A DNA stretch of 64,000 nucleotides from the NCBI RefSeq assembly GCF_006345805.1, contig NC_043019.1, positions 620,001 to 684,000 of the forward strand, written 5' to 3'. This stretch comes from Octopus sinensis. Its lineage: Eukaryota. Position 1 is the first letter of the stretch; the number at the start of each line of letters is the position of its first letter. Shown in pieces: positions 1 to 64,000 of this stretch. Made by a program: the position numbers and the translations under genes. The notes under the pieces were generated by a model, which was not told where the DNA came from, did not search any database, and saw only the letters and a list, made by a program, of their open reading frames with translations.

Positions 1-336
1 CGACAGAGCCATGCCTGCGCCTAAATTAAAACTATACACCGCCATTCCAAACAGGATTAACACGTACTATGCAGAGAATATTGTGAACACACACCGTGTG
101 TATTAATACATTACGCGTTCACAAAGAATTACAACACTAGAAAACGCATACACACACATAGAGCAAAACATACAGAATATTCCCCTATGACATCATCACA
201 AGCATTAAAAATTGTGGCAAACACCACATTTCGAAATAAAAATATGACGCGTATACAAGAATTCACAAAACGTACATTCAAAATTTGAAGCAATTATAAA
301 TATATAGCTGTAAACATTTATGTATATTTTATGCAT

Positions 337-771
337 AGGCGTAGGAGTGGCTGTGTGGTAAGTAGCTTGCTTACCAACCAAATGGTTCCGGGTTCAGTCC
401 TACTGCGTGGCACCTTGGGCAAGTGTCTTCTACTATAGCCTCGGGTCGACCAGAGCCTTGTGAGTGGATTTGGTAGACGGAAAATGAAAGAAGCCCGTCG
501 TATGTATATATATATATATCTATATATATCTATATATGTGTGTGTGTGTTGTGTGCGTGTGTGTGTTTGTGTGTGTGTGTTTCCCCTCACCCAACATCGC
601 TTGACAACAGATGCTGGAGTGTTTGCGTCCCCGTTATCTAGCGGTTCGACAAAAGGGAACGATAGAATAAGTACTAGGCTTACAAAGAATGAAGTCCTGG
701 GGTCGATTTGCTCGACTAAAGGCGGTGCTCCAGCATGGCCGCAGTCAAATAACTTGAAACAAGTAAAAGAG
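337..771 (+). mobile_element. tRNA-derived SINE family A (CORE-like box, internal (TA)n(TG)n, GTAAAAGA tail)
   Basis: Head AGGCGTAGGAGTGGCTGTGTGGTAAG with B-box-like GGTTCAGTCC, CORE-like GCACCTTGGGCAAGTGTCTT, tail GAAACAAGTAAAAGAG; more than 10 copies in the window. Confidence 0.85.
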
Positions 772-1822
772 CATACATTCATTTTCTACTCTATCTTTCC
801 CGTGCTTCCAGTGTTGTTCTGTTCTTTATTTGTCTCTTTTCAATGCGGTCATTCCAAAATAACGTGAAATTTCGATTTACAGATTTTTTTCTTCATCGCA
901 ATTTGTTTTTTAAAATTTTTTCTATTTTTTATTTTTTCTTCAAATGAATTGTTTATGTCCGAAAGGTTACAGCATTTTCATTTCTAACTCTCTGGAGAAA
1001 GAATAAATTTTAAAACTTTCAAGGGGTTCTCATTGCGTGTGTATTATGATATTATGCATTAACATACACAAACACAAATACATACATACACACACAATCA
1101 CGGACGCACCCACACAAACACACGCACCCATAAAACAGAATATATGTATATATATATATATAATTATATTATATATATATATATATATTATATTATTGTA
1201 TATTCTGCGACGACTCTGATTACTAGCTGTCGAATTTACAATTCTGTAATATAATATAATATTTTTTCTAACCATTTATATATATATATATATATATTAT
1301 ATATATTTAATTTGAGTACATATGGTATCTGTGTGTCTGTGCGCGTACGTGGTGTGTGTGTTTTTGTGTTTGAATTATTCCAGTCGACAACTACTGAGAA
1401 CTCGGTTTACTTGACGAACGAAATGTTTATTTATGATTGGGCAACGCACTTATTCATACGCAACCCACACATCTGAATATAAATATTTCTCTTTTAGATC
1501 ATTATATATATTTGAGGTTAACCAGTTTGATATCTCGTCAAACTAAACACATGATATTCTGTTGTTACTGTTCTGTTCCGGGTCAGAATTGGTAGAAATG
1601 AAGCAGATTTAACCCATCCGTCATTTTACCACGTATAATATACTTATTACATTTTCCTTTATCTTTCTTGATGAGGGTGAAATTTACAATGCATCCCAGC
1701 ATGTAGAATTCACAGTTTATTTGGGGTTTTAATATGGATGTCAAATATATAAAATATCTCTAGATCTACAGTACTAGAGCACAGAATATTGTAGAGGAGT
1801 CACCGACTATATATCTGTCCGG

Positions 1823-2245
1823 TAGCGATTGGATATTTTCGCGTAAAGTTTGTTCCACCCCAACTGTGAATCATTTACGTTTGTCTTCTCCTGGACCTTC
1901 TCCGGGATTCCGTGACATTAAAACTTTGTACTTTCAATCCCAAACCTTGCGGAACATGTATGAAGCGATAGATTTGCATAGTAAGTAGAACCGCGGGTTT
2001 AAAAATAAACCACTTCTATATTCATTAGCAAGATAGCGATTGGAAGTTTTCGTGTGAAGTTTGTTCCACCCCAACTGTGAATCATTTACGTTTGTCTTCT
2101 CCTGGAGCCTTCTTCGGGATTCCGTGACGTTAAACCTTTGTACTTTCACTCCAAACCCCGCGGAACATGTACGAAGCGATGGATTTGCATAGTAAGTAGA
2201 ACCGCGGGTTTAAAAAAAACCACTGCTATATTCATTAGCAAGATA
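1823..2245. repeat. Tandem duplication, 2 x ~211 bp
   Basis: TAGCGATTGG...TTCATTAGCAAGATA starts at 1823 and again at 2034 with scattered substitutions. Confidence 0.85.
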
Positions 2246-2276
2246 TCGCAGTCAGAGTTTAAAAGTTTGCTATTAT

Positions 2277-2511
2277 CTATTTCTTTACTACCCACACGGG
2301 GCTAAATACAGAGAGGGGACAAACAAGGACAGACAAACGGATTAAGTCGATTATATCGACCCCAGTGCGTAACTAGTACTTACTTAATCGACCCTGAAAG
2401 GATGAAAGGCAAAGTCGACCTCGGCGGAATTTGAACTCAGAACGTATCGGCAGACGAAATACTGCTAAGCATTTCGCTCGGCGTGCTAACGTTTCTACCA
2501 GCTCGCCGCCT
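2277..2511 (-). mobile_element. SINE family B, full length, with target-site duplication
   Basis: Reverse complement of GGCGGCGAGCTGG...GAGTTCAAATTCCGCC...GTCGACTTTGCCTTTCATCC...AAAGAAATAG; flanks TTTGCTATTATC / TTTGCTAATATC. Confidence 0.85.
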
Positions 2512-2748
2512 TTTGCTAATATCGACTTCACCTCTTTGTCTCCAATGTCGTAAAAAGCTATTGATGGTCTTGCGTCAGTCTCCAGCTGGCGTTACATACT
2601 CAGAATTGATAACAATATAACCACCGCTAACTATTAATAATTTATCAGCTCTCATTATTTGCATTCTACTAAGATATGATTTAAATTCTCTGTTAAAATT
2701 GTGGGAGATGTAAAGTGAATATAATTGACGTTGAGAAATCAAGAAATC

Positions 2749-3000
2749 AGGCGTAGGAGTGGCTGTGTGGTAAGTAGTAGCTTGCTTACGAACCACATGG
2801 TTGCGGGTTCAGTTCCACTGCGTGGCACCTTGGGCAAGTGTCTTCTACTATAGCCACGGGCCGACCAAAGCCCTGTGAGTGGATTATACATTCCGAAAAC
2901 TACTCACAGTAATAAGATCGACAAGCATAAATCATAATCACGTCAGAAATGGCTGTAGACGGAAACTGAAAGAAGACCGTCGTATTATATGTATATATAT

Positions 3001-3032
<32 letters not shown>

Positions 3033-3231
3033 CCCTCCTTCCCTTCTTTCCTGAGCGTCAAATAATACTTTATTGTTCCACGTCCTCGCGTTGCTGTGTT
3101 TTTTTCTGTGTTTTCTTGTTTGGATTAACTATATATAATATATATATATATATATATTATATATATAATAATATATATATATATGTATATATATATATAT
3201 GTATATTATATTATATATATATGTTATAATA

Positions 3232-3279
<48 letters not shown>

Positions 3280-3570
3280 ATATGTGTATATATATATATA
3301 TATATGTGTATATATATGTATATATATATGTATATGTATGTGTGTGTATATGTTTGTGTGTCTGTGTGTGTCCCCAACATCGCTTGACAACCGATGCTAG
3401 TGTGTTTACGTCCCCGTAACTTAGCGGTTCGGAAAAAAGACACCGATGGACTAAGTACTAGGCTTACAAAGAATAACTCCTGGGGTCGATTTGCTCGACT
3501 AAAGGCGGTGCTCCAGCATGGCCACAGTCAAATGACTGAAACAAGTAAAAGGGTAAAGTGTAAAGAGTAA
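2749..3570 (+). mobile_element. SINE family A carrying internal insertions (69-bp templated insert, a repeat fragment, long (TA)n)
   Basis: Head at 2749, tail GAAACAAGTAAAAGGG near 3540-3570; consensus GGATT-TG-GTAGAC is interrupted at 2886-2954. Confidence 0.8.
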
Positions 3571-3854
3571 ATAATAATATTCAGACCTGTGCCTTATAGA
3601 AATGTTCGGTGGGTAAATGGCTGCAAGCATGAAAGAGGAATAACTTGAAGCAATAAATGTTTATTGTACCTATGTGTAAAGCAATAATTAAAGGTGTGAA
3701 AATCATTGATAATCGAATATTACGAAATTGTTATTAATGTTGAATATTGTAACTTCTGCAATAACAATTTTCGGTGATTTGAGCTGCACGGAAAAGAACT
3801 GTTTTTATACAGCCATTTCTGATGTGATTATGAATTATGCTAGTCGATCTTATT

Positions 3855-4253
3855 GTGGAGGCGCAATGGCCCAGTGGTTAGGGCAGCGGACTCGCGGTCG
3901 TAGGATCGCGGTTTCGATTCCCAGACCAGGCGTTGTGAGTGTTTATTGAGCGAAAACAGCTAAAAGCCCCACGAGGCTCCGGCAGGGGATGGTGGTGATC
4001 CCTACTGTACTCTTTCACCACAACTTTCTCTCTCACTCTTACTTCCTGTTTCTGTTGTACCTGTATTTCAAAGGACCGGCCTTGTCACTCTCTGTGTCAC
4101 GCTGAATATCCCCGAGAACTACGTTAAGGGTGCACGTGTCTGTGGAGTGCTCAGACACTTACACGTTAATTTCACGAGCAGGCTGTTCCGTTGATTCGGA
4201 TCAACCGGAACCCTCGTCGTCGTAACCGACGGAGTGCAGAAAGAAAAAGAGAG
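3855..4253 (+). mobile_element. tRNA-derived SINE family C with 25-bp target-site duplication
   Basis: Head GGAGGCGCAATGGCCCAGTGGTTAGGGC with B-box GGTTTCGATTCCC; end CGTAACCGACGGAGTG; TSD 3830-3854 and 4254-4278. Confidence 0.85.
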
Positions 4254-4619
4254 ATGATTTATACTAGTCGATCTTATTACAGTGAGTAGTTTTCGGAATG
4301 TATAAAAATTAATGAATAAGTCACCATTATCAATTTAATCTTTCTCCCTCGCTCTGTCTCTCTCTCTGTCTCTGTTATTTGCTATTTCAATCAGATTTTG
4401 GTGGCATTAATTCCTATGTTGCAAATCAATATTATTCTGTTAAGTGATATATTCGATATATCAGGAAAACTGTTATATTCCAATTAACTCCTAATTCATC
4501 AGTAAAGTTACAAGACAGAGGGAAGTACAGACATTACATAGTTAATCTAATAACGTACATAGCAACATATGCAAACATTTATTCAAGCATTTTCTCTCTG
4601 CTGATTTAAAGCCCAATAT

Positions 4620-4620
4620 A

Positions 4621-4662
<42 letters not shown>

Positions 4663-4771
4663 ATATATATTATATATATTATATATATATATATGTATAT
4701 ATACATATTGATATATACATTTATGTATGAATGTACACGCGTAAACACACATACAGACACACACTATCACT

Positions 4772-4823
<52 letters not shown>

Positions 4824-5089
4824 ACTATCTATCTATCTATATATACATATATACACATATTGTATGAGGTGTATTTAATATCAGACGTTATCTAACATCT
4901 AAGCACATCGATACACACAACATAGTTCTGTAGTCTAGAATATTAACTTGCGCCTGGCCATTGAGATATGTTTAGGTGAAAATTAGTTTTAATATTACAA
5001 GTTTATGACTAATAGCAAAACCAATGTAATATTATAGCTTCATTTCTCAACGGATATATATATATATAAATAAATATAATATAAATATA

Positions 5090-5146
<57 letters not shown>

Positions 5147-5155
5147 TATTTATAA

Positions 5156-5217
<62 letters not shown>

Positions 5218-5502
5218 ATATATATATAATATAATACAAATAAGAAAATGGAGAAACAAATTTAGTTCGTTTATCAACTTTCGGATATTATAATGTTGGA
5301 TTATTTATTCATTTAACAAAATGAGAACATCAATAGCATACAAATATATCCTATAATTCAACACACACACACACACGCACACACCACACACACACACATA
5401 CACACACACACACACACACACAGACAACACACACACACAGACACACACACACATATATATATATATATTGTGTATACATATATATATTATATAATATAAT
5501 AT

Positions 5503-5553
<51 letters not shown>

Positions 5554-5580
5554 TATATATATTATATATATATGTATATT
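4620..5580. repeat. Microsatellite cluster (TA)n, (TCTA)n, (CA)n
   Basis: Direct inspection. Confidence 0.9.
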
Positions 5581-6147
5581 ATGGATGTGTGTATATTCTT
5601 GGAATATATTGGATATGACTCTCATCAAGGATACTCTCTATTACATACTAATTACTTCGTTTATATGTTCAATTACTAGAAACAATGTTTGATGATGAAG
5701 TCAAAATATCCATATATACATACAAGGTGACCGAAAAGTGTTGAGCAAGAGGAAATTTGTCTCATAATTTAGTACACGCGGGCGCGTGAGAATGTGTGTT
5801 TGTATGTGTACCTGGATATGTATCTATGGATATCTGCTATTTTTTAAAACGTCGAATCACGAAGGATATAAATCTATAAATAATACTATGGATTGAAATT
5901 GTTGACATTTGCTCGTGTGAATCGAACCCGCATCGACTATAACATTTTCAGGCTATTATTTACGGCTCGATTTGCTTCGAAATTCACCTAACCCTAACCC
6001 TAAACCTAACCCTGACTGCGACCATGCTGGAGCACCCCCTTTGGTCGGTGGGGGGGGGCGGTGAAACACAGACACACACTCACACACATGTATATATAAT
6101 ATCCCTTAGTTGGTTATTTAATAGCAAACTGAATCTACTCTCTCTTC

Positions 6148-6192
<45 letters not shown>

Positions 6193-7023
6193 TACTGGTA
6201 CGAAATTTAGGGTGTGTGCAGAAATATTTGTGCAGGTTGTATGATGTCTCATCTATTCTTTTGCCTGTATAAATAAGGTGATATAAAGATGAAGATAAGA
6301 AGAATATACATACTTACATATGATACAACACTGTGCTACCCATACCTTAGTTGATAATAATTTGCTAGAACGATGCCAACTCAGTTTTCAACAAGTGTGA
6401 TGAATAATTTAGATGAAACCTTTCTACGAAGATTAACCTGGACTCTAGTACCGATTAAACAGCCAGATGATATCCGGATATGACAGCTACTGACACAATT
6501 TATTACTTGAGGCAATATTCACATATAATTACATATTTAGCGATTACCGAGAAAGGGTTCAACATCCGTGCTTTCAGTGGGATCACCAGCTTGAGACGTG
6601 TTTTAAATTATGATCCCTGTTTCAAATTCGATTCATTCTTCTATATTAACATATAACAAAGGTTTTGTGTGTATGTATCACTTCCTTTCTATTTATCTAT
6701 ATCATATTAACACGTTTCTCCGTACATGTATATTATTACATTTTGAAATTGACTAAGTCATGCATTGTCGACAAACAAGAAACGATTGTCTTTTTTTTCT
6801 ATATTAATATATTGATTAAGTTCTTCCGTTTGTTTTGCAAATAGGGTTTTGTCTCTAATAATATATATACTATTACATATTATCCTAAATCTGATTCAAA
6901 TAGGATTTATCCCTAATATATATATATATATATATAATATATATATAGTAATGCTATTATGAATATATAAGTATCATTAACACTTACATTATACACGCAC
7001 ACACACAAATAAATACATGCATA

Positions 7024-7070
<47 letters not shown>

Positions 7071-7074
<4 letters not shown>

Positions 7075-7688
7075 CGGCCACACCTCGAACACTGCTGCCC
7101 ACTGTCGTTTCCCGATACAAGACAAAACATCTCAAGGATTGAATCACCCCAGAGAGCACTCACTAAACGAAATGAAGGCATGGCTGCTCTCGATTATTGG
7201 GACCGCCTTAAAGCTTTGAAGCTCTACTCTCTTCAGCGTCGCCATGAGCGGTATATCATTTGTACGATGGGGAGAATATACCGCCAACTTTGCCCAAACG
7301 ACCTGAACATTAGCTTCAATGTTCATCCAAGAATGGGACCACAGGCCATACGTCCCCTGCCCAATTCAAGATCACAGCATACATGTACACTGCAACATAA
7401 TTTCTTTTCCTCAACGGGCCCTGCCCTATTTAACATTGTCCCGAAAGAGATCAAAGAGGAAAAGGATCCCATCAACTTTAAACGGAGTCTGGATAGATTT
7501 CTTCAAGGAATACCAGATAAGCCACCCATAATTGGATACAACTCACCCAACAAAAACTCACTACTTGAATGGACCACAAACAAAACTTGACTTAAACAGG
7601 ATTTAGATAATCCTATCAGGTGGTGCTATTAAGTTAGACATGGCCTAGACCAATCTTTGGTTGAAACATATCCAGTTTATCTAAGTTA
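7071..7688 (+). mobile_element. 5'-truncated LINE 3' end (CR1/L2-type ORF2 C-terminus plus 3' UTR)
   Basis: RPHLEHCCPL...YWDRLKALKLYSLQRRHER...FKRSLDRFL matches post-RT motifs of CR1/L2-group LINEs; a second copy of the same 3' end lies at 48462-48778; abuts (TA)n on both sides. Confidence 0.8.
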
Positions 7689-7838
7689 TATATATATATA
7701 ATATATTAATATATATATATGTTGTTGTATTTAGGAATGGTCATGTTGCCAGTTTAGCCAATGAAAACACACGCACATTTGGTGTTAATTTGCTTCAGCT
7801 TTATTTATTTTTTTACATTAATCTTAATCTTATTTCGG

Positions 7839-7878
7839 CCAGAGTTCTTTCGTCACACTTCTGTGGCCTTATCAGTGG
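7839..7878 (-). ncRNA. Decayed minimal type I hammerhead ribozyme motif (G8A)
   Basis: Minus strand: CCA CTGATAA G GCCACA GAAG TGTGAC GAAA G AA C TC TGG; helix I CCA/TGG, helix II 5 of 6 pairs, CUC cleavage triplet. Confidence 0.6.
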
Positions 7879-8564
7879 TCTTTTGCTTTCTTCTTTCTTA
7901 TTTGTGCGTCTCTCCTTACTAACGGTGAGACAAACTGGCTGATGTGGGTCCGATATCGTGATCACCAACAGAACACATTTAGCCAGCGTTTCGTGATCGA
8001 GCGAACCAATGCTTTCTAGATGGAAGTACGATGTCGTAGCCAATACTCATGTTCTCGTAGAGTTGATGAAATCTGTGATTCGCTTTAACTGTACAACGAA
8101 ATGTTTTGGACCATTGGCAAGAACTAGTGCTGGGTCTCTCTTTTAAGACTCCTCGTCTTCATCCAACAGTTCATTGAACAAAATATTGACAGCTTCCCTT
8201 TATCTCTTGCGCGTTACGAAAAACAAAAGAAGCAATAAGTAAAAGAAATAATGTATTTTACGAGAAATGTCTTCGTTTGTTATAGAATTTTTTTGTCTAA
8301 TCAATGGTTCACTGTATTACACATTGGTTATTGACAAACTGTAGTCTGTGCGATGGGATAATTGTAGAAGGTCACAACAGTCTGCGTTCAAGAAGATCAC
8401 AGCAAACATAGATCAAAAGAATTATCGTTTTAATGATTTTGCCGAATATCGCTTACAACTTCGCTTATATATAAGAAACTGAATGATATCCACATACATT
8501 ACGCACATAAATACATTCTTATACACAGACGCACATATATCTACATGTATATACATACCTATAT

Positions 8565-8597
<33 letters not shown>

Positions 8598-8670
8598 CAT
8601 ATATATATTTATATATATATATATACATACATATATATACATAAGTACATACATATACACATGCAGACAT

Positions 8671-8701
<31 letters not shown>

Positions 8702-9049
8702 CGTACACATACACACACACACATATATATACATACATATATACATTCATTATATATATATATATATACATACAAAAATATATACGCACGCACACACATA
8801 CATACAGATATACAAATATACCACTACATATACATTTATCCCCCTCTCTCTCTCCCTCCCCTCCACTCCCCTCGCACTCTTCCCTCTCTTCCACTCTCTT
8901 TCCCCTCTCTCTCCCTCTCTCTCCCTTCTCTAACCCTGTTTATACGCACATACAAACACACGCACACACACTTTTCTTATCACTTACGTGTTTCAGTCAT
9001 TACATTGCGGCCATGCTGGGGCACCACCCTTGGAAGTTGAGGCGAAGGA

Positions 9050-9375
9050 ATCAACCCCACTGCGTAACTGGTACTTATTTAATCGACCCCGAAAGGATGA
9101 AATGCAAAGTCGACCTCGGCGGAATTTGAACTCAGAACGTAGCGACGGACGAAATACCTATGACTTTACTACCCACAAGGGGCTAAACACAGACAGGACA
9201 AACAAGGACAGACAAACGGATTAAGTCGATTATATCGACTCCAGTGCGTAACTGGTACTTATTTAATCGACCCCGAAAGGATGAAAGGCAAAGTCGTCCT
9301 GGGCGGAATTTGATCTCAGAACGTAGCGGCAGACAAATTATCAAATTCTTTATTGCCCACCGGGGGCTAAACATA
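9050..9375 (-). mobile_element. SINE family B partial tandem bodies
   Basis: Repeated GCGTAACTGGTACTTATTTAATCGACCCCGAAAGG units. Confidence 0.8.
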
Positions 9376-9972
9376 GAAATGGACAGAACAACTGATGGAA
9401 TCAGTAAAGCGATGTGATTTTACATATAATGTAACTTTAGAAATTTACATACAATTTATAAAAATCGAGTCGAATTAACTATATAAAAACATACAAATGA
9501 AGCGATGATCAGGCCACGCTCCGACCCCACAAGCCCCGATCTACCTTTTTTTTTTCGTTTTTTGTTTCGTCTATTCACACGGTTCCTTGCTCGCACAACA
9601 CTCGTGCAACATTCTTCCATCTCTTTTGGAACGTACACTGCGACAGAAACCTGTTATTTTCATTAACAGTGGTGTTTAACAGATGCTAATTCTGATTGAG
9701 TAGGAAATGAATCAGGTGTGACCGTTCCTGTAACTTCCATGTCTTTACCAATATCGTGGAGCACAGAATCACATGTGTAGTTCTCCTGTGGAAAGAAATT
9801 TTCCTTGCTTATCCTTCCAGCCAGAGTTAGCAACCAAATTTGCCTCAAGTTACATTACCCTTTCTACATATATAAACACATTGACATATCCAAAGTCTTT
9901 GAATTTTTAAAACTAAAAAAAAAACTTAAATCATACGTGATTCTGATATCACATAGCATTATACATGTATAG

Positions 9973-10352
9973 GGGAGGCGCAATGGCCCAGTGGTTAGGG
10001 CAGCGGACTCGCGGTCATAGGATCGCGGTTTCGATTCCCAGACCGGGCGTTGTGAGTGTTTATTGAGCGAAAACACCTAAAGCTCCACGAGACTCCAGCA
10101 GGGGGTCGTGGCGATCCCTGCTGTACTCTTTCACCACAACTTTCTCTCACTCTTACTTCCCGTTTCTGTTGTACCTGTATTTCAAAGGGCCCGCCTTGTC
10201 ACTCTCTGTGTCACGCTGAATATCCCCGAGAACTACGTTAAGGGTACGCGTGTCTGTGGAGTGCTCAGCCACTTACACGTTAATTTCACGAGCAGGCTGC
10301 TCCGTTGATCGGATCAACCGGAACCCTCATGGTCGTTACCGACGGAGTGCTT
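9973..10352 (+). mobile_element. SINE family C, full length
   Basis: Near-identical to 3855-4253. Confidence 0.85.
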
Positions 10353-10409
10353 CCACCACACACAATATATAGGAACTCATGCTGCAATTATATTAGAAGT
10401 AGATTGAAT

Positions 10410-10590
10410 TCTTTGCATGTTTTATCTTTCTTCCAAGGAGTGTAATGATCCTAGCTTATTTTTCCTTGGGGCTGGCTAGATTGCAGCAATCTCGGGTATA
10501 ACAAGCCGAAATCTGGAACTCGACTGGGGGTAGAAAATTCCGAATGATCCGTCCTTGTTTTCTTAGTATCGCCTGTCTGGATATTTTGTT
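10410..10590. repeat. Dispersed repeat related to 35830-36060
   Basis: Shared CTTTCTTCCAAGGA...TTTTTCCTTGGGGCTGGC.AGATTG.AGCAATCT...AGCCGAAAT. Confidence 0.6.
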
Positions 10591-11866
10591 GCGACCGGCA
10601 AGATCACATGATCACGTGACCTACCAGGCTATCAGATGTTGCTACACATCAGTGGTCGCAATGAACTTTTGCATTGTTTTAGCCTTCAAATGTCACCACC
10701 CCGCTGGCTAGGCGAGCAGGCCAACATTCGTCTTTGGGGGAAAGGGGACTGGAGCAACGTGAAATGAAGCGTCTTGCTCAAGAAGACAACGTGCAAAAGA
10801 CCGATAGAATAAGTACTAGGCTTACAAAGAATATGCCCTGGGGTCGATTTGCTTGACTAAAATGCGGTGCTGTAGCATGGCCACAGTCAAATGACTGAAA
10901 CATGTAAAAGAGTAAAGAGTTATTTGAAACAGAATGTTGCGAGAGTTAAAAATGGCGTATTATAATTTTCCCTGGTACAGTTGTTTGTTTTTATTTGTAT
11001 CCTGATCGAACATACATGTACCAGTGTAATAAAAAATATCAACTAATTATTCACTCAAATATTACGATATCTATAGACCACATAACAAATACGTCATTTT
11101 ATGTTTTAAGGCAGAATATGAGATTTTTTGTTGATTGGTTCGTCTAACATTTCGAAGATGCCTGAGCGACTGAACATCCATATCTTAACTGCTTCTTCAA
11201 TGGCTTGTTTAAAAAGTGAATAAAAACTTGTTAGTGAAATGACAGTGATTTACCAAATAAGCAGCTATAATGTAAAATTATAACGCTGTTGGAAAGGAAG
11301 GAATTTCCACCGTGTTTCGTGGTCTGCTACCACAACAGCTCTCTTACAGGATCCAGTTAGCTCAAGACATCATCAGGAGGAACCACGTCCGGTTTCGGCC
11401 CCTACTCCTCTACTGTTTTGACGCGATGGGACCCCTTTCGGAGGTGTCTCAGCTCTGGTGTTGGGTGCATGTCTTCTTTCTTATATCTTTTGTTCCCTGG
11501 CCTCTTCAATGTAGCGTCAGCGAGTGTCAGCGGGTGACTGACTGTCTTGTAATGCGTAAATGAAATTAATAGCTTTGGTCATAAATGCTCGCATTCGGGT
11601 TCGATTCCACACCACAGTAACTTATGCAAATATCTCCTACCAAAACCTAGGTTCGACCAAATCCTTGTAAGTGAACTATAGTAACAAGAGTGTACATGGA
11701 AGCTGGATAGAGAAACAGTTCTTGCTGTTGATTGGCTCTGATTAACAGAAGCACTTGCCCCTCTGTTATATTTATTGGGGCTACGCACTGGTTCTAGTAT
11801 TAGGAATACATCTAGGGCTGCAAATAAGTTTTACGTTTTCGCACAATAGATTATTTTAATCTAAAG

Positions 11867-12125
11867 CAGCGGGTTTCAACCAAGGTCCGTATAACCCTTG
11901 TGGGTGTCTATGTAATATTTTGTTATTAAAATCTATGTACAACAAATTGGTTATACTTCTAAAATACATGACATATATTAACAATGTGTTACACAATTTC
12001 TAATAGAATATAATTATAAAAATATTATAGACCTTTTTAAATATCGAATGGCTAGAAGACCCACCCCCGCCGTAGAATTTGCATCAGAAAGGTCCAAGGG
12101 AAAAAATGTGTTGAGAAGAACTACT
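11867..12125. mobile_element. Degenerate hAT/Charlie-like MITE (tentative)
   Basis: Starts CAGCGGGTTTCAACC and ends GTTGAGAAGAACTA; resembles CAGTGGTTCTCAACC-type termini, but the match is imperfect. Confidence 0.35.
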
Positions 12126-12561
12126 TTAAAAAAAGTGTCCCAGCACCTGATTTTTTATTATCTATTAGTGACGTACATAGAGGTGAACGATACAATCACG
12201 AATGATGTTACATTAAAGCGCAATTTGGGGTCTATAAAAATTTAACATGATTTTATATAAAATGATTGAATAGACAACACAATGGACAGTTTTTAAACAA
12301 ATGGAGTGGGACGGGTTTACGGACCCCACGAACCCCGCCTCTTCACTGACATCGGTTTTTAAGCTTATCTCGTATCCACGAGAGACCTTATATACACGAC
12401 ATTCTTCCATCTTTCATCACATACTTTCTTACTCAGGCACCTCCTCTCCAGCCTTATTTGTCTCTTTAGGTGAAATATAAAAAATGTCCCAGCACTGAAG
12501 TATGGGAACAAGTTTCTTTTGTCTTTCCTCAGCTAACCAAACTATATCAGAAACTCGAGAA

Positions 12562-12792
12562 GGCGGCGAACTGGCAGAATCGTTAGCACGCTAGGCGAAA
12601 TGCGTAGCCGTATTGCGCCCGTCGCTACGTTCTGAGTTCAAATTCCGCCGAGGTCGACTTTGCCTTTCATCCTTTCGGGGTCGATAAATTAAGTACCAGT
12701 TACGCACTAAGGTCGATTTAATCGACTTAATCCGTTTGTCTGTCCTTGTTTGTCCCCTCTATGTTTAGCCCCTTGTGGGCAATAAAGAAATA
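12562..12792 (+). mobile_element. SINE family B, full length, 14-bp TSD
   Basis: AGAAACTCGAGAAG present on both sides (12549-12562, 12793-12806). Confidence 0.88.
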
Positions 12793-13309
12793 AGAAACTC
12801 GAGAAGAATCGATGTTAGCTTACTTGTCTCGAAACATTTCGTCTTTTATAATGTTATTTATTTAACTCAAACTATTTGCTTGCTTCATACGTATATCTTA
12901 TATTGAACACTTAATCTGATACGTATTACACAACTATAAAATAGCAGACTTGCATGAAGATATTGGTGTTTCTGATAGTAATCTAATTTACTAATTCATG
13001 TTAAGGAATTTATTTCCTGGATTTCTTTAGAAAAAAAGAATCTATTCGTGTCTAAATCCAACAATTTTACTGTATTTAAAGAATACTCGGTAAATCATTT
13101 CCACCAAAGAGCACGAATTAATTTTTTATATGGAACCAGCAAAATCAATACCGTTTTTTAAAAACGAGCAAAGATCTTTCTCACAGAAAAGAAATAATAA
13201 AGCATCAGTCCAATAAATGCAGACTTTCTGTAGTTACGTAATATGAAAGCGAAATAACATTAATAACAAATACACACACAGAAACAACGATATTAAGAAC
13301 GTTAATAAA

Positions 13310-13594
13310 ATTAATATTGATAATAATAATAATCATAACAACAACAACAATGATAATAATAATAATAATAAATATAATAATAGTAATGAATAATAATAAT
13401 AATAATAGTAATAATAATAATAATAATCACTAATAATATAATAATAATGATAATAATAATAACAATAATAATAATAATGATAATATTATAATAATATGAT
13501 AATAATAATAATAATAATATAATAATAATAATAATAATAAAATAATAATACAGCAACAAAAGTAACAGTAACAACATTAATAATAATAATAATC

Positions 13595-13630
<36 letters not shown>

Positions 13631-13710
13631 TAATAAATATAATAAACAACAACAACAACAGCAACATCATTCATAATAATAATAATAATAATAATAACAA
13701 TAATAATAAA
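13310..13710. repeat. (AAT)n/(AAC)n microsatellite
   Basis: Direct inspection. Confidence 0.95.
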
Positions 13711-13957
13711 TCACGTACCCACTGTGAGAACTTGTATCAAATCTCAACAATCTCTAAGGGCTTCTTGGTGTAGTTTTATAAATTCTCGGTACATGGAACA
13801 TGAAACATAGAATAACAAAAGATTTGTAGACAAACCCAATAGCAAGCTTTGTATAGGTGGCGCTTTGTGTACATTCATTTCTTTTGCATTTCTACTGCAT
13901 TGACATATCTGCCTGGATATACATGTGTGTGTGTGTGTGTGCATGTATGTTTGTATG

Positions 13958-14011
<54 letters not shown>

Positions 14012-14094
14012 TTATATGTATATATATATATATTTATATGTATATATATATATATATATAATATATTATATGTATATTATATATATATATATAG

Positions 14095-14139
<45 letters not shown>

Positions 14140-14304
14140 ATATATATATATATATGTATATTATATATATTATATATACACTATATGTATATATATATAA
14201 TATATATACATATATATATATATACATATATAATATATATATGTATATATATATCTGTATGAATATATATATATATATATATATGTAGTATGTATATATA
14301 TACA

Positions 14305-14337
<33 letters not shown>

Positions 14338-15215
14338 CTATATATATATATATATATATATGTGTCTGTATATAGATATAATATATGTAGTATGTATGTT
14401 ATGTATGTATTCTGTATATTTACTCTTTTACTTGTTTCAGTCATTGATACTTGATATTGAGGAAAAATATGGAATATTCTTTTGGTGATTTGCATCTTCT
14501 CAATACCGAAGCATGGCTAAAAGCCATATACTGCTCTTTCGTTTAAAGATTGTCCTTGTTAACATCAGCCCGAGACACAGGGCTTTGCAAACTGAAAGGA
14601 AGCCAAGCCTCCGTGAAGTTAATTATTAGATTAAATATTGGAAAGGATCATAAACCTTTTTCAAGTAATAATGGAATGAATATGATTAGAGGAAAGGGAT
14701 ATTCATGAGGAACATTAAACCTCTACTCGCCAGAGCTTTGAAACTCTTCAAATAAAACGTATAAAAATGATTAATTTTCCCCACTGTTTTAGAATATGGA
14801 GATTTGCATGTCTAGTAAAAGATCCATTGAGATGGTAACCATGGTAATCATTATGTTCTGGTTCAAAGCACCGTTGTCCAATTTATTTGTAGACGCTTCT
14901 TTTGGTTCCAAAGATCAGAAAATAGAAACCATTGTGATGAAAATCTTTAACACCCGCTGCTCGGTCTTCTGATGCGTTATTATGCTGGTAAATTATTCCG
15001 TCATCAACACTCAGCCAATTGTCACTTACGAACCATTGAAGTTTGGTGCATCATTTTGCTATAGGTGCAACATTGATTTTGTGGATGCTTTCCTGATTAA
15101 GGGTTTTTCTGAACCAGGTGTTGTCACAACTTAAACAAATATTAAATTTATTTAAATAATTGCACGAAACACGGTGATCTCTAAATTAGTATAAATGATA
15201 CAAGTTTATCAATAC

Positions 15216-15997
15216 CTATTTCTTTACAACACACAAGGGGCTAAACACAGAGAGGACAAACAAGGACAGACAAATGGATTAAGTCGATTATATCGACCCC
15301 AGTGCGTAACTGGTACTTATTTAATCGACCCTGAAAGAATAAAAGGCAAAGTCGACCTCGGCAGAATTTGAACTCAGAACGTAGCGGCAGACGAAATCCA
15401 TATTTCTTTACTACCCACAAGGGGCTAAACACAGAGGGGACAAACAAGAACAAACAATCGAATTAAGTCGATTATATCGACCCCAGTGCGTAACTGGTAC
15501 TTATTTAATCGAGCCTGAAAGGATGAAAGGCAAAGTCGACCGGCGGAATTTGAACTCAGAACGTAGCGGCAGACGAAATACATATTTCTTTACTACCCAC
15601 AAGGGGCTAAACACAGAGGGGACAAACAAGGACATACGAACGGATTAAGTCGATTATATCGACCCAAATGCGTTACTGGTACTTATTTAATCGACCCTGA
15701 AAGAATGAAAGGCAAAGTCGACCTCGGCAGAATTTGAACTCAGAACGTAACGGCAGACGAATACACATTTCTTTACTACTCACAAGGGGCTAAACACAGA
15801 GGGGACAAACAAGGAGAGACAAACGGATTAAGTCGATTATATCGACTCCAGTGCGTAACTGGTACTTAATTTATCGACCCTGAAAGGATGAAAGGCAAAG
15901 TCGACCTCGGCGGATTTTGAACTCAGAGCGTAACGGCAGACGAAATACGGCTAAATATCTCGCCCTGCGTGCCAACGTTTCTGCCAGCTCGCCGCCT
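15216..15997 (-). mobile_element. SINE family B array: one head plus four tandem ~185-bp bodies
   Basis: Four repeats of TTTCTTTAC...CAAGGGGCTAAACACAGAG...GAACTCAGA; the head GGCGGCGAGCTGGCAG occurs once, at 15997. Confidence 0.88.
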
Positions 15998-16321
15998 TCA
16001 GGCTTACGCTTATTGTTAGATCCCCATATATTGCATTATTATTTCTCGCACGTTCTATTGTTGCGTTATTTGAACTCATAAATTAAAATATGCCGTATAT
16101 GCTTCTTTGTCACTTCCATTATAACTTTGAAAAAAATAACTGTTAAAATCGAACCCGCACTCTTCAAAACTTGCGCTAAGAATAAGTAAAAAGGAAAAAA
16201 ATTACTACCTACTTTTACAAGTAGATGCCAGTAGTTTATCCCGTCGCCATCCGACCTTTAGTTCATGCAAATGAAAAACCGCATTATTTATGAGATGGCC
16301 TAATATATATATATGTAAATG

Positions 16322-16356
<35 letters not shown>

Positions 16357-16727
16357 ATATATATACATTTACATACACAAACATGCAAACAGAGAACAGA
16401 CAGATGCACACACACACAAATAGTCACATATATAAATATACACGTCCACAGTCATTCATTATATTATTATATCGAGAGGAGAAGAAAAGCTGGGCTGATT
16501 ACGTTGCTGCATTAACTTAAATTATTTGCATTTGAATTTTCCAGCAATTTCAAGCAATCAAATACTTAGTTAAGTGGAATGCCTAGAGCAAACAGCTGTG
16601 ACGTATGTACAGACGTCTTGAATTGGCACTGGTGACCTGCTAACATATACAGGTTGTACAGACTTTTAACGTTTTACTTCTATCTGTCAGGCAATGAATA
16701 AATATCTTTCATTATATATTGAAGTTG

Positions 16728-16766
<39 letters not shown>

Positions 16767-16787
16767 ATTATATATCTATATATATAG

Positions 16788-16840
<53 letters not shown>

Positions 16841-18062
16841 ATATATATATATATTATGTATGTATATATGTGCTATCATTTCCTTTATATCTTATAATTT
16901 AGCATTGCTATGTGTGTATTTATGTATACGTATATATCCATCCATACATACACTCACACGCATATATATATACATATATATATATATAATATTATATATG
17001 TGCTGCTATTTCTTTACGTTTTATAATTTGGCATTTAGTATGGTTTATATATACTATATATATAATGTATATATGTGTGTGTGGTGTATGTGTGTGTGCG
17101 CGTGTGCAATGTGGTTTGTGTGTGTAAAAATATATACATTTATATAAGTATATGAATACACATATATATATATATAATATATATGTGTGTGTGCGTGTTT
17201 ATATACATATAAATACATATATATGTATATATATATATATACAAGTACATGCATATATAGATAAACTTGTATGTATGATTGTATGTATGTATATTCTTAT
17301 ATACACGCACAAACATTTATATGTGTGTATTTTTGTGTGCTTCTGTGCATATGTCCGTATGTATATATTCGTTCTACACGCACACATACATGTGTGTTTT
17401 TGTGAGTGTACCTCTTTACTTATGTCCGTATGCCCGTATATTTGAACTAAACATCAAGGAACGAGCATAAAATGTTAGTGACTATGAAATAAAGCAATTC
17501 CAAACACAACTATTGAAGTTCTTTGTGATTGTTAAACACTTTCAGTTAAATTCTGATTCCTTAGAGAAACGTCGAGTTTACTCCAATTTCCTGGAAAGAC
17601 GATTTTAATTTCCGGCAGAATTGTTCTCCTTTTGCTAAGCGATTCAAACAGAACGGAGTGAAAAACGAAGGAATTTCCCTTTGTAGCTTCCAACGGATTC
17701 TTAATCAAATTTCCTAGGTGGTAACTTTGTGTCAATGAAAACCCCTTTGAATAATTACCTTGCCACAGCCATTTGCATTTTTGTGCAAACGTGAATAAGC
17801 GATCGCTGTACTATTCGTTGCGATAATGTAGAAGCGTCTACGTGTAAAGAAATAGATAACACGCATACATCAACATAGTCGTCTTTTTCGACATCACGTC
17901 GCTTTTATTCTTTTAATGAAATTAATGAAAAAAGAAACATTCCAGAATTTCAGTAGATTTATCTGAATACTTGGTTTTCTGCGAACATATTTAAGACTTA
18001 AAACTTAAGGAAAAATAAACAAAAAAACAATACAGTAGTGAAAAGTAAAATAAAATCCATTT

Positions 18063-18457
18063 CTGTGTGGTAAGTAGCTTGCTAACCAACCACATGGTTC
18101 CGGGTTCAGTCCCACTGGGTGGCACCTTGGTCAAGTGTCTTCTGCTATAGCCCTGGGCCGACCAATGCCTTGTGAGTGGATTTGGTAGATGGAAACTGAA
18201 AGAAGCCTGTCGTATATATGTATATATATATATATATTTATGTGTGTTTGTGTGTCTGTGTTTGTCCCCCTAGCATTGCTTGACAACCGATGCTGCTGTG
18301 TTTACGTCCCCATAACTTAGCGGTTCGGCAAAAGAGACCGATAGAATAAGTACTGGGCTTACAAAGAATAAGTCCAGGGGTCGATTTGCTCGACTAAAGG
18401 CGGTGTTCCAGCATGGCCGCAGTCAAATGACTGAAACAAGTAAAAGAGTAAATGAGA
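18063..18457 (+). mobile_element. SINE family A
   Basis: Same structure as 337-771, slightly 5'-clipped. Confidence 0.85.
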
Positions 18458-18863
18458 CCGTTTATTAAAACAGATATAACTTGATTAATTATTAAAATAT
18501 TTTTTCATATTAATCGTTTTTTTTTTCCAGATAATTCGCATACCTGGAACCCATTACGGATGTAAATTGAAGTTTGACTGTGTATCTCTGAATTAGGGAA
18601 TATTCTGATGAAATATGATTAAGATAAGAGACTTAAATTCATACTGGTCCTACTTATTTGCAAATATAATATCCTGTTCGCAGTTTAGAGCTTAAACAAG
18701 TAGATGTTATAGTGAGCAACCTAATGCTCCTCAGCATAAGGCAGGAACGTTGTTCAGCAATGTTGCTAATATCATTGCAACAACGCGTTTTTGTACACTT
18801 TTGCTGGATTCACTCGTTGGTTTGGGGTATTTATGTGTTCCGCCTCTAAAAATTCTGGCCACA

Positions 18864-19217
18864 TTATATACCTGTTGATATGTTCATCTCTCGCCGAACG
18901 ACAGCCTGGATGTTAGAAAGAACACCACCCTGGGCGATAGTTACTCCGGACAGAAGTTTGTTCAATTCTTCATCGTTACGGATTGCTAACTGCCAGTGAT
19001 GGGGAATAATTCTAGTTTTCTTGTTGCCTCTGGCAGCATTTCCAGCCAATTCCAACACCTCAGCAGCTAAATATTCTATTGCAGCAGCAAGGTAGACCGG
19101 GGCCCCTGCACCGACACGTTTGGAATAGTTTCCTTTGCGTAGAAGACGGTGAATACGGCCGACGGGGAACTGAAGCCCGGCACGAGAAGAGCGAGTCTTA
19201 CATTTTGCTTTTGCCAT
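18864..19217 (-). CDS. H2A: Orphan divergent histone H2A-like ORF (117 aa); short variant or unprocessed pseudogene
   Basis: [25 protein letters not shown]...AGNAA...[22 protein letters not shown] is unmistakably H2A; lacks the SGRGK N-terminus and LLPKK tail; no neighbouring histone genes and no 3' stem-loop seen. Confidence 0.85.
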
Positions 19218-19554
19218 CTGATAATCCGATAGCGGGGAACAGGGAGGAAGATACAGTGTTTTGTCTTTAGAAGTTCAAATGTGCCACAAACACATTTTAA
19301 CTAGAGTTCGTTTATTCCTAATCATTGCTTCGCGCCGATGTTGTTATATGATTATCTATTCAAAGAAGCATTGTAGAAACAACGAGATGTAACAATTACT
19401 GTGGCATGGCATTAAATGATTACATACATTAAACCTATTTAACGTGGATTACTTGATACAGTATTTGTTGTGCCAAGTAGGACAATAGCTATCGGAGGAA
19501 CAAGTGAGTCATTTCAGAAGGAAATGTCCATATCAAAATATAAATTGCATATGT

Positions 19555-19709
19555 TTAAACACCAACCCACACATACACGCACACGCACACACACACACAC
19601 GCACTCATACACAAACACAGGCACATATATCTGTATGTATAATATATATAGATATATATATATAAATACATATATATAAATATATATATATAAATATATA
19701 CATATAAAG

Positions 19710-19744
<35 letters not shown>

Positions 19745-19789
19745 CATACATGCATATATATATATATACATACATATATAAACATATAT

Positions 19790-19820
<31 letters not shown>

Positions 19821-20457
19821 CAGACACATATACACAGTGAAATATGAATATGTATATTCATTTACATTTGCACACATACATGTTCATCCGTACGTTTACA
19901 CATATGTGCACTTACACGCACACGTACATGTTTATATATATATGCATGCATACATATATACATACATACATACGTACATATCAAACAACATACATACATA
20001 CATACATACATATATACAAACATACATACATACATACATACACACATACATACATACATATATACATACATACACACATACATGCAAACATACATACATA
20101 CATTCATACACACATACATACATACACACATACATACATACATATATACATACATACACACAAACATGCAAACATACATACATACATTCATACACCCATA
20201 CATACATACATACATACACATACATACATACATACACACACACATACATACATACACACATACATACATACATACATACATACATACATACATGCATAAA
20301 AACATACACACATACATACATACATAATACATACATACATACATACATACACACACACATACACACATACATACATACACACACATACATACACACACAC
20401 ATACATACACACATACATACATACAAACATACATACATACATACACACATACATACA

Positions 20458-20488
<31 letters not shown>

Positions 20489-21385
20489 CATACATACATA
20501 CATACAGACGACATCAACTAATAATTACGCGGATGAGTTCTTGAGTAAGTAGTGCTTCAATTGGTTATTTTACTGGGCGTATAATTGATTTTCTCACTGT
20601 GGATCTTATTTATTCATTAATCTATTCTTAGTTTGGTATATTTGCATATGAGAAATTAATGAAGGGATAATGATTGCACTACAAAATCATTAACGATTGG
20701 AGTTTAAATTCTGTCGTTAACTTCTTTTTTCTTTTTGGGTAGAATCTTTTATTTCGACGTTCCTTCGGTTATTTTGCCATCCAATTTAGATCGGGTGGGA
20801 TTTCACATAGTTTAGAAATGATTTAAATAAATCCGTTGCTATTTGTGGGATTAAGCAACAATTTATAGCCACTTAATACCCGCCGTCTTCAATATAAGAA
20901 GAGAATGGCAAAATTTAAACCTTTCTAGTTTTCTCTCTGTGTAACGAAGAACATATATATACATATATATATATATATATACATACGTACATAGATATAT
21001 ACATAGATATATACATACATATATGCATACATATATACATACATACATATATACATATATACATACATATATACATATATGCATATATACATACATATAT
21101 ACATACATACATATATAGATACATACATACTTACATACACACATACATACATATATACATACAGATATACATACATATATACATATATACATATATACAG
21201 ACATACATATATACAGACATACATACATACATATATACATACATATATGCATATATACATACATATATACATACATACATATATACATACATATATACAC
21301 GCACGCATACATACATACATATACATATATATATATATATACATATAAATATATACATACATACATACATACATATATATATATC
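19555..21385. repeat. (TACA)n/(TA)n/(CA)n microsatellite field
   Basis: Direct inspection; source of the HTYI/MYVC ORFs. Confidence 0.95.
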
Positions 21386-21548
21386 ATCGTGATCACCGTG
21401 ACCGATAGGCTTTCAGATGTTTGTACACATCGCTGGTCACAATGCGCTGTACATTGTTTTACCCTTCAATATGACGCCAACCCGCTGGTTAAGCGAGCAG
21501 GCCAACAGAAGTAAGAGCGAGGGAAAGTTGTGGCGAAAGAGTACTATG
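21385..21548 (-). mobile_element. SINE 3' fragment, family-C-related with alternative tail (related copy ~10600-10730)
   Basis: Shares GAAAGTTGTGGCGAAAGAGTAC with the family C body; tail CAGATGT...CACATC.CTGGTC.CAATG...GCGAGCAGGCCAACA occurs twice. Confidence 0.55.
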
Positions 21549-21577
21549 TCTTGAAATTCTATCAGAAAAATCCATAT

Positions 21578-21749
21578 AGGCGCAGGAGTGGCTGTGTGGT
21601 AAGTAGCTTGCTTACCAACCACATGGTTCCGGGTTCAGTCCCACTGCGTGGCATCTTGGGCAAGTGTCTTTTGCTATAGCCCCGGGCCGACCAATACCTT
21701 GTGAGTGGATTTGGTAGGCGGAAAATGAAAGAAGCCTGTCGTATATATG

Positions 21750-21794
<45 letters not shown>

Positions 21795-22000
21795 ATGTAT
21801 GTGTGTGGATATGTTGTGTGTCTGTGTTTGTCCCCTAGCATTGCTTGACAACCGATGCTGGTGGTGTTTACGTCCCCGTCACTTAGCGGTTCGGCAAAAG
21901 AGACCGATAGAATAAGTACTGGGCTTACAAAGAATAAGTCCCGGGGTCGATCTGCTCGACTAAAGGTGGTGCTCCAGCATGGCCGCAGTCAAATGACTGA
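21578..22000 (+). mobile_element. SINE family A
   Basis: Head AGGCGCAGGAGTGGC to CAGTCAAATGACTGA. Confidence 0.85.
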
Positions 22001-22635
22001 CAGAAACGTTACTACGCCGGAACAAAATACTCGGCGGCATTTCCTTCGTCTTTCCTTTCTGAGCTCTAGTTCCTCCGAGTTTGATTTTGCATTCATTTGT
22101 TTGGGGTCGATAAAATAAATACCAGTCATATTCTCTGGTGGATGTAATAGCCTTTCCCCCTCCCCCCGAAAACTGCTGGCTATGCACCGAGGTTTGAAAT
22201 CATAATTGCTGAACTGTCGATCAAATCTAATCAAGTACAAAATGTAAAAGCGTACTATGAAAAGCGTACCAGGTCTCTCACTGCTGCCTTTATTACGAAT
22301 ACATTGCTGAATTTTTGTCGTTCTGTCTAACGAGAGGAACATATCAGCAGATATTTATAGGACGTCAAAACACTACGTAGAGATCTCCTTGTTAGCTCAT
22401 CTTTCGTGTCTTATACTAGGGAGCATCAATCTAGATTTCCTTTCTGTGAAGGCATAATTCCAAGAGTCAAGAAGAGACGCACCTATTCGCTGGAAGAAAA
22501 ATAACACCCAAAATCGTCTTCATATTATTGACTGCCGTCTTTCAAAGTGATTTCAAAGTGCATTTTAGTTGAATAAAACACCAGGACTTAGTTTTTAAGT
22601 CTACTTATTATTCTATCTGTCTCTTTTACCGAACC

Positions 22636-22732
22636 GCTCAATAAACACTCACAACGCCCGGTCTGGGAATCGAAACCGCGATCCTATGACCGCGAGTCCG
22701 CTGCCCTTACCACTGGGCCATTGCGCCTCCAC
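22636..22732 (-). mobile_element. SINE family C, tRNA-like head only
   Basis: Reverse complement of GGAGGCGCAATGGCCCAGTGG...GTTTATTGAGC. Confidence 0.8.
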
Positions 22733-23213
22733 CTTAGCATTACTAAAGCTAGTATGAAAATTCAAATTTTGGCTTCTATTTGTCAAGGCATAAATGCCTG
22801 CTTTTAGTTATGTAGTTATATGCTTTGTAAATGCAACACTGTATAACTGCCATTTTCGCTTTTTTGTGTGTGTTGCTTTGAAAATATTTTGTATTTATGC
22901 TATTTCTATGATATTTACGTTGGTGGCAGCGGGGCGTAATCAATGCTGACTATATTGTGAATTCTGCCTCCCATCGCTCATCGCTACCGCAGAAATTGAA
23001 AGCAATTTCGACAAACTAGGCAATGACGCTTTCAAAACCTCAGATATAAAACATCCCAGCTCATTTGAAAACTGGGAGGACAATGAAGAAATGTCCCCAA
23101 AATCAATAAGCAAAATAACCTGAAGGGATTTCTTTCAATAACGACACACGTCGCAAATCAGATTATGTCATGGAACTGTTTTTCGACTCGACATTTCACC
23201 TCCAAATACAATT

Positions 23214-23300
23214 GTAATAATAATGATAATGATGATGATGATGATGAGGATAATAATAATAATAATAATAATAATGATAATAATGATAATAATAGAAATA

Positions 23301-23369
<69 letters not shown>

Positions 23370-23610
23370 GTAATAATAATAAGAAGAATAAGAATAAGAA
23401 GAATGATGATGATGATGATAATAATATTAATAATAATAATAATATTAATAACAATAATAATAGTAATAATAGGAATAAGAATGAAAATAATAGAAATAAT
23501 GATGCTGCTGCTGATGATGATGATGATGACGACGATGATAATAATGTTGATGATGATGTTGATGACGACAAATGTTGATGATGATGATGATGACGACGAT
23601 GATGATGATT

Positions 23611-23640
<30 letters not shown>
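23214..23640. repeat. Compound (AAT)n/(GAT)n/(GGT)n microsatellite
   Basis: Direct inspection. Confidence 0.95.
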
Positions 23641-23641
<1 letters not shown>

Positions 23642-23775
23642 AGGGATTATGTTCTATGAGTCATCTGGTGTACGTTTATTTGCCTCTAAAACCCCCAGAT
23701 ACATTATTCATTTTCGAACGATGGAATAGCATTTGTAAACTTTACTCTCTTCCCGTGTGTTGTCTTCGCAAATGT

Positions 23776-23875
23776 NNNNNNNNNNNNNNNNNNNNNNNNN
23801 NNNNNNNNNNNNNNNNNNNNNNNNNNNNNNNNNNNNNNNNNNNNNNNNNNNNNNNNNNNNNNNNNNNNNNNNNNN
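23776..23875. other. Assembly gap (100 N)
   Basis: Run of N. Confidence 1.
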
Positions 23876-23953
23876 GGACACAGAAAAAAGAAAGGAGAGA
23901 AAAAGGAGAGATAAATGGTGTTGTGGCTAACGATCTATCTATCTCTATCTATC

Positions 23954-24057
<104 letters not shown>

Positions 24058-24168
24058 ATATATATATATATACAATTGAGGGTAAAATTAGTTCAGTATG
24101 TGGCAAAGTAATTTATTTTACTAAGCCCTAATTATATAATGTAATATTTTGAATATATATATATATAT

Positions 24169-24201
<33 letters not shown>

Positions 24202-24842
24202 ATAAGCAGCTAGCTTACCAACTGCATGATTCGGGGTTCAGTCGCACTGCGTGGCACCTTCGGCAAATGTCTTCTACGATAGCCCAATGCCTTGTGAGTG
24301 CATTTGGTTGACGGAGACTGAAAGAAGCCCGTCTTATATATGTATATATACATTTATGTGTATGCATATGTTTGTGTGTCTGGGTTTGTCTCCCCAACAT
24401 CGCTTGACAACCGATTCTGGTGTATTTACGTCCCCGTCACTTAGCGCTAAGCAGGGAGAGAGAGTGAGAGAGAACGAAAAAGAGAGAGAGAATGAAAAAA
24501 GCCCGAGAAAGAGAGAATCACATTTATTTAATAGGTCTGTTTGCGTCACCAAAAGGATTTTTCTAACAGTCTGTTCCACGTTGGAGAAAATAATTCATAC
24601 AAGATCTCGGTAAATATGTGAAGAACAATATATTTAATGTTACCGTACAGTAATATCATTTATATCAGTAGATAATGAAATAAAGACTTAATTAAAATTA
24701 TTCCAGACACGAATAATTGTTTCCTGCGTTTACGGCATTTATGTGAGTAAGAGAGAAAATATTAATCACGATCTACGTTTATGAAGAAACAAGTAGCTGA
24801 GTGGTTAAACAAGAGAACTTTCAATCGCAGTCTCATATTTAA

Positions 24843-25061
24843 CCCTTTAGTATTTAAACTGGCCATACCCGGCCAAAATATTTAATCTGTTTTATATTCA
24901 AACTGACCAGATCCAGGCTCTCACACCTACCCTACAATGTTATTCTACATTAAGTAATTACACCATCAAGATCTTGAAGATATGAGATAATGCATGATTA
25001 ATTCAAATCAATGGGAATCAATAAGCATTATGTTTGATGGAATAATCTGAACGCTAAAGGG
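24843..25061. mobile_element. piggyBac-type non-autonomous element (MITE), 219 bp
   Basis: TTAA|CCCTTTAG ... CTAAAGGG|TTAA: TTAA TSD with CCC/GGG termini. Confidence 0.75.
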
Positions 25062-25299
25062 TTAAAGACGCTTCCTTGGCCAAGACGCTTTACTTGTTTG
25101 CTGCAGTTACCTTAACCTCTTCACCCCCATCCAAAAAAAAAATTATAATTAAGAAAAAGCAAAACGAAATCAGCAATGATCCTGACGATGCAGCGTTAAT
25201 GAAAAAGTGGGTTCTCCAAAATACTTCGGGCATAAAGGGGCCTACATCCGGTTAGGACTGCTATGAGTTACCTACAATTTATTACTTTTTTACCGCTTT

Positions 25300-26137
25300 A
25301 CTTGTTTCAGTTATAGACTATGGCCATGCTTCAGCACCACCTCGCAAAGTTTTAGTAGAAGAAATCGACCCCAGGGGTTATTCTTTATAAACCTAGTACT
25401 TATTCTAGCGGTATTTATGCCGAACCACTAAGCGACGGGGACATAAACACAACGGTATCGGTTGCCAAGCGATGGTGGGGAAGATAAATACATACACACA
25501 CGCATTAATATATACATGCATATTTAAGCGCAGGAGTGGATGTGCGGTAAGTAGCTTGCTTACCAACAACATGGTTCCGGGTTCAGTCCCGCTGCGTGGC
25601 ACCTTGGGCAAGTGTCTTCTGCTATAACATCGGGTCGACCAAAGCCTTTTGAGTGGATTTGGTAGACGGAAACTGAAAGAAGCCCGTCGTATATATGTAT
25701 ATATGTATGTGTGTGTGTGTGTGTGTGCATGCTTGTGTGTCTGTGTTTGTCCCGCAACATCGCTTGATAACCGATGCTGGTGTGTTCACGTCCCTGTAAC
25801 TTAGTGGTTCGGCAAAAGCCACCGATAGAATAAGTACTAGGCTTATAAAGAATAAGTCCTGTTGTCGGTTTCCTCGACGTAAAGCGGTGCTCCAGCATGG
25901 CCACAGTCAAATGGCTGAAATAAGTAAAAGAGTAAAAGAGTAAACATATATACATATATATATATTAATATACGACGGGCTTCTTTCAGTTTCCGTCTAC
26001 CAAATCCACTCACAAGGCTTTGCTCGGACCAAGGCTTTAGTTGAAGACACCTACCTAAAGTATCACGCAGTGGGACTGAACCCGAAACCAGATGTTTGGG
26101 AAGCAAGCTTCCTACCACACAGCTACACCTACGCCTA
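25300..26137. mobile_element. Nested SINE family A cluster (plus copy 25527-25942 inside an older minus copy)
   Basis: Minus 3' half ~25300-25500, full plus copy, minus 5' half ~25960-26137. Confidence 0.7.
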
Positions 26138-26386
26138 TGTATTTCTTGTTTACATCTAAATACTAAAGCTAAGCCCAGTGATATCACTTAAACAATGAAA
26201 CGATATAACTGAAAGTCAAGGCAAACCATGTGTTATTTCTCTAAAGAACGGAATGGGCTTTAAGTAGATTATATTAATTTTTCAATTGTACGAAACGATC
26301 GTAAATTATCAACATTTCTAACAGTCCACCTTCTGGTGCAAGGGATTAAATATTTTCCTTATTTCTTGTAAAATACTCAAATAAAT

Positions 26387-26935
26387 GTGAAGGTGCATGG
26401 CTTAGTGAGGGCATACGGCTCCTGGTCGTATCATGATTTCAATTCGAGGGGATGCGTTGTATCCTTGAACAAGACACTTTATTTCACGTTTCTCCAGTCA
26501 ACGCAGCTTGCATAAATGATCAGTACCTGTATTTCAAAAGGCCAGCCTGGTCACCCCCTGTTTCACGCTGAATCTCTCTGAGAAGTACGTTAAGAGTGCA
26601 CTTGTCTGTGGAATACTCAGTCACTTGCACGTTAATTTCACGAGCAGGCTGTTCCGTTGATAGGCGGCGAAGTGGCAAAAACGTTAGCACGCCAGGCGAA
26701 ATGCTTAGCAATATTTCGTTTGCCGTTACGTTCTGAGTTCAAATTCCGCCGAAGTTGACTTTGCCTATCATCCTATCGGGGTCGATAAATTAAGTACCAG
26801 TCACGCACTGGGGTCGATATAATCGACTTAATCCGTTTGTCTGTCCTTGTTTGTCTTCTCTGTGTTTAGCCCCTTGTGGAGGGTAAAGAAATAGGATCAA
26901 CTAGAATACACGTTGTCGTAACCGACGGAGAGCCG
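26387..26935 (+). mobile_element. Degenerate SINE family D with a nested family B copy (26662-26894)
   Basis: Head GTGAAGGTGCATGGCTTAGTG; C/D-type tail ...GCTGTTCCGTTGAT [family B] GATCAAC...CGTAACCGACGGAG. Confidence 0.75.
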
Positions 26936-28165
26936 GTTAAAAGTTCTAGCTGTGGTTGTTGTAGCAGTGATGTTTATTAGTTTTGCTGCAGAAGCTTTGG
27001 TCATGGCCAAGATCCACCTCAGCGCTGATAGAGAAAACCAATGAAGAAAATAACCTTGGCGTGACTATCCTACCTTGCTTTTAAATATAGTTGTATATGT
27101 CTCCAAAACCACTTTATTTCAAGTGTCATTCAGGCGGTGTACTAAGAGAGTCGTTAGCACACCGGACGTAGCATTTTATCATTTTTACGTTCTGAACTCA
27201 AATTCCTCCGAAATCGATTTGCTTGAATACTTACGGGGATCCTATATTAAGTATCACTTGGACAATGGGGTTGATACGTAGCACTCACTCCTTGTCCTAA
27301 AATTGCCGGCCTTGTGGAAAAATTTTAAACCATTTTTGTTTGCAAGTGTCGTTAAACATATGTATATATTAGTTGAAGACACCTACCCAAAGTATCACAC
27401 TGTGGGACTGAACCTGGAACCAGATGTTTGGGAAGCAAGCTTCCTACCACAGAGCTACAAATAAAATATAAATATATGCATTGATACATATAAAACCACA
27501 TAACCACATACATATACATACACATTCCCATATCTATAGATATGTGTGTACATGCACATACACACGCACACATTCTCACACGCTCACACATACACAATAC
27601 ATATGCAGGCACACATATTTGTTAGATGTCGCCAAGATTATTTTGGCTAAATTCAACCTGCCATAATTTCCTTGCCTAATTATACACTTAATTGGATTTC
27701 AATGGATTTCAATTAATTATATTGTGAGGTATTTTTTCGGATTTTCAGCATAACTGATTTTCCTTAAATTACATAAATACCTCTTGTTATACATAAAAGC
27801 ATTGTAATCTATTGTTACATCCCAGTGAAAATTTCACTAATTTACACTTTACCTTTTATGCACCCATCCAGATCTATAAAGATAATTATCTGTCAAGTAC
27901 AGGTAACAACATTAGCAAATGGTTCTTCTGTTCCCCAAATGTCTTTACACCGTTGTTCAACGTCGATGGCGCAAAAGAACACATAATTCATCTTAAAAAT
28001 AATTCCTTTCAGTCATACGTTATACTTCCACTGAGTTTAAATACTGCCGAGGCCCACGTTGCTTTCTATACAATAAACTATCAAGTGGATATTGATGAAA
28101 ATCCGTTTCGTTAGGCCTAAATTCGAGTTGAGCACAATTTGAAATTCATTGTTATACTATCGCAA

Positions 28166-28510
28166 GAGGCACAAGAGTGGTTGTGTGGTAAGTAGCTTGC
28201 TTACAAACCACATAGATGAAAAGCAAAGTCGACCTTGGCGGAATTTGAACTCAGAATGTAGAGGCAGACGAAATACCTATTTCTTTATTACCCACAAGGG
28301 GCTAAACACAGAAGGGACAAACAAGGACAGACATAGGTATTAAGTCGATTACATCGACCCCAGTGCGTAACTGGTACTTAATTTATCGACCCCGAAAGGA
28401 TGAAAGGCAAAGTCGACCTCGGCGGAAGTTGAACTCACAACGTAACGGCAGACGAAATACCGCTAAGCATTTCGCCCGGCTTGCTAACGATTGTGTCAGT
28501 TCGCCACCTT
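28166..28510. mobile_element. SINE A head fragment followed by minus-strand SINE B dimer
   Basis: AGGCACAAGAGTGGTTGTGTGGTAAG, then B body, junction GAAATACCTATTTC, then full B. Confidence 0.75.
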
Positions 28511-29239
28511 TCGGCTACTGTACCAATTGCCTTTTTATTCAATCTCAACCGTTGTTGCTTTTAAATCCCAGGTCAGCGTTCGTTGGTTGTTTTTTTTTTA
28601 TCTCTGTTCAAGGGCATTCTCGTTGTGAATATCTTATCTTTACGGTTGGTTTATTGTGGAGTGCGTTCTGTAATATTTCATGCTCTTTTAAAATGGAAAC
28701 AGCGAGATCTAAAAGGTAAGATTATTTCTAGGGGGTTAAGAATGGTACAAACAATATGCATGTTAGTCCACATCTCTTTCTCTATTCCCTCCTCTATCAT
28801 TCTCACTCACGTTTCGATTTTAAATATGATTTAAATATTTCTTTCACATTCTAAGCGCATCCAAGGACTAGAGTTCAACTCGGTGTTACTATGGTGAAAA
28901 TTAACTCTTATATGGAGACAGAGTGGACTGCACATGTAAAACCACATTCCGAGCTTGATCCTATTGCTAAGTATTTTAGGCCAGGTCCTCCTGCGTTTAA
29001 ATCCACTCTTGAATGCTAAATAGGATAGACAGTTTGCAGAATGTATCTATCTACCTACCTACCTACCTAGCTACCTACAACTCCATCTATCTCTCTTTCT
29101 ATCTATTCTCTATTTATCTACATATCTCTCAATGCATTATTTTATGCTATATTTTGTGTAAATTCTCGTCGTTCAGAAACTGCCCTAAAATGTATGTGGA
29201 TCTGCTACAAACTGAGAATGTGATGAATGTATATGTATA

Positions 29240-30507
29240 CGAGGGGCGTTCAATAAGTAATGCCACTGACCCACTTGCAGCTGTTTGATCTAGCTGAAAT
29301 TTTGCATGTGCACTTATTTATACCTCTATAGATTAAGTGGCGAATTACAGCTCTGAACTAATTGTGGTTCTGATTTACAGGTGTTTGAAATGGTCAAGTG
29401 GGGGAAATGGATCCTGTTGAGTGTCGAGCAGTGATCTGTGTTTTTTGTATTGAAAGGACGCACACACCACGGGAGACTTTTGATGAAATGAAAGTAACTT
29501 ATGGTGATGATGCCCATCATATGACTGTAAAACGCTGGCAGTGTGAATTCAAACATAGTCGGAAACTCTGTGGAAACAGCTCCAGATCTGGTCGCCCCCT
29601 TCTGCCGTTGATGAGACGTCTGTCCGTCAAGTGAGGCTGCCATTTTGGAAGGTCAACGCATAACTATTCGCCAAATAGCCCATAAGGTCAAGATTAGTAC
29701 CGGGTCTGTGAAACTATCATTCATGACCGTTTGCATATGCAAAAGGTGTCTGCCAGATGGATTTCCAGGCTGCTCACACCTTTCCAGAAGCAAGAACGCG
29801 TTGAGTGCTCGAGGATGAATTTGGAGATGTACCAAGAAGATGAGTCAAATTTTTCAAAAGACTGATCACACAGGATAAAACCTAGGTCCATCACTATGAT
29901 CCATAGACCAAAAGCCCAGTCAATGCAGTGAAAGCACCGTGACTCACCTCCTCCAAAAGAAGGCAAGGGTGCAGCCTCCGCTGACAAGGTTATGCTCACA
30001 GTTTCTGGACCCAGGACGGAAGTGAGTAGTGATGACAGATTTCCTGGCAAGGGGTACCACAATTACAGGAGCTATTATGCTTCACGTTTGAGGAAATTAA
30101 GAGAAGCTATCAAAATCAAGAGGCGGGGCAAGATCAGCAAAGGCATCCTCCTCCTGTAGGACAACGCTCCGGTCTACAACTCGCGTGTCGCCAGATCAGA
30201 AGCACAGGCGTGCAGCTATGAACTCCTCCCTTGCACCCTCTGATTTCACCTCTTCCCAGCCATGAAGTTGATTTTGAAAGGAAAGCGTTTCCCAGATGAT
30301 GCAGCCTGATTTCTGAAGTCACGTCGTGGTTGGAGGACCAATCTGGGGTCTTCTACAAAAACGGTCTCCAGAGCTGTATCAAACGATGGGAGAAATGCAT
30401 AACTCTGGGTAGTTCCTATGTAGGAAAAGGACTAATAACTGTGCCAAGTGTCGTGCTCTACTGCTATGGGAAGTGGGTCAGGGGCATTACTTATTGAACG
30501 CCCCTCG
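29240..30507 (+). mobile_element. Full-length mariner (Tc1/mariner) transposon, 1268 bp, inactive
   Basis: TA TSDs; 37-bp TIR CGAGGGGCGTTCAATAAGTAATGCC(A/C)CTGACCCACTT with 1 mismatch. Confidence 0.93.
29407..30435 (+). pseudogene. Mariner transposase pseudogene
   Basis: MDPVECRAVI, RSGRP, KVSARWISRLLT, ITQDKT*VHHYDP, *DNAP, PSDFHLFP motifs spread over frames with stops and frameshifts. Confidence 0.9.
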
Positions 30508-30627
30508 TATATATATATATAGGGAGCTTTTTAAGTGTTTTCGCTAAATAAATACAACTCCCGGTCTGGGAATCGAAACCGCAATTCTACGACCACGAGT
30601 TCGCTGCCTAAACACTGGGTCATTTCG

Positions 30628-30668
<41 letters not shown>

Positions 30669-30714
30669 GAATATATATATATATGTGTGTGTGTGTATGT
30701 AGATATCATATATA

Positions 30715-30757
<43 letters not shown>

Positions 30758-30904
30758 ATATACATAGATGATATATTATAGATATAGAGAGAGAGAGAGA
30801 GAGAAGAGAGAGAGGAGAGAGAGAAAATATTCATGTAAGTCATCCTTATTCTGTGTCTTTTTATAATTTCATGAATATATATATATATATAATAACAAAT
30901 TAAT

Positions 30905-31150
30905 AAATAAAACACATGCGAAACACGGAGTAGTCGAAGCAGGGGAAGCTGAAGAAGGGGAATTTTCCTTGTGTTGTATGTCTTGTTCTCTGTTTTCTCG
31001 TTGTTTAAAAAAGTCCGTTTCCATGCTTTAGTTTTTATGTTTTCGATTCTCGTTGTGTTCTACGTTTTCTGGTGTCCTGTACCCATATATGCATGTATAT
31101 ATACATATAAATGTAGTATGTACATATATGTATGCATGTATGCATATGTT
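30905..31150 (+). mobile_element. Short repeat remnant with hammerhead half-motifs (related to 52150-52325 and 61508-61715)
   Basis: GCGAAAC...AGTAG...CTGAAGAAGGG...TTGTGTT...GTCCTGTAC.CAT is shared with the reverse complement of the other two loci. Confidence 0.5.
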
Positions 31151-31285
31151 TAATTTTTAATTTGCGATTATATGATCGAACGCCACGCATCCACTTCCAA
31201 GTAAGTTTTATCTATCTATCTATCCATATATATATATATATACATATATAGATATATATATATATATATATATTATATATACATA

Positions 31286-31333
<48 letters not shown>

Positions 31334-31338
<5 letters not shown>

Positions 31339-31568
31339 TAAATTAGAGATAAAACACTATTAGGCAAATCATACAATGAAAAACTTAAGCCAATACATTA
31401 GATTAATTAATTTATATTATTTAATATATATCAAATTATTAAAAACGATAATTATTTAAAAATAATTTTTAAATATATTTAAATAATATAAATTAATTAA
31501 TCTTATGTATTGGCTTTTTTTCCATTGTATCATTTGCCTAATAGTGGGTTTATCTCTAATTTAATATA
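31334..31568. repeat. Degenerate inverted repeat (~90-bp arms)
   Basis: TAAATTAGAGATAAAACACTATTAGGCAAAT...AAGCCAATACAT mirrored by ATGTATTGGCTT...ATTTGCCTAATAGTGGGTTTATCTCTAATTTA. Confidence 0.8.
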
Positions 31569-32079
31569 ATATAATATTTTACTATAAAATTGGATTCAAT
31601 CCTAAATCTGATTTTCCCTGTAAGTTTGGATTTATTCCCTATATTTTATTATTAATATATCTATATATAGATAATATATATAATGATTTTTATTCCATAA
31701 AAAAACATATCAGACCTGGTATAATTTTTTACACTCGTCGAGACAGTCTCCAAAAATTTATCTCTAATGTAGATATTTTTTTCAAATATTTCTTTATTGC
31801 TTCGCAGTGGTAGCCTTGTGGTCAACTTCATGTGAAATACACCATAAGAATTTTTTTCGAAATTCCATCTTCTATTTTCTTTTAGATAATAGCAAGTTTT
31901 ATGTTCGTCATGTTTTCTCTCGTCCGATAGTTATTCATAACATACGTTTCATCATTTTTTTCTCTCTCGTGGAATCACTCTCCCGATAAATCAGAGAAAT
32001 AACTTTTTTTTTTGTAAATTACGAATTATTTACTTTTCTGTTGAAACCTAATTCCATCTAAATCAAACACCACTGTCAT

Positions 32080-32571
32080 AATGTATGTATGTATGTATAT
32101 TTTTTATGTATGTATGTATGTATGTATGTATGTATGTATGTATGTATGTATGTATGTATGTATGCTTTATGTATGTATGTATGCATGTATGCGTGTATGT
32201 ATGTATGTGAGTATCTATGTATGTATGTATGTACGCACGTATGTACGTATGTATGTATGTATGTTATGTGTGTATGTATGTATGTATGCGGGTACGTACA
32301 AACGTACGTAAGTGTGTATGTATGTACGAATATATGTTTGTATGTAAGCATGCATGTATGTATGTATGTACGAATGTATGTATGTAAGTATGTATGCATG
32401 TATGTATGTATGTGTGTATGTATGTATCTATCTATCCATCTATCGATGCACGCATACATAAGTATGTATAATATATATATATATGTATATATTTATATGT
32501 ATCTACATATCTATATATCTGTCTATCTAGCTAGCTAGCTATCTATATATGTATCTATCAATCTCTTCTCA

Positions 32572-32617
<46 letters not shown>

Positions 32618-32646
32618 ACACATATATAGGTATATACAACACACAC

Positions 32647-32680
<34 letters not shown>

Positions 32681-32720
32681 ATATATAATATATATATATA
32701 ATATATACACATACATGTGT
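32080..32720. repeat. (TATG)n and mixed microsatellites
   Basis: Direct inspection. Confidence 0.9.
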
Positions 32721-33051
32721 GTGTGTTTGCTTACTGCCAAAACTCATATGTACTTCAGATTACTTTAAAACGCATACTGACACAAACCAACGAACAAAAA
32801 TAACGAACCCTCTGCAATTGATAAACAGAATTACTTGTTCTAACTATGCCTTGATACACGCACGCGCGCGTGCGCACACACATGCATAGACACACACGCA
32901 TAAGTTTCTGCATTTAATTAACAAATTTCTTGCTTTTTTAAATCACACACGCGTGGTATCTTACGTTCAGAATTCTGAGGTCTCTCAACACACCTATACA
33001 TACCACACATCCATACATATCACACACCACACACACACACACACACACACC

Positions 33052-33092
<41 letters not shown>

Positions 33093-33176
33093 TGTTGATC
33101 AAAATAAAAACATGATGCCACCTACACCACCAAACGGTATATACAGTTGCTAACAATTATCAATACTCCACCCCGA

Positions 33177-33207
<31 letters not shown>

Positions 33208-33474
33208 CTCTCGATACGAGGGCAAATAATTCCAGAGAAAAAAATTCCCGAAAAATTAATTTGCTAAGACGATATTTATTACATAAGCGCAGCTGTCTTG
33301 TTAATTACTTTAATTAAGAGATCCATAAATATACGATGTGCAAGACCATTTATACACCAAACGTAAATGCCAGTCCAGTTGTGCGGCACTTTGTGCAAAG
33401 TGTTTCCCACCGTAGATCTGATGGTCGCAAAGGCTTGTGTGCGTATTTGTACTCTATATGATGTATATATTATA

Positions 33475-33507
<33 letters not shown>

Positions 33508-34106
33508 AATATATATCGATGTGTGTGTACTCGTTGTTTGTGTGTCTTGTGTTCTTGTGTGATGCTTGGCACCCACCGCCTAACAATAGGTAGTGTTTGT
33601 TTCCGTTCCCGTCTCTTAGCTGTTCATTAAAAAGTAACAGATAGAATAAGTAAGTACCAGACTTAAAAGCATAAGTACCAGCTTTCGATATTTCGACTAA
33701 ATCTGTCGAGGCTGTGCCGCAGCATGGTTGCAATCCAAACACTGAAGCAAGCATATAAACTTATGATTTGAAATGTGCGTATGTGTGCGCGTCTATTTAT
33801 GTATATATATATATATCGCACACACACACACACACACACATGGGTACTTGACGCTCGTGAGGGTCTAATAAATTGTATCGAAGACAAATGATGCTGATGA
33901 TTTATAGATAAATATGTGAGTATAATTGCATATTATATTGATAAAGAAACAATTGTTCAGCATTAATCTATCTTTTCGTTGTATTTCACTTTCCTTACGA
34001 TGAAGGTAATGTTATTTCTTTGTGGAAACAACTTCGGTGGCTATACCAGAATTAGGAGCTATTTTTAGCACTAGAGTTAACCACTTAACGGTAACTCTCT
34101 TATATT

Positions 34107-34143
<37 letters not shown>

Positions 34144-34167
34144 ATATGTTACATTGCTCGATAGTCA

Positions 34168-34230
34168 AGATAAAACTCTGAGTTTCAGATGCTGAAGTGG
34201 GAATCCACGCCGCCATCTCTTCGGTTATCT
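34168..34230 (-). ncRNA. Type I hammerhead-like motif (U4C core), mirror copy
   Basis: Reverse-complement copy of 34297-34359. Confidence 0.55.
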
Positions 34231-34296
34231 GGTGAGGTCTCTTACACACACAAGAATTTAATATGGATGCATATAAAGGGCGTTTTCAAAATAGCC

Positions 34297-34359
34297 AGAT
34301 AACCGAAGAGATGGCGGCGTGGATTCCCACTTCGGCATCTGAAACTCAGAGTTTTATCT
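34297..34359 (+). ncRNA. Type I hammerhead-like motif (U4C core)
   Basis: AGATAA CCGAAGA GATG...CATC T GAAA CTCAGAG T T TTATCT; helix I 6 bp, long helix II, quasi-palindromic helix III ACTC-A-GAGT, GUU triplet. Confidence 0.6.
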
Positions 34360-34448
34360 TGACTATCGAGTAATGTAACACATTTTTTATAGATAAATTC
34401 CTCTATTTACACAATATTGAGGTCACTTTCTTTCTTTTATTATATTAC

Positions 34449-34679
34449 CTATTTCTTTATTACCACAGGGGGCTAAAACAGAGGGGACAAACAAGGACAG
34501 ACATAGGTATTAAGTCGATTACATCGACCCCAGTGCGTACTGGTACTTAATTTATCGAACCCCGAAAGGATGAAAGGCAAAGTCGACCTCGGCGGAATTT
34601 GAACTCAGAACAAAGCAGCAGACGAAATATCGCTAAGCATTTCGCCCAGCGTGCTAACGTTTCTGCCAGCTCGCCGCCT
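34449..34679 (-). mobile_element. SINE family B, full length
   Basis: TATTACC on both flanks. Confidence 0.85.
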
Positions 34680-34746
34680 TATTACCGTTATATTACTGTT
34701 TTACCAATTTATATATATATAATTATTATATATATATATATATATA

Positions 34747-34802
<56 letters not shown>

Positions 34803-36071
34803 CATACATACAGACATGTATATCTATATATGTATGTATGTATGTATATATAACAAAACAAATATGTATATATAACAAGACAAAATTAATAGACGTCTCC
34901 CAACTTTCCTTAGAAGGCACTAGTGGAGTAAAACTAAGATTTCGGTGGCTATTGTGATTTCATTTTTAGAAAATTTAAGAAGTGATTTCTCATTTCAGAA
35001 AAGAGAATTTAAATCTTGACAACAGAGAATAATAGATATCTCAGTGATAACAACGACAGACTAGCGACATTCATGACCAAATTGTATTTAAGACCACTTT
35101 GCGATTGCAGAAGGAAGGAAACTCTTTTACACTACCCATTCATAAACCAGTCAAACTGTTTTTCTTACTTAAATGATTATAACTGACTTTAATAAAATAG
35201 CGTTGACACAACAGCTTCTCGACAAAGACTGAAATAGTTGGTATTATGTTAAAATCAATAATATCTAATGGATGGAACAACAGACGAGATTTTAGTCCTT
35301 TCTCGACCTTTTAAATGACGGAAGAAGAAAACAATAAAGAACACGCTGAGGTATTTCAATACAGGAACAAATGACATAGCATTTTGTTATCTTAAAATAA
35401 ACAGTCTTAGCCAAACAAATAGTTACAGTACACAAACCAATCATTTTCCAATCAAATTGGTCTTAATAGGTATCACTTTAATCCATTTGTGCAAGCTGCG
35501 TTTTATTTCTTGCTTTAATACATAAAAGTAATAATTCACATCGACACAATTGTTACTATTCCGTGAGTAGAACTGACTTTTAACTTCGTTCAGCATGTAA
35601 CGTAAAATACGGCAATCACAGATCTCCAGCTCATACATAAAACGTCTTAGTTACAAACGCATTTGAATAAATTGTCTACATTTATACACATAGGAGGTTG
35701 TATGTACACACATATATATGTCGAAAGACGCCTGTTATGAGGTCCTGTTATTGTTATTATTATTATTATTATTATTATATTGTTTTTTCCTATTATTTTT
35801 GTATTCATATTCGTGTAACATCGTTTTCCCGTCCTTGTTTCGTATACATTCGAAGCTTTCTTCCAAGGAATCTAATGCGCTTAGCTTAGTTTTTCCTTGG
35901 GGCTGGCCAGATTGGAGCAATCTGGCAAGATTAATCAGCCGAAATTGCGAGGATGATCCGGGATCCGGTTCATGATTGAGGATTGAAGGCTTCGAATGAC
36001 CCTTCCTTTTTATTTGCATCGTCTTCTAAATGTTTTGCGTTCTTGTCCCAGTTTGTATACACACACACACA

Positions 36072-36113
<42 letters not shown>

Positions 36114-36255
36114 CAAGAATAATAGTGATTGTTTCTTATTAGGAACAAAATGGTTAGGGCTGCTATAGATGTGCTCAAGTAAATGAGACGAGTATAACAA
36201 ACTTTGGTGTTGTGATGTGTTAGGTGGATGACCATATATATATATATATAGGCGT

Positions 36256-36594
36256 GTGAGGGCGCGTGGCTTAGTGGTTAGGGCATTCGGCTCATGATCG
36301 TAAGGTTGTGAGTTCGATTCCCGGCGACGCGTTGTGTCCTTGAGCAAGACACTTTATTTCACGTTGCTCCCAGTCCCTCAGCTGGCAAAAATGAATTGTA
36401 CTTGTATTTCAAAGGGTCAGCCTTGTCACTCTCTGTGTCACGCTGATTATCCCCGAGAACTACGTTAAGGGTACACGTGTCTGTGGAATGCTCAGCCATT
36501 TGCACGTTAATTTCACGAGCAAGCTGTTCCGTTGATCGTATCAGCTGGGACCCTCGTCGTCGTAACCGGCGGAGTCTTTTTTAAAGTCTTTTAA
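36256..36594 (+). mobile_element. SINE family D inserted at the head of a family A fragment (36601-36693)
   Basis: Head GTGAGGGCGCGTGGCTTAGTGGTTAGGG, B-box GAGTTCGATTCCC, CORE-like GTCCTTGAGCAAGACACTT; TSD ATATATAGGCGT. Confidence 0.85.
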
Positions 36595-38492
36595 ATATAT
36601 AGGCGTAGGAGTTGCTTGCTTACCAACCACATGGTTCCGGGTTCAGTCCCACTGCGTGGCACCTTGGGCAAATGTCTTCTACTATAGCTTCGGCACACAC
36701 ACACATATATAGTATATGTATCTGTCTACATATATGTGCTTGCGTATTTGTGTGCGTGTATGTATGCCCGTGCGAATTAGGTTGGTAGGAAAGTAATGTT
36801 GCATTTCATATAATGACATTAAATCAACATATAACAAATCGTAATCGTGTCTATTCATAACATTTTACAATAACATTTCATAACGTCGCAGCCAGGTGTC
36901 TGATACGTTGGCAACAAAGAAAAATAGAAATCAAGCAGATTTTATTTTTCAATTGTTAAAGAGGGTAATATTTCGAGTACTTTCTCGACCTATTCGTGGC
37001 TTCGGAAAGTTTTTCTGTTGCAAGCATTTTAAGCGATCTAAATTAGAGAAAACATAATGGTGCCAGGTCAGTAGAATCGAGAGCGTGAGGTAGAACCTCA
37101 CAACCTGATTAATTTATTTTTGTTGTGTTGTCATCGCTGAATATTTCCTTGCATTATGGTGGATTATTATGAGTAAGTAACTCCCCTCATCTATACACTT
37201 TCCCAAACCGCCTATGATGCCCATGCAATGTGGAACACGATTTATTAAGCGTCCGGGATCAGTTCCTGCAACTTTGTTGCGAATCCTGTTCAGTTACTGC
37301 TTTCACTACCCATTATTGGTAACGGTTGCTGTTCCCGATTGATTATCATCTAAATCTTTAAATTTGCTTTTGAAAATTGTTAAAGCATCAAGGGCATCAC
37401 AAACGGGGTTTATTCGGGTACCTTGAACTATTGGTGATCCAACGGGTCACAGGTAGTCTAGTCTCTAAGAAAAATCAACTCCATTCATCTCTTGGGCGGG
37501 TGTAACTCTTCCTTTGATATGAGTTTTGTTTAGATGAATTTTACGATTTCTTTAACGATTTTTGTAAAAATATATTTCATCTGAATATTCATCTCACTCT
37601 TCCAGCGTCAATGTACGAAAATAGTAAATATCTTTAAGACAGTTATCACTTTGTGATATCATATTAATAACAAATGTACCCGTTGCGTCACGCTTTAACA
37701 TCTATGTCATAGGCAGATCTCTTTTTAGGAGAATGGGTTTTGAACCTTAGTGTTATTCGTACGATATTGACACTTAAGGTAATAAAATCATACGCATCAT
37801 TTTCTTGGAATAAAATTATTAGTAGCTCTCGCGTTCAACAAATGTTACAGGGGGGCATAATTGTTTTGTCGTTGAAGAAGTTAGCTATAGGTAATGTTCA
37901 CCCCAGAATCGTTTCATTCCTTTCATATGGCCACCCGGGGGATTATTTTGAACATGTTATTGCAATCAAATACCTCGTTAGTGATTGCATAACTTCAAGA
38001 AAATTCGCTTTATGTTTCCAGTTTCTTCTATAGCCAAAACCAATGCCAAATAATAATCTGTGTATCTTTCTTCTTGTTTTCCTTTGATTCTTTGCTATTG
38101 AAGTTGATGTTGATATGTCCATCCATATTGTTATTAGCAAATCTCTGCTTGGGGAGAACATGACAACGATTTGTGAATAAAAGGTTTCTTCAACGAAGAT
38201 GATCAGAAGAATCACCACTTACTGCTAAAAGCCTCTCAGTTGAATGATCAATTTTGGAGATAATTTTCATGACAAACAATGTTAGACACAAAACTACGTA
38301 CATTTACATCCATAGATGGGAGTATCTATGTTTGCATTAGCATACGTGCACGTATGTATATAAAAAAATACGAACGTTCGTACATATGTATACACACACA
38401 CAATGTATACACACACACAATGTATACACACACACAAACACGCATACATAGAAATATATAGATATATGCATATATCTATCTATATATATATA

Positions 38493-38724
38493 TATTTCTT
38501 TATTACCCACAAGGGGTTAAACATAGAGGAGACAAATAAGGACAGACAAAGGGATTAAGTCAACAACATCGATCCCAGAGCGTAAATGGTACTTTACTTA
38601 TCGACCCCGAAAAGATGAAAGGCAAAGTCGACCTCGGCGGAATTTGAACTCAGAACGTAGCGACAAACGAAATAATGCTGAGCATTTCGCCCGGCGTGCT
38701 AACGATTCTGGCAGCTCGCCGCCT
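38493..38724 (-). mobile_element. SINE family B
   Basis: Full-length match to other copies. Confidence 0.85.
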
Positions 38725-38744
38725 TGTATGTATGTATATGTATG

Positions 38745-38851
<107 letters not shown>

Positions 38852-39314
38852 TATATATATGTATATATATATATATGTATATATATATTATATATATATA
38901 TATGTATATATATATTATATATTATATATATATATATGTATGTATATATATATATATATATGCATATATATATATATATATTATATATATATATATACAT
39001 ATATATATATAAGAGTATTTATGTGTATATACAGCAAGCTTATATCTATGCACCCATAAACGTGTGCGTGTATACATGTCTGTATGCCAAGGTAGACAGA
39101 TCTCTAAATGTAAAACTTGGGATCAGATCGCACTAAGTGACACTCACTTTAAAACCATTCCGATCAGGCAGAAAGAAAAGCCCTACAGTAATGGAAAATT
39201 GGCGAAGACTGCTTGTAAACGATGGTTCTGGCAGTCGCATGCTCTATTCTGTATGTAGGCAGTTTCTCTTTTCTTGATGTTCTAACATAAAGGAATGCCA
39301 TGAATAAATGCATG

Positions 39315-39361
<47 letters not shown>

Positions 39362-39490
39362 AATTCAAGGTGAGTACTTGATAATTGTAAGCACCTGTAT
39401 ATACCGTTGGTGGTGTATTTGATAATTAATAAAGGCCCGAAACATATGTACCGCTGAATCCTTGGCATCATGTTTTTATTTTGATTAATT

Positions 39491-39549
<59 letters not shown>

Positions 39550-39689
39550 TGCGGAGATGTACTTGCATAGCTAGTGACTTGATCTGAGATCGTGTGCTGG
39601 AACGAAAACAATTGCAGCGTGGAAGGTGTTTATAAGCCATTTAAGAAACACACAAAAACCGTTAGGTTCACTTCAACATTTAAATTTAA

Positions 39690-39740
39690 TTTGTCAAAAT
39701 ATTTTCGTCGCTTTGTGACTGCGACCTGTTCACTGACAAA
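39690..39740 (-). ncRNA. Minimal type I hammerhead ribozyme with G3-C8 swapped core
   Basis: Minus strand: TTTGTCA GTGAACA G GTCGC AGTCACAAA GCGAC GAA AATATT T TGACAAA; perfect 7-bp helix I, 5-bp helix II, palindromic helix III. Confidence 0.8.
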
Positions 39741-39950
39741 ACATCGTGCTGCATCTGCCAGTTTTCGTGTAAAGGAATATGCACTTTTGTTTTATAAGCC
39801 GAATAGCATTTGAAACAAGATGAAATGGCAGAAAACTTTAGCAAGTGAATGAATACAGTGTCAAACTAATGAAGCTGTATAAACATCAAAAGGTTCGTGA
39901 ATTTCAGTAAGCATTAATTAAGTGTCGAATATTCTTTTTTTTTTTCTAAT

Positions 39951-40488
39951 CTAGGCACAAAGTCCGAAAATTTTACGGAGGGAACAGTCGATTAGATAGA
40001 CCCCAGTACTCAGCTGGTACTTAATTTATCGACCCCGAAATGATGAAAAGTAAAGTCGACCTCGGCGGAATTTGTACTCAAAACGTAAGAAAGACGAAAT
40101 ACTTGTTTCTTTACTACCCACAAGGGGCTAAACACAGAGCGGACAAACAAGGACAGACAAACGGATTAAGTCGATTATATCGGCCCCAGTGCGCAACTGG
40201 TACTTAATTTATCGACCCCGAAATGATGAAAAGCAAAGCCGACCTCGGCGGAATTTGTACTCAAAACATAAAGACAGACGAAATACCTATTTCTTTATTA
40301 CCCACAAGGGGCTAAACACAGAGGGGACAAACAAGGAAAGACATAGGTATTAAGTCGATTACATCGACCCCAGTGCGTAACTGGTACTTAATTTATCGAC
40401 CCCGAAATGATGAAAAGCAAAGTCGATCTCGGCGGAATTTGTACTCAAAACATAGACAGACGAAATACCGCTTAGCATTTCGCCGCCT
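39951..40488 (-). mobile_element. SINE family B trimer
   Basis: Three bodies and one partly deleted head; the last body ends in a different tail. Confidence 0.85.
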
Positions 40489-41069
40489 TAAATGTGTCGA
40501 ATATTAATCAGAAATACCTAAGGAATAGTTAATTATCTATTTGGCTGTTGAAATTACTCAAGAGATGCCATTTAAGTGAGAAACTTTTGCTCACTTAATG
40601 AAATTTAAACATAAAAATTTAGTTTGTAATGTTTAAACTAAAATCAATACAATTTAATGATTGCGTTATATGAATTCAAGTATTGGAAGGCAGGAATTTA
40701 TGTTTCTTAGGAAGCCATACAGATTTAATGGTTATTAAGCAAATGTTTCGCTGGTTGTTTTCGCTGGGTTTCATGATGTAGCTGTCAATATTCCTGGTAG
40801 TATATCTCCATATAAAATATTTATTCGAATCAGTCTCCAAAAACTATAATTGAAGTGTTTTTGTCGTGGCAATTTTTATTGTATAATTCACTGTTGTTTT
40901 GTTATATAATTATTGTTTAGAATCTTATTTGGTTTAACCATTGGAGGCTGGTTTTGTAGGAACAACATCTTGGAAGGCTTTAGTCGACTTCAGTGTTCCC
41001 AGCATTTGTTGTTCAATGTGCTACTTATAAGGATTTTCGTTTATCGCAGAATTATTGATTTCAATGTTT

Positions 41070-41459
41070 GGTAGCAGGCCAGTGAAATTGGGGAAGAGAA
41101 TGAGTCAGTTACATCGACCCCAGTGCTCAACTGGTGCTAATTTTATCGACCCTGAAAGCATGAAAGGCAAAGTCGACCTCGGCGGAATTTGAACTCAGAA
41201 CGTAACGGCAGACGAAATACCTATTTCTATTTCTTTACTACCCACAAGGGGCTAAACACAGAGGGTACAAACAAGGACAGACAAACGGATTAAGTCGATT
41301 ATAACACCCCAGTGTGTAACTGGTACTTATTTAATCGACCCCCGATAGGATGAAATGCAAAGTCGACCTCGGCGGAATTTGAACTCAGAACGTAACGGCA
41401 AATGAAATACCGCTAAGCATTTCGCCCGGCGTGCGAACGATTCTGCCATCTCGCCGCCT
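41070..41459 (-). mobile_element. SINE family B dimer
   Basis: Head-body-tail joined to a second body with a different tail. Confidence 0.85.
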
Positions 41460-42324
41460 TGAGATGCATTATATCTGTTATCCAACACGTAACCCATAGA
41501 ATTTTTTTCTTTTTAAAGAAATGCAGAACGTGATTTGAAGGAGATTTCACCGCTATTTTTATTAAGTCGAACCACATTCGTTGCCTATAAACTTTCGACT
41601 TTTTGGGTGTCAATAAAAGAAGTACATATTGAGAACATGTAATTGACTTCTCCTTACCCTCAAAATTCCTGGCCTTATGAGCACTGGGGCTCATGATGTC
41701 AAATTTTATCGTTTGTTTTGCCAAATTTCTTATCGCTATCAAATTAGGCTACAATTTTTAGTAGGTCTATCTCCTGTGTGGAAACTGCATTGCCATCGGG
41801 AGCTATAAATTTTTGGTATTCATCTCATGTGTGATATCAAATTCCATCAGCCCTGCTTTCGGTATATTTCGTTTCTCTAAATTATTCCCTGCTAAATTGT
41901 TCTCTGCACTAACTTGTTGTTCCCTTCTCAGAAGACTTAGCTGCTATTTCTTCGGTAGATGTGACATTTACTAGTTGATGCCATGCATTATGTCTAATTT
42001 TTCCGTAATTCTTTAGTTTTTTTTATCTCTTATTGCTAAATTGTTCATTACTATCACAGGAGATTTAGCTGCTATTTCAAGTAGGTCTGGAACTGCACTC
42101 AGTATCGGTAACTTTTTCGTGTTAATCGTATGCCTAATGCCAAATATTATCTTTGGTTTTGCTGAATTTTCTATCGCAACTTTGTTTCCAGCTATTACAC
42201 GAGATTGGCCTGCTATTTCTAGTATGTCTCACTTTGTGTAGAAACTGCAATCCCACCGGTAGCTAAAAACTGTTCGTGTTCATTCCATCCATAATGTAAA
42301 ATATGGTCGGTATTAGCTAAATTT

Positions 42325-42555
42325 AAGGCGGAGAGCTGGCAGAATCGTTAGCACGCCGGGCAAAATGCTTAGCCGTATTTTGTCTGCCGTTACGGTCTGA
42401 GTTCAAATTCCGCCGAGGTCGACTTTGCCTTTCATCCTTTCGGTGTCGATTAAATAAGTACCAGTTACGCACTGGGGTTGATATAATCGACTTAATCCGT
42501 TTGTCTGTCCTTATTTGTCCTCTGTGTTTAGCCCCTTGTGGGTAGTAAAGAAATA
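42325..42555 (+). mobile_element. SINE family B with 16-bp TSD
   Basis: GGTATT(A/T)GCTAAATTT at 42309-42324 and 42556-42571. Confidence 0.88.
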
Positions 42556-43434
42556 GGTATTTGCTAAATTTCCTATCACGAAATCGTTCCCTTGTATCTC
42601 AGGAGATTTGGCTGCCATTTCTAGTAGGAATAGCTACCCTGTAGAAACCACACTGCGTTCATTGCATTCATAATATGAAATTTTAATCGTTCTCTTTTCT
42701 AAATTTCTAATCGCTAAATCATTTCCTTGTATCTCACAAGATTTGGCTGTTGTTTCTTGTAAGACTAGCTACCATGCAGAAACCACGCTGCACTCGTTAG
42801 ATAACAATTTTTCTTGTCCATTCATGCATCTTGTCAGATGCTATCGTCGGATTTTGCTAAATTTCTTATCGCTAAATGGTCCCTTTTATCTCAGGAGATT
42901 TAACTGCTATTTCTAGAAGGTTTACCTACCGTGCAAAAATAACACTGTACTCGGTAGTTTTATATTTGTTGCATTCATTCCAAGATGTCAAAAACTATCG
43001 TTGGTTTTTCTTCAATTTCTTATCGGTAAATCATTACCTTCTATCTCAGGAGATTAGGGTATTATTTCTAGTAGGTCTAGTTACCATGTAGAAACCACCC
43101 TGCACTCGTTAGAGTTTTATCGATGGTTTTGTTAAATTTCTTATCAGTAAATGGTTCCCTTTTATCTTGGGACATTTGGCTGTCATTTCTAGTAGACCTA
43201 GCTACCGTGTTTCAACCGCTCTCTCTCGCGTTTCCCCTTCTCTTACCTCTCTCTCTCTCTCTCTCTTCTCTGACTGCCTGATCCTGTCTCTCCACCCTTT
43301 CTCCCCCCTTCCTCTCTTCCTGTCTCCCTTTCTCCTCTCTTCTTCACTCCCACTTTCCCTCTCAACCACCCTGCACCCGTTAGAGTTTTATCGTTGGTTT
43401 TGTTAAATTTCTTATCGGTAAATAGCTCCCTTTG

Positions 43435-43668
43435 AAGGCGGCGAGCTGGCAGAAACGTTAGCACGCCGGGCGAAGTGCGTAGCCGTATTTCGTCTGCCGT
43501 TACGTTCTGAGTTCAAATTCCGCCGAGGTCGACTTTGCCTTTCATCCTTTCCGGGTCGATAAACTGAGCACCAGTTACGCACTGGGGCCGATGTAATTGA
43601 CTTAATCCGTTTGTCTGTCCTTGTTTGTCCCCTCTGTGTTTAGCCCCTTGTGGGTAGTAAAGAAATAT
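43435..43668 (+). mobile_element. SINE family B with 16-bp TSD
   Basis: GTAAATAG(C/T)TCCCTTT at 43418-43433 and 43669-43684. Confidence 0.88.
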
Positions 43669-44334
43669 GTAAATAGTTCCCTTTTATCTTGGGAGATTTG
43701 GCTGTCATTTCTAGTAGACCTAGCTACCGTGTTTCTCCCGCGCTCTCTCACGTTCCTCCTTCTCTTACCTCTTCTCTCTCTCTCTCTTTCCCTCTCTCTC
43801 TCCTCTAACTGCCTGATCCGGTCTCTCCACCCTTTCTCCCTACTTCCTCTCATCCTGTCTCCCTTGCTCCTCTCTTCTGCACTCACCTTCACCCTTCAAC
43901 CACCCTGCACTCATTAGAGCTTTTATCGTTGGTTTTGCTAAATTTCTTATCATTAAACCAATTCCCTGCTATCTCACACCCTCGTTATAACCACAAATGG
44001 TTAAACAGCCATTAATTCAGTTTCATAGATTGATTTCGTGAAGAAGGCTAGCACATTAATATTTCTGTAATTATAATATTAAGTCGCAACCTCTTCAAAC
44101 GTCCAACTATTTCCATATTCAATAATTTTTGCAGTTTTTTTCAGCGATGGATTGAACTTTGATCTGCCATTTTTCTTTCAGGATTAACAAGAAAAAAAAC
44201 CCCAGAAAATTCAATAAAGAATTTCTAATTGAATTTTATTCTTTCATTTCTTTTACCTTCCCCACCCCACCCCACCGCCAAAAAAATTTGTTTGAAATTA
44301 ACTGTTTTGCACGCTTCCTGTTTTCACGTGACTT

Positions 44335-44850
44335 ACACCCCTCTCCCTCTCTCACCTTCTCCCTTTTCTTACCTTCCCTCTCTCTCTCTCTCTCTCCTGT
44401 GACTTGCCTGATCCTCTGCCTTTCCAACTTTTCTCCCCACTTCCTCTCTTCCCGTTTCCCTTTCTCCCCTCTTCCTCACTCTCCCTCTCCCTCTCAACGA
44501 CTCTTCCCTTTCCCCCTCTCCACTCCTCTATCTCCCCTATATCTCTTCCCTGAACCACTCTCTTCTTTACCTCTCTCTCTCTCCTCTTTACCTCTCTCTC
44601 CCCTCTTTACCTCTCTCTCTCACATTCTCCCTTCTCCTACCTTCCCCCTCTCTCTCTCCTGTGATTTGCCGGATCCTCTGTCTCTCCTCCCTTTCTCCCC
44701 ACTTCCTCTCTTCCCGTCTCCCTTTCTCCTCTCTTCCTCATTCTCCCTCTCCCTCTCAACGACTCTTCCCTTTCCCTCTCTCTTCTTTCCATAAATCACT
44801 CCCTCCCGCCTCCTTCTATACGCTCTTTTTCTCCCCCACACTCTCTCTGT
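44335..44850. repeat. Polypyrimidine block with internal ~150-bp duplication, related to 43220-43380 and 43740-43910
   Basis: CCTGTGA.TTGCC.GATCCTCTG...CACTTCCTCTCTTCCCGT...CCCTCTCAACGACTCTTCCCTTTCCC occurs twice. Confidence 0.75.
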
Positions 44851-44920
44851 TTAACCACCGGTCTCTGTCACACATTTTGTAAGCTTCGTTCATTCATAAT
44901 GACTGATTCTTATTATTATT

Positions 44921-45335
44921 GCGCCGAGGTCGACTTTGCCTTTCATGCCTTCGGGGTCGAATAAATAAGTACCAGTTACGCACTGGGGTCGATGTAATCG
45001 ACTTAATCCACTGCCCCCAAGCTTCCCTTGTGGCATTAATTTGAAATCATTATTAATATTGTTTATTATTATTATTACTATTATTATTATTAATATTATT
45101 ATCATTATTATTATTATTATTATTTAAGGTAGCGTTCTGGCAGGATCGTTAACACATCGGACGGAAAGCTTAGCGGCATTTCGTCTACCGCTGAGTTCAG
45201 ATTCAATCGACGTCGAGTTTGCTTTTCAGCATTTCGGGTGTTGATAAATTAAGTACCAGTTCAATACTGGGGTCGATGTAATCGACTTAATCCCTTCCCC
45301 CACATTTGGGACCTTGTGCTTCCAGTAGAATGTAT
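44921..45335 (+). mobile_element. Two older SINE B-related copies in (TTA)n
   Basis: B central domain followed by the alternative tail CCC..CCCC...TTT...CCTTGTG. Confidence 0.7.
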
Positions 45336-45365
45336 TATTATTATCATTATTATTATTATTATTAT

Positions 45366-45525
45366 TCTATGTTTGACTTTTGCTTTATATTTGTACAAGT
45401 TGGCTCCAAGTCTCACTCAGAGACCTCAAGAGACAACAGGTTGGAAGTTCATGTTGTTGTTATGCCTAGTGTGCCATATATTTGGGGGGTGGGAGTTTTT
45501 GGTGTTGTACTAATGAATGTCTAAA
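45366..45525 (-). mobile_element. Probable R4/Dong-type non-LTR element 3' UTR fragment in a (TAA)n tract
   Basis: Minus strand ...CTCTTGAGGTCTCTGAGTGAGACTTGGAGCCAAC...AAACATAG runs directly into (AAT)n; Dong elements are known to target TAA repeats; no coding part is present. Confidence 0.4.
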
Positions 45526-45598
45526 AAAAAATTTTTTTTTAAACCGAAAATTATGTTTGTTTTAAACCTTGAGATTACATAGAAAATTAATATTATTA

Positions 45599-45642
<44 letters not shown>

Positions 45643-45649
45643 GCTTTCA

Positions 45650-46780
45650 TATCCATTCAACAGATTAGACTGTTGGAAAAGAAAAGAATCCTAAAATTGG
45701 GCTACAACAAATAGCCTTAGATGCCAAGAACCCTTCTGTTGGGTTACAGCAAGTAACCTTAGATACCAAAAACCCTCCTAAGTATCCTAGCTCTTCCTAA
45801 TAACACTGTTTTCTGGAGCTGTACTAAACTGGGTTTTATGCCCATTTCCTCTATTCATCTGTTCAGATCGTTAAGGATAGTTCCCAATGCACCTATAACT
45901 ACTGGAATACATTTTACCAGCATTTTCGAGCCCTGGATGAGTGCATGCATGATCGTGTCGTCCTGCGAGCATCTTTGACATACTCGGCTGGCGGCACTTC
46001 ATTTCCAATAAAGTTTATCTCCAACAGGCAAAGCTCCCCTGGCAGGCAAGAGAATTTTGGAGGTTATCCATCTGTCCCGGACCGAAAGTCCTCCGGAAAA
46101 GAGCGGCTAGCTGATCTTATTCAACCCCCAAGGTCACCCCAAGAACACCGACGCATTTTCCCTTCACTAATCCTCTATAAAATGCTAAATTGAACGTTCC
46201 ACGTATCGCACTGTCCGATTGGCTGGGGGCCGTTAGCGCTTGAAGAAACTGCACTTTGCAAATGCTCCCCCTCGCTCTCAGGTTTGCCCTGGACTACAGC
46301 TCCGTTAAAGAAACTAGCTTAGGAAATACGTGTCTGGGGAACAGGGACTACACATATTCATCGTCCAGGAAGCACTAGAGATGTCGTAGCCGCAGCTGAT
46401 ATCTGCGCAACATCAACCACGACATGCTCAGACTACCACGAAGAAGGTGTAGACAGCAGATAGACCGTGTGATCATCGAGACGTGTTCCTTCTACAAGAA
46501 GCGGAAGAGTATACCGTCCAGCGTAAGAAGACGGTGGTCGGGGCAAGGCACGAGGACCAAGTGACAGTAGATATCAGACCTTGCAGTGATAGCTTTCTTT
46601 CAGCCCATTTCTGGTTGAGAGTACTCACGCTGCTCGTTACCTCATCCCAGTTTTTGCCCATCTGGAGGTCGGGACCGAACCAGAACCCGAGCACTTTAAC
46701 CGATCATTCCATCCAGCGCAGAAAGACGTAGTTGGACGGCATGGACTTGCTTCTACAGGTGCCGAGCTGCTAGCCAACTG
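45650..46780 (-). mobile_element. L1/Tx1-clade LINE ORF2 fragment, decayed and internally deleted
   Basis: MLGFWFGPDLQMGKNWDEV...KWAERKLSLQG (RT thumb region) and GALPVGDKL...CQRCSQDDTIMHALIQG (degenerate C-terminal CCHC knuckle). Confidence 0.75.
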
Positions 46781-46871
46781 AGGTGGTGGTGGTGGTGGTG
46801 GGACAAGCAATGGTGGTGGTGGGACAAGCAATGGTGGTGGTGGGGGACAAACACAGACTTACAAATATATA

Positions 46872-47253
46872 TGTGGTAAGCAGCTTGCTTACCGACCACA
46901 TGGTTCAGGGTTCAGTCCCACTACGTGGCACCCTGGGCAAGTGTCTTCTACTATAGCCTCGGGCCGACCAAAGCCTTGTGAGTGGATTTGGTAGACGGAA
47001 ACTGAAAGAAGCCCGTCGTATATATGTATATATATATATGTATGTTTGTGTGTATGTGTTTGTCCTCCCAGCATCGCTTGAAAACCGATGCTGGTGTGTT
47101 TACGTCCCCGTAACTTAGCGGTTCGGGAAGCAAGACCGATATAATAAGTACTAGGTTTACAAAGAATAAGTCCTGGGGTCGATTTGCTCGACTAAAGGTG
47201 GTGCCGCAGCATGGCCACAGTCAAATGACTGAAACAAGTAAAAGAGTAAAAGA

Positions 47254-47329
<76 letters not shown>

Positions 47330-47490
47330 GTATATATATATGCATACGACGCGCTTCAATCAGTTTCCGTCAACCAAATCCACGTACATGATTTTCGTTG
47401 GCTCGAGGCTATAGTAGAAGACACTTGCCCAAGGTGCCACGCAGTGGGACTGAACCCTGAACTATGTGGCTGGAAAGTAAGCCTCTCACC
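46872..47490. mobile_element. SINE family A (plus, 46872-47254) and older minus 5' half (47345-47490)
   Basis: Match to other family A copies. Confidence 0.8.
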
Positions 47491-48384
47491 ACACACACAC
47501 ACATGCATTTATGTACGTACTTATGCTTGTATGCATGTATGTGTTTGTGTGTGTGTTTGTATGTGTATAATAATATAATAATATACGTATATGTCTATAC
47601 AAGTACATATATGCATACATATAAATCTATATGTATAAACATAGATATTGTATGTATATATATATATATATATATTTGTCTATATAAATGTGTATGTTTA
47701 TATATGTACACACATATGCACACACATACACCACACGCGCATTCACATTCACCCATCCCCCACTCACACACACATACACACAGGAAAACAAGCAAATATA
47801 TATACAAAACATTATTTTTCTCCACTAATTTTTTTTTCGCCGATTTTACCTCTTGAATTTTGGCAGGCTGGGCTGTGATACAAGTTGTTTCTTAACTAAG
47901 GTGAGGTGAGGAAAAAACATATAAAACAAACGTAGTAAGAAAAAACGAAAAACGAAAAAACAACATCCGTTTCGTTGATTACTTGTGTGTGAATAATGTT
48001 AACGCCGTCTGTCTTTCCGAGAATTTTTTGAACTTTGTAAATTGCGAATCTGCAAATTGTTGTTGACATTTTCATTTGTAGACAAGGAGAATGTGGTGAA
48101 AATACTATAAAGATTAAGTTACGCAATAAAAAATGTATTCGAAATTTAATCAAATAGTATTTCGTCGCTATAGTTAATTATTTTTCTGATGAAAATCCTA
48201 ATTTTTACAATCATTGGAAATATATAGATCATCAGTGTTCGGATGCACAAACTGTAATTAAATACAGAAGAAAAAGTGATGTTTATAGTCATGTGATTTA
48301 TATAAAGCAACATTTAATTTGATTTTCACATGTAGTACATTCTGAGTTCAAGTCCGTCTTGAATTGGCCATCCTTTCTATCCTT

Positions 48385-48778
48385 CTGGATATGTAAAACT
48401 TAGATAAATATGTTAAATATATAAAATATATAAAATATATAAAATATATAAAAATATGTAAAACTTAGATAAACTTTGTTTCGACCAAAGATTTTCCAGG
48501 TCATGTCTAACTTAATAGCACCACCTGATAGGATAATCTAAATCCTGTTTAAGTCAAGTTTTGTTTATGATCCATTCAAGTAGTGAGTTCTTGTTGGGTG
48601 AGTTGTATCCAATTATGGGTGGCTTATCCGGTATTCCTTGAAGAAATCTATCCAGAATCCGTTTAAAGTTGATTGGATCCTTTTCCTCTTTGATCTCTTT
48701 CGGGTCAATATTAAATAGGACAGGGCCTGTTGAGGAAAAGGAATATGCTGTGATCCTGAAATGGGCAGGGGACGTATG
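48385..48778 (-). mobile_element. Second 3' fragment of the LINE at 7071-7688, with expanded tail repeats
   Basis: Reverse complement matches ~7348-7688 with an internal deletion; AAACTTAGATAAA occurs twice around (AAATATATA)n. Confidence 0.8.
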
Positions 48779-48839
48779 TATTTATCTGTATTCGTACTCA
48801 TTTTATGTGGTTTATGCCTATGTTGAGAATCAATTATTT

Positions 48840-49100
48840 ATGAGCAGCCTGCCTCATAAGGGCCGGTTTCCCGGTTTCCCGGTTTCGTTGGCGTATAGGT
48901 TCCCCACCTGGATGGGACGCCGGTCTGTCGCAAGTGAGCTGCAAGAAACAAGAGGAAAGATTGAGAGAAAGTTGTGGCGAAAGAGTCAGCAGAAGTTCGC
49001 CATTACCTTCTGCCGGAGCCGCGTGGAGCTTAGGTGTTTCGCTCATAAACACACACATCTCCTGGTCTGAGACTCGAATTCGCGAACCCTCGACCGCGAT
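48840..49100 (-). mobile_element. SINE, family-C-related head with a third tail type
   Basis: Minus strand TCGCGGTCGAGGGTTCGCG...CAGACCAGG...TTTATGAGCGAAACACCTAAGCTCCACGCGGCTCCGGCAG resembles family C, then diverges. Confidence 0.65.
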
Positions 49101-49648
49101 TGGGCTTTGAAGAGTTTAGAGCGACCAAACCTATTATTGTACTCATTTGATGCCTGATACTTATTTCATCGAACATCAATTATCGAACCGCTAAAGAAGA
49201 CAGCACCGGTTGTGAATTGGTTAGTGACGAACTTAAATGCACACATATGCACACAAACACACAGACACACACACACACACACACACAGACACACACAGAC
49301 ACACCAACGCACGTGGACACACGGCGATCAGCTGCAGTTTCCCTATCAAGTTTACTCTAATCTTATTGTTCCGCCCGTTGACTCATATTCCCAATATGTG
49401 ATTATTGTGTTTTCATTAATTATTTCCAAAATATTATTTCCTATATTCCTTTATTCCTAAAGAATAGCCTTAATTGCTGTCGCACATTTAATAATAAACA
49501 TATTCAGACTTTTAGTGAAGTGATATTTAAATGTCCATACATCCCATCAGGTTGACGCTGACTGCATTATGTGTATATTACGTGTATATGCTAGGATAAA
49601 CATGGATAGATCAGCGGAGTTATTAAGGCAATACTTTTTTTATCATTA

Positions 49649-50041
49649 TCTTTATATATAAAAGAGAAGTTGTGTGTCTGTCTCCTACGATTTAGATTCC
49701 TAACCACTCCCACAATTTGCGGTGCAGTTTAACCAAAACCGGGTATCTTATAGTCGTGATTCATATCGAGCCCTTCTGGGTATTAGCGCGCGTCTACGTT
49801 GAGTCTACGATTTAAAAAAAAATTACCATTTTTTTCATTTTAATGCATTTTTTTCGCTATTATATAAGGGAAGTAACTCTCTAAAAATGTCTACGATGAG
49901 TCAACGATTTAAACAAAAATTTACCATCATTTTGTTTCCTTTATTAATGCATTTTTTGCTATTTTTTGGCTATAACTCTCTAAAAATGCTTATATAGTTA
50001 TTTCCCTTACAAACCCGAGCAACGCCGGGCGATACTGCTAG
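49649..50041 (+). mobile_element. Non-autonomous Helitron
   Basis: A|TC start, subterminal hairpin CCCG-AGCAACGC-CGGG, CTAG|T end, no TSD; second copy at 54671. Confidence 0.85.
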
Positions 50042-50409
50042 TGATTTATAAAGCTTTTTTGCAGCCTCCGCAATTATGTATAATTCTTAGTCCAATCGAA
50101 GTGTCAGCATGCATATTAATGCAACAATATCAACCGGAGCGCGTTTGTCATAACGAAGACAATCACAGAAAAATGCCGAAACGAACTCGACACGCAAAGA
50201 TCGGTGGTACCCCCCCACCACCAGTCATTCTCGCTAACGCTCAAAAATTTCTTTGGCGCATCGTCTTGGACTATTAATTTAACCAAGACTGGATTTGAAC
50301 ATACAGTGGGAAAATCCAGATTAAATACCACAAGGCATTCTATGCAGTTCTGCAAACTCACCTCATTGAGGTTAATATGCGTAAGATCTCGTCATCAAAT
50401 CAAAGTAGA

Positions 50410-50864
50410 GATTTCAAACTTAAAACCTTCAAAGCCACCCACAGTCGAAGCAATTCTACTATATGGCTCAGAAACCTGGACGTTATCAAAGAAGCTTGAG
50501 AGGCGGTTGGATGGAATTTACACTCACCTCCTTATGAGAGCTCAAAATCTCTCGTGGAAGCGTCATCTAACCAAAGTAGAAATATATGGCAAACTACCAC
50601 CTCCATCGTCTATTATGAAAGGTAGAAGAGTCCAGTTTGCTGGACATTGTTGTAGAGCTGAAAACGAGGTAATTTCTACTCTTCTCTTCTGGAAGCCATC
50701 TGCTCGCGATACCAGAGGGCGCACACTCTCCTACCCTGATGTAATCTCCAGGGATACAGGCATCCCGCAACAGGACCTCCGTAATGCTATGATGGACCAT
50801 GAAGTCTGGCTTAACATAGTAAATTCCATTGTCTCGACGATGGTCGAACAATGATGATGATGAG
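50410..50864 (+). mobile_element. RTE-type LINE 3' end
   Basis: VEAILLYGSETWTLSKKLERRLDG...RRVQFAGHCCR...GR...W; the stop runs directly into a (TGA)n tail. Confidence 0.85.
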
Positions 50865-51806
50865 TTTAATAAATAAACGCTCGATAACTGAATGTAAAAC
50901 AGTCCTTAGCAGTATTTCGTCCGTTTTTTTTACGTTCTGAGTTCCTATTCTGTCGAGGTGGATTTTGTCCTTATTGCTTTCAGGATTTATAAAATGAGTA
51001 ACCAGTTGAGTACTGGAGTCGATGGAAAAAAAGAAGAATGACATTAATCTATAAATATTTTACTTGATTTTGATGCCATACTTGTTCATCCACATATTTG
51101 GATAGTTATAAAGCTAAAGGGGTTTATAAAACTGATATAACTTTCAAGGAGAATGGTGAAGGGGAATTGAAATATTGTAGACAAATTAACATATAAGCTA
51201 TACGGTTACATTGGTCAATACCATTAGCAGAATAAACAGCTGCAACTCCGGAGGGAAAATACTTATATACAGAATGTTAGTTACCGTAATATTTTGTACA
51301 CGTATGAAATGCATTTAACAAACAATCAGTGTGTTGGCATGCAATTTCTAAATATGAGTTGAAAGAGAAGTTGTTTGAATATTTCTTTACATGTGGTTCT
51401 ACTATGAACATCATAACGAATATGTTTTAACAATTAGCAGCATAACCCTCTTAAAGATTAGAAGCTTATAGCTATCGTATAGCTTTGCAAACGAACACAT
51501 TTCCCCTGGAATTTATGAAATCGAATATTTCATTTTACTTTATATATATGAAGTTTTTCATTCCAATTTTGGCTTAAACAGGAATCAAACGATTATTTTA
51601 TAGAGATGGAAATAACGGAATTATCTCGTCTTTGGAATATCGTGCTGTGTACAATCAATATAAATGTAAGTTTACATATTGACGTTTATAGAACGCAAAT
51701 CTAACATTAAAGACTTCTATTGCATATGTGAAATTTAATCTCGTTTTAATTTCATGCCAAGATATCGGTTAGGAATAAATTATAGATGAATTATAAAAGA
51801 AACTAC

Positions 51807-51838
<32 letters not shown>

Positions 51839-51897
51839 CACACACACACACAAACACACAAACACATACACACACACAGATAGACACACACACAGAT

Positions 51898-51936
<39 letters not shown>

Positions 51937-52045
51937 CAAACATATATACATACCAGTATATATATATATATATGTATACATACTTGTATACACACACACA
52001 CACACCCAAACACAGATATATATATACAAATATATATACATACCA

Positions 52046-52098
<53 letters not shown>

Positions 52099-52544
52099 TA
52101 CTTGTATATATACTTGTACACACACATACACACACCATATATAGATATAAGAGTACAGGACGTCACCAACAGTAAACAACATGAAATACAAAAACAAATG
52201 TTTTAAGTACGCAAAAAAAGGACAAGTAACACAACGGACGACCCTTCATCAGTCGTCGGCTGTCTATATACTCTTCGTTTCGAGCATTGAACGATAATAT
52301 TAGTCTTCGAAGAAAGTTGCTCCCATAAACACCCTACATCGGTTTCAAGCGATGGCGGGGAACAAACGAAGACACAGAGTCACAGAGACACATACATATA
52401 CATATATGACAGGCTTCTTTCAGTTTCCCTCTAGCAAATCCACTCACAAAGCTTTTGTCAGCCCGAGGCTATAGTAGAGGACACTCGCCGAATGTGCAAC
52501 ACAGCCATTCCTATACATACATATATATATAAATATATATATAT

Positions 52545-52737
52545 CAGTCGCCATGATGAATCGTTAGCTACTACACACATTTTTTCTCTCCTTGTTTCTC
52601 TCTGTGTCCCTTTCTGTGGAAGAGCATAGGCTCGAAACGTAGAAGACATTTTCTATTCCTGAGCGTTATACTAATACATCTGTTTGTTTTGTACACCACC
52701 TGTCTTCGTCTTTTGTCTTTTTCGTAAACTCTCCCTA
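52545..52737 (+). mobile_element. Short Penelope-like terminal remnant in (TA)n (related pieces at 3033-3130 and 23876-23935)
   Basis: Flanked by (TA)n on both sides; contains a hammerhead fold; ATCGTTAGC...CTGTGTCC is shared with the 23876 locus and TTCCTGAGCGT...TAATAC with the 3033 locus. Confidence 0.55.
52605..52648 (+). ncRNA. Minimal type I hammerhead-like motif with A6U core
   Basis: TGTCCCTTT CTGTGGA A GAGC ATAG GCTC GAA ACGT A GAAGACA; helix II 4 bp, palindromic ACGT helix III, GUA triplet. Confidence 0.7.
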
Positions 52738-52749
52738 TATATATATATA

Positions 52750-52981
52750 TATTTCTTTATTGCCCACAAGGGGCTAAACACAGAGGGGACAAACAAGGAC
52801 AGACAAAGGGATTAAGTCGATTACATCGACCCCAGTGGGTAACTGGTACTTAATTTATCGACCCCGAAAGGATGAAAGGCAAAGTCGACCTCGGCGGAAT
52901 TTGAACTCACAACGTAACGACAGACGAAATACCGCTAAGCATTTCACCCGGCGCGCTAACGTTTCTGCCAGCTCGCCGCCT
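52750..52981 (-). mobile_element. SINE family B
   Basis: Full-length match. Confidence 0.87.
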
Positions 52982-52997
52982 TTATTATAGATATATA

Positions 52998-53405
52998 GGC
53001 GCAGGAGTGGCTCATAGGCGCAGGAGTAGCTGTGTGGTAAGTAGCTTGCTAACCAACCACATGGTTCCGGGTTCAGTCCCACTGCGTGGCATCTTGGGCA
53101 AGTGTCTTCTGCTATAGCCCCGGGCCGACCAATGCCTTGTGAATGGATTTGGTAGACGGAAACTGATTGAAGCCTGTCGTATATATGTATATGTATGTGT
53201 GTGTGTTATTGTGTGTCTGTGTTTGTCCCCCTAGCATTGCTTGACAACCGATGCTGGTGTGTTTACGTCCCCGTCACTTAGCGGTTCGGCAAAAGAGACC
53301 GATAGAATAAGTACTGGGCTTACAAAGAATAAGTCCCGGGGTCGAGTTGCTCGACTAAAGGCGGTGCTCCAGCATTGCCGCAGTCAAATGACTGAAACAA
53401 GTAAA

Positions 53406-53408
<3 letters not shown>
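52998..53408 (+). mobile_element. SINE family A with duplicated 5' head
   Basis: ATAGGCGCAGGAGT occurs twice in tandem. Confidence 0.85.
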
Positions 53409-53467
<59 letters not shown>

Positions 53468-54188
53468 ATATGTATGTATGTATGTATGTGTGTGTCTGTG
53501 TGTCTGTGTGTATCTATGTACGTATATTTATATATATTTTAAATGAGTAATACAGAAGACTGAGTGTACTGGAAGCTTTATTTGTTATAACGGTCGTTTC
53601 GGCTTACAGCTATAAAATAAAGTTTGTAAATATTTTGCGTTTGAAACCAATTGGCGGGAAAAGCCATCCAGAATATTATCCTCTCGACAAACCAGTCAGA
53701 AAATTATCCTTTTGATTCGAAGCAAGCATCTACAGAATGATGAGTGACATTTTACCGAATGACAGGGAAGTAACCTTCCGTGACACCTCCATTAAATGAG
53801 GCGCTCTTCTCTCATCACACTCACACACAACAATCACTTTCTATATACGCTCATACATGCACGTGTGAGCAGATGTGTGTTTACATGCGAATGCACATAT
53901 ATTCAAATCAATGAGGAGAAAACAGCAATCGGATTACTAAGGTAGTGTTAAAATACTGTGTTCTGAAGCAGAACAATCTTCACAAATCTTTGATGAAGGA
54001 TTTCATGAAATCGATTTTCAGTATTGTCTGAACACCGGTCGTGAATTTTAGAGTGCCGGAAAAAATATTATCAGTTTAGTAACACATACATACTCCACAC
54101 ATACATACAGAAACATATATATATACATATTTACGTATATATATATTATATATATATATGTATATAATATTATATATATATATATATC

Positions 54189-54220
<32 letters not shown>

Positions 54221-54623
54221 TATGTAGTATATATATATGTATATATTATATGTTTATATATTATATATTGTATATATTGTATATATATGTATATATATAT
54301 ATGTATATATATATACACGCACGCACACAAACGCGTACACACACACGCGCATATACGTTGTGTGTATACACGTACATAGGCATACTTATATGTGTGTAGA
54401 TATACGTATGTGTGTCTATATATATATATATATAATCATTAATTAAAATCTTAGGGTAGCAAGAATATTTATCGAAAAAATTCTTAGTTACCAGTGGTCT
54501 AGCGAGAAGGGAAAATTACTTTTAGAATTACAATTAGTGGCTTGGAGATTAACTGCTCTTTTTAGCGAGTCAGATATCCTATTCTTTTGGTATCTCTTTT
54601 GTGTTTGAATGTACACTGTATTG

Positions 54624-54670
<47 letters not shown>

Positions 54671-54673
<3 letters not shown>

Positions 54674-55063
54674 TTATATATAAAAGTGAAGTTGTGTGTC
54701 TGTCTCCTACGATTTAGATTCCTAACTACTCCCACATTTTGCGGTGCAGTTTAACCAAAAGCGGGTATCTTATAGTCGTGATTCATATCGAGCCCTTCTG
54801 GGTATTAGCGCGCGTCAACGATGAGTCTACGATTAAAAAAAAACATTATCATCATTTTTTCCCATTTTTAATTCCTTTTTTTAATATTATTTAAGGGAAG
54901 TAACTCTCTAAAAATGTATTATTAAATCTCAGAACGTTAAAAGCTACAGTAACACCCCGCTTTGTGGTTAGCCATATTGAGATGGCTATTATACTTTAAA
55001 TCTCTAAAAATGCTATATAATTATTTCCCTTACAACCCCGAGCAACGCCGGCGATACTGCTAG
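54671..55063 (+). mobile_element. Non-autonomous Helitron (second copy, inserted in (TA)n)
   Basis: Same termini as 49649-50041; internal segment differs. Confidence 0.85.
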
Positions 55064-55105
<42 letters not shown>

Positions 55106-55130
55106 ATATATCTCTCTCTCTCTCTCTCTC

Positions 55131-55510
55131 TTTTACTCTTTTACTTGTTTCAGTCATTTGACTGCGGCCATGCTGGAGCACCGCCTTTAGTCGAGCAAAT
55201 CGACCCCAGGACTTATTCTTTTTGTAAGCCCAGTACTTATTCTATCGGTGTCTTTTGCCGAACCGCTAAGTGACGGGGACGTAAACACACCACCATCGGT
55301 TGTCAAACAATACTAGGGAGACAAACACAGACACACAAACATATACACACACATACATATATATACATATATACAACGGGCTTCTTTCAGCTTCCGTCTA
55401 CCAAATCCACTCACAGAAAACACTTGCCCAAGATGCCACGCAGTGGGACTGAACCCAGAACCATGTGGTTCGTTAGCAAGCTACTTACCACACATCCACT
55501 CCAGCGCCTA
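55131..55510 (-). mobile_element. SINE family A
   Basis: Reverse-complement full copy with an internal deletion. Confidence 0.83.
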
Positions 55511-56029
55511 TATATATATAAGAATACAGTGTACATATGCATATATATATGTGTGTATGTGTGTGTGTGTGTGTGTTTATGTGTGCACAGAAATCTATAC
55601 TTAGCGATTTAGCACACCGTTATATGGAGATGAAATTATTATTGACTCATACAATATTCATCAACCTTAGGGGACAGAAAGGCAATAAATAGCTCGAAGT
55701 CTCAAATCCCCCTCGGAAAATAAAGTGCAAACTATTCTGAATGTTAGACAGTTCCAAAACCTGTGTGTATCGGATCTGAATTATTCAAGCAACCTTTACA
55801 GATCTCTGGAAGTCCTATGGGAGTCTTTACTGAGGTAGGTGGTTCTCTTCATTCTAACCTGTGAGATGCTTTGTTCTGGCTTGTTACAAACGTAAACATA
55901 CACTCAAACAGACGCTTACATGCAGATAGATACATAGATATATAAACAGATACATAGATACATAGACAGATACATAGATACATAGATATATAGATACATA
56001 CATAGAGAGAAAGAGATTGTGTGTGTGTA

Positions 56030-56066
<37 letters not shown>

Positions 56067-56879
56067 GAGAGAGAGAATGTGAAGGATTGAATAGAGTGGA
56101 GAGAGGGGTATAGGAGGCGAATTTTGCAAACGACATTCGTAGGAAAACCCGATGGGGGAACGAAAAAGTTTTTTAAATTATCAACGCTTGTGATAAGTTA
56201 AATATTGTTTGGTGAAATGTTTACTATGAAAAGAAGAAATCTTATTCCTAAAGAGACAATAGCCTATGGCGTTATACAGTGCCTAAACGTTACTTTCCCC
56301 TTGTGTATACAAGGGCTGAATTTCTCTATCTTGTTTGAAACCTTGTTGTGATAATCCTCTTATAATAATGCTCTTTTCTGCTATTCAGAACGTAATTTTC
56401 TTAGCCAATTTGTGTGCAATATCTATTTTGACCATCTTCCAGATGTTGTCAAACACTATTCTCTTTTAATTCCTAGACGTGCTTTGCCTGATCTGCAACA
56501 TTCAGTGCTTTTTCTATATATATCGGTATGAGGCGGTATCATCGTGACAACACACACAAATATTGCGGCCTGATGAAAAGGTTTTGATCAATTTTGCCTT
56601 TTCCCAGCTATGTTGCTGATGCTTGGAGCACTGGTATCAGAAAAAGGCCGGATAATGCAGATATCGCGATGAAGGTCACATAAAACGTAGTCGTAGAAGT
56701 GGATGTAGCGATAATGATAGAATTAGAGCATTGAGAAGAGAAACAGTGATATCAAGCGTGGAGTTATAATGATGATTCATGAGATACGAAGTGTTGATAT
56801 CGATGATTTTTTTTATGACAGTTATAGTGATAGTAAGGGTGTTGATGCTATTGGTGAAAGCTACAATGGCTGCTACGTA

Positions 56880-59800
56880 AGTATGTATGTATGTATGTAT
56901 GTATGTATGTATGTATGTATGTATGTATGTATGTATGTATGTATGTATGTATGTATGTATATGTGTATGTATGTATGTATGTATGTATTATATATGTATA
57001 TTATTATATATTATATAATATTTTATTATATATTATATATTATATATTATATACTATAGATTACATATTATTAAATTATATATTATATATTATATATGTA
57101 TATTATTATATTATATATGCATGTATTATATATGTGTGTATGTATGTATGAATGTATGTATGTATGTATGTATGCATATTTGTATGTATGTATGTATGTA
57201 TGTATGCATTATATATGTATGAATATTTGTATGTATGTATGTATGTATGTATGTATGCATTATATATGTATGCATATTTGTATGTATGTATGTATGTATG
57301 CATTATATATGTATGAATATTTGTATGTATGTATGTATGTATGTATGCATTATATATGTATGCATATTTGTATGTATGTATGTATGTATGTATGCATTAT
57401 ATATGTATGAATATTTGTATGTATGTATGTATGTATGTATGCATTATATATGTATGAATATTTGTATGTATGTATGTATGTATGTATGTATGCATTATAT
57501 ATGTATGCATATTTGTATGTATGTATGTATGTATGTATGCATTATATATGTATGCATATTTGTATGTATGTATGTATGTATGTATGTATGTATGTATGCA
57601 TTATATATGTATGAATATTTGTATGTATGTATGTATGTATGCATTATATATGTATGAATATTTGTATGTATGTATGTATGTATGTATGCATTATATATGT
57701 ATGCATATTTGTATGTATGTATGTATGTATGTATGCATTATATATGTATGAATATTTGTATGTATGTATGTATGTATGTATGCATTATATATGTATGAAT
57801 ATTTGTATGTATGTATGTATGTATGTATGTATGCATTATATATGTATGGATATTTGTATGTATGTATGTATGTATGTATGTATGCATTATATATGTATGA
57901 ATATTTGTATGTATGTATGTATGTATGTATGCATTATATATGTATGAATATTTGTATGTATGTATGTATGTATGTATGCATTATATATGTATGCATATTT
58001 GTATGTATGTATGTATGGTGCATTATATTGTATGAATATTTGTATGTATGTATGTATGTATGTATGCATTATATATGTATGCATATTTGTATGTATGTAT
58101 GTATGTATTATATATGTATATTATTTATATTTATAATATTTTATTATATATTATATATATATATTATATACATAGATTACATATTATTAAATTATGTATT
58201 ATATATTATATATGTATTTATTATATTATATATGCATGTATTATATATGTGTGTATGTATGTATGTATGTCATGTATGTATGTATGTATGCATTTTGTAT
58301 GTATGTATGTATGTATGTATGCATTATATATGTATGAATATTTGTATGTATGTAGTATGTAATGTAGCATTATATATGTATGCATATTTGTATGTATGTT
58401 GTATGTATGTATGCATTATATATGTAATGGATGAATTTTGTATGTATGTATGTATGTATGCATTATATATGTATGAATATTTGTATGTATGTATGTATGT
58501 CGTATTCATTATATATGTATGAATATTTGTATGTATGTATGTATGTATGTATGCATTATATATGTATGAATATTTGTATGTATGTATGTATGTATGCATT
58601 ATATATGTATGCATTTTGGTATGTATGTATGTATGTATGTATGCATTATATATGTATGAATATTTGTATGTATGTATGTATGTATGTATGCATTATATAT
58701 GTATGATATTTGTATGTATGTATGTATGTATGTATGCATTATATATGTATGAATATTTGTATGTATGTATGTATGTATGTATGCATTATTATGTATAATA
58801 TTTGTATGTATGTATTATGCATTATATATGTATGAATATTTGTATGTATGTATGTATGCATTATATATGTATGCATTTTGTATTATATATGTCTGTCGTA
58901 TCATATTATGTATGAATATTTGTATGTATGTATGTATGCATGTATCATATATGTATGCATATTGGTATGTATTATGTATGCATGTATCATATATGTATGC
59001 ATATGGTATGTATGTATGTATGCATGTATCATATATGTATGAATATTTGTATGTATGTATGTATGCATGTATTATATTGTATGCATATTGGTATGTATGT
59101 ATGTATACATGTATCATATATGTATGCATATTGGTATGTATGTATGTATGCATGTATCATATATGTATGCATATTGGTATGTATGTATGTATGCATGTAT
59201 CATATATGTATGAATATTTGTATGTATGTATGTATGCATGTATTATATATGTATGCATATTGGTATGTATGTATGTATACATGTATCATATATGTATGCA
59301 TATTGGTATGTATGTATGTATGCATGTATCATATATGTATGAATATTTGTATGTATGTATGTATGCATGTATCATATATGTATGCATATTGGTATGTATG
59401 TATGTATGCATGTATCATATATGTATGAATATTTGTATGTATGTATGTATGCATGTATCATATATGTATGCATAGGTATATGTATGTATGTATGCATGAT
59501 ATTATGTATGAATATTTGTATGTATGTATGTATGCATGTATCATATATGTATGCATATTGGTATGTATGTATGTATGCATGTATCATATATGTATGAATA
59601 TTTGTATGTATGTATGTATGCATGTATCATATATGTATGCATATTGGTATGTATGTATGTATGCATGTATCATATATGTATGAATATTTATGTTGTATGT
59701 ATGTATGTGCATGTATCATATATGTATGCATATTGGTATGTATGTATGTATGCATGTATCATATGTATGAATATTTGTATGTATGTATGTATGCATGTAT

Positions 59801-60400
59801 CAATATGTATGCATATTGGTATGTATGTATGTATGCATGTATCATGTATGTATGAATATTTGTATGTATGTATGTATGCATGTATCATATATGTATGCAT
59901 ATTGGTATGTATGTATGTATGCATATATCATATATGTATGAATATTGTATGTATGTATGTATGCATGTATCATATATGTATGGATATTGGTATGTATGTA
60001 TGTATGCATGTATCATAATATGTATGAATATTGTGTATGTATGTATGCATGTATCATATATGTATGCATATTGGTATGTATGTATGTATGCATGTATCAT
60101 ATATGTATGAATATTTGTATGTATGTATGTATGCATGTATCATATATGTATGCATATTTGTATGTATGTATGTATGCATGTATCATATATGTATGCATAT
60201 TGGTATGTATGTATGTATGCATGTATCATATATGTATGAATATTTGTATGTATGTATGTATGCATGTATCATATATGTATGCATATTGGTATGTATGTAT
60301 GTATGTATGTATGCATTATATATCTATGAATATTTGTATGTATGTATGTATGTATGTATGTATGTATGTATGTATCATATATGTATGCATATTGGTATGT
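56880..60400. repeat. 3.5-kb (TATG)n-derived higher-order tandem array
   Basis: Units (TATG)n-CATTATATATGTATG(A/C)ATATTTG, switching near 58900 to (TATG)n-CATGTATCATATATGTATG(C/A)ATATT(G/T)G. Confidence 0.92.
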
Positions 60401-60761
60401 ACATACACATACGATGAAGAACAAGAGATACATTCACAATCAATTTCAATAGCGTGGAAATTTTTATTTTGTTGTGAAGTGTTTCCTTCATTGGATAGCG
60501 GAAAAGAAAGAGGAATGATGATAAGAACCTGGATAAAATGAAAACAAGATTCAACAATTCTCGCGAAGAAGACTCTGTAGTATGTTTAATATGCTGGCCT
60601 TTGACTGCCCGGAAATTGGATGCTGGGCCAAATGGTGTTTTCTATGATAAGAGACTGAATACAAGGACAATTGCTTGTTTACGTACGAATTGCTACTTGT
60701 TGGTATTTTGTGATTTTCTGTATGTGTGGGCTTCTTTGTGTATCGATATTTTGTGTATGTA

Positions 60762-61335
60762 AGGCGGTGATCTGGTAGAAACGTTAGCACGCTAGGCGAA
60801 CTGCTTAGCGGTATTTCGTCTGCCGCTACGTTCTGAGTTCAAATTCCGCCGATGTCGACTTTGCCTTTCATCCTTTCGGGGTCGATTAAATAAGTACCAG
60901 TTACGCACTGGTGTCGATAAAATCGACTTAATACCTTTGTCTGTCCTTGTTTATCCCCTCCATGTTTAACCCAATGTGGGTAATAAAGAAATAGGTATTT
61001 CGTCTGCCGCTTCGTTCTGAGTTCAAATTCCGCCGAGGTCAACTTTGCCATTCCTCCTTTCGGGTTCGATTAAATAAATACCAGTTACGCACTGGGGTCG
61101 ATATAATCGAATTAATCCGTTTTTCTGTCCTTGTTTGTCCTCTCTGTGTTTAGTCCCTTGTGGGTAGTAAAAAAATAGGTATTTTGTCTGTCTTTACGTT
61201 CTGAGTTCAATTTCCACTGAGGTCGACCTTGCCATTCATTCTTTCGGGATAGATAAAATAAGTACCAGTTGCGTACTGGGGCCGATCTATTCTCCACCAA
61301 AAAAATTGGGCCATGTGTCTAGAGTAGAAAAGGAT
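60762..61335 (+). mobile_element. SINE family B trimer
   Basis: One head and three bodies, junctions AAATAG|GTATTT; the last body has the alternative tail. Confidence 0.85.
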
Positions 61336-61844
61336 AATTTGTGTACGTAAATGCAGGAAGGTAAGTGTATTTGTTTATTGTGCATGCATTTACATGGCGT
61401 AGTTTGTGTGAGCGCGTACATATATATCTTTCAGCCTTTTTCCTTTGTTTGTTTCAGTTATTAGACTGCAGGCATATTGGGGTACCGCCTTGAAGTAATT
61501 TTAGCATATGAGTACAGGACGTCAATAACAGTAAACAACATGATATACGAAAACAGATTACAAATGAGTAACCTACGTAAACAAGGAGAGAAAGAAAAAG
61601 GAAAACAGGACAAGTAACACAAAGAACGACCCTTCAGCAGTTGTCGCCTCTCTGTCTACTCCTCATTTCGAGCTTTGAACGAGAATATGAGTCTTCGAAG
61701 ACAGTTGTTCCCATAAACACCAGCATCGGTGTCAAGCGATGGCGGGGGTCAAACGTAGACACAGTGACACATACATATATATACATACACGACGGGCTTC
61801 TTTCAGTTTCCCTCTAGCAAATCCACTCGAAGACTCATAAACCA

Positions 61845-62345
61845 ATAAAGCGTCATGATATTGAATGCCCAATATTTGGTACTACACGTGTTCTTAACGA
61901 GCACGTTTTGCCAACATACAAGGGTGTACTGATACGTGTTTTATTTGAACGAGAACATAAAAAAGTATGTAGCAAAGAAAGATCCTTCAATTAAACAGTT
62001 TGTCAAGTTTGTAGCAGAAAAGCTCATTCTTCTTTGGCAAAAGGTATTCATCTCTTATGTGACGTTTGAGTCAGTTAAACCGAAAATCGTAGGCTTTTAT
62101 CTAAATTACCAAGCATTAGTAAAATTTATGAAAAATTGAAGAAAAAAGGGGCCATAGTTTCCCAAATAGTGTAATGTGTTTAAAAACAATGCAACAAAAG
62201 ATTTATTTGACATTTCTGTTAACAAGTGCAATTCCTTTAAAAATTACAGTTATAGTAGAGAACTTAAGTACCAGAGACAGAACAAGATTTTTTACAGGAT
62301 CAACGCTCAAATCGAAAATGGATCATTGGTGGAACAGATGTAACA
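61845..62345 (+). pseudogene. Decayed DNA-transposase N-terminal fragment (hAT-related group, tentative)
   Basis: CPIFG...LPTY, KLILLWQK, LFDISVNKC, EQDFLQDQRSNRKWIIGG across frames; a motif series I associate with invertebrate DNA transposases. Confidence 0.5.
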
Positions 62346-62579
62346 GATATATGTAACACATATATTCGGTTACCAAGTATTTAAAATAATAAAGAAAACA
62401 GAATCGAAAAGTTTATTTCACATAATTCCGAAAGTTTAAGTGCGTTGCAGAGCTTAACGATATAAATTCTAGTGATTTAGATTTTAACAATCTTATTTGG
62501 AAATGATTTCGCAAATGAAAATCGATTCGTAACAGTGAATGCAAAAAATAGGAATGACAAACCTGTTAGAAATTGATTT

Positions 62580-62992
62580 TTTACTCTTTTACTCTTTTAC
62601 TTGTTTCATTCATTTGACTGCGGCCATGCTGGAGCACCGCCTTTAGTCGAGCAAATCGATCCCGGGACTTATTCTTTGTAAGCCGAGTACTTATTCTTTC
62701 GGTCTCTTTTTTGCCGAACCGCTAATTTATGGGGACGTAAACACACCAGCATCGGTTGTCAAGCAATGCTAGGGGGACAAACACAGACACACAAACACAC
62801 ACACACACATACATATATATATATACATATATACGACAGGCTTCTTTCAGTTTCCGTCTACCAAATCCACTCACAAGGCATTGGTCGGCCCGGGGCTATA
62901 GCAGAAGACACTTACTCAAGGTGCCACGCAATGGGACTGAACTCGGAACCATGTGGTTGGTAGGCAAGCTACTTACCACACAGCCACTCCTT
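62580..62992 (-). mobile_element. SINE family A
   Basis: Reverse-complement near-full copy. Confidence 0.85.
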
Positions 62993-63159
62993 TGCTCATT
63001 ATTCAAAATTGCAAGTGGGCTGCGGAGACTGAAGATGGAATTTGCAGGACTTCAGATTTTAACAGACTTGCTTCTAAAGGATTGTAAAATACGAAATAAA
63101 TTCTTCAAAATATATTTTGTAAATCTGTGTAAGAAGTAAGTTTTTCGCTCCACACTAGT

Positions 63160-63219
63160 GTGTATGCCTGCGTGTGAGTGTGGGAACGTGTGCATGCGAT
63201 GTGTGTGCGTGTTGTGTGC

Positions 63220-63260
<41 letters not shown>

Positions 63261-64000
63261 TTTGTGGGTACAATGCAGGGCTGAGGAATGTGTATGTAAG
63301 CATGTGTGTTGTTTGTCTATGTGTATGTGTGTGTGTGTGTGGTGTGTGTGGTTGTGTGGTGTGTGTGTGTGGTTGGTGTGTGTGTGTGTGGTGTGTGTGT
63401 GTGTGTGTGGTGTGTGTGGTTGTGTGGTGTGTGTGTGTGTGTATGTGTGTATGTGTGTGATGTGTGTGTGATGTGTGTGTGTGTGTGGTGGTGTGTGTGT
63501 GTGTGGTTGTGTGTGTGTGTGTATGTGTGTGAATGTGTGTGTGTGCGTGTTTGTGTATGTATGTGTGTATGTGTGTGTATGTGCGTGTGTGTGTGGTTGT
63601 GTGTGTGTGTGTGTATGTGTGTGTGTGTGTGTGTGTGGTTGTGTGTGTGTGTGTGTGGGGTGGTGTGTGTGTGTGTGGTTGTGTGTGTGTGTGTGTATGT
63701 GTATGTATGTGTGTATGTGCGTGTATGTGTGTGTGTGTGGTTGTGTGTGTGTGTGTGGTTGTGTGTGTGTGTGTATGTGTGTGAATGTGTGTGTGTGCGT
63801 GTTTGTGTATGTATGTGTGTATGTGTGTGTATGTGCGTGTGTGTGTGGTTGTGTGTGTGTGTATGTGTGTGCGTGTTTGTGTATGTATGTGTGTATGTGT
63901 GTGTATGTGTGTGTGTGAATGTGTGTGTGTGCGTGTTTGTGTATGTGTGTGTGTGTATGTGTGTGTGCGCGTGTTTGTGTATGTATGTGTGTATGTGTGT
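63160..64000. repeat. (TG)n-rich microsatellite field
   Basis: Direct inspection. Confidence 0.95.

Follow-up and report, generated by a model that had tools for sequence, protein, structure and literature searches.

A hammerhead motif with a swapped G3-C8 core as a family trait of a Penelope-like terminal repeat in the Octopus sinensis genome

The window, by which we mean the whole 64-kb stretch of DNA analyzed here, carries on its minus strand (39740-39690) the layout of a minimal type I hammerhead in which G3-C8 replaces C3-G8. Is this a ribozyme that works and is kept by selection at this locus, or a trait that the locus inherited with the DNA around it? The literal core CUGANGA (C3, G8) is absent from the motif, which reads GUGAACA with the two bases swapped. 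The original prediction had described a 7-bp helix I, the core GUGAACA, an extra G, a 5-bp helix II, GAAA and AAUAUU, and our descriptor scan recovered each of these parts. The scan also bore out the reading of the whole as a hammerhead motif in which the 3-8 pair is kept, and the predicted cut 3' of 39697 agrees with hammerhead numbering. The coordinates are collected in Table 1.

Table 1. Features of the hammerhead motif and of the repeat that contains it (window positions)
Feature	Position	Strand	Remarks
Helix I, 5' strand	39734..39740	-	7 Watson-Crick pairs with 39696-39690
Core G3 U4 G5 A6 A7 C8 A9 (GUGAACA)	39727..39733	-	G3 = 39733, C8 = 39728; family-wide state
Extra G between position 9 and helix II	39726	-	motif scan; feature of Penelope minimal hammerheads (passages of PMC4209133)
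Helix II and loop 2	39707..39725	-	5 pairs (39725-39721 / 39711-39707), the first G10.1-C11.1; loop of 9 nt (39720-39712)
G12 A13 A14 A15.1 (GAAA)	39703..39706	-	motif scan
Palindrome AAUAUU	39698..39703	-	helix III predicted only between two copies
Predicted cut, after U17 (39697)	39696..39697	-	+60/+61 of the repeat; from hammerhead numbering
Helix I, 3' strand	39690..39696	-	motif scan
Solo terminal repeat (pseudo-LTR, 208 nt) of Penelope-like retrotransposon	39549..39756	-	+1 = 39756; genomic copies 95-97% identical
'Tail' of ~57 nt between the family's two alternative 3' ends	39549..39606	-	long end present in the window copy
(TA)n tract at the 3' end of the repeat	39491..39549	.	likely insertion target

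Helices I and II flank the core and the open end lies at helix I, based on the descriptor scan and on folding. A Watson-Crick 3-8 pair is present together with U4, G5, A6, A9, G12, A13, A14, the A15.1-U16.1 pair and H17, and the same catalytic states are the majority in the 78-85 family copies available per position. The motif has the extra base after position 9, the G10.1-C11.1 pair and the palindromic 15.2-16.2 segment that passages of PMC4209133 describe. It is the sole match to the strict descriptor in the window; the relaxed descriptor gives four matches, and the remaining three have helices of 3-4 pairs. No match with a helix I of at least 7 and a helix II of at least 5 pairs appeared in 60 block shuffles of the window, and no Rfam model reached its gathering score in the window. 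The 55-mer folds into helices I and II at -13.7 kcal/mol (z -2.5), and 3 of 200 shuffles were equally stable. By the same kind of folding, closing helix III inside one molecule would cost 5.4 kcal/mol, and the bare two-strand AAUAUU duplex is predicted at -0.2 kcal/mol. In its 208-nt context helix I is predicted at only ~10%, with a competing fold, which counts against the explanation that we prefer below.

The motif is a family trait of a repeat with thousands of copies, and the flagged locus taken alone is ordinary repeat DNA. A search with 39553-39760 returned 1,980 candidate copies, 40 of which were scored (95-97% identity). A 20-mer over helix I and the core, in which positions 3 and 8 were left free, has 6,114 exact matches in the genome, and a 21-mer from the 3' part of the repeat has 7,203. 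Most copies are solo or form inverted pairs, and their ends are fixed at +1 and +150/+208 (93 sampled copies); each inverted pair joins one long and one short 3' end; 56 of 96 anchored copies extend to +157, the long 3' end. They mostly finish in TA runs, and an inverted truncated partner is frequent at the 5' end. The genome also holds a few short tandem arrays (L366, L380); none was found at the window locus, where the single copy of the repeat adjoins a TA tract, its likely insertion target, and is accompanied by no ORF piece of the element. The motif had been proposed as the best candidate for an active ribozyme in the window; it is indeed the only strict match there, but it is an inherited family trait, with G3-C8 in 5,567 of the 6,114 matches (91%).

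The repeat is continuous with a larger element. In 422 exact copies the sequence extends upstream beyond the short unit and, after ~0.9-1.1 kb of 3' UTR rich in microsatellites, reaches an ORF. The repeat is joined to the ORF leader at 25 places in the genome, two loci (L365 and L371) are organized repeat-ORF-repeat, and the long frame starts downstream of the repeat in this family. In one copy (L101) an open frame of 1,042 aa contains YVDD, a C-x3-C-x2-C linker and GIY-YIG, and its C-terminal 427 aa match PF01541 (E 3.3e-5, above the cut-off). At E ≤ 0.01, Pfam assigned no reverse transcriptase (RT) family to the L101 frame as a whole, and its RT match for a neighbor family is weak (E 0.0022). 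The RT of L101 is therefore read by eye from motifs and from relatives. Relatives of the L101 protein in other organisms share 34-56% identity, and most of those aligned have a linker resembling C-x3-C-x2-C. Pseudo-LTRs, an inverted 5'-truncated partner, a tail and a (TA)n target are all present in the family. By these features the element classifies as a Penelope-like retrotransposon, probably of the Neptune/Nematis type (passages of PMC8557442).

If the swapped core were maintained in each copy, positions 3 and 8 should be constrained. The expectation that G3-C8 is fixed across genomic copies fails in the strict sense: 189 matches are changed at position 3 only, 342 at position 8 only and 16 at both, giving 3.3% at position 3 and 5.8% at position 8, versus 2.1% (119 matches) at the free position 7. 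The 16 double changes compare with 11.6 expected under independence, and four of them restore a pair, compared to 5.8 expected, which is no excess. Thus the dispersed copies drift, since positions 3 and 8 are no less variable than position 7 and pair-restoring changes are not in excess. A C3-G8 subfamily within the family was considered and rejected, as none of the 16 double changes gives C3-G8. Variants that distinguish subfamilies fall at 5 of 9 loop-2 positions versus 1 of 42 core and stem positions, the one exception being an A>G that keeps a U-G pair. Downstream of the ribozyme ~9 of 140 positions have such variants, so that ~2.7 would be expected in 42; the test of conservation within the family is therefore modest, since 1 in 42 is not far below this background.

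Comparison with the neighbor family is more informative about the fold. Of the other families found in the genome, this one is the closest (54-55% protein identity; loci L106-L114 and L320-L339), with a hammerhead at the matching place that is C3-G8 in 97 among the first 100 of 2,648 matches. Compared by eye, the motifs of the two families differ by double changes at 3-8, at helix I pairs 3 and 5, at helix II pair 4 and at 15.2-16.2. Because five compensatory pairs separate the families, selection acting on the lineage of the element has likely preserved the fold, each double change counting as one event since the comparison is of two families only. In the neighbor motif one helix I pair is broken and position 9 is C, which counts against this inference; its helix III segment is not a palindrome, and U and C alternate at position 17. 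The proposal of selection on ribozyme function can thus be retained for the fold, and selection likely acts at the level of the retrotransposon lineage, but not at the window locus. Further hammerhead-like motifs in the loci examined are C3-G8. Those at L110:8242-8342, L120:7718-7780, L084 and L320 have a long helix II and a palindromic helix III, occur in inverted pairs, and probably belong to other Penelope-like families.

Transcription of the repeat bears on whether the window locus could itself be an active ribozyme under selection, for instance one that cuts a host transcript. We mapped three raw RNA runs from one study of a related organism (~6 in 100 reads of each) to the repeat and to the repeat-ORF junction. 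Copies of the repeat do occur in these reads, and the window copy retains every core and stem position, its private changes lying in the leader, loop 2 and the 3' part. However, the mate directions are about equal, variants are many, and depth is 200-360 per direction on the repeat versus 0-7 on the ORF (~100-fold), as in passive read-through; the reads show the presence of the repeat in RNA, not its strand, start or cleavage. Moreover, this locus is one among thousands of copies that are 95-97% identical, an age at which an intact core is expected, no partner copy lies within 64 kb, and copies drift at core positions. We regard selection for an active ribozyme at the window locus as highly improbable. 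The dimer that had been suggested fares similarly: the architecture fits the dimer type, but the repeat is solo, and with no second copy in the window it has no dimer partner in cis.

The ends of the insertions record which RNAs were copied. We mapped 5' ends in the 93 copies with enough flank among the first 100 of the 7,203 matches to the 3' anchor. The ends of 49 copies lie at -5..+8, 15 at +9..+20, 7 at +21..+50, 3 at +51..+62 and 11 further down, and eight copies run upstream, two of which look like chance microsatellite matches. The three ends near the cut site (+60/+61) equal the number expected from an even spread of the 21 truncated copies. The copied RNAs were uncut, as 5' ends accumulate at +1 rather than around the cut site, but the lack of cut copies does not show a lack of cutting, because cut RNA may not be copied.

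The base next to the pile-up suggests how these RNAs begin. Copies that start at +1 have G at -1 in 40 of 62 cases, while copies that continue upstream have C there in 10 of 12, and positions beyond -1 are not G-rich. An untemplated G is attributed to cap copying in L1 and SVA elements (passages of PMC3287187), and the Penelope start site lies inside its repeat (passages of PMC2377424). The extra G at -1 is likely a copy of the cap, and we infer a capped transcription start at +1. In the window copy the base at -1 is C instead of G, which counts against the cap reading for this copy. A 3-nt first exon, instead of a capped start, is possible: a sequence resembling a branch point and acceptor overlaps the inferred start, just upstream of +1 to +3 (L031-L060). 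No upstream exon common to the 93 copies was found, nor a GT-AG joint in the reads, the query for which was without a possible donor.

Taken together, we consider it probable that the window locus holds a minimal type I hammerhead whose G3-C8 core is common to its family, that this hammerhead sits in the terminal repeat belonging to a Penelope-like retrotransposon and likely cuts slowly and only as a dimer or with the element's protein, and that the window copy is a solo repeat likely derived from capped, uncut RNA and likely not under selection. In a tandem element, transcription would start at +1 of the leading repeat, and a nicked TA tract would let the element's RT prime internally, either at +150 or at +208. 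Priming in the leading repeat, or on a short solo-repeat transcript, would carry RT to the cap and yield a 150- or 208-nt copy with the extra G, while priming in the trailing repeat would let RT continue into the 3' UTR and ORF. The AAUAUU of the ribozyme would pair with its counterpart in another copy on the same RNA molecule, with cutting at +60/+61. Since either the cap or the priming sites would be missing from cut RNAs, cutting would limit, not drive, transposition.

Published activities suggest that such cutting would be inefficient. According to passages of PMC4209133, minimal hammerheads of Penelope elements do not cut as monomers and cut weakly as dimers. For the Anolis element, passages of PMC11167929 report that C3G and G8C each abolish cleavage, that cleavage needs a protein and is not needed for insertion, and that RT starts at two internal sites. 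The C3G/G8C double change, which had been taken to restore activity, is indeed published as a rescue there, but a partial, not a full, one. Given weak dimers, partial rescue and a need for protein, together with the unstable helix III and a helix I at ~10%, slow, partner-dependent cutting is expected, and our model would predict little or no cutting at the window solo copy.

Some of the same evidence would be compatible with a family hammerhead that is catalytically dead, whose fold is either inherited or retained as a structure that binds protein or lies near the promoter, G3-C8 having been fixed as cutting became unimportant. Neither the insertion ends nor the reads pile up at the cut site; the three RNA runs have no pile-up of read ends anywhere, although fragmented cDNA from a related organism makes this a weak test, and missing cut copies are expected either way, as cut RNAs would go uncopied. 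The all-AU helix III and the competing fold point in the same direction, as does the finding, in passages of PMC11167929, that cleavage of the Anolis element is dispensable for insertion in vitro. A dead ribozyme, however, gives no evident reason for restoring a Watson-Crick pair exactly at 3-8 while retaining U4, G5, A6, A9, G12-A15.1, U16.1 and a non-G at 17, nor for the five compensatory pairs that separate the neighbor family. We therefore judge a dead family hammerhead unlikely.

Recurrent G3.G8 cores fit a dead hammerhead and also count against our preferred explanation. C8>G, which produces this core, makes up 41 among the first 100 position-8 changes, compared to 17 for G3>C among the first 100 position-3 changes. 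The G3.G8 core is inactive when engineered, C3G abolishing cleavage in the Anolis element (passages of PMC11167929), and is presumed dead here; it is common, exceeding expectation both across the genome and in the internal repeats of tandem copies, and it is present in ORF-linked repeats. It recurs across subfamilies and between near-identical neighboring units (e.g. L365:8494-8701, L366:6554-6762 and L380:2565-3484), with adjacent C8 and G8 units differing at 2 positions in 132 nt. G8 is present in 5 of 6 rows of repeats that have an upstream continuation as well as a junction with the ORF leader, counted as 3 of 4 independent cases; the other upstream-continuing repeats have it in 5 of 73, two of these having been picked for G8. 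A general advantage of dead ribozymes fails to explain these cores, because the other catalytic positions have no such excess of changes. An error hot spot of the RT is a possible source of C8>G. A single G3.G8 subfamily, surviving as an intermediate of the core swap, is unsupported: the tree requires 38 changes for 49 rows, versus a mean of 45.5 after shuffling, although only 7 of its 245 branches are well supported.

A bolder reading, which we put forward tentatively and regard as doubtful, would make this the first natural G3-C8 hammerhead, with a flipped, attenuated core fixed as the retrotransposon's brake on itself. Cut RNA would drop from the transposition pool, and the dead G3.G8 core would be favored in internal repeats of tandem copies (3 of 4 independent cases versus 5 of 73 other upstream-continuing copies) as only uncut multimers would be copied across. 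If so, Penelope hammerheads would have a negative role, not one in processing. That role is called open in passages of both PMC8557442 and PMC4209133, and the family makes the alternatives of processing signal, brake and relic testable with a few short RNAs. It offers as a natural core swap what was previously an engineered rescue control, the same genome contains a C3-G8 neighbor family to compare it with, and the ends of its thousands of insertions indicate that the copied RNA was uncut and probably capped.

The abundance of a short non-coding repeat with a type I hammerhead also recalls a retrozyme, in which monomers would be freed by two cuts, circularized and reverse-transcribed by rolling circle. 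An origin of such elements from Penelope repeats has been proposed (passages of 10.64898/2026.07.22.740005), and the short arrays at L366 and L380 would be in keeping with it. We nevertheless give a retrozyme very little weight: copies are mostly solo or inverted, end at +1 and +150/+208 instead of at the cut site and are not circularly permuted, the window locus has no tandem array, and the repeat forms a continuous unit with an autonomous ORF. A DNA transposon (MITE) was also considered in view of the 6-nt inverted end motif; this was rejected, since the ends lack symmetry and are joined without a break to an RT ORF.

The family most resembles the metazoan Penelope minimal type I hammerheads (Cervera and De la Pena 2014, passages of PMC4209133) in its place in terminal repeats, the lack of a stable helix III, the palindrome at 15.2-16.2, the extra base between 9 and 10.1, the G10.1-C11.1 pair and the mostly solo or close inverted copies. 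It differs from those passages in G3-C8, where C3-G8 and U3-A8 are reported, and in its 7-pair helix I, compared to 4-5 pairs described for Schistosoma. Natural 3-8 covariation has a precedent in the U3-A8 variants (Perreault et al. 2011, passages of PMC3088659; Schistosoma Cercyon, passages of PMC4209133), although U3-A8 is a double transition and G3-C8 requires two transversions. With PAc, the Poseidon element of Anolis (Frangieh et al. 2024, passages of PMC11167929), the family shares two internal RT starts that give a tail, an AT-rich target, uncut RNA as template and no reads ending at the cut site. PAc, however, is C3-G8 and its ORF starts inside the ribozyme, whereas the present family has its long frame downstream of the repeat, a tail of ~57 nt and a protein with the CX2-5CxxC linker known from Neptune/Nematis elements. 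Those elements (Craig et al. 2021, passages of PMC8557442) likewise have RT with a C-terminal GIY-YIG, the CX2-5CxxC linker, pseudo-LTRs, an inverted 5'-truncated partner, a tail, (TA)n targets and a hammerhead near the 3' end; a long microsatellite-rich 3' UTR, the swapped core and the longer tail (30-40 nt in those elements) set the present family apart. We found G3-C8 as an engineered change in passages of PMC11167929 and PMC3884650, and no natural G3-C8 core in the literature searched, which included passages of PMC6155905, PMC6765202 and PMC2920678, with supplements and a 2017 survey of Penelope hammerheads outside its scope; an earlier record is quite possible.

Several other features accompany the repeat. 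Tandem units of 183-184 bp at window positions 9050-9391, 15211-15948, 39986-40469 and 60810-61286 belong to one dispersed repeat, which we take to resemble a tRNA-derived SINE. Approximately 80 copies of a 43-bp microsatellite-derived satellite with a strong strand skew occupy 56892-60372. The run of N within 23566-24108 is an assembly gap, appearing as X in translation. Elsewhere in the genome, a second Penelope-type ORF (L066, G000:C1:75083501-75093500) has a 493-aa frame beside one of 345 aa, the latter presumably resembling a transposase. Open frames at window positions 7072-7587 and 50120-50851 are, we assume, similar to C-terminal fragments of LINE reverse transcriptases.
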